Below, piece by piece: positions 1 through 34,183 of a stretch of 34,183 nt of DNA. The DNA is taken from the IMG/VR virus record IMGVR_UViG_3300028588_000808, positions 1 through 34,183 of that record. One strand, given 5' to 3'. Position 1 is the stretch's first letter; each line of letters starts with the position of its first letter. This DNA comes from a virus. Lineage: Duplodnaviria; Caudoviricetes. Made by a program: the position numbers and the translations under genes. The notes under the pieces were generated by a model. The model did not search any database, had not been told where the DNA came from, and was given only the letters and a program-made list of their open reading frames with translations.

Positions 1-348
1 ACCAAGCTCGACCAGCAGGCCAATGGCGGCTTCGTCGTTATTCTATTCGAGCTGCTGGCGGCAGTGGCCGAGCACCTGGTGCAGCAGGCGTGCACGGTGC
101 CGGTGGGCTTAGAGGCGCAGTTGCGCGGGCTGGCGCAGCGGCTGCTGCCCTACTTCCCGAGCGAGCTGCGTAGCGAGCGCTTTACGCATGAGCAACTCGC
201 CCAGGTGCTGCACGAGGAGTTTTTCAGCCGGCCCGACGTGTGGCGCTGGCTGACGGAGGAGGCGCAGATTGGGGGCGAGTGGGTCGAGTACTGGGCACGG
301 GAGATTACCTGGCGCTTTTTCAAGCCGGAAGCAGGGCCGCCGGCATGA
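1..348 (+). CDS. Hypothetical early protein (5' truncated by window)
   Basis: Frame is open from base 1 (TKLDQQANGG...) through the 64..348 ORF to TGA; ATGA overlap with next ORF. Confidence 0.7.
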   Translation, partial: TKLDQQANGGFVVILFELLAAVAEHLVQQACTVPVGLEAQLRGLAQRLLPYFPSELRSERFTHEQLAQVLHEEFFSRPDVWRWLTEEAQIGGEWVEYWAREITWRFFKPEAGPPA

Positions 349-431
349 CGCTTTCCCGCCACTGGTGGCGCGCTCGCCTGAGCGGGGCCGCCCTGCTCGC
401 CGCGCTGGTCGCGGCCCTGAGTCATACCTAG
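345..431 (+). CDS. Small hydrophobic peptide (28 aa, MTLSRHWWRARLSGAALLAALVAALSHT)
   Basis: ATGA start/stop coupling with upstream gene; hydrophobic stretch. Confidence 0.4.
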   Translation: MTLSRHWWRARLSGAALLAALVAALSHT

Positions 432-485
432 CCGTAGGGTGCCGCCCGGCCCCGCTACTGCTCACTTCTCTTTTCCCACCTCTTT

Positions 486-740
486 ATGTCTCAATCGCAA
501 GTTCTCGACAAACCCGCCCCACCCGCTAATGCGGTGCATGGTACCCTAGAAAGCCTTATTCTCTATGTAGTGCTGGTATTGGCGCCCATCGGGCTCAAAC
601 TCGCTGGCCTGACCCGCGTGGCCACGTGGTCGTGGTGGAGGGTCACGGCCCTGCTCTGGCTGCCCTGGGGGATACTGGGCGCGGTAAGCGCGGTGGGCTT
701 TCTGTGGTACCTGGCCAGCCCCAGGCCCAGCCGTGGCTGA
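486..740 (+). CDS. Small phage membrane protein (2 TM, LKLxGx..WSWW motif)
   Basis: LKLAGLTRVATWSWWRVTALLWLPW resembles a common small phage membrane-protein motif; AT-rich start context. Confidence 0.7.
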   Translation: MSQSQVLDKPAPPANAVHGTLESLILYVVLVLAPIGLKLAGLTRVATWSWWRVTALLWLPWGILGAVSAVGFLWYLASPRPSRG

Positions 741-933
741 GCTACCCAGCTGGCCCGCGCTCTTCACGCCCCCGGCCGAGTTGCTGGGCTGGCTCGATGA
801 GCAAAGCCGCCTGCACCAGCGCGACCCGGTGCAGCTGCGCCACTTGCAAGCCCTGCGCTGGCTGGTACTGGCCGAGCTAGACCGCAAATGCCCCACAGGC
901 TTCAAACCTGGAATGCCTGTGTGGCACCCCTAA
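733..933 (+). CDS. Hypothetical protein (66 aa)
   Basis: Overlaps upstream stop; plausible codon usage. Confidence 0.5.
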   Translation: MAELPSWPALFTPPAELLGWLDEQSRLHQRDPVQLRHLQALRWLVLAELDRKCPTGFKPGMPVWHP

Positions 934-1072
934 AACCTGCCTCGTCCCAAGTGGGAGGAGCCGCGCCCTGGGTGGGAATCCGGTGCGCTCTGCCGGCCTC
1001 GCGGCCGGACGAGGCGCTATTGCCCAGCTACTAAGCTGCGCCTTTTTTTAAGTACTTCCTTCTATACCAATT

Positions 1073-1633
1073 ATGTACCGTCCTGCTTTTGTTCCCAAGC
1101 TGCGCATTAATTACGATAAGACCTGGGCGCGCCTCACGCGCTTCTTTAAGCAACCATCCCTGGTGCAGCCGGCGGCGACGCCCGCGCACCTAATTGAGGC
1201 GCTCGCGCCCCAGAAAACGATTAAGCGGCCACAACTCAAGGGCAATGTGTTTCACACGCTCAAAGAGATTGTGGCCATTTTTATGGCCGACTGGAACCGG
1301 GCCAAGGCCCCCATCAACGTGGCCATCCAGACCACGCGCACGAGCCTGGCGAAGCGCTGCCGCAACCGCGACCCGAAGACGAGCTACCGCCACATTCTGG
1401 CACTCGTGGAGGGCGGTTTTCTGCGGGCCAAGGTGCATATCAAAGGCGGCTTGCAGCTGCTCATCAACCCCGACCTCATCGTGTTCGACGCAGCCGAAGC
1501 TGTGCAGAAAATCGTGCGCGAGCACAACCACCCGGCCGTGCCTGCCGCCGCTGCCTTGTCACCCGCCGAGGGGCTGGCCAGCCTGCGCGCCATAGCCCAA
1601 AATTTAGCCCAAAACTTCTGCCGGACTACTTAA
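1073..1633 (+). CDS. Winged helix-turn-helix protein, putative replication initiator/regulator
   Basis: TRTSLAKRCRNRDPKTSYRHILALVEGGFLRAK..GGLQLLINP fits a wHTH pattern; lies just upstream of the primase. Confidence 0.6.
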   Translation: MYRPAFVPKLRINYDKTWARLTRFFKQPSLVQPAATPAHLIEALAPQKTIKRPQLKGNVFHTLKEIVAIFMADWNRAKAPINVAIQTTRTSLAKRCRNRDPKTSYRHILALVEGGFLRAKVHIKGGLQLLINPDLIVFDAAEAVQKIVREHNHPAVPAAAALSPAEGLASLRAIAQNLAQNFCRTT

Positions 1634-1871
1634 AAAACTCAAAGCGGGCATTATGGTAAGCTTTATAACTTGAGACCCGCCATAGATGCTATGAATGATA
1701 GGAACGTCGGTTTTCGGACGACTTATCCACACCACCCTTGTCGATAAGCAGGGGCTAGCTGAAAAAAAAAGAAGGGGCGGGCCGCGGCTGTCGGCCCGCA
1801 GGTGCCTGGCCGGCCGCTCGTTAGCGGCTGGGTAGGGGCCGCTTTTGCCAATTTTTTAAAAACCCACCCAC

Positions 1872-3161
1872 GTGGCCCCGATTCCCACCCCCGGCCTGAG
1901 TGCCAAAGCGGCCCGCGCCGCCGACAAACAAATCCCCTTGCTGAGCCTCATGGCCAAGCTCGGCAAGGTGCCTACCGGCTGCGCGCCGGGCGGCAACTAC
2001 TACTACCACTCGCCCTTCCGGGAGGAAAAAACGCCCTCCTTTGTGGTGTGCGCCCCCAAGAATGTGTGGGTAGACTTTGGCGAGGCCCCCGAGCCCGGCC
2101 AGAAAGCGGCCGGTGGCGACGTGCTCAAGCTGGTGATGAAGCTCGCTGGCTGCGACCTGCCCACGGCCCGGCTGGTGCTGCGCAGCTGGGCCGCCGACCT
2201 GGCCACCCCGCAGGAGCTGGCCCTGCCGCCGCTGCCGGCCGGCGAGACGCTCATCACCGGCCAGCTCACGTTCCGCGACGTGCGCACCGAGCCGCTCGAC
2301 TGGGACGTGCTGATAAAGTATCTCACCAGCCGGGGCATCGACTGGGGCCTGGTGCGCCAGAGCGAGCGCACCAAGGCCCACTTGCAGCAGATTTTCTACC
2401 GCCTCGACAGTAAGCCCCGCGAGAAGCCCTATTTCGGCCTGGCCTGGAAAACGAGCGCCGGCTGGGAGGTGCGCAATCCCAAGTTCCAGGGCACCATCGG
2501 CAGCAAGGGCCTCACCTGGCTGCCAGGCCGCGAGCCAGGCGTGGCCGTGTTCGAGGGCTTTATGGACTACCTGAGCGCGCTGACCTACGCTAAAACGCCG
2601 TTTTTCGCCTGCACGGTGCTCATCCTTAACTCGGTGAGTTTGCTCGCGCAGGCGCTGCCCCAACTGCTGGAGGCCCCCAAGGTGCACTGGTACGGCGATA
2701 ACGACCTGGCCGGCGAGCGGGCGCTACGCGTGCTGCGCCAGGCCTTGCCGGCCGGCCGCGTGCAGGCCCATAACGAGCTCTACCGCGGCTACAAAGATTT
2801 TAACGACTTTCTGACTAAAACCCCGCCCACCAAGCCGCTGCCCCTCAACCGGGCCGAGCCCAGCAAGCTCAGCCAGACGGCCAAATACTGGCTCTGGGTC
2901 GAGTTCGACCGCCCCAAGCCGGGCACCGCGCCCGCTGCCGGCATCCGGCAGAAGTGCAGCTTCTACTCGTGGAGCAACGACGCGCACGGCTTGGAGATGC
3001 TGCGGGTGCTGCGCAACCGCATCGGGCACCAGCTGGCCTACTACCGCCTCTGTGAGCGCACCCACGGCCGCGAATACAAGATTTTAGAATGGGCTGGCAT
3101 GCGCCAGCCGGTACCAGTAATCCCTTCACAATCAAATCAAAATGAAAATCATTCAGGATAA
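1872..3161 (+). CDS. DNA primase (CHC2-type zinc-finger region + Toprim) with C-terminal extension
   Basis: YHSPFREEKTPSF, WVDFG..GGDVL, VFEGFMDYLS, ILNSVS, YGDND, YKDFNDFL motifs of Bacteroidota mobile-element primases. Confidence 0.9.
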   Translation: MAPIPTPGLSAKAARAADKQIPLLSLMAKLGKVPTGCAPGGNYYYHSPFREEKTPSFVVCAPKNVWVDFGEAPEPGQKAAGGDVLKLVMKLAGCDLPTARLVLRSWAADLATPQELALPPLPAGETLITGQLTFRDVRTEPLDWDVLIKYLTSRGIDWGLVRQSERTKAHLQQIFYRLDSKPREKPYFGLAWKTSAGWEVRNPKFQGTIGSKGLTWLPGREPGVAVFEGFMDYLSALTYAKTPFFACTVLILNSVSLLAQALPQLLEAPKVHWYGDNDLAGERALRVLRQALPAGRVQAHNELYRGYKDFNDFLTKTPPTKPLPLNRAEPSKLSQTAKYWLWVEFDRPKPGTAPAAGIRQKCSFYSWSNDAHGLEMLRVLRNRIGHQLAYYRLCERTHGREYKILEWAGMRQPVPVIPSQSNQNENHSG

Positions 3162-3348
3162 GCGCCCGCTCGGGCAATTTAACTACCCATTTCGCCTCAC
3201 TTGCTGCTATTGCAAATCAGAACTGGAGGTTGAAGATGGTGATGTGCAGGAGAGGACTGGGGACAGTGAGCGTGGGCAATTCACCTATTGGTTTCTGAAC
3301 TGCCCGGCATGTAATACGCGCAACCACTTGAGCCCAAGTAAGAAGTGA
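3142..3348 (+). CDS. Small zinc-ribbon protein
   Basis: CxxC pairs (CCYC ... CPAC) in 68 aa. Confidence 0.7.
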   Translation: MKIIQDKRPLGQFNYPFRLTCCYCKSELEVEDGDVQERTGDSERGQFTYWFLNCPACNTRNHLSPSKK

Positions 3349-3740
3349 AGCTGCCCCACCTCGACCAAATCGTGCTGCTCGAGCGCGGCGAGGCTGGGCT
3401 ACTGGCCCGGGCGGTGGCCGTGCTCGTGAAGGACGTGACCCAGGCCAAGCGCCCGGTGCCCTACGTGGAAATGCTCACTTTCACGCCCTTTTGCAACCTG
3501 GGCAAAAAGTTGCTCCAGCACCACCGCCGCGAGCAGCTCACGCCCGCCCGGCCCAAACGCTTCCCGAAGCCCAAGCAGCTGCGCGTTACCTACGACCAAC
3601 TAGTGGCGCTGCACCACCGCAGCTTCGCGCTGAATTACTGCAATCTCTCGGAGGAGGAAAACCTGCAATTGCGGACCATCCTCGGTAAGTTTCAGCAAAA
3701 GGCGCTTAATCTGAGCCAGTGGATACGCTTTGCCAGCTAA
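3345..3740 (+). CDS. Hypothetical phage protein (131 aa)
   Basis: GTGA coupling to upstream gene; typical codon usage. Confidence 0.7.
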   Translation: MKLPHLDQIVLLERGEAGLLARAVAVLVKDVTQAKRPVPYVEMLTFTPFCNLGKKLLQHHRREQLTPARPKRFPKPKQLRVTYDQLVALHHRSFALNYCNLSEEENLQLRTILGKFQQKALNLSQWIRFAS

Positions 3741-4093
3741 ATCTTTGTGAAGCCCAGCACCTGAATGGCCGCCAGTTGGCTGCTGTTAACCCGGCCTTCC
3801 AGCACCACGCCCGTCGTGCAGGTGCAGGCATTGCAAACGGCCGCGGGCGCGGCTTGGGTAGCATGGGCTTGGGTGAAGGCAATGCCCTGCTGCACGAGGT
3901 AAGTCGTCGCGACGGCTTCGAGCTGCTGGGTAGTAGTAGCCTGGCCCCACTTATCGGCGCACTGGGTCTGGGCATAGCGGACGGCGATGGAGTCGGCCTC
4001 GGGAGGAGCAGGCTCAGAGTTTTTCTTGCAGCTGGTACCAGCCAGGAGGCACAGGCTGCTCAGCAGCCAAACGGTGAGTCGGGGGAAGTTCAT
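3737..4093 (-). CDS. Cys-rich lipoprotein (moron)
   Basis: Signal peptide with lipobox LAGTS-C followed by KK; QCADKW and CNACTC motifs; opposite strand to the phage genes. Confidence 0.8.
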   Translation of the reverse strand: MNFPRLTVWLLSSLCLLAGTSCKKNSEPAPPEADSIAVRYAQTQCADKWGQATTTQQLEAVATTYLVQQGIAFTQAHATQAAPAAVCNACTCTTGVVLEGRVNSSQLAAIQVLGFTKI

Positions 4094-4266
4094 CGGAAAA
4101 GGAGCGAGATAGTGCTAGTAAGATATCTAATACGGCGGCTTTGGTTGCACCCGGCCCGGCAGAAAAGTGTACCAGAAAAAGTATTCCCGATTTTACCCCT
4201 CTTTTCCAGCCCATCCGGGCACATTTTCACGCCCCGTTCTTGTAGGGGAGAAAGCACTAGCTTTTT

Positions 4267-4941
4267 ATGGTACAGTTCCCCCTCATTTTCGCCCGCGTCT
4301 CCAAGCTCACCCAGGACTGGGCGCGCCAGGTGGCCGACCTGGAGCCAGTGTGCGAAAGCCGGGGCTGGGGCACTCCGTATATAATAAGCGAGAAGGGCAG
4401 CGCCAGCAAGCGCCGCAACTCGCAGCGCCCCGAGGTGCAGCTGCTGCGTGAGCTGGTGGCATCCGGCAAGGTGAGTCACGTGCTCATTACCGAAGTCTCG
4501 CGTTTGAGCCGCCTGCCCAGCCAGGCCCACGCGCTGCTCGAAGAACTCACGGCGGCCGGCGTGAGCATCTACCTGCACCGCTACAATATCGAGACGCTGC
4601 TGTCCAACGGCCGGCTCAATCCCATTGCCTCGATGCTCTTTGCCCTCACGGCCGAGTTTGGCCGGGCCGAGACGGAAGACCGCGCCGACCGCATCCTCTC
4701 GGGCCAGGCCGAGGCGCGCAGAAAGGGCAAGCACCTGGGCCGGCCGGCTGGCACGAGTTTGGAAGATGAGGATTTGCTAAAGAAGTGGCCGAAAATAGCT
4801 AAATTGCTTCGGGGTAATCGGTCGGTTCGGGAAATTGCACAATTGGAGGAAGTCTCTGCTACTACGGTGCAGGCCGTGCGCGCCGCTTTGGTGCGCAAGG
4901 GTGACCTTAAAGCCCGAAAAGCCGTGCCGGTTGCGTCCTAA
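4267..4941 (+). CDS. Serine recombinase (resolvase/invertase family) with C-terminal HTH
   Basis: FARVS..Q (catalytic Ser), RPE, ITEVSRLSR, G...GRP and SVREIAQLEEVSATTVQ HTH. Confidence 0.92.
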   Translation: MVQFPLIFARVSKLTQDWARQVADLEPVCESRGWGTPYIISEKGSASKRRNSQRPEVQLLRELVASGKVSHVLITEVSRLSRLPSQAHALLEELTAAGVSIYLHRYNIETLLSNGRLNPIASMLFALTAEFGRAETEDRADRILSGQAEARRKGKHLGRPAGTSLEDEDLLKKWPKIAKLLRGNRSVREIAQLEEVSATTVQAVRAALVRKGDLKARKAVPVAS

Positions 4942-4993
4942 CTACCATACTGCTTCTCTGGTAGTTTTGCCCTGCATTCCTTTTCTGCTAGTT

Positions 4994-5506
4994 GTGAAAA
5001 ACCCTACCGTTTACGCTATTCCGGTGCTGCCGCACGTGCGGCAGTTTATGTTGAAAAAGTTTGGGGGCGCGCAGCCGCATCCGGTGCACCAGAACACGTT
5101 TATGGGCCGGGTGGTGCGCATGAAAGTGGAGAAGCAGCCCTTTCGCCAACTCAACCGGGCCGAGCAGCCCCAGGGCGCGGTGTACCTGCTGAGCCTGCCC
5201 ACCTCGCTCAAGCATCACACCATCACGCCCGAAGCTGCCAAGCAGATGGGCGAAATGTTCGATAAGCTCTTTCTGGAGCAAATGATAATGTTCGTGCTGG
5301 GCCAGGTAGTGGCCACGCAGAACGAGCGCCAGGCCCTGCGCTCCTTCTGCCAGCTCTACGACATCGACCCCTCCCATGCCGACCTGGAGGTACTGCGCAA
5401 ATGCTACCGCGACTACAAGGATAAGGTGCTGAAAGAGAACGGCTGCTACGAGCTGCTCTATAATCCCGAGCAGCCGCTGTTCCGTGATTACGCGCAGCGT
5501 GATTAA
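4994..5506 (+). CDS. Phage protein, candidate late-gene transcriptional activator
   Basis: GTG start at 4994 after a pyrimidine-rich leader; helical C-terminus (ALRSFCQLYDI..LEVLRKCYRDY); its stop abuts the first late-promoter motif. Function is inference. Confidence 0.6.
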   Translation: MKNPTVYAIPVLPHVRQFMLKKFGGAQPHPVHQNTFMGRVVRMKVEKQPFRQLNRAEQPQGAVYLLSLPTSLKHHTITPEAAKQMGEMFDKLFLEQMIMFVLGQVVATQNERQALRSFCQLYDIDPSHADLEVLRKCYRDYKDKVLKENGCYELLYNPEQPLFRDYAQRD

Positions 5507-5541
5507 GGCCTATTAATGGGTAGGGCAGGGGTGTTCCTTTG
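5506..5541 (+). promoter_or_regulatory. Putative late promoter P1 (AGGCCTAT-N20-TTCCTTTG)
   Basis: Variant of the repeated bipartite motif; ATG at 5545. Confidence 0.55.
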
Positions 5542-5544
5542 AGT

Positions 5545-6018
5545 ATGGCAACACCCCTTCCCGACTTTATTCACTACTTCCGCGACCTCACGGCCGCGCA
5601 CGTGGAGCTGAAAGGCTTCCAGCACGGCCCCGTGTCGCGCATCATCGGCGGTGCCCGCAGCGAGAACGAGTACCCCATGCTCTGGCTGGAAACGCCCACG
5701 CTGGGCCTGCTCGACAAGGACGGTACCGCGCCCTTCGGCCAGCGCAGCTCGGCCGTGGTAATCCTGCAAAGCGTGCCCAAAGACGACTTTGCCGCCCAGG
5801 ACGCGGGCTGGGCCCAGACCGAAATCATCGCGCTCGACGTGCTGAGCCGCCTGCGCAAAGCCCACAAGGCCCGCGAAATCAGCTTCGGCAGCTTCGACGG
5901 CTTGCAGCTCGAGGCGGTGGCCACGCTGAGCCTAGCCAATGAAATCGGCTGGCGCTTCGAGTTCAGCCTTGGCGACTACGTGTGCCTGAAATACGACGCC
6001 ACCCGCTGGAACCCCTAA
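5545..6018 (+). CDS. Virion structural protein, possibly tail terminator/neck
   Basis: 157 aa; YPMLWLE and GWRFEF beta-rich pattern; first gene of the tail operon. Confidence 0.65.
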   Translation: MATPLPDFIHYFRDLTAAHVELKGFQHGPVSRIIGGARSENEYPMLWLETPTLGLLDKDGTAPFGQRSSAVVILQSVPKDDFAAQDAGWAQTEIIALDVLSRLRKAHKAREISFGSFDGLQLEAVATLSLANEIGWRFEFSLGDYVCLKYDATRWNP

Positions 6019-6023
6019 GCGCC

Positions 6024-7757
6024 ATGATTTTAGAAGTAAATACCACTTGGACAGCTAGCACCTCCAACGGCACTGGCGGGCGCACGGCCACCGGCACGGG
6101 CCTGGGCTTTGATACGAGCACTGGGCAACTGGTGCCCTTCAACCAAACGAAGGTGCTGGCCCTGATTGACCCGGTACCGGCCGGCGTACAGATGCGGCCG
6201 GGCGACCTGATTCATGTCGTCTGCGTCAACTTCACCCTGACCGAGTACCGGTACGCGGGCAATAATGCGCTTACGACCAACGTCACGCCTAATAGTCCGC
6301 AGTGCGGCTACGCGCTCCCGCTCACGTGCGACCTGCTCGCCGTGACGGTGAGCCAGGTGGCCACGCCCACCGGCGCGGACGTTACGGCCGCGTTCACCGG
6401 CACCGTGAACGGCTTGGCTTTGTATCAGCTCGACGGTGGCACTGACCAAGCCAGCCCGTTCTTCCCAGGCGTGGCCGCTGGCCAGCATACCATGCAGGTG
6501 CGCGACGATGGTTTGGCCGGTTGCTCGCGCTCGCTCACCTTCACCGTGGCCCCGGCGAACTTGCTGCCCCCGGCCCCGACCGGCCCGAGCCGGCGCATCG
6601 ACTTCGTGGGCCAGCCGCTCTGGCATCACATGAGCCTGCCGGTACTGGCGGGGGCTAAAGTAGACCTGGAGCTGTGGGTGGAAAGCGCCCATGGGGCCGC
6701 GGACTACGCCCGGGTGCTCACGCTCAGCAAGCACGCCGATGCCCAGGGCGAGGTAGCCTTTCGCCTCGATACGCTGCTCTGGCCGCTGCTGCGGGCCTTC
6801 GTGCCGGAAATTGCCTTGTCCGTGGCCACGCAGGTGTGCACCACCAACCTGCTCGACTACTACGTGCGCACCACCGTCACGCCGCTCGACCCCCTGCTGC
6901 CGGTCTTCTACGGCATTCCCGAGCTGCGCACGGCCCTGCGCGGCGGGCTGCCGGCCGAGTGGCAGGGCACCGATTACTTTACCCTGCGCGAGCAGCTGCC
7001 CCAGCTGCCGTTCCTGACGTGGCAGCCCACCGGCCCCGGCCTCTACGCCGACCAGCAGGCCAAGCCCATCGTGGCGGGGCAGCCCGAATGGCTGTTCTTT
7101 CTCTGCACCCCGAGCCTTGCGGGGACGCAGCTGCGGGTGAGCCGCCGCTACCGCATGAGCGCCACCGCGACCCCGGTGGTCGATGTGGAGGGGCTGACCC
7201 CGCCCGCCGGCGACTGGCCGTACCAGCTGCTGGCCATTCCGCTGCGCGACACGCGCCCGGGTTTTGCCACGCTCACCGTGCAGGTGGAAACGGCCACGGG
7301 CGACGCCGTGAGCCTGCCGGCCGTCTACGAGTTCGTGGCGCGCAGCGAGCGCACGCGCTTTTTGCTGTTCACCAACTCCGTGGGCGGGGTGGATACCCTG
7401 CGCACGGGCGACCAGGCCCGGCTGGAGGTCACGCTCGAAGCCACCACCGAGAAAGTGGAGCGCCCGGCCCGCTGGGGCGCGGTGGCCCCGGCCGCCGACC
7501 GGCAGGTGAGCGACCTCACGGCCAGCCGTAAGCTGCGCCTGGCCACGGGCTGGCTTGAGGCCCCCGAACTGGAGTGGCTGCAAGAGCTGGTGCTCACCCG
7601 CGAGGTGTGGCAGCAGGTCAACGCCCAGCTGCGCCCGCTCGACTGGAGCAAGCGCAGCCTGGCCACCTACTCCGACGAGCCTGGCCTGCGCGGGCTGCTG
7701 CTCGAATGCGATTACGCCTACGCCCCCACCGCTTACGCCCCTACGCCTTATGCTTGA
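6024..7757 (+). CDS. Tail-tip/distal tail protein with Ig/SprB-like repeat
   Basis: ATG at 6024; YQLDGGTDQASPFFPGVAAGQHTMQVRD repeat; C-terminal FLLFTNSVGGVDTL and ATGWL motifs seen in Bacteroidota phage tail proteins. Confidence 0.7.
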   Translation: MILEVNTTWTASTSNGTGGRTATGTGLGFDTSTGQLVPFNQTKVLALIDPVPAGVQMRPGDLIHVVCVNFTLTEYRYAGNNALTTNVTPNSPQCGYALPLTCDLLAVTVSQVATPTGADVTAAFTGTVNGLALYQLDGGTDQASPFFPGVAAGQHTMQVRDDGLAGCSRSLTFTVAPANLLPPAPTGPSRRIDFVGQPLWHHMSLPVLAGAKVDLELWVESAHGAADYARVLTLSKHADAQGEVAFRLDTLLWPLLRAFVPEIALSVATQVCTTNLLDYYVRTTVTPLDPLLPVFYGIPELRTALRGGLPAEWQGTDYFTLREQLPQLPFLTWQPTGPGLYADQQAKPIVAGQPEWLFFLCTPSLAGTQLRVSRRYRMSATATPVVDVEGLTPPAGDWPYQLLAIPLRDTRPGFATLTVQVETATGDAVSLPAVYEFVARSERTRFLLFTNSVGGVDTLRTGDQARLEVTLEATTEKVERPARWGAVAPAADRQVSDLTASRKLRLATGWLEAPELEWLQELVLTREVWQQVNAQLRPLDWSKRSLATYSDEPGLRGLLLECDYAYAPTAYAPTPYA

Positions 7758-9438
7758 GCTAACTAGCGCCGGCGAGCCGGTGCACCTGAACCCCAGCACC
7801 AACGTGCAGCTGGAGTATAATTCGCCCCTTTTCGACGAGGATACGATAAAGGGTAGCTTCTCGTACTCGCTCAGCATTCCGGCCGGCCCCAACGGCCGGC
7901 TCTACGGCTGGCCCGAGCGGCCCGACCGTGCGGGGGAGCCGGGGGCCGTGCTGCCAGCCGAGCTCACCGATAACGGGCTGCCGCTGCTCACCGGCGCGCA
8001 GCGCATCAAGTCGGCCAGCGCCGCCAAGTACTCGATTAGTCTGCAAGCTGGGCTGAGTGGGGCGCTGCTCAGCGAACGGCCGCTGAGCAGCTTTGCGTAC
8101 GGGGGCCTGCGCGGGGTACCGCGCTACGTGCCGCTGCTGCCTGGTACCAGTGCGCCAGGACTAACGTTGCACGCCAACGCCGTCGTGGCCAACCCGGCCG
8201 CCTACGATTACGTGTTTGCGCCCCTGCGTAATGAGTATGAGTCTACCAATGCTACCCTGCCGCTGGTGTACCCTATCCCCAATACCGTGAACCTGTGGAC
8301 GGTATTGCCCGTGCCGCTGCTGGGGATGCCAGCGGGCGGTACGTTTACGTATAATATTCAGTATAACATACCCGGCAGCGCTATTCCGCTGCCGCAGGAC
8401 CAGCCGCCTTACTGCCCGTTTCCGCGCCTGCGCTACGTGCTGCAAGCCATTTTTGAGGAAAGTGGGCTCTTGGTAGACCTCCCTAACCTGCTGCCCGGCG
8501 AGCTAGGCGAACTGGTGCTGGTCAGCAATGCGCAAGTGGTTGACAGGGGTACGGCGGCCACGTTTCGCTTTAGCCTGGCTGACGTGGTGCCGGCGCTCAC
8601 GGTGGCCGAACTACTGGCCGCGCTCCGGCAGGACTATGGTATCGTAGTTTATCAGGATAGCCGCACGCGCCGGGTGCGCACGTGCTACCTGCACGAGCGG
8701 GTAGCCGCGCAGGTGCCGATGCAGGACTATACCGCCAATCTGGCTGGCTACCCGGAAGTAACGGTAGGCGAAACGCCGGGCCTCACGCTCACCTACCAAG
8801 TGGACGGAGCCGACGAGCTGACCAAAGAGGCCTTGAGCAAGCAACCCGAGGCCTCACTCATTCTGGCGCCGGTGGCTACCGTGGCCGACTTGCCGGCGCT
8901 GGCCCTGGTGGCCGACAATCTGCGGACCGGGCAGGTACGCCTGGTGCAGCAGCTCGACACCTATTACGCCTGCACCGTAACCTACCTGAGCGTACTCGAC
9001 GTGAGCCTGGCCTGGGCTCCGTTGGTCGTGAGCCTGCCGCCCGTGCTGGTAAACGGGGGGGGCGATGAGCAGGCGCAGGCCACGTGCTACACCCAGGAGT
9101 TGCCCACGGAATTAGCCTCCGGTACGGGCTCGACTATTCCGCTGCCGGCCATTTCGCAGCCGCCCTACCGGGCCGACCAAACGGAGGTCGAGCGCAGCAG
9201 CGCGCTGCGCCTGCTCTTCTACCGGGGCCTCCAGCTGGCCAGCGACGGGGTGATGCGCTGCCCGCAGCTTTCGCACCGCAGCCCGAGCGGCGCGCTGAGC
9301 GTGCGCCTGAGCGGGCCGCAGGGCACCTACCAGCAATTGCTGAAGGACTGGCTACCCGTGAAGCTACGCGGCAGCAGCTACAAGGTGCCCCTGCTGCTCA
9401 CCTCGCTCGACCTGGCCCGGTTCGACCTCTCGCGGTAA
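7750..9438 (+). CDS. Tail-tip/baseplate hub-like protein (ends at a probable premature TAA)
   Basis: ATG at 7750 overlapping upstream stop; N-terminal LEYNSPLF...GSFSYSLSIP; frame continues 30 codons past the TAA to 9531. Confidence 0.7.
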   Translation: MLELTSAGEPVHLNPSTNVQLEYNSPLFDEDTIKGSFSYSLSIPAGPNGRLYGWPERPDRAGEPGAVLPAELTDNGLPLLTGAQRIKSASAAKYSISLQAGLSGALLSERPLSSFAYGGLRGVPRYVPLLPGTSAPGLTLHANAVVANPAAYDYVFAPLRNEYESTNATLPLVYPIPNTVNLWTVLPVPLLGMPAGGTFTYNIQYNIPGSAIPLPQDQPPYCPFPRLRYVLQAIFEESGLLVDLPNLLPGELGELVLVSNAQVVDRGTAATFRFSLADVVPALTVAELLAALRQDYGIVVYQDSRTRRVRTCYLHERVAAQVPMQDYTANLAGYPEVTVGETPGLTLTYQVDGADELTKEALSKQPEASLILAPVATVADLPALALVADNLRTGQVRLVQQLDTYYACTVTYLSVLDVSLAWAPLVVSLPPVLVNGGGDEQAQATCYTQELPTELASGTGSTIPLPAISQPPYRADQTEVERSSALRLLFYRGLQLASDGVMRCPQLSHRSPSGALSVRLSGPQGTYQQLLKDWLPVKLRGSSYKVPLLLTSLDLARFDLSR

Positions 9439-9590
9439 GTGTGGCTGGATGGCGTGGCGTACCTGGTGCGCAAGCTCAGCGCGACCGTGCCCCTGAAAAA
9501 GGCGGCGACGGCCGAATTGGTGCGGCTCTAAAAACGGGGCCACGTAGTACGGGAATTGCTCAAAAAAGGCGGTCAATCCGAAAAAAATAA

Positions 9591-9630
9591 ATTTGCCAGT
9601 TTGTCCCCAGGATTTGCCAGTTTGTCCCCA
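9591..9630. repeat. Tandem direct repeat ATTTGCCAGTTTGTCCCCA x2 (19 bp, 21-bp period)
   Basis: Exact copies at 9591-9609 and 9612-9630. Confidence 0.9.
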
Positions 9631-9734
9631 AGCTCGTCACTGCCGGGCTGGGGGCAAGCCTGGCAGTTGCCCGCCCGGCCCCGGTGGCGGGCTGGCAATT
9701 GCCAGGTTTGGGCCGGGGCTGGGCGGGCGGTAAG

Positions 9735-9769
9735 CGGCCTATTAGTCGGTGGGGGAAAAGTGCTTCTTG
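9735..9769 (+). promoter_or_regulatory. Putative late promoter P2 (CGGCCTAT-N19-GCTTCTTG)
   Basis: Variant of the bipartite motif; ATG at 9776. Confidence 0.55.
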
Positions 9770-9775
9770 GCCCCC

Positions 9776-10174
9776 ATGAAAGCACTATTAGAAATAAAGC
9801 GACAGCCATCAGCGAATGGCTGCACCATTGGCCAGCTATTTTATAACGGCAAGTTCTTCTGCTATACCCTCGAAGACGTGGTGCGTCTCGGCGAGCACGT
9901 AGCCAATGAAACGGCCATTCCAGCCGGCAAGTACCCCGTCACGATTGAGCGTAGCCCCAGCCTGCGCATCCTCACGCCCCGCCTGGGGGGAGCCGTGGCC
10001 GGCCGCGGCGTGCTCCTGCACGTGGGCAACTCGGCCAAGGACACGCGGGGCTGCATCCTGGTGGGCTTTAGCAAGCTGCCGAGCGGTATCAGCATCTATA
10101 AGTCGCAGGAGGCCTTCCAGGCCCTGATGGGCAAGCTGCTCGACGCGACCAGCATCGAACTCACCATTCGCTAG
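9776..10174 (+). CDS. DUF5675-family protein (putative peptidoglycan peptidase)
   Basis: TIGQL..CYTLED..ETAIPAGKY..LLHVGNSAKDTRGCILVG signature. Confidence 0.8.
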   Translation: MKALLEIKRQPSANGCTIGQLFYNGKFFCYTLEDVVRLGEHVANETAIPAGKYPVTIERSPSLRILTPRLGGAVAGRGVLLHVGNSAKDTRGCILVGFSKLPSGISIYKSQEAFQALMGKLLDATSIELTIR

Positions 10175-10175
10175 C

Positions 10176-10721
10176 ATGCTGCCGCTGCTGCCCCTACCTC
10201 CCAACGACTGCCCCACCATCGGGGGCGTGCGGCAGCTGCGCGTGTGGCCGGCCAGCAACGTGCGCCTGCCCGCCTATACCGGCGTGCGCCTGACCACGCC
10301 CATCACCCTGCTCGACCCGCAGAATTACGCCGACATCTGGTTTCTGCCCGATTCGGCCGGCTTCGAGGAGCCCGAGAATTTCAGTGAGCAGGGCGACTTC
10401 TACAAGCCCAGCTTGCAACTGGTGGTCAGCAAGGACGACCCCGACCTGATGGAAGCCATCGAGCGCCTGCGGGCCGTGCGCCAGTTCGTGGCCGTGTACC
10501 GCGATGCCAACGGGCAGGTCAAGCTCGTGGGCACCCCGCAGCACCCGCTGCGCTTCGCGGCCGGCCTCGAAACCGGCAAGCGCCCCGGCGACCGCAACGG
10601 CTACCCGCTCAGCTTCACGGGCCTCACGCCCCGGCCCGCCCCCTTTTACTCCATGCTGCTGCCCGGGGCAGCTCCCTTCCGCCGCGCCTTCTCGGCCGGC
10701 TTCAGCTTTGGCTTTAAATAA
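10176..10721 (+). CDS. Tail-tube-like paralog / fibre adaptor
   Basis: Aligns by eye with 18188..18700 (DCPxxGG; RDxNG..LVG; GK..D.NG..F.G..PFY); extra FSAGFSFGF tail. Confidence 0.65.
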   Translation: MLPLLPLPPNDCPTIGGVRQLRVWPASNVRLPAYTGVRLTTPITLLDPQNYADIWFLPDSAGFEEPENFSEQGDFYKPSLQLVVSKDDPDLMEAIERLRAVRQFVAVYRDANGQVKLVGTPQHPLRFAAGLETGKRPGDRNGYPLSFTGLTPRPAPFYSMLLPGAAPFRRAFSAGFSFGFK

Positions 10722-10722
10722 G

Positions 10723-13700
10723 ATGACGCCTCTAGAACGCAATGACTTACACGCGGCCGTTGAGCAGCGGTATCCCGACAACATGACCCAGGACATCACG
10801 CCGGAGCTGCTGCGCGACGGCCTGCATGACCTGGTAGACTCCTTGTTTGTGAAGGCCACGGACGTAACCCCCACGGGCGGGGTGTACCTGCGGCTGCGCA
10901 ACGGCAAGACCCTGTGGCACCTGGGCAAGGGCGTGCGCGATAAAACCAAGCTCTGGCTGCGCAAATTCGGCGCGGGCACGCTGCCGGCGATTCTGCCCGA
11001 GCCGGTGCTCGACCCCAACCGGCCGCGTACCCAGGCGCCGGGCACGCCCTTTTCGTTGCACCCTGCCATCGGCGGCCCGGCCACTGGCCCGGCCGCCATT
11101 GCCGAGTACACGCGCCAGGTTTCGGATGGCGGGCACTTCCTGCTCACCGGAGCCGACCTTGATAAGGCCGCCTACCCGGTGTACCAGGGCGGCAATTTCT
11201 ACGCCACCACCGTTACCAGCCAGCACAGCCAGCGCGCCAGCGTGCGCCTGCCCCGCACCGGGGCGGCCTGGGATGCCACGCTCACCTGGGCCTCGACGGC
11301 GGCGGGCCTCAGCGAGCCGGTGCTGCTCAACACGGCCGTGCTGCTGTGGGGCACCGAGCAAACGGCGGCGGGCCTGACCTTCAGCATCTACGGCCGCAAC
11401 CTGGCCCACGGCAACGTGGACGGCGGCGCGAGCTACGTGGCCCTCCAGCCCGTGGGCGGTGGCCCGGTGCAGGTGCTCACCGGCAAGGCCCTCGACCCCT
11501 ACTGCGCTGATTTCGTCACGCCCGCCAACCTGGCCTTGGGCGACTACTACTACTGGCCCCACAACGGCCACGGGGGCGACTACGGCTGGGGTGAGCGCGG
11601 CGTTATTTCGGTGGTAGCCACGGAGAACCACGTTAAAACGCACAACTTCGGCCCGGCCACTTACGTGAAGCTGTCCAAAACGGACCCGGCGCTCAACGTG
11701 GCCACTATCAACGCGGCGTTTCAGCAGTACCGGCACTTCTGCACCGACGACGACACGTTCCCCATCAACGCGCAGCTCTACCCGCGCGATAAAACCAAGT
11801 GGAGCTGCGTGAGCCCGACCGGGCGCACGGTCATCGAAGCCACCAGCTGGGCGAAGACCTCGCAGTACCTGGGCATGTTCGGCTCGAACTCGTGGTACAT
11901 GGGGATGATGGAGCGCATCAGCTTTATTGACCCGGGCGACATGGTGCCCTACAAAACCACGCCGGGCTTCTACAACCAGTCGCTCATCGACCTGCGCCGG
12001 GGCACCGGCCAGACGGGCAATGCGCACATCTGGCTCCAGGACGTGGAGGCCACCTGGTTGCGGCCCTACTACGAAATCAACCTAGGCTCGTACAACATCC
12101 CCGAGGAGGCCCAGTGCCTGCACGTGGAGGGGGCGCGCCACTTCTTCGTGGATAATTTCCGCAGCACGGGTAGCGGCAACCACTTCGGCAACTGCGGCCA
12201 GGTGTTCATTGAGAACTACACCCATCGCCTGCGCAACGGGGCCGACCACACGCTCTACGGGCTGCACGTCAACGGCTTCAGCGTGCGGGGCTTCGACTTC
12301 CAGGACGACGACCCGACCAGCGGTGACGGCCTGACGCGGGGCGCCGGCCGGGGGCCGAAGTTCGGCGGGCAGGGCGGCAGCAACCAGCACACGTACCTGC
12401 GCGACCTCAACGGCCGCCTGCTCGGGCCGCTCTTCACGGGGATAAATCCCTATTTCGATAGGAACCAGGGCGAAATGTGCCTCTACGAGGGCAACCGGGT
12501 GGTGTGGCAAAATATGGTCGTCTCGGCCACGGCCACGACCATCACGTTCGCTGGCCCGGTGCTCTCCAACCCCGCCGGCGTGGCCAACGGCACGACCAGC
12601 CCCGACCAGCCCGCCGCGGGCGTGCTGCCCGACTACCATCTCTTGTGGATTGGGCGCGGGCGCGGCATCGACCAGGTGCGGGGCATCAAGAGTGTGAATG
12701 GCAACACGATTACGCTCGACAAGCCTCTGCGCGTGATACCCGACGCCACCAGCTTCGTGCAGGTGGGCACCTTCACGCGGGGCAACACCCTGAGCAAGGT
12801 CAAGCTCACGGGTAAGCGCTTCATTGTCGATGATAACCAATTTGGCATCCAGTGCGCCATAAATTTTTATGGCGGCATGTTCGACACCATTGCGGACGAT
12901 TTCGACGTGACTGACACCCGCCACGGCTTCATTTTCACGCCCACGGTGCACGGCGACGGCGAGATTGATACGGTGGCCTTCTGCCAGATGCTCAACAGCC
13001 GCTTCAACGGGCAGCGCTGGGTCGAGCGCTACGAAGCCTACGGCAAGGAGGAGAAGTTGTTCTGGAGCTTCGGCTGCTCGGGCCTGCGCAACATTCTGGT
13101 GGCCAATATTGAGGCCATCAACTGGCTTGAAGCCCGAGTGGTATTCAAGGTGGTACGCGAGACCTCGGAGCTGGCCACGTACTGGCGGCCGGATGCGCCG
13201 CCCATCGACGGGCTGGTGCGCGACGGGATGCCCGTGGTGGCCGGCTACCTCAACGACTACCGCACGCCGGCGGGGCCGACCAAATTTCCGCCCATCCCGC
13301 TCGTGGCCGGCGTGGTCGAGGGCTTCGTGCAGCAGCCGGTGCCGGCGCTGGTAGCCCCCACCGCGCCCGGCGTGCAGCTGGTGAGCAGCGACGAGATTGG
13401 CCCGCTGGAGCCGCTGCCGGCCGGCGCGAACGTTGACCCCCGAAACGGCGTGCTCAGCTACCTGGGCACTGACCCGGCCGTGCTCGTGTACGTTGACGGG
13501 GCCCAGGAAATCCCGCTCGACCGCACGCCGGTGGCCAGTGCCAGTATCCCGGTTGCGCCAGGCGTGACCTACACGGCGGGCGCGGGCATCAACATTACGA
13601 ACGACGTTATTAGCGCCACGCAGCTCACGCCCGCCCAGCAGGCCCAGGTGCAGGCGCTCAACTCGCCGGTTTATCTTATTTCAGCTGCGGGCCTAACGGG

Positions 13701-14442
13701 GTACGCCACCCTGGACGACGCGCTGGCCGTGGCGGCTAAGCTGGTGGATAGCACGCTCTATCTAAACCGGTTGTACCTACGCAACAGCACCAGCGGCGCG
13801 GCAGTAGGCAGTAATACCGTGTTTGGCGGTGGCCTGGCACTTGACCCGTCGCAGCCGCTCGACTTCAGCGGCGCCCGGGTATATCAATATAGCTCGTCGG
13901 GCGAAACGCTGGTGCTGACCGATAACGCGCAGTTCTACCAGTCAAAGCTTACGCTGCTCACCCTCAACGGGCAGGAAGTGGCCTTGCACGATACCGGCGC
14001 TACCGACCTGGCAGGCATGGGCATCGTCTATCTGTACGGCAGCAGCCCTGACCCGGTAAACGTCGCCGCTGGCATTCAGGTAGTAGACCGCCGCAGCGGC
14101 GGTGGCGGCCCGACCTACTCAGCAGGCGTAGGCATCGACATTACGGCCGGCGTGATTAGCACGCAGGAAACCAGGCGCACCGGCACCGTGCTCTCCTTCA
14201 CCCAGGACGCCGACTACGACGAGTTGCTGAGCAGCACCTTCACGGTGGACGTGACCAACCGTAAAGGTGGCGTAATGGTCAAGGCCCTGCTCGGCAGTAA
14301 CTGCGCGCCCATTCAGCTCGACCCCAACGTGTTTGAGCGTCTGGGCCGCAGCAGTTACCAACCGGGCTTCGCGCATTGCTACCTGTTTTCTACCAGCACC
14401 GCCACCGGGAAGATTCAGTACACCGTTTCCCCTCGCTTCTAA
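10723..14442 (+). CDS. Tail fibre/spike, probable polysaccharide-binding or depolymerase domains (1239 aa)
   Basis: ATG at 10723; N-terminal YPDNMTQDITPELLR anchor; beta-helix-like Asn/Gly-rich core; two YxAGxGIxIT..VIS hinge repeats. Confidence 0.75.
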   Translation: MTPLERNDLHAAVEQRYPDNMTQDITPELLRDGLHDLVDSLFVKATDVTPTGGVYLRLRNGKTLWHLGKGVRDKTKLWLRKFGAGTLPAILPEPVLDPNRPRTQAPGTPFSLHPAIGGPATGPAAIAEYTRQVSDGGHFLLTGADLDKAAYPVYQGGNFYATTVTSQHSQRASVRLPRTGAAWDATLTWASTAAGLSEPVLLNTAVLLWGTEQTAAGLTFSIYGRNLAHGNVDGGASYVALQPVGGGPVQVLTGKALDPYCADFVTPANLALGDYYYWPHNGHGGDYGWGERGVISVVATENHVKTHNFGPATYVKLSKTDPALNVATINAAFQQYRHFCTDDDTFPINAQLYPRDKTKWSCVSPTGRTVIEATSWAKTSQYLGMFGSNSWYMGMMERISFIDPGDMVPYKTTPGFYNQSLIDLRRGTGQTGNAHIWLQDVEATWLRPYYEINLGSYNIPEEAQCLHVEGARHFFVDNFRSTGSGNHFGNCGQVFIENYTHRLRNGADHTLYGLHVNGFSVRGFDFQDDDPTSGDGLTRGAGRGPKFGGQGGSNQHTYLRDLNGRLLGPLFTGINPYFDRNQGEMCLYEGNRVVWQNMVVSATATTITFAGPVLSNPAGVANGTTSPDQPAAGVLPDYHLLWIGRGRGIDQVRGIKSVNGNTITLDKPLRVIPDATSFVQVGTFTRGNTLSKVKLTGKRFIVDDNQFGIQCAINFYGGMFDTIADDFDVTDTRHGFIFTPTVHGDGEIDTVAFCQMLNSRFNGQRWVERYEAYGKEEKLFWSFGCSGLRNILVANIEAINWLEARVVFKVVRETSELATYWRPDAPPIDGLVRDGMPVVAGYLNDYRTPAGPTKFPPIPLVAGVVEGFVQQPVPALVAPTAPGVQLVSSDEIGPLEPLPAGANVDPRNGVLSYLGTDPAVLVYVDGAQEIPLDRTPVASASIPVAPGVTYTAGAGINITNDVISATQLTPAQQAQVQALNSPVYLISAAGLTGYATLDDALAVAAKLVDSTLYLNRLYLRNSTSGAAVGSNTVFGGGLALDPSQPLDFSGARVYQYSSSGETLVLTDNAQFYQSKLTLLTLNGQEVALHDTGATDLAGMGIVYLYGSSPDPVNVAAGIQVVDRRSGGGGPTYSAGVGIDITAGVISTQETRRTGTVLSFTQDADYDELLSSTFTVDVTNRKGGVMVKALLGSNCAPIQLDPNVFERLGRSSYQPGFAHCYLFSTSTATGKIQYTVSPRF

Positions 14443-14957
14443 TGTCACGTCGCGCCTTTTTTCTCGCCACCGTGCAGTCCGGCTACTCGTTGGCTTATCC
14501 CACCAGTCCGGCCACAAAACGCGTCGTCAACATGGATTCACCCCGCTGGCGGCAGGCTGGGTATTGGGAACACCTGTCCGCCAGCAGCCGCCCCGATATC
14601 GCCTTCCCGCCCGGCGGCCAGGGCACGGCCCGCTACGCCAATGGCGACCCACCGCAGGGCACCACGTACCAGGAGCTTACGCTGGTGAGCACGGGCCAGC
14701 CGGAAGAAGGCGTGCGCCTCTACGGCTACGCCGGGGCCGGGGCCTACCTGCTCGTGTACCTGGATGGGGAGCTGGTACAGACGCTCAACGACACGGGCTT
14801 TTACGCCAGTATGCACCTGCTACTTATTGACTTATTTGACTTGTCGCCTGGCACCCACACCGTGCGGGTGGAAAAAGGCAGTCTACGCGACCAGTACGAT
14901 AGCTCGGTTGGCGTGGCGGGCGCGGACGTTTACACCTACTCCCTTTCTTATCCTTAA
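14442..14957 (+). CDS. Fibre-associated protein with carbohydrate-binding-like beta sandwich
   Basis: TAATG coupling; VYLDGELVQTL...DLSPGTHTVRVE pattern. Confidence 0.6.
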   Translation: MSRRAFFLATVQSGYSLAYPTSPATKRVVNMDSPRWRQAGYWEHLSASSRPDIAFPPGGQGTARYANGDPPQGTTYQELTLVSTGQPEEGVRLYGYAGAGAYLLVYLDGELVQTLNDTGFYASMHLLLIDLFDLSPGTHTVRVEKGSLRDQYDSSVGVAGADVYTYSLSYP

Positions 14958-14960
14958 ACC

Positions 14961-15467
14961 ATGCTACTCGAACCCGTACTAGCCCCCTTGCACCTGGCAG
15001 TCACCGACCTCGTTTTTGGCGGCAACCGCATGAAGCAGACCGCAAAGGCCAAACGTCTGATTATTGATTTTGAGGAGGATGGCTGCTGCCGCGTCAACCT
15101 CACCATGCTGCCCGGCCGCTACGAAGTAAATAACGATGGCAGCGCCGGGGCACCCGTGCCAGCTGCCTATTCCAAAGCGGAGCCGGTAGTTGTCACCGGC
15201 GACGAAACAACGGCCGTGGACCCTACGGACGGGTTTCCGCGCTACCGGCAGCTAACGGAAAGCTCGGCCACCAACCTGCTCACCGGCCAGGTCGAACAGT
15301 TCGCGGCGGGCCAGGACTGGAAGGCGTTTCTGCACGCCAAGCCCGAGCCCCTCATGCTTCAGCACCGGCACCTGGGCTTCATCTGCGCCCGCCAGGAAAT
15401 CACGCTGGCTGATATGGTATTCGCCTATATGACGCAGGCCGACGCCGCCCCCAGCCGCTTCGCATGA
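14961..15467 (+). CDS. Hypothetical protein (possible fibre assembly factor)
   Basis: 168-aa ORF at the end of the fibre operon. Confidence 0.65.
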   Translation: MLLEPVLAPLHLAVTDLVFGGNRMKQTAKAKRLIIDFEEDGCCRVNLTMLPGRYEVNNDGSAGAPVPAAYSKAEPVVVTGDETTAVDPTDGFPRYRQLTESSATNLLTGQVEQFAAGQDWKAFLHAKPEPLMLQHRHLGFICARQEITLADMVFAYMTQADAAPSRFA

Positions 15468-15559
15468 TACTGCACTTTCCCGGCTGGTACCTGCTGGTGC
15501 TGCCCGTACTGCTACTGCTCGGGGTGGGGTGGAAGGCGTACCGCGTCTGGCGGCGCTAA
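15464..15559 (+). CDS. Small single-TM protein (31 aa, MILHFPGWYLLVLPVLLLLGVGWKAYRVWRR)
   Basis: ATGA coupling; one hydrophobic helix then a basic tail; too short for the ORF track. Confidence 0.55.
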   Translation: MILHFPGWYLLVLPVLLLLGVGWKAYRVWRR

Positions 15560-15562
15560 ATC

Positions 15563-15598
15563 CGTCCTACGCGTGGCTTCCGAAAAAGGCAATCATTG
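15563..15598 (+). promoter_or_regulatory. Putative late promoter P3 (CGTCCTAC-N20-AATCATTG)
   Basis: Bipartite motif upstream of the head operon. Confidence 0.7.
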
Positions 15599-15637
15599 TA
15601 AACCACCCCGCCAGGTGGTTTACAATGATTGCCTTTT
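15584..15637. repeat. Perfect 24-bp inverted repeat ending immediately before the S49 ATG
   Basis: AAAAGGCAATCATTGTAAACCACC / GGTGGTTTACAATGATTGCCTTTT, 6-nt loop. Confidence 0.9.
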
Positions 15638-16663
15638 ATGTTCGACCTACTTGCTAGCTCTTGCTGGGCCCTGGAGTCTAAGTTTTACGGTGTCGCCAAG
15701 GCCGCTATTTATGCTCGCCTCGACCAGGGCCTGCCGGCGCTCGATGCCAGCGAGGCTAAGCCCCGCCAGTATTCGCACATGGCCGACGGCTACCCCACCA
15801 TGTGGGTTACCCAGGCCGGCCAGCTGGCCGGCCTCGACGTGCAGCCCGAGGGCCACGGGCTGAACCTGGCTTCGGGTATTGCCCAGGTGCTGGCCGGCCG
15901 CAGTGGCGGGGCCAGCTCCGCGAACACCAGCGGCTCGAAGGTGGCCGTCATTCCGATTCAGGGCACCGTGCAGAAACGCGGCGGCTACTGCTCATTGGGC
16001 ACCAAAGACTTGGTGGCGCACATTAACGCCGCCAACCGCGACCCCGAAATCTCGGCCATCGTGCTCGACATCGACTCGCCCGGTGGGCAGGTCGATGGCA
16101 CCGAAGAACTGGCCCAGGCCGTGGCCCTGAGCGGCAAGCCCGTCGTGGCCTACATCGATGGGCTGGGCGCCAGCGCCGCCTATTGGATTGCCTCGCAGGC
16201 CAGCCACATCTTCATTAACAGCGCCTCGACTGCTTACGCTGGCTCGCTAGGCGTGCTGTGCATGAACATTTTCCAGGGTGCGTACCTAGAGAAACAGGGC
16301 CTTAAGGTGGAAATTCTGCGCTCGTCGCGGGCCGTGGATAAGGCGCGCCTGAACGGGGTCGAGGAAATCAGCCCTGAGGTGCGCGCCGCCGTGCAGGCCG
16401 ACCTTGACCAGATTGGCGAGACGTTCATCGAAGCCGTCACCAAGGGCCGCGCCGGCAAGCTTAGCACCAAAGAGGACGTGTTCACGGGCAAGGTCTACAA
16501 GGGCTCGGACGCCAAGAAACACGGCCTGGTCGATGCCATCGGCTCGCTGCAAGACGCTGTTAATCAAGCCGCCAAGCTTGCCCAGACGGGCGGCGGTAAA
16601 TCCGCTTCATCTTTTACCCAAAACTTTAATTCCGCATGGCAATCAAGTTCGCCAGTATCCTAG
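15638..16663 (+). CDS. S49-family (SppA/ClpP-like) head maturation protease
   Basis: IVLDIDSPGG, ASAAYWIAS, GSLGV, GLVDAIG motifs; upstream of scaffold and capsid. Confidence 0.92.
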   Translation: MFDLLASSCWALESKFYGVAKAAIYARLDQGLPALDASEAKPRQYSHMADGYPTMWVTQAGQLAGLDVQPEGHGLNLASGIAQVLAGRSGGASSANTSGSKVAVIPIQGTVQKRGGYCSLGTKDLVAHINAANRDPEISAIVLDIDSPGGQVDGTEELAQAVALSGKPVVAYIDGLGASAAYWIASQASHIFINSASTAYAGSLGVLCMNIFQGAYLEKQGLKVEILRSSRAVDKARLNGVEEISPEVRAAVQADLDQIGETFIEAVTKGRAGKLSTKEDVFTGKVYKGSDAKKHGLVDAIGSLQDAVNQAAKLAQTGGGKSASSFTQNFNSAWQSSSPVS

Positions 16664-17022
16664 CCGCTCTCGGCTTGGGCTCCACCTCGGAGGCCGTGAC
16701 TGAGGCCCACCTCGAAGCCGCTGACGCTAAAATCGCGCAGCTGGAGCTAGACAAACAAGCCGCCGACGACAAAGCCACGAAGGCCGCGGCCGACCTCAAA
16801 ACCGCTCAGGATGAGAAAACCAAAGTCGCCGGCGATTTGAAAGCTGCCTCTGACAAGGTGGCCACCCTCGAAGAGTGGAAGAAAAACCAGGCGGCCGTTG
16901 ACGGCCGCGAGGAAGACGACAGCAACGACCTCGACGACGAGCCCAGCGAACCGCTCGCCTCGTGGGAGAAAGCCTCGGCCTCGGCAATTGCCAACACCAA
17001 AAAGCGCCTGGGCGAGAAGTAG
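16636..17022 (+). CDS. Putative capsid scaffolding protein (coiled coil, acidic)
   Basis: A/K/E/D-rich heptads between protease and capsid genes. Confidence 0.65.
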   Translation: MAIKFASILAALGLGSTSEAVTEAHLEAADAKIAQLELDKQAADDKATKAAADLKTAQDEKTKVAGDLKAASDKVATLEEWKKNQAAVDGREEDDSNDLDDEPSEPLASWEKASASAIANTKKRLGEK

Positions 17023-17081
17023 GCCGCCCGGCAAGTAATTCATTTATCACCCTTTAGCTTAAGCTTTCCGGCATAACTAGC

Positions 17082-18086
17082 ATGGCAGCACCAGCAGTAG
17101 ACTTCTCGGGCCTCGGCCCCAAAATCCAGAGCTATACCCTGCGCGAGGCAGAAACGCTCCTGACCACGATGCTCATCACGGACCAGTCGTTTCTGGACTT
17201 CATGGAGCTGTATCCCGACGTGACCGACCAGCTGGCGCTGACCCAGATGTTCGTCTCGTCGGTGCTCCAGCCCGGTGGTAAGGACACCTTCGACCCCAAG
17301 GGCACGGTGCAGTTCAAAAACCGTATCGGCCAGGTGCGCGATTGCAAAATCGACTACACCCTGACCCCCACCATGATTAACGCGATGTGGAAGAGCTACC
17401 TCGGTCGCATCGCCAAGAGCAAGCGCGGTGACGTGTACGACGTGCCCTTCCAGCAGTACATCATGGACAAGCTCGCGGAAAAGGCCAAGGAGGAAATGCA
17501 CCTCGATGCCGTGTTCAAAGGCGTGTACAACGGGGCTAAGAAGCAGGCTAACCGCGTATTCGACGGCTTGTTGCCGTTGATTTATAAGGCGAATCTGGCA
17601 GCCGGCCAGATTTTCGCCGGCGCGCCCGTCACTCAGAGCAACGCCATCGACCAGCTCGAAGGCCTGGCCGATAAGGTGCCCTCGCACCTCATCAACAAGC
17701 CCCTGGTGATGCTGGTGGAGCCCAGTGCGGCCAAGTTCTACAACCGCGACTACCGCGGCACCTTCGGCGGCAACACCAACAACACTGGTCCCTTCGAGCA
17801 CAAAACGCTCGACGGTACCAACATCACGATTGTGCCCGAGCCGGGCCTGGCTGACACGGGCGGCATGATTTGCACCCTGAAGAACAACCTGGTGTGGCTG
17901 ACCGGCCCGCTGGGCGGCGGCCCCAACTCGTTCATCGTGGAGAAGAACCGCCGCAACATCGACATCATGGCCGACTTCCAGGCCGCGCCCGACTTCGCTA
18001 TTGCCGAGTATGTGTGGGTGAACGATGCCGTGCCCACCAAGGGCAAGGCGTACATCGACGCGGAAGCCGCTGAGCCGGTAGTCTAG
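17082..18086 (+). CDS. Major capsid protein
   Basis: 334 aa after protease and scaffold; strongly biased codon usage; FDGLL motif; followed by a strong hairpin. Confidence 0.8.
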   Translation: MAAPAVDFSGLGPKIQSYTLREAETLLTTMLITDQSFLDFMELYPDVTDQLALTQMFVSSVLQPGGKDTFDPKGTVQFKNRIGQVRDCKIDYTLTPTMINAMWKSYLGRIAKSKRGDVYDVPFQQYIMDKLAEKAKEEMHLDAVFKGVYNGAKKQANRVFDGLLPLIYKANLAAGQIFAGAPVTQSNAIDQLEGLADKVPSHLINKPLVMLVEPSAAKFYNRDYRGTFGGNTNNTGPFEHKTLDGTNITIVPEPGLADTGGMICTLKNNLVWLTGPLGGGPNSFIVEKNRRNIDIMADFQAAPDFAIAEYVWVNDAVPTKGKAYIDAEAAEPVV

Positions 18087-18094
18087 CCCGCTCG

Positions 18095-18120
18095 CCCCGG
18101 CCGCCACGTGGCGGCCGGGG
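18095..18120. repeat. Perfect 26-bp palindrome after the capsid gene (stabiliser/processing hairpin)
   Basis: CCCCGGCCGCCACGTGGCGGCCGGGG; no U-tract. Confidence 0.8.
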
Positions 18121-18187
18121 TCTTAGGCGCAAATCACCCGTTGGCATCTCACAATTCCCAGCTGCTTAGTCCTTCACTTTTACTACT

Positions 18188-18700
18188 ATGTGCACAGTAA
18201 TTCCCCTCGTGGCCATTGAGGCCGACGATTGCCCGAACCCGGGCGGCCTGACGGATATCCACGTTATCCGTCGGCGCGACATCGATGTGTTTCCCGCCGT
18301 GGATGCCGATGGTGTGACCATCAGCGCGGCCATCGTGCCCAAAACGGGTAAGAAGTTCGTGCCGTGGGCCTTCGCCCAGGATACGGGCGAAATCAACCAC
18401 GCCAGCTCGGGCGACGCCGGTACCCAGAGCATCAAGCACGAGCTGAACGTGTACGTGCCCCGCGGCGACGCCAAGATTGATGCCGTCATTCAGTCGGCCC
18501 TCAACGGCGACTTCGTGGTAGCCGGCCGCGACAGCAACGGTAACCTGCGCCTGGTGGGCGACGAACGCCGGGGCGTGAAGTTCGAGCACGACTATAAGTC
18601 GGGCAAGAAGGGTACCGATAAAAACGGTACGGACTTCAAATTCAGCGGCGAAGGCTTCACCCACGTGCCCTTCTACTACACGGCGGCCCTGCCGGTATAG
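18188..18700 (+). CDS. Major tail tube protein (putative)
   Basis: 170 aa, beta-rich, Gly-rich, strong codon bias, downstream of capsid. Confidence 0.65.
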   Translation: MCTVIPLVAIEADDCPNPGGLTDIHVIRRRDIDVFPAVDADGVTISAAIVPKTGKKFVPWAFAQDTGEINHASSGDAGTQSIKHELNVYVPRGDAKIDAVIQSALNGDFVVAGRDSNGNLRLVGDERRGVKFEHDYKSGKKGTDKNGTDFKFSGEGFTHVPFYYTAALPV

Positions 18701-18741
18701 TAGCACAAGGTGCCATTTCTCACGTTTTATAAGCCACAGTC

Positions 18742-18960
18742 ATGAAGCTGACCAAGTTTAAGCTGGTAAACCACGAGGGCCTTACGGGCCTCAACTACAA
18801 GGGCCGCACGATTGCCTTTGATAAAATCGACGACAAGCTGGCCGAGGAACTCATTGGCAAGACCCACGTGCTCGAGCGCGTGCCTGGCACCGAGCCCGCC
18901 ACCACGTCGGAGGCCCCGGCACTGCCGGAGGCCATTGGCGATAAAAAAAAAGCCGAGTAA
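18742..18960 (+). CDS. Small hypothetical structural protein
   Basis: 72-aa ORF with ATG after an AT-rich leader; last gene before the terminator. Confidence 0.7.
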   Translation: MKLTKFKLVNHEGLTGLNYKGRTIAFDKIDDKLAEELIGKTHVLERVPGTEPATTSEAPALPEAIGDKKKAE

Positions 18961-18991
18961 AAGCTAAAGCCAAAAGCTGATAGCCGTCACG

Positions 18992-19025
18992 AAAAGCCTC
19001 ACCTGAGCCCAGGTGGGGCTTTTTT
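18992..19025 (+). terminator. Rho-independent terminator (probably bidirectional)
   Basis: AAAAGCCTCACCTG-agcc-CAGGTGGGGCTTTTTT. Confidence 0.85.
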
Positions 19026-19085
19026 GTGGAGACCTTCAATACGCAAATTATCTATACTAGCTCACTAAAAACACCCTAGCAATAC

Positions 19086-19418
19086 ATGCCTATTCCGGTT
19101 GACATCCTGCTTTCCAGACTCCAGCCGTTGGCTCAGTACCTGGCTAAAGGAACTGATATTGATTCAGGCTTGATGGACGTGTTGGAGAATGCGCTACCCG
19201 AGAAGGAGGCCCTCAAAGTGGCTAAGCTGTTAGATAAATTGCTGCAAGAGCCCCGGGGCGCGCAGGTGCTGGTACTGACCATGACCTACCTGCTCGATGA
19301 GTGGCTGCGGGAGGGTGACGACCGGCTGAGCCGCATTAACAAGGACTTAGACCCCTATACCTGGCTGGCTAGTAGCGACCACCGGGAAGTGGTGCAGACC
19401 TTCCGCGAACTGCTCTAA
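19086..19418 (+). CDS. Hypothetical protein (moron-like, 110 aa)
   Basis: Lies between a terminator and late promoter P4; visibly lower GC. Confidence 0.7.
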   Translation: MPIPVDILLSRLQPLAQYLAKGTDIDSGLMDVLENALPEKEALKVAKLLDKLLQEPRGAQVLVLTMTYLLDEWLREGDDRLSRINKDLDPYTWLASSDHREVVQTFRELL

Positions 19419-19421
19419 ATC

Positions 19422-19485
19422 CGTCCTACTGGCCGGTTGCCCATTCCGATAGCTTTGATTTCAATAATCCTGAAATCAAAGCTAT
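19422..19485 (+). promoter_or_regulatory. Putative late promoter P4 (CGTCCTAC-N20-TAGCTTTG) with overlapping 15-bp inverted repeat
   Basis: Perfect TAnnTTTG box at 19450-19457; IR ATAGCTTTGATTTCA/TGAAATCAAAGCTAT at 19449-19485. Confidence 0.75.
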
Positions 19486-19491
19486 TCGCTA

Positions 19492-20271
19492 ATGGAACAT
19501 GAATTAGAAGAGGTATTTACCTGGCTCGAAGCTGGTGCCGCGGCCGACTACCAGGCCGGTGTGCTGGTGCTGCAAAAGCATACCGGCAATCGGAGCCTGG
19601 TGAACCTACTCCTTAAAAAGGAATCGGTAGGCAACCGCGATAAGCTTGTTTACGAGCTAATTAAAATAGGCTGCGAGGGCCGTATTGAAGATATAAGCGA
19701 GGTGCTCAACCACTTCGCCCAGGCCGTGCAGGGTGCGGTGGTGCAGGCGGATGCTCAGGTAGTGGAAGCCCTCGGCCCGCAGCTGGAGCCTGAGCAGCCC
19801 GCCCCGGCCCACGTGCCCGACGAGTTGCGCCCCCAGGTGGACGACCTCACGCAGCTCATGAGCAAGGTGTACGGCCAGCGCGTGCAGCTGAGCAATAGCC
19901 TTTACGACCTGCTCGAGGCCGAGACGCCTGCGGTGGTAGCCCAAATTCTGGCCTTGGAGACGCAGTACAACGCCCTGGCCAAGAAGCGCAGCAATGTGCT
20001 GGCCGGCGAGCCCGCTGCCCCTGAGCAGCCCACTGCCCCGGCTGAGCCGTTCGCGCCGGAGGCTGCTGCACCTGGTGCTACCGAATCCGCGGCGCCTGGC
20101 ATCGACCGGGCCGAATTGATAAATCAACGCAACTCCCTGCGCTCGCGCATTTCGAAAGCTAGGAAAAGCGCCGAAACGGCTAAGACGGAAGCGAAGCGGA
20201 GCGAATACGCGCAGAAATTGGGTAAGCTAGAAGTAGAACTGCAACAGGTTGATATGCAGCTGAAGGCATGA
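19492..20271 (+). CDS. Coiled-coil phage protein (259 aa)
   Basis: Helical heptads with a Pro/Ala linker; upstream of the terminase genes. Confidence 0.75.
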   Translation: MEHELEEVFTWLEAGAAADYQAGVLVLQKHTGNRSLVNLLLKKESVGNRDKLVYELIKIGCEGRIEDISEVLNHFAQAVQGAVVQADAQVVEALGPQLEPEQPAPAHVPDELRPQVDDLTQLMSKVYGQRVQLSNSLYDLLEAETPAVVAQILALETQYNALAKKRSNVLAGEPAAPEQPTAPAEPFAPEAAAPGATESAAPGIDRAELINQRNSLRSRISKARKSAETAKTEAKRSEYAQKLGKLEVELQQVDMQLKA

Positions 20272-20447
20272 GCAAGCTCCTACTCCTCGTGTTCCTGTTG
20301 AGCCTGGGGCTCGGCAGCTGCTCATCCGCCCGGCATAGCGGGCAGGCACCCCGGCCCTGGGTTCGCTACTACCACCGCCAGCAGCGCAAGCAAGAGCGTG
20401 CGCGTCGCCAGCAAGTTAAAACCAACGTCACGTGGAGCAAGCTATAA
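20268..20447 (+). CDS. Small basic lipoprotein (59 aa)
   Basis: ATGA coupling; MSKLLLLVFLLSLGLGS-C lipobox; Arg/Gln-rich tail; too short for the ORF track. Confidence 0.65.
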   Translation: MSKLLLLVFLLSLGLGSCSSARHSGQAPRPWVRYYHRQQRKQERARRQQVKTNVTWSKL

Positions 20448-20463
20448 GCTGCGGCTCGTTCTG

Positions 20464-20541
20464 AAAAGACGAAGCCCGACTGGCAATTGCCAGTCGGGCT
20501 TCTATCAAATCACCCTTTGGCATCTCACAAACACCAAAGGA
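20464..20541 (-). ncRNA. Predicted ~78-nt antisense small RNA
   Basis: Minus-strand TAGCTTTG box at 20552-20545; 5' stem-loop CCUUUGGUGUU-UGUGA-GAUGCCAAAGG; 3' 32-bp palindrome (20471-20502) followed by GUCUUUU; 24/25 nt complementary to 18130-18154. Confidence 0.55.
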
Positions 20542-20564
20542 CTGCAAAGCTACGCACGTAAAAC

Positions 20565-20616
20565 CGTCCTACTAGCGCCTTGAGCGGGATTACATCTTGA
20601 GTGGTGTAATCCCGCT
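20565..20616 (+). promoter_or_regulatory. Putative late promoter P5 (CGTCCTAC-N19-ACATCTTG) with overlapping 12-bp inverted repeat
   Basis: IR AGCGGGATTACA/TGTAATCCCGCT at 20583-20616 then a T-run and ATG 20622. Confidence 0.7.
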
Positions 20617-20621
20617 TTTTT

Positions 20622-21149
20622 ATGAAACAACTGAAAGGCAAGCCTGATAAACTTGACAAATACAGGTCGCACCTCATGGATGGGGCTGACCTCAAGGAAG
20701 AGGAGCTAGCGATGCTGGCTAAATACCGAAAGGCCCACGGGCTGCTGTGCCTAGGCTTCAGCCGCAACCAGGTGCTGGCCACGCTGGAGAAAGAATACGA
20801 GCTGAGCCAGCCGCAGCTCTACGCCATCGTGCGCGAGAGCGTCACCCTCTACGGCTCGATTGAGGAGGTTGATAAAAAGGGCCAGCGCGTGATTGCGGTT
20901 GAAAACTACAAGCTGCTGGCCAACCTGGCCCGCAAGAATGGGGACATCGGCAACGCCATCAGGGCTACAGAGCTGAGCGACAAGCTACAAGGGCTCTTTG
21001 AGCCTGAAAAGAGCGTGCTCGATGCGAAAGCCTTCCTCATCCCCGTGCCCATGAATTTCAGCACCGACCCGGCCGTCTATCTGGCTCAGGAGACAAATGC
21101 TACAGAAGATACTGATTACGAAGACGTAAGCGAACCAGAAGATGAATAA
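20622..21149 (+). CDS. Terminase small subunit (putative)
   Basis: HTH-like GFSRNQVLATLEKEYELSQPQLYAIVRE; overlaps the TerL start. Confidence 0.7.
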   Translation: MKQLKGKPDKLDKYRSHLMDGADLKEEELAMLAKYRKAHGLLCLGFSRNQVLATLEKEYELSQPQLYAIVRESVTLYGSIEEVDKKGQRVIAVENYKLLANLARKNGDIGNAIRATELSDKLQGLFEPEKSVLDAKAFLIPVPMNFSTDPAVYLAQETNATEDTDYEDVSEPEDE

Positions 21150-22635
21150 AGCGAGAAACACCCCAGGCCGGTTTATCTACGTTAATGAAAAGCAGCGCCA
21201 GTTCTTGGCGGCCACCCAGAAGCGCCGCACCTTCGTAGGTGGTCGGGGCTCGGGCAAGACTACCGTAGCTGGCCACCAGACGCGGGTCGAGATGAACTAC
21301 CTGCCCAGGGCTAAGGGCTTTCTGGCGGGCCTGACCTACACGCAGCTCACCAGTAATACGCTGCCGGCAATGGAAAAAGCCTGGTACGACCACGGCCTGC
21401 GCGAGTATGACCCTAAAACCGGCTTTGGTCACTACGTCAAGGGCAAGCGCCCCCCATCTGACTGGATTAAGCCCCACCTGCCCCCCAGTAACTACGAGAA
21501 CGTCGTTTCCTTTCTGAATGGCTACACCATCCAGATGCTGAGCATGGACCGGGCCGAGCTAGCCCGTGGTGGTAACTACGACTTCGGCCACATTGACGAA
21601 TCGGCGCTGATGAAGGAGGAGCACGTGAACAAGATTCTGCGCCCCATGATTCGAGGTAACATCCACCGCTTTCCGCACTACCTGCACCAAACCTTCTGCG
21701 ACTACACGTCGGTTCCGTGGCTGCCCTCAGGCCAGTGGGTGTTCAAGGTCGAGGACCTGGCCAAGAGCGAGCCCGAGAATTATTTCTTTCTCGAAAGCAC
21801 CGCCTACGATAACGCGACGGTGTTAGGTGAGAAATACTTCCGCGACCTGCGGAATAGTATAGACCCGCTGGAGTGGGACGTAGAGGTGATGAATAAGCGC
21901 CTGACCAAACTACCCAACTCGTTCTACCCCAGCTTTAATGACGAGAAGCATGGGGTATGGAAAACCTTCACCTACACCCACGACGATAAGACCGGGCTCA
22001 CCCTGGCCATCGACAGCGACCGCGACCCAGCGCGGGAACTGGAGCTATCGTTTGACTTCAACGCCGGCTTCACGTCGGTTATCGTGTGCCAGGAGAATGG
22101 CAATGAGTTTCGTAGTCTGGATGCGCTCTGGGTCAAGCAGAGCGAAACCACCGTGCTCGACTCCCTCGTGACCAAGTTCTGCGATACCTACGAGAGCCAC
22201 GAGCGCAAGCACGCCGTTATCTATGGTGACCGTAACGGTAACAACAAGCAGGTGGGTGCGAACCTCACCTTCTACCAAACCATCCAGCAGGGCCTGGTTG
22301 CGCGGGGGTGGAACTCGGTGCTCATGGTGCAGGGCCTCGACCCTGACCACCGCCTCAAGCACATTGCCATCAACCAACTGCTGGCCGAAACCAACCCGCG
22401 CCTGCCCGTCATGCGCTTCAACCGTAACAAGTGCAAGTATCTTATCATTAGTATTCAGCAGTCCCCTATCAACCCCGACTGGACGAAGAACAAGAACAGC
22501 GAGAAGGCTGCCATTGAGCAGGAGCGCGCGACTCACCTCAGCGACTGCTTCGATAACATCGTGTATCGTAAGTATGGCCACCTCTTTGGCCAAGCCCAGG
22601 TGCATGAGCCGGTCTACTTCCTTGGTCGAGGCTAG
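21142..22635 (+). CDS. terL: Terminase large subunit
   Basis: Q motif NEKQ, Walker A GGRGSGKT, Walker B HIDES, nuclease SFDFN, IYGD and HLSDCFD. Confidence 0.93.
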   Translation: MNKARNTPGRFIYVNEKQRQFLAATQKRRTFVGGRGSGKTTVAGHQTRVEMNYLPRAKGFLAGLTYTQLTSNTLPAMEKAWYDHGLREYDPKTGFGHYVKGKRPPSDWIKPHLPPSNYENVVSFLNGYTIQMLSMDRAELARGGNYDFGHIDESALMKEEHVNKILRPMIRGNIHRFPHYLHQTFCDYTSVPWLPSGQWVFKVEDLAKSEPENYFFLESTAYDNATVLGEKYFRDLRNSIDPLEWDVEVMNKRLTKLPNSFYPSFNDEKHGVWKTFTYTHDDKTGLTLAIDSDRDPARELELSFDFNAGFTSVIVCQENGNEFRSLDALWVKQSETTVLDSLVTKFCDTYESHERKHAVIYGDRNGNNKQVGANLTFYQTIQQGLVARGWNSVLMVQGLDPDHRLKHIAINQLLAETNPRLPVMRFNRNKCKYLIISIQQSPINPDWTKNKNSEKAAIEQERATHLSDCFDNIVYRKYGHLFGQAQVHEPVYFLGRG

Positions 22636-22668
22636 GCTACCTGGTACGCGAGGTGGCAATTGCCACTT

Positions 22669-22724
22669 GCCAACCACCAAAAAGGGCCCTGGCGATACCG
22701 TCAGGGCCCTTTTTGGTGGTTGGC
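22669..22724. terminator. 23-bp inverted repeat after terL (terminator-like, bidirectional)
   Basis: GCCAACCACCAAAAAGGGCCCTG / CAGGGCCCTTTTTGGTGGTTGGC. Confidence 0.75.
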
Positions 22725-22894
22725 CACCCCCCAGAGGCCATTCATATAATCACTCAAAATTGCCCTTTTGGCAATTGCCAAATGCTAAAGGGCGCGCACT
22801 GCCGCGTGGGTCACGCAATAAAATTCGGACGCTTGGCGGCGCGTTTTGGCTGGTTTTCCGCTAGTTGCCTCGCCAGTACGCAATAATTTATTTT

Positions 22895-22929
22895 CGTCCT
22901 ACGCGCCGGGGGGCGAAAGTGGCAATTTG
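22895..22929 (+). promoter_or_regulatory. Putative late promoter P6 (CGTCCTAC-N19-GCAATTTG)
   Basis: Bipartite motif; ATG at 22936. Confidence 0.7.
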
Positions 22930-22935
22930 AGTTCC

Positions 22936-23253
22936 ATGCTACGGACTCACATTCACATTCGCACAGTACTGGCCGATATAGAACTACCAGGCGGCGACGG
23001 CCAGCCGCTGGCCTTTTCCATCGGCTATTGTAAAACCAATGGCCAGCGGGGCAGCAAGCCGGCGGTGAAAAAAGGCGGGCTTTCGGGCGTGGGCGGCCTG
23101 AGTACAGCCGGCCCCGAGGGCCGCAGCGCCTTCCGCTACAAGGTCAAGGAGAAGGGCACCCTGCAACTCGTGGACTGCGCCACGGGCCAGCCCTTTGCGC
23201 TCAAAATCAATCTACTCACGGAGTACAACGGCCGGCGCATTCTGCACGGGTAA
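22936..23253 (+). CDS. Hypothetical protein preceding the portal (105 aa)
   Basis: ATG at 22936 just after P6; LLTEYNG C-terminus. Confidence 0.7.
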   Translation: MLRTHIHIRTVLADIELPGGDGQPLAFSIGYCKTNGQRGSKPAVKKGGLSGVGGLSTAGPEGRSAFRYKVKEKGTLQLVDCATGQPFALKINLLTEYNGRRILHG

Positions 23254-23256
23254 GCG

Positions 23257-24531
23257 ATGAAAGCACGGCAAATCAAAGAATTGGATGGTGGGCTGTATAT
23301 CCTGCCCGGTGCCAAGGCCATCGTTGAACTCACCGGCAGCGACAAGGCCGAGGACGTGAACTTCGGGGGCCTGGTGCTGAGCAGCGGGGGCCTCAAGCTC
23401 GCGCCCTGGGGGCCGGACAACCTGCAACCGCAGAAAATGCTGGAGCTGGTGCACAACAACCACCTAAAGCCCCAGCTCATTACCACGGGCCGCGATTTGG
23501 TGCTGGGCTCACGCCTGGGCGTGTTTAAGCGCACCATCGTGGCCGGTAAGGAGAGCGTGGAGCCGGTGCTCGATACTGAGATGGAGGACTGGTTTGAGTC
23601 CATCGACGGCGATTCCACGCTGCAAAGCCTGGCCTTCAACCTAGAAACGTTCGCCAACTACTTCAGTGTGTTCACGCTGGCGAGCAAAAGCTACGTGGAG
23701 GCCATCCAGAGCTTCGACTGCACCATCGGCCGCGCCCTGGTCACGACCAAGCCCAAGCCCGACCGCTACGCCTTTCACCACGATTTCCGCAATTTCAAGG
23801 CGGCCGAGGCCAAAATTCTGCCTGCCTTCGACCCGTTGAACCCGGGCAAGTACGGCGAGTTCGTGCTGCACGGCCGCGACTGGACGCCGGGCCAGAAGTA
23901 CTACGACATTCCGCCCTACTGGGGCACCCGGAAGTGGACGGAGGTCAGCAACAAGATTCCGCGCTTTCACTCGTCGGGGCTGGACAACGGCTATAACGTC
24001 AAGTACCACATCAAGATACCGGCCGGCTACTTCGACCAGTTTGGCGACACGCCCGAGAAGCGCAAGGCGGCCGAACTCGAACTCATGGCCAACATGAACG
24101 AGATGCTGGCCGGGGTCGAAAACACCGATAAAGTATTCGTCAGCAAGTTTATGATGGACGCTAGTGGCAAGCCGCTGCCGGGCTGGGAAATCGTGCCCAT
24201 CGAGAACAAGATGAGCGACGATGCCTATACGGCGGTGAACCAGCAGGCCAACATTGCCCACACCTCGGGCCACGGCATCGACCCCTCACTGGCCGGCATC
24301 GACACGGGCAGCAAGCTCGGCGGCTCGGGCTCCGAGAAGCGCATCAGCTACCAACTGCACATCGCCATGCGCACGCCCCAGAAGCGCAAGATTCTGCTCA
24401 AAACGTTGCAGGCCGCCCACAAAATCATGGGCTTCGACCCCGCCCACCGCTTCGGCTTCGTGGACGTGGACATCACCACGATTGCCGAAAACCCCAAGGG
24501 ACAGGAGAAAACCGCTAATAAAGGCCAATAA
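23257..24531 (+). CDS. Portal protein (putative)
   Basis: 424 aa; PWGPDN, YYDIPPY, YHIKIP, HGIDPSLAG, SGSEKR motifs of Bacteroidota phage portals. Confidence 0.8.
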   Translation: MKARQIKELDGGLYILPGAKAIVELTGSDKAEDVNFGGLVLSSGGLKLAPWGPDNLQPQKMLELVHNNHLKPQLITTGRDLVLGSRLGVFKRTIVAGKESVEPVLDTEMEDWFESIDGDSTLQSLAFNLETFANYFSVFTLASKSYVEAIQSFDCTIGRALVTTKPKPDRYAFHHDFRNFKAAEAKILPAFDPLNPGKYGEFVLHGRDWTPGQKYYDIPPYWGTRKWTEVSNKIPRFHSSGLDNGYNVKYHIKIPAGYFDQFGDTPEKRKAAELELMANMNEMLAGVENTDKVFVSKFMMDASGKPLPGWEIVPIENKMSDDAYTAVNQQANIAHTSGHGIDPSLAGIDTGSKLGGSGSEKRISYQLHIAMRTPQKRKILLKTLQAAHKIMGFDPAHRFGFVDVDITTIAENPKGQEKTANKGQ

Positions 24532-24535
24532 AACG

Positions 24536-25477
24536 ATGCTATTCAATACTGTAGACGAAATAAAAGTATGTACTCCGTCCGTGTACAGGAGCCAGGCCAC
24601 GAGCCTGCTCAGCTACGTGGCCACGGCGGAGGCGCTGCACCTGGCGCCCGTGCTGGGCGCGGGGCTGGTGTACCAGCTGGGCAATCTGCCGGCCACGGGC
24701 GCCCCGGCGCACCTGCTGGCCCTGCGCGAGCAGCTGCGCCCGGCCCTGGCCCATTACGTGGTGCTCGAAGCCGCCCCGCTGCTGGCCGTGTCACTCAACG
24801 ACCAAGGGGTAAACGAGGCGAGCGCGGCGGGGGCCGCGCCCTCGCGGCAGTGGGTGTACAACAACTTCATCGAAGCCGCCAGCGCCACGGCCGATAAGTT
24901 GCTCGACCTGGCCCTGGCTTGGCTCGACGACCACGCCACCGATTACGTGCAGGAGCTGAACTCGAAGGAGTACCGCTCGCGCTCGCGCCTACTCATCGCC
25001 AATGCGGCGCAGCTGGGCCTTTACCTGGCCACGGGCTACAGCCGCCGCTTCTTTCTGGCCCTGCTGCCGACGCTTCGGCAGGTGGAGGAGTTTGAAATCT
25101 GCGACTTGCTGGGCGAAACTCTGCTCGAAGACCTGCGCGATGGGTTGGAAAGCGGCCTGGCACCCTCGGCAGCCACTAAGAAGCTGCTGGGCCTGGTGCG
25201 GCCGGTGCTGGCCCACCGGGCACTTGCCCAGGGCATTTTGAGCCTGAGCGTGGCGCTCACCGGCACCACCCTGCGGCTGCTCTCCGACAACGAGGCCGTG
25301 CGCCAGCGCCTGGCCGCCGATGAGAAGGCTATTTCGGCCCTGAGCCAGCAGGCCACGGCGGCAGCCGATAAGTGGCAGGCCAAGCTCGCCACTTATCTCG
25401 ATGCGCAGCGCCCCACCGAGCCTACCGTGTTGGCCGAGTTGCACGACAACCGGGGCTCTAAAAGCTTCATGGTCTGA
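24536..25477 (+). CDS. DUF6712-like protein (possible head-tail adaptor)
   Basis: ATG at 24536 after the portal; two internally similar helical halves. Confidence 0.65.
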   Translation: MLFNTVDEIKVCTPSVYRSQATSLLSYVATAEALHLAPVLGAGLVYQLGNLPATGAPAHLLALREQLRPALAHYVVLEAAPLLAVSLNDQGVNEASAAGAAPSRQWVYNNFIEAASATADKLLDLALAWLDDHATDYVQELNSKEYRSRSRLLIANAAQLGLYLATGYSRRFFLALLPTLRQVEEFEICDLLGETLLEDLRDGLESGLAPSAATKKLLGLVRPVLAHRALAQGILSLSVALTGTTLRLLSDNEAVRQRLAADEKAISALSQQATAAADKWQAKLATYLDAQRPTEPTVLAELHDNRGSKSFMV

Positions 25478-25944
25478 TGCTGCGCGTTCTTCTCACGATT
25501 GAGTTCGTGCAGCTACTGGCCATCGTGGCGGCGGGCCTGAGCGGCTTTGTCGAAAAGCATATTTGGTCACCGGCCTACAGCTACTACCTGCTGCTGGGGC
25601 TGGTGGTGCTCGACGTGCTGACCAACAACCTGGTCGAGGGCAAGCCCCTGCGGCCGCGCAATCTGGCCCTGCGGGTGCTGGGCTACACGCTGCTCATGGC
25701 CTTCGCCCACGGCTTTGGCGAGCACGAGAAGGGTCTGTTTTTCATCCCGCAGCTGGTGCTCGCGCCCTTCGTCTTGGTGCATATGCGCCGCCTAATCATT
25801 TCGCTGGGCAAGCTAGAGTGGGTCGATAGCGATGTGGCCCAGCTACTTGGCAAGCGCATCACGGCCCGCGCCGAAGCCGAAACGCCGGCACCGGCACCAG
25901 GGGCTACCCCCGAACCCACCCCCGAACCTGAGCCCGCTGCCTGA
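25477..25944 (+). CDS. Holin-like membrane protein
   Basis: Three to four hydrophobic segments and a Pro/Glu-rich tail; near the endolysin. Confidence 0.6.
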   Translation: MLRVLLTIEFVQLLAIVAAGLSGFVEKHIWSPAYSYYLLLGLVVLDVLTNNLVEGKPLRPRNLALRVLGYTLLMAFAHGFGEHEKGLFFIPQLVLAPFVLVHMRRLIISLGKLEWVDSDVAQLLGKRITARAEAETPAPAPGATPEPTPEPEPAA

Positions 25945-26771
25945 TGCGCACCTTTCGCCTCGCCGACCGCCCCCACCAGGTGCCCGGCAGCTGGGCCGAG
26001 CTAACGCCCGCCCAGCTATTTGCCGCCGCGCCCTACCTGAGCCAGGATACCGTGGCCGGCCGCCACGCCGTGCTGCGGGCCTGGTGCCCCCAGCTGCGCG
26101 ATAAGGACGTGCGCCAACTCACGCCCGAGCAGCTCTGGGATTTGCTCGACCTCGTGCGCTGGGCCTGGGCCTCGGAGCCCGATACCCAGCACGTGCAGCA
26201 GTTCCGCCACCGGGGCCGCACCTACCACCTGCCCGAGCCGCTGCTGAAGGATGCCGTGGCCATTGAGTACGCGATGGCCACCGTCTTCTTTCACCAGTTT
26301 GCCCACCCCACTAGGCCCCAGGTGGGGGCGCTCGACCAGCTCGTGGCCACGCTCTGCCGGCCGCTGCACCCAGAGCTGGCCGCGCTGCAGGAAGACCCGG
26401 CCTGGGACGGGCAGCGCCGCGAGCGCTACAACGGCAAGCTGGCCGAGGCCCGGGCCAAAGAGCTGGTGGATGCGCCGCTGGGCGTGAAAGTCGTGGTGCT
26501 GCACCATTTTCTGCACGCGCAACGCTTTATCCACAAGGCTTATAAAGACCTGTTCAAAAGCAGCGGCCCCGCGGCCGAGAGCCCGCCCGGTAAGCCCGCG
26601 CCCCGGCCCACCAGCGACGGCACCGAGCTACTGGAGCTGCTGGCCGACCTCGCCGAGCGCGGCCTCTACGGCACCTACGACCAGGTCACGCACACCCAGC
26701 TCCACACCGTCTTGTTCAACCTGGCCAAACAGGCCCGCAGCCGGCGCGCAGCCGAGAGAGAAAACCGATGA
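25944..26771 (+). CDS. Phage protein (possible tail assembly chaperone)
   Basis: VPGSWAELT N-terminus, LVATLCRP; coupled to both neighbours. Confidence 0.6.
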   Translation: MRTFRLADRPHQVPGSWAELTPAQLFAAAPYLSQDTVAGRHAVLRAWCPQLRDKDVRQLTPEQLWDLLDLVRWAWASEPDTQHVQQFRHRGRTYHLPEPLLKDAVAIEYAMATVFFHQFAHPTRPQVGALDQLVATLCRPLHPELAALQEDPAWDGQRRERYNGKLAEARAKELVDAPLGVKVVVLHHFLHAQRFIHKAYKDLFKSSGPAAESPPGKPAPRPTSDGTELLELLADLAERGLYGTYDQVTHTQLHTVLFNLAKQARSRRAAERENR

Positions 26772-27232
26772 AACTATCCGCTACGGGGTTAGCCCTGATT
26801 AAGAAGGAAGAAGCCTTCGTGGCCCGCCGCTACCTGTGCGCCGCTGGCAAGCCCACCATTGGCTACGGGCACGTGATTCTGCCGGCCGAAGCGCGCTACA
26901 ACACGGCCACGCTCACCGAGGCCGAGGCCAGCGCCCTGCTGCAAGCTGACGTGGATAAGAAGTACGGCGCCCACGTGGCCAAGAGCCTCACCCGCGCCGT
27001 CACGCAAAACCAGTTTGATGCCATGGTGTCGCTGTGCTTCAACATCGGCACGGCGGGCTTCAGCAAGTCGAGCGTGCTGCGCCTGGCCAACGTCGGAACC
27101 ACCGATAAGGTGGCCGTTACGGCTGCCTTTGGGGCCTGGAATAAGGTCACCAATCCCAAAACCAAGCAATTAGAGCCCAACAAGGGCCTTACCCTGCGCC
27201 GTGCCCGCGAGGCCGCGCTGTACCTGTCTTAA
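26768..27232 (+). CDS. Endolysin, GH24 phage lysozyme
   Basis: IKKEE..YLCAAGKPTIGYGH, QNQFDAMVSLCFNIG, GLTLRRAREAALY. Confidence 0.95.
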   Translation: MKLSATGLALIKKEEAFVARRYLCAAGKPTIGYGHVILPAEARYNTATLTEAEASALLQADVDKKYGAHVAKSLTRAVTQNQFDAMVSLCFNIGTAGFSKSSVLRLANVGTTDKVAVTAAFGAWNKVTNPKTKQLEPNKGLTLRRAREAALYLS

Positions 27233-27250
27233 CCGCTTAATTCTACTAAA

Positions 27251-27853
27251 ATGCTCGTAAAAGAACGCGATATCGCCTGTTTCTGCGGTGGCTTCTCGGC
27301 CGCCATCGTGGCGGGCCTGCTCTTGCTAGTCCTGCTGCTGGGCTCTGTGAGCTGCACCAGCAGTCGCTCAGTTGCCCCGGCCCACGGGCCGGCCCTGGTA
27401 GCCCCCAGCCCCGGCCTGGTGCAGCGCCTTGACTCGGCGACGCTGGCCGGCTGGCTGCCCACCGACCTCACCGGCCTGCCGGCGTACCTGGTGCCGCCCC
27501 CGCCCGGCTCGACTGCTAAGCAGCGCCGGCAGTGGCAAAAAGCCCAGGCCCAGAATCTGGCCCGCGCCGGCGTGCTGCCGGCCAAAATCAAAAACAGCAG
27601 CGTGGCCACCGCCCCCGGTGCCACGGCCATCAACCGCCCGGCCGCGCCGGTAGCCACCAATGGCAGCACCGCCACCGATGCCCGCAAGGCTGGCCAGCGC
27701 GGGGGTGGGGGCGTAGCCACTGCTCCCGCTGCTTCGGCCTCGGCCATGGGAGTAGTCAGTAGTAGCAAGGGAGGATACTGGTGGCTATGGCTAGTAGTTG
27801 GACTAGGCTGCTACCTGACTGGTTGGCGCTTTGGCCGGGGACGGTGGCTGTGA
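27251..27853 (+). CDS. Putative unimolecular spanin
   Basis: Hydrophobic N-terminus with lipobox-like GSVS-C plus C-terminal hydrophobic segment YWWLWLVVGLGCYL; follows the lysozyme. Confidence 0.55.
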   Translation: MLVKERDIACFCGGFSAAIVAGLLLLVLLLGSVSCTSSRSVAPAHGPALVAPSPGLVQRLDSATLAGWLPTDLTGLPAYLVPPPPGSTAKQRRQWQKAQAQNLARAGVLPAKIKNSSVATAPGATAINRPAAPVATNGSTATDARKAGQRGGGGVATAPAASASAMGVVSSSKGGYWWLWLVVGLGCYLTGWRFGRGRWL

Positions 27854-28938
27854 CGAACTGCCTGCTTCATTATTCCTAGGTTCGCTAACTCTTGGCACGC
27901 ACGGTTAAACCACTCACACTCGGGCGTAGTAGCCGAAAGAGGAGTCACCACCCGAACTCTGCTAAATAGCTCCTGGTGCGTAGTCGGGGTAAACCCAGAG
28001 AAGGGTTCGGAGCCGACAGGAGTAAAGACTTCATAGCCGTCTTCGACAGCCGCCGCAACAGTTGCGTAGAACAAGATAGGCTCCTGGGTGATGCGTAGCC
28101 CATAGTCCGGCGGCAGCAAGGTTCCGATTGGGGCGAGCTTGCCTAGCGTCGTCAAGTAGCAGGGACTGGTAAAGGGCTGTGGGCAAGTTCCCTCCAAGGG
28201 AAGCCGCATCAGATGCGCATGCTGTGCGAGCCGCGTTGTGTGGTAAGGCCATACGGGCTCTGATTGCAAAAGATAAGATTTAACGCCCTGTGCTTGCAGG
28301 TAGGCCTTGACTACCTGTACATCTGCCATATTACAGTACAGGCAACAGCGTTCCTGCTCCAGAACGGAGGTCACAAATAAGCCTACTGGGCAGCCACGGC
28401 ACAACGCTTGCGCGTGTTCAGCAGAAGCAAACGTATAGAAGCTACGATATGCCGCTGGTTCCACGCTGCTCACCAGGCCGCCGCATAAGCTAATGCGCAG
28501 CGCATCTTTCCGATTCAGCCCACCGGCGGCATACAGGGCCGCTGCCTCACCGCCGCTAATACCCAGTGTCGCCTCTGGAACGACACCCTTCGCCCGCCAT
28601 AAGTCTACCAAGGCTAGTTGTAAGGTCGTCATCAAGGGCACCACCCGGGCTTCCTCCTGCCAAAACAAGGGGTCAGGAGCCTGCTCAAAATTTGCGAGCA
28701 GCGAGGGGCCGCCTAGCTGCTGCAGCAGGCGCTCGCACTCCTGCACGGTAGCTCTAAATACCGGCTCCTGCGCGTAGAGTTCTCGCCCCATGCCCGGCCA
28801 GTAATTCATGCGGCCGCCAAACACAAATAGGTGGCGTGGTGGGCGAAGCTGCCAAAATTGTCGCCGTAGGCGGCGAAGGGTTGACTGTAGAAAGGTAGGA
28901 AGGTAAGGGATTAATTTACTGGGTAATGGGAAAAGCAT
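27811..28938 (-). CDS. Stand-alone PKS-type acyltransferase (FabD/AT fold), moron
   Basis: LFVFGG..WPGMGRELYAQEPVFR, QLALVDLWR..GVVP..LGISGGE, PYHT; lower GC; opposite strand. Start codon uncertain (28938 or 28947). Confidence 0.85.
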   Translation of the reverse strand: MLFPLPSKLIPYLPTFLQSTLRRLRRQFWQLRPPRHLFVFGGRMNYWPGMGRELYAQEPVFRATVQECERLLQQLGGPSLLANFEQAPDPLFWQEEARVVPLMTTLQLALVDLWRAKGVVPEATLGISGGEAAALYAAGGLNRKDALRISLCGGLVSSVEPAAYRSFYTFASAEHAQALCRGCPVGLFVTSVLEQERCCLYCNMADVQVVKAYLQAQGVKSYLLQSEPVWPYHTTRLAQHAHLMRLPLEGTCPQPFTSPCYLTTLGKLAPIGTLLPPDYGLRITQEPILFYATVAAAVEDGYEVFTPVGSEPFSGFTPTTHQELFSRVRVVTPLSATTPECEWFNRACQELANLGIMKQAVRHSHRPRPKRQPVR

Positions 28939-29269
28939 ATTGGACAATAATGGCTTACTGAACTATAGAGAAGACCAAGTGAAGATAATGCTGATTGCCA
29001 TAAGTGCTTAGGATAGTTATTTGGCTGGTAGATGGTCAGCGCCAAGATAGCCCTGCGCCGGATGCTGCTCAGGTAGCGCGCTACGGCTTAGCTTATAAGT
29101 CAAGTGTATATGTAAAAATCCGGCCTGAGACAAGTGGGGCTTTTCGAGTTATGAAAACAAGCTTAGCCCGATGGCCATGTGCAGTTGCGGTAAAATATTA
29201 TAGGGAGTAAAGGCAAAGCTTTTCATTTATAGCATTCGCCCTGTCCAGCTAATTACCGTATTGTTAAAT

Positions 29270-29587
29270 ATGGATACTATCACCTCTGAGGAAACCCCGG
29301 CAGAGCGCGTTGCGCACGTGGTGCTTGACTACTACCGGCAAACGGACGGCTTTGCCGGTGCAGTCACCAGTTTAGAGCGCACGGACTGGTATATGGCCTT
29401 GCCGCAGGCTGGTAAAGACGAGCTGCAGCAACTGCCGCCCGCCCAGTGGATTGATTTGCCTGCTTTTAAGCGGTACCTGCTGGAAAAAAGAGGCCTCTCG
29501 ATGCACCGCTATGTCGCGCTGCACCTTACCCCGGCGCAGCTAACGCACTGGGTAGATGATGGGGATGGCAGTGTACGGGTAGCCTAA
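29270..29587 (+). CDS. Hypothetical protein (moron, 105 aa)
   Basis: ATG after an AT-rich divergent intergenic region; has its own terminator. Confidence 0.7.
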   Translation: MDTITSEETPAERVAHVVLDYYRQTDGFAGAVTSLERTDWYMALPQAGKDELQQLPPAQWIDLPAFKRYLLEKRGLSMHRYVALHLTPAQLTHWVDDGDGSVRVA

Positions 29588-29624
29588 CGGCCAGGCCACT
29601 GCCCATAAAAGCGACGGCTTAGAC

Positions 29625-29660
29625 AAGCCCCCGCTCCTTAGGAAGGAGCGGGGGCTTTTT
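29625..29660 (+). terminator. Rho-independent terminator
   Basis: AAGCCCCCGCTCCTT-agg-AAGGAGCGGGGGCTTTTT. Confidence 0.88.
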
Positions 29661-29695
29661 CGTCCTACCCCTGGGCTGCCGATTCTGCCAATTTG
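29661..29695 (+). promoter_or_regulatory. Putative late promoter P7 (CGTCCTAC-N19-CCAATTTG)
   Basis: Bipartite motif directly after the terminator; ATG at 29701. Confidence 0.7.
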
Positions 29696-29700
29696 GGAAC

Positions 29701-30234
29701 ATGGCAGACTATCAAGACGCATTTAGGCGCATCCTCGACGAGGAAGTGGGCGACTACGCCGCCCGGGCGCTGGAGCTGCTGGCGGCGGCTATCCAGGCCA
29801 AGGGGCTGGTGCTGACCGAAGACCTGCTCGACTCCCTGCGCTCGCAGGTCACGGCGGCCAGTGCCGAGCATGTGGCCAGCATGGGCGTGCTGTTCCACCA
29901 GTACGGCCGCATCAAGGACATGAAGGGCATCACCCGCACCAAGGCCCCGCCCATTGAGGCGATTGAGGACTACGTGAAAAAGGTGGGTCTGAGCAAGTTC
30001 GATTACATACCGGGCTACACCGACCGCTCAAAGGTGCTGCCCGTCAGTTCGCGGGCCATCAACCGCATTGCCTGGGGCATCGCCCGCGCCAAGCTGCGCG
30101 ACGGCGAGCAGGGCCGCCCCAAAGCCTGGTTCGCCAAAACTTTTTATTCCAGCATCAACCGCTTCATCGACGCGGTGACCACTCGCTACGTGGCGGCCAC
30201 CGGCACGCACCTGGCCGCAAGCATCAAAATCTAA
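29701..30234 (+). CDS. Putative neck/tail completion protein
   Basis: TEDLLDSL, YGRIKDM and PKAWF pattern reminiscent of HK97 gp10-like proteins; precedes the tape measure. Confidence 0.55.
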   Translation: MADYQDAFRRILDEEVGDYAARALELLAAAIQAKGLVLTEDLLDSLRSQVTAASAEHVASMGVLFHQYGRIKDMKGITRTKAPPIEAIEDYVKKVGLSKFDYIPGYTDRSKVLPVSSRAINRIAWGIARAKLRDGEQGRPKAWFAKTFYSSINRFIDAVTTRYVAATGTHLAASIKI

Positions 30235-30237
30235 CCA

Positions 30238-33200
30238 ATGGCACAAGTAAGACAGGATAACGTCCAGATAAAGCTGGAAATCGACGGTTCGCAGTCGCGT
30301 ACCGAACTCGACAACCTCACCCGCAAGGCCCAGGTGCTCCAGCAGGGGCTCAAGGGCCTCAAAAAAGGCTCGGAAGAGTACGTAGCGGCCAATAAGGAAT
30401 TGAGCCAGGTCAATGCCCGCATGAAGGAATTGCGGGATGAAATCGGCCTCACGGCCCTCACCAGCGGGCAACTCAAGGCGATGGCCAGCCAGCTCAACCG
30501 CGAGCTGGCCAACCTTACGCCCAAAACGGCCTCGTTTGCGGCTAAGGCGCAGGAGCTGGTCAACGTCGAAAACCGACTGGCCCAAGTGCGCGCCGAAGCC
30601 AAGGGCGTGCAGCAGGAGCTGAGCGGCGCCGGCGGGGGTGTAGGCGATTTCATCAAAAAGGCCGTGGGCTTTGCCGGCATCCAGTTGGGCGTAGAAGCCG
30701 TGGTGGAAGGAGCCAAAGAACTGGGCAAGGAGATTTTTGCTACCACGGCCAAGTTTGAAACCTTCGAGGCGGTGCTGACCACGGCCCTGGGCGATAAGTC
30801 GGCCGCGCAGTACGCCATGCAGCAGATTGCCGACCTGGCGGCCAAAACGCCGTTCGCGGTCGATGAGCTGACAGCCAGCTACGTCAAGTTCGTAAACCGG
30901 GGCATCGTGCCCAGCACGGCCGAGATGCAGAAGCTGGCCGACGTGGCCGCCTCGCAGGGCAAGAGCTTCGACCAGCTCACGGAGGCCGTGCTCGACGCCG
31001 GTACCGGCGAGTTCGAGCGCCTCAAAGAGTTTGGCATTCAGGCTAGCAAGTCGGGCGATCAGGTGGAGCTCTCGTTCAAGGGCGTGACCAAAACCGTAGC
31101 CAACACCCCCACGGCCATCAACGCCGCGCTGGTGAGCTTCGGGGAGCTAAATGGCGTGCTGGGTTCCACGGCTTCTATCTCGGAAACGCTGGAGGGGCAG
31201 ACCTCCAACCTGGGCGACCAGGTAGACCAGCTGGAGGTGCAGGTGGGCAAGGGGCTACGCCCGGCGTTTGTGCTGCTGCTCACGGCCGCTGGGCAGTTTC
31301 TCAACTTTCTGCGCGAGAGCAAGGGGCCGCTGAGCGCGTTCATCAATTACTTCCTCGACCTCTACAATCAGTCGCTGGCCGTGCGCCTGGTGGTGCAGGG
31401 CTTGGGGGCGGGCTTTCAGAATGCCTACTCGATTATTAAGAACACGCTGGGCTTTCTGGTGGCCGATTTAGTGGCGGCTGGCAAAGTGATAAAGGGTGTG
31501 TTTACCCTCGACTTCGGCCTGATAAAGCAAGGCTACAATGAGGGCGCGCAGGCGCTGGTGGATGCCGTTAAGAAAACCGGCTCCGAGATAGGACAGAACT
31601 ATAAAGGGGCGCTTACGCGGGCCATCAGCACCGACAAGGTGGCCTTGCTGGGCGTATCGGAGGCCGATGCCAAGGCTGCCGCTGACTCCTACGACAAGGC
31701 AGCGGCCCGAGTAGGGGCCGGGGCCAAGCAGAAAGCGGCCAGCGACGCAGCCAGGAAGCTGAGCCTGGAAGAGTTGAAAGACCGTGAGGCCAACATTCGC
31801 GCGGCCCTGGCCCTGGTGGCCAGTGGCTCAGCCGAGGAGCTGCGGCTCAAAAAGCTCGACGTGGCCGCAAAGCGCGACATCGAGCTGGCCGATGAGAAGA
31901 AAACGTCTTCGGAGCGCAAAGTGATTCGCGCTGAGGCCGTAGCTGCCATTCGTAAGCTGGAGGAAGATTACCAGAAAAAGCAGTCGGCTGCGGCCGAGAA
32001 ATACGCCAAGGAGCAGGCGGAGGTAGAAAAACGCATTGCCGACCTCAAAGCCGGGCTGCTGGCCGACGAAACCGAAAAACGCATCCGGCAGCTGACGGCC
32101 GCCGCCGAAAAGGAGAAGGCCACCGCCAAGGGCACGGCTGAGCAGGTGGCCGAGCAGCGGAAGCTCATCGAGGCAAAACTAGCCGTGGACGTGGCTGAGG
32201 TGCGCCGGGCCGCTGCCCAGAAGGCAGGGCTAGCGGAGTTGGAGGTTGAGAAGATGACTAGCGAACTAATTAAGAATCAGTTCGACCGTAAAAATGCGGA
32301 GATTGATATTGCCGCCAAAGAGGCGAAGCTGAAGCTGCTGGCGACGGATAAGGACTACGCGGTAAAATCGGCGCTTATTGATAAGAAGGCGCTTGCTGAC
32401 CACAAGGCCAACGACCAGGAGCGGGTCGATTACCACCAGCAGGTACTGGATAAAATCGCCGCGATGGAAGAGGAAACCGCTCAACTAACCCGCGCCCAGA
32501 AGCTTAAGGGGGAGGGAGTTACCAAGAAAGACCGCAAAGAAGCTGCTGCACAGGAGCTGGCCGAGAAGATGGGTAAACTCAACAAGGAGGAGCAGGCTGA
32601 GCAGGAGAGCCTGGCTAGGCAATTAGAAGACGGGCTAATCTCAACTGAAGAGTTCGAGCAGGCGCAATCAGAGCTTTTTGCTAACTCCCGGGCCAAGCGA
32701 AAAGACCTCAACGACCAGTTTGCGGACGATGAGAAAAACCGCTGGAAGTCGGATTTCGCGGAGCAAATGGGCTACATGAGCGAGAAGATTCAGTTTGCGG
32801 CTGACCTATTCAAAGATTTCAGTGACATCCAGTTAAAGAAGGAGGAAGTAGATAAGAAAAAACGGTTAGCCTCGCTGGAGGCAGAATACAAGGCGGGTAA
32901 AATCAGTAAGGAAGGGTACGAGGCCGCTAAATCGGAGATTGAGGCCAACTACGATGCGAAAACCCGGCAGATTAAGAAAGAGGCCGCTGAAAAAGAGAAG
33001 GTTGCCAACATTGCAAAGGCGGTCATTCAAACGGCTGTGAACGTCGTAGAGGCATTTCCGAATCCCTTCCAAATTGCAGCTGCGGCAGCCTTGGGCGCGT
33101 TTCAGATAGGCAAGATTGTCGCCACGCCTATCCCTGAGTTTGAGAAAGGTGGTTTCTTCGGCCGGGCAGCGCGCAGTGTGAAGCAATACGCCACTGGTGG

Positions 33201-33651
33201 GCGCATTAACCCGAAGGCTGGCGTAGCCGACGTGGGCCAGCGCCACAGCGGCGGCGGCATCAAGATGGTGGATGGGGCCACCGGGCAGCACCTGGGCGAG
33301 TGGGAGCGGGGCGAGGCGTACATGATTCTCTCCCGCGACACTTACGCCAATAACAAGCACCTTGTCGATGAGCTGATTGATACGAGCCTGCACCGAGGCG
33401 GGGCACCCGTGCGCCAGCGCGAGGGCTACTACGAGGACGGCGGCGTGTACGGCAGCGCGCCGGCCACATCCAGTACCACGGCTGCCGGCAACGGTGGCCA
33501 AGAGCTGGTGCAGGCCGTGAATCGGGTAGAAAATGCTATCAAAGCCCTGCCTGCCTGGGTGCGGATTCACTGGGACCAAGACGATACGGCGGCCGTTGAG
33601 CAGCTGCTGCAGGAGCGGGCTGTTGACCGCGCTGCTGGGCAAGTGCGGTAG
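30238..33651 (+). CDS. Tail tape measure protein (1137 aa)
   Basis: Long Ala/Lys/Glu coiled coil; tape-measure core FEAVLTT..AAKTPF..ERLKEFGI; C-terminal GG..H..GG...GE.E.GE segment. Confidence 0.92.
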   Translation: MAQVRQDNVQIKLEIDGSQSRTELDNLTRKAQVLQQGLKGLKKGSEEYVAANKELSQVNARMKELRDEIGLTALTSGQLKAMASQLNRELANLTPKTASFAAKAQELVNVENRLAQVRAEAKGVQQELSGAGGGVGDFIKKAVGFAGIQLGVEAVVEGAKELGKEIFATTAKFETFEAVLTTALGDKSAAQYAMQQIADLAAKTPFAVDELTASYVKFVNRGIVPSTAEMQKLADVAASQGKSFDQLTEAVLDAGTGEFERLKEFGIQASKSGDQVELSFKGVTKTVANTPTAINAALVSFGELNGVLGSTASISETLEGQTSNLGDQVDQLEVQVGKGLRPAFVLLLTAAGQFLNFLRESKGPLSAFINYFLDLYNQSLAVRLVVQGLGAGFQNAYSIIKNTLGFLVADLVAAGKVIKGVFTLDFGLIKQGYNEGAQALVDAVKKTGSEIGQNYKGALTRAISTDKVALLGVSEADAKAAADSYDKAAARVGAGAKQKAASDAARKLSLEELKDREANIRAALALVASGSAEELRLKKLDVAAKRDIELADEKKTSSERKVIRAEAVAAIRKLEEDYQKKQSAAAEKYAKEQAEVEKRIADLKAGLLADETEKRIRQLTAAAEKEKATAKGTAEQVAEQRKLIEAKLAVDVAEVRRAAAQKAGLAELEVEKMTSELIKNQFDRKNAEIDIAAKEAKLKLLATDKDYAVKSALIDKKALADHKANDQERVDYHQQVLDKIAAMEEETAQLTRAQKLKGEGVTKKDRKEAAAQELAEKMGKLNKEEQAEQESLARQLEDGLISTEEFEQAQSELFANSRAKRKDLNDQFADDEKNRWKSDFAEQMGYMSEKIQFAADLFKDFSDIQLKKEEVDKKKRLASLEAEYKAGKISKEGYEAAKSEIEANYDAKTRQIKKEAAEKEKVANIAKAVIQTAVNVVEAFPNPFQIAAAAALGAFQIGKIVATPIPEFEKGGFFGRAARSVKQYATGGRINPKAGVADVGQRHSGGGIKMVDGATGQHLGEWERGEAYMILSRDTYANNKHLVDELIDTSLHRGGAPVRQREGYYEDGGVYGSAPATSSTTAAGNGGQELVQAVNRVENAIKALPAWVRIHWDQDDTAAVEQLLQERAVDRAAGQVR

Positions 33652-33654
33652 GGG

Positions 33655-33861
33655 TTATGCCCCTGTTTATGCCCCTTTTTCTGTCAAAAATGGCCTTTTA
33701 AAGCTTATTAAACAATGTTTTTGTCGCCGGGTGGCGCGGCCTTTTTTTTTGCCCTACCCACTCGAAACCGCTTTAAACCACCGTAAAGGCACTTTTTGCA
33801 AAACGCAGTAGGCCAGAGTATGCCACGTTTTGCACCGATTTGCCACCATTCTCTGCCACCA
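33655..33861. other. Candidate attP region (arm-type repeats around an AT-rich core)
   Basis: TTATGCCCCT x2 (33655-33664, 33667-33676); related GTATGCCACG 33818, TTTGCCACCA 33839, TCTGCCACCA 33852; at the 3' end of the integrase. Confidence 0.45.
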
Positions 33862-34183
33862 CTTTCCTAGCGGTGCGCCGGTAGCTTTCCATCAGCTCCT
33901 TTTCGTCGATGCCGAGGTAGCGATTAAAATTGGCCTCCGTCTGGTGGCTCGTGGCCATCATGACCTGCGAGCGCGGCACGCCCTGGTAAATCTTGAGGGC
34001 GGCAAAGGTCTTGCGGCCCACGTGCATGCCCAAGTGCAGGCGCGTGATGCCGGCTAGCTCCTGCACCAGGGGTAAATATTTCCAGGGGTCGCGCACCCAA
34101 GGCAGGTAGGTGGCCAGGCCCAGCGGGGCATAGCTGGCCAGCAGTTCCTGGGGCTTGAACACGTCGTCGTCCACCAAGGGCAC
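33773..34183 (-). CDS. int: Tyrosine integrase, C-terminal part (5' truncated by window)
   Basis: Box II HVGRKTF, SHQT and catalytic Tyr in FNRYL. Confidence 0.88.
   Translation of the reverse strand: MPLVDDDVFKPQELLASYAPLGLATYLPWVRDPWKYLPLVQELAGITRLHLGMHVGRKTFAALKIYQGVPRSQVMMATSHQTEANFNRYLGIDEKELMESYRRTARKVVAENGGKSVQNVAYSGLLRFAKSAFTVV

Follow-up and report, generated by a model that had tools for sequence, protein, structure and literature searches.

The interval 20464-20552 of the phage DNA analysed here (record IMGVR_UViG_3300028588_000808, 34,183 nucleotides, referred to as the window) is predicted to encode a non-coding RNA of ~78 nt. On the reading that we favor, at odds of about two in three, this RNA would be transcribed from a host housekeeping-type promoter and pair in trans with the leader of the tail-tube gene, and in related phages also with the start regions of early and cargo genes, repressing these genes in the lysogen. 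Support at the level of sequence comes from a promoter box, a two-hairpin fold, a complementarity of 24/25 nt, and the co-variation of RNA and target across phages; the sign of the regulation, repression, is what we infer.

RESULTS

Phage context and host

The window contains the genes of most of a tailed temperate phage, including those for a primase-like protein, a resolvase, a head protease, the terminase large subunit, a portal-like protein, an endolysin, and the tape measure protein. Because close relatives were found in Hymenobacter genomes and bins, the host is presumably Hymenobacter. The truncated integrase-like product listed in Table 1 is 43.5% identical (E 3e-24) to a 446-aa integrase-like protein that adjoins the repressor-like gene in relative G072; the fragment gave no Pfam match, and it contains what we take to be a tyrosine-recombinase motif. 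At the right end of the window, the tape measure gene is followed by this integrase C-terminus, and early genes are located at the left end; this order points to an excised, circular form of which the contig lacks the immunity region.

Table 1. Positions in the window of the predicted RNA gene, its predicted target, and neighboring features
Feature	Position	Strand	Basis or remark
TAnnTTTG-type (-7) promoter box of predicted sRNA, TAGCTTTG	20545..20552	-	Sequence match
Predicted ~78-nt sRNA	20464..20541	-	Start placed at 20541, give or take about 2 nt
5' hairpin with invariant UGAGA in loop	20513..20541	-	Plus-strand TCTCA at 20523-20527
Intrinsic-terminator-like hairpin and U-tract	20463..20502	-	Perfect 32-nt palindrome 20471-20502, tail GTCTTTTCAG
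Predicted target site, tail-tube leader	18130..18154	+	End of loop-matching TCTCA 36 nt 5' of AUG
Putative major capsid gene, 5' of predicted target	17082..18086	+	Gene order only (after head maturation protease)
GC-rich palindrome 3' of putative capsid stop, without U-tract	18095..18120	+	Hairpin at the same place in leaders of relatives
Tail-tube-fold protein gene (tube or tube-like terminator), predicted target	18188..18700	+	Structure comparison
GTCCTAC motif, divergent putative late promoter of terminase operon	20566..20572	+	13 nt from sRNA -7 box
Integrase-like gene, C-terminal part, truncated by window end	33863..34183	-	Temperate phage indicated

The sole family match of the gene named here as capsid was to a family of unknown function. 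For the product of the tube gene, Foldseek returned nothing at E<=0.001, with tail tubes at the top of the list (best E 7.4e-3), and VIA-align against Mu tail chains gave a Z of 8.3 and an rmsd of 3.6 with 104 aligned; no relative was present among 50,697 GenBank phage records. Many homologs of the tube protein (P0003, P0005, P0010, and others) are 223-236 aa long owing to a hydrophobic N-terminal extension of ~56 aa, which resembles a signal or membrane segment and is absent from the window protein. A second tail-tube-like paralog with 24% identity to the product of 18188-18700 (10176-10721, plus strand) lies upstream in most relatives, and a moron-like gene with an acyl transferase domain (27811-28947, minus strand; PF00698, E 1e-25) abuts the late genes.

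The GTCCTAC motif occurs five times in the window (15564, 19423, 20566, 22896, and 29662), always on the plus strand, ahead of late genes, and 19-20 nt upstream of a -7-like box. It is conserved before the small terminase gene in relatives and is likely a late-activator promoter element. At 15564, 19423, and 20566, the box is located inside a long palindrome whose end is just 5' of a start codon. When a transcript reads through, such a palindrome could mask the start region, presumably in a manner resembling T4-like late control.

The repeat pair and the predicted RNA locus

The 25-mer at 18130-18154, in the tube leader, recurs at 20506-20530 with 24 of 25 positions identical and a single G/T difference, exactly where the sequence-only reading had located it. 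Further copies within 3 mismatches were not found in the window, 100 shuffles gave 0 matches, and the chance expectation for such a repeat pair is ~1.5e-4. Also present as claimed are the minus-strand TAGCTTTG box (20552-20545), the 32-bp palindrome, and the U-tract, with the terminator-like character assigned to the minus strand. Folding of the minus-strand 78-mer gives two hairpins (z -8.3), and the variable specificity box of the predicted RNA consists of the 3' arm of the 5' hairpin together with the linker. The loop had originally been described as UGUGA pairing with UCACA in the target; this has to be corrected, as the conserved loop motif is UGAGA, invariant in the 5' hairpins of the family, in a loop of 8-10 nt.

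When both strands of the window were scanned, the predicted RNA had, apart from its own locus, a single strong partner, the tube leader (-41.7 kcal/mol), and the next plus-strand site reached -24.3 kcal/mol. RNA runs X19 and X20 contributed sparse, unstranded contigs with a depth of 2-3.5, both touching the tube gene. One X20 contig spans 20513-20553, and it is not the sRNA itself, since it takes in the promoter box as well as 126 foreign letters. Of note, most relatives have the sequence GGCAATTGCC at the center of their terminator palindrome. It occurs in the window at 20481-20492, 9692-9705, and ~22780 and is possibly a protein site or a host repeat.

Distribution and conserved parts of the element

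Searches with the tube protein yielded 15, 20, 17, and 17 loci, from which duplicates were removed afterwards, and 29 distinct loci span the stretch from the 259-aa gene to the small terminase gene. The element, consisting of promoter box, 5' hairpin, linker, and terminator, was found in 24 of these 29 and is absent in L022, L027, L041, L069, and L070. Two of the latter, L022 and L041, still have a box-like stretch in front of the tube gene; the leader box may thus have a separate function, and the RNA would be dispensable or recently lost in these phages. Within the genus, 15 of 151 Hymenobacter genomes carry the element, all 15 being among the 19 that have the tube gene. Samples of the family and the order (151 genomes each) contained no new strong member, only three weak matches (E 0.004-0.01), and extra pattern scans of viral contigs added none.

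A minus-strand TAnCTT[TC][GA] box, whose third base varies, precedes the RNA in 24/24 loci, a count to be read with the fact that the initial copy-finding pattern contained the promoter box; every copy from the model search had the box as well. Among six copies found later, four fit TAnnTT[TC]G and two are off by one base. TAnnTTTG is the -7 consensus of Bacteroidota (PMC7366714, PMC6847099). The U-tracts of the family are modest, with a mean of 4.4/9. A small open reading frame is not conserved in the RNA: AUG is absent in 5/24 loci, and the remaining frames are unrelated in length and sequence. RNAalifold on a MAFFT alignment gave only 4 pairs with misaligned stems, so that the resulting model R1 is mostly a sequence model, and for this reason pairs were counted by script. 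A suggested Rfam check came back empty: there was no match at gathering score in the window, C4 (RF01695) included, and a search of 20300-20700 at E<=10 listed 13 weak matches without RF01695. Judged by sequence, the element thus shows the marks of the class of trans-acting base-pairing sRNAs, i.e., its own promoter, a terminator, a conserved structure, and no conserved open reading frame.

Several other observations concern the surroundings of the element. The interval between a 59-aa lipoprotein-like gene and the small terminase gene (20447-20622 in the window, and up to ~6 kb in relatives) is a cargo hot spot, in which the sRNA keeps the terminase-side end when its neighbors change. In L018, L031, L052, and L076, GTGGATAAA, which we take to resemble the DnaA box consensus, recurs in the stretch that separates the sRNA and cargo promoters, immediately 5' of the sRNA -7 box. 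In a longer, divergent RNA variant in L032 (17350-17474, minus strand), UGAGA occurs twice, in the 5' hairpin and again ahead of the terminator.

Which strand would be transcribed

In 21 of 23 cases, the minus strand gives the more stable 5' hairpin. In a strand-neutral register of 26 distinct sequences, we counted 149 Watson-Crick pairs, 30 G·U pairs, 3 A·C cells, and 26 cells of other kinds, the register being set on Watson-Crick pairs only and the cells not being independent, against 15.0 G·U and 6.3 A·C pairs expected from the composition of the arms. In 28 of the 30 G·U pairs, the U is on the 5' arm and the G on the target-pairing arm. The excess of G·U over A·C pairs in the stem favors the minus strand as the one that would be transcribed. 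A single G-C pair is kept in 26/26 sequences, and the adjacent position shows five pair types. Measured against shuffles, the advantage of the minus strand for the 5' hairpin is slight (z -2.8 versus -2.2; 15/26), and the G·U pairs of the RNA:target duplexes give no direction (27 versus 26; forward better in 10/21).

Co-variation of the RNA and the tube leader

In related phages, the leader and the RNA locus have changed together. The boxes of L049 read GCCTGATTGCC...CATCTCAC in the leader and CCTAATTGCC...CATCTCAA in the locus, and in L068, whose tube protein is only 51% identical, both leader and locus read CAGTTCAAT...TTCTCAG. For the 21 phages with both parts, predicted duplexes averaged -32.1 kcal/mol for own pairs and -23.5 kcal/mol for cross pairs (permutation p 1e-5), bearing out the co-variation of both copies in related prophages, which the sequence-only reading had named as a check. 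The difference was kept when only the 19 distinct guides were used (-32.2 versus -23.2) and when folding costs were included (-19.3 versus -10.9). These energy tests left out L032 (unclear tube pairing), L034 and L035 (leader outside the contig), and the duplicate loci L042, L050, L058, L060, L062-L064, L066, and L067. The own tube leader ranks first for 12 of the 21 RNAs; L059 fits poorly, with its own leader in 11th place.

Kinship was controlled for in two ways. The own tube leader beat that of the nearest relative in 16, 19, and 19 of 21 phages when relatedness was taken from tube, small terminase, and capsid identity, respectively. In swaps between disjoint pairs of 22 phages, the own combination was favored in 9/11 pairs with the tube tree (1 tie, 1 against) and in 11 and 10 of 11 with the capsid and protease trees, all three trees being built on shared phages. 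Nine control leader sets were scored in addition. Seven showed no effect, and two showed small ones: the 259-aa gene (p 0.005, 1.5 kcal/mol) and the 135-aa gene (p 0.049, n=7). Among the seven are the two leaders that had been put forward as weaker targets: the capsid leader, whose partial match at ~17046 has to be corrected to ATCACCCTTTAGC (p 0.83), and the TCTCAC at ~18718 before the 18742 gene (p 0.68). Thus, of the original proposal of a minus-strand trans sRNA with a Bacteroidota -7 promoter, the part concerning the tube leader is upheld by conservation, G·U asymmetry, and kin-controlled co-variation, and the capsid and 18742 leaders drop out.

In 21/21 phages, the loop box ends 35-50 nt upstream of the tube start codon. 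The tube leaders are nearly unstructured (-0.4 to -7.2 kcal/mol), and therefore offer little inhibitory structure that an activator could open.

Further predicted targets in related phages

Matches of the RNA to post-cro and cargo start regions of relatives were absent from the earlier proposal and are new here. In cargo-bearing relatives, a divergent symE gene and a ~100-aa gene lie between the RNA and the terminase gene, with both boxes just 5' of the start codon; DUF932 genes (PF06067) and early genes also have both boxes by the start codon. Two of three tested symE genes matched SymE_toxin (PF08845), the third falling below the cut-off. We collected 40 cargo and early leaders, of which 34 were scored and 6 were dropped (internal starts, or a phage without known RNA). 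Own pairs averaged -26.9 kcal/mol and cross pairs -19.9. Without the 10 rows that were first seen by score, the remaining 24 leaders gave -25.6 versus -19.2 (p 3e-5), and the 15 symE and geneX leaders chosen by position gave -27.7 versus -19.5 (p 3e-5). For the 7 symE leaders scored, the own guide ranked 1-4 of 24. The own raw energies of the L049 geneX, L049 DUF932, and G072 DUF932 leaders were no better than those of foreign guides.

The relatives also carry a repressor-like gene divergent from a cro-like gene; these names follow from the layout, and the pair gave no family match. For the leader directly after the cro-like gene, only 0-9 of 326 background leaders scored equal or better in each of 8/8 phages, four of which were held out, i.e., fetched after the idea was formed. 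TCTCA is present in 36 of the 326 background leaders. The own guide ranked only 1-9 of 24 for the post-cro leader. The window's own post-cro leader would lie ~1.4 kb past its left end, as placed by homology to L108; L055, whose RNA is nearly identical to that of the window, has the post-cro site (L108). The post-cro protein had no PHROG or Atlas match and one sub-threshold Pfam row only, and domain and family searches assigned no function to it or to geneX. A genome-wide duplex ranking in G004, G120, G002, and G138 was swamped by GC-rich false starts.

The cargo operons (symE, geneX, DUF932) share the motif TGTA-n3-[CG]G-nTnTGYATSAAGAnnTTTACA immediately 5' of the sRNA target box (L018, L020, L046, L049, L052, L054, L056, L076, L080, L089, L092, L100, L103, and L107). 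This motif, a candidate regulated promoter, is absent from the window.

DISCUSSION

Proposed mechanism

In the reading that we prefer, the RNA would be made constitutively in the lysogen from its housekeeping -7 promoter. Its invariant UGAGA loop would nucleate on the UCUCA of the target, after which the 5' hairpin, weakened by its 5'U·G3' pairs, would open, allowing the 3' arm and linker to pair with the variable second box, which would set the specificity. At early and cargo genes, the duplex would lie on, or within ~20 nt of, the start codon and block initiation; secondary structure in the start-codon region reduces initiation in Bacteroidetes (PMC6847099). At the tube gene, the duplex would form 35-50 nt upstream in an unstructured leader, which may point to an effect on a standby site or on decay. 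During lytic growth, abundant late mRNA, and possibly plus-strand read-through of the RNA gene, would titrate the RNA out.

Alternative explanations

The same RNA and pairing might have superinfection exclusion or immunity as their main job, with the early and tube mRNAs of incoming same-type phages being silenced and the box types representing immunity groups. We regard this as unlikely for the main function, although it is compatible with repression in the lysogen: several distinct box types switch jointly with their targets, many guides of the family match the post-cro site, and C4 (PMC5320573) and STnc6030 (PMC7067206) provide precedents. However, the guides also pair moderately with foreign leaders, as the cross mean of the tube leaders shows, the types are not sharply exclusive, and the divergent repressor-like gene of the relatives could confer immunity alone. 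A positive role, or one as a processing guide, in which the RNA would set or shield the 5' end of a tube mRNA and raise the tube-to-capsid ratio in the lytic cycle, seems improbable. The tube site would suit such a role, as it directly follows a conserved GC hairpin and keeps a tight distance from the AUG instead of covering it, and IsrK is a prophage sRNA that activates in trans (PMC4825925), but the tube leaders have almost no structure to open, and the same RNA covers the starts of symE and early genes, where a block of initiation is the simplest outcome.

It is also quite improbable that there is no antisense RNA. All copies would then be plus-strand cis elements, either sites bound by a phage protein that recognizes RNA or DNA or enhancers of translation; a co-evolving protein or gene conversion would maintain their similarity, and a decoy would be located at 20506. 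Leader boxes persisting without the RNA in L022 and L041 and the lack of a G·U direction bias in the duplexes are what one might expect of cis elements. Plus-strand cis action had been named as an alternative, and in the window both copies follow a palindrome and each can form a small plus-strand hairpin, but this hairpin is not conserved in the leaders. Moreover, a conserved minus-strand promoter box, a G·U-biased stem, and a terminator occur at the 20506 copy only, and the spacer between the two boxes differs among target sites, unlike an operator. Finally, the RNA might be a divergent type I antitoxin of the SymE-like cargo gene, in the TisB/IstR-1 arrangement, with the tube match secondary or leftover. 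In 8 loci, the RNA gene and symE, or an operon of geneX and symE, point away from each other, and the PF08845 matches and the high ranks of own guides at symE leaders agree with such a pairing. Yet in most loci, among them that of the window, the RNA and the tube match are kept with no symE adjoining, and the tube co-variation equals that of symE in strength, which makes an antitoxin role very improbable.

Comparison with known phage and bacterial RNAs

The element apparently belongs to a family of candidate antisense sRNAs of phages that is new to the literature, and the comparative support for this family is unusually good. On our best reading, it would act in a mode like that of P1 C4, with an unrelated fold. 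C4 of P1/P7 is an RNA of ~77 nt in which one box pairs near the ribosome-binding region and one provides specificity; C4 and its targets change jointly from phage to phage, and it serves lysogeny and superinfection immunity (PMC5320573). The computed likeness to C4 (RF01695) consists of the predicted length of ~78 nt, the two-box pairing, and a specificity box that varies with its targets. The predicted RNA differs in having two hairpins with its own promoter box and terminator, whereas C4 is a three-stem RNA cut by RNase P, and in its Bacteroidota host. Its predicted targets are structural, post-cro, and cargo genes, and the target of C4 is an antirepressor operon. The P4 CI RNA pairs with seqA and seqC, leading to termination (PMC4825925). 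Like CI and Gifsy-1 IsrK, the predicted RNA is a short phage RNA that would pair with phage leaders; unlike these, which derive from the transcript that they control, it is a separate gene on the opposite strand, 2.4 kb (up to ~7 kb in relatives) from the tube leader.

IstR-1 is a divergent sRNA acting on a standby site in a leader, away from the start codon (PMC4147584), and the tube site, too, lies in the leader at some distance from the AUG. SymR overlaps symE in cis (PMC1891008, PMC4147584). A SymE-family gene is among the predicted targets here; however, the RNA and symE do not overlap in 8 symE loci, the RNA is kept without symE, there are several predicted targets, and in the window no symE adjoins the RNA. 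STnc6030 of the Salmonella prophage BTP1 is another prophage RNA directed against tail-region mRNA, described as a cis-antisense RNA of >700 nt over coding sequence that excludes the same phage (PMC7067206), whereas ours is a predicted 78-nt trans RNA acting on leaders. GibS of Bacteroides thetaiotaomicron, a genus without obvious Hfq or ProQ, is a host metabolic trans sRNA with a single-stranded seed (PMC7366714). It shares with the predicted RNA the Bacteroidota background and the predicted trans pairing with translation-initiation regions, and differs in that our candidate is phage-borne and has its seed in a hairpin loop.

The opening parts of a 2025 review of phage sRNAs (PMC12197685) name nothing like this element. 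PMC2864571 gives Bacteroidetes motifs by name only, and its supplementary motif notes, like the sRNA table of the review, could hold an unnamed related motif. In the mainly open-access literature covered, no paper on small RNAs of Hymenobacter prophages was found, and none of the titles from broader literature searches concerned this element.

Implications

To our knowledge, targets have been established for only a small number of phage RNAs that act in trans, and those in the literature considered here come from Proteobacteria. Bacteroidota naturally lack Shine-Dalgarno sequences. The present candidate comes from this phylum, in which Bacteroides has no obvious Hfq (PMC7366714). With its natural compensatory variants and several predicted targets, it would make seed rules and the mode of repression directly testable in culturable Hymenobacter lysogens. 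Tail-tube proteins have been described to trigger DSR2-type defense (PMC10286901), which is a possible reason to silence this single late gene.

A further possibility, which we put forward tentatively, is that phages of Bacteroidota have a second, RNA-only immunity layer, in which one 78-nt RNA silences a regulon extending over the phage, made up of the first post-cro lytic gene, the major tail-tube gene, and SymE/DUF932 cargo operons, the box types being heritable specificity groups. If true, entry into a naive cell would give a burst of target expression until the RNA accumulates, and the lysogen would keep the immune-triggering tube protein off and exclude phages of the same type. For the control of lysogeny, it would be unusual that one RNA governs a late structural gene, an early gene, and accessory genes together.
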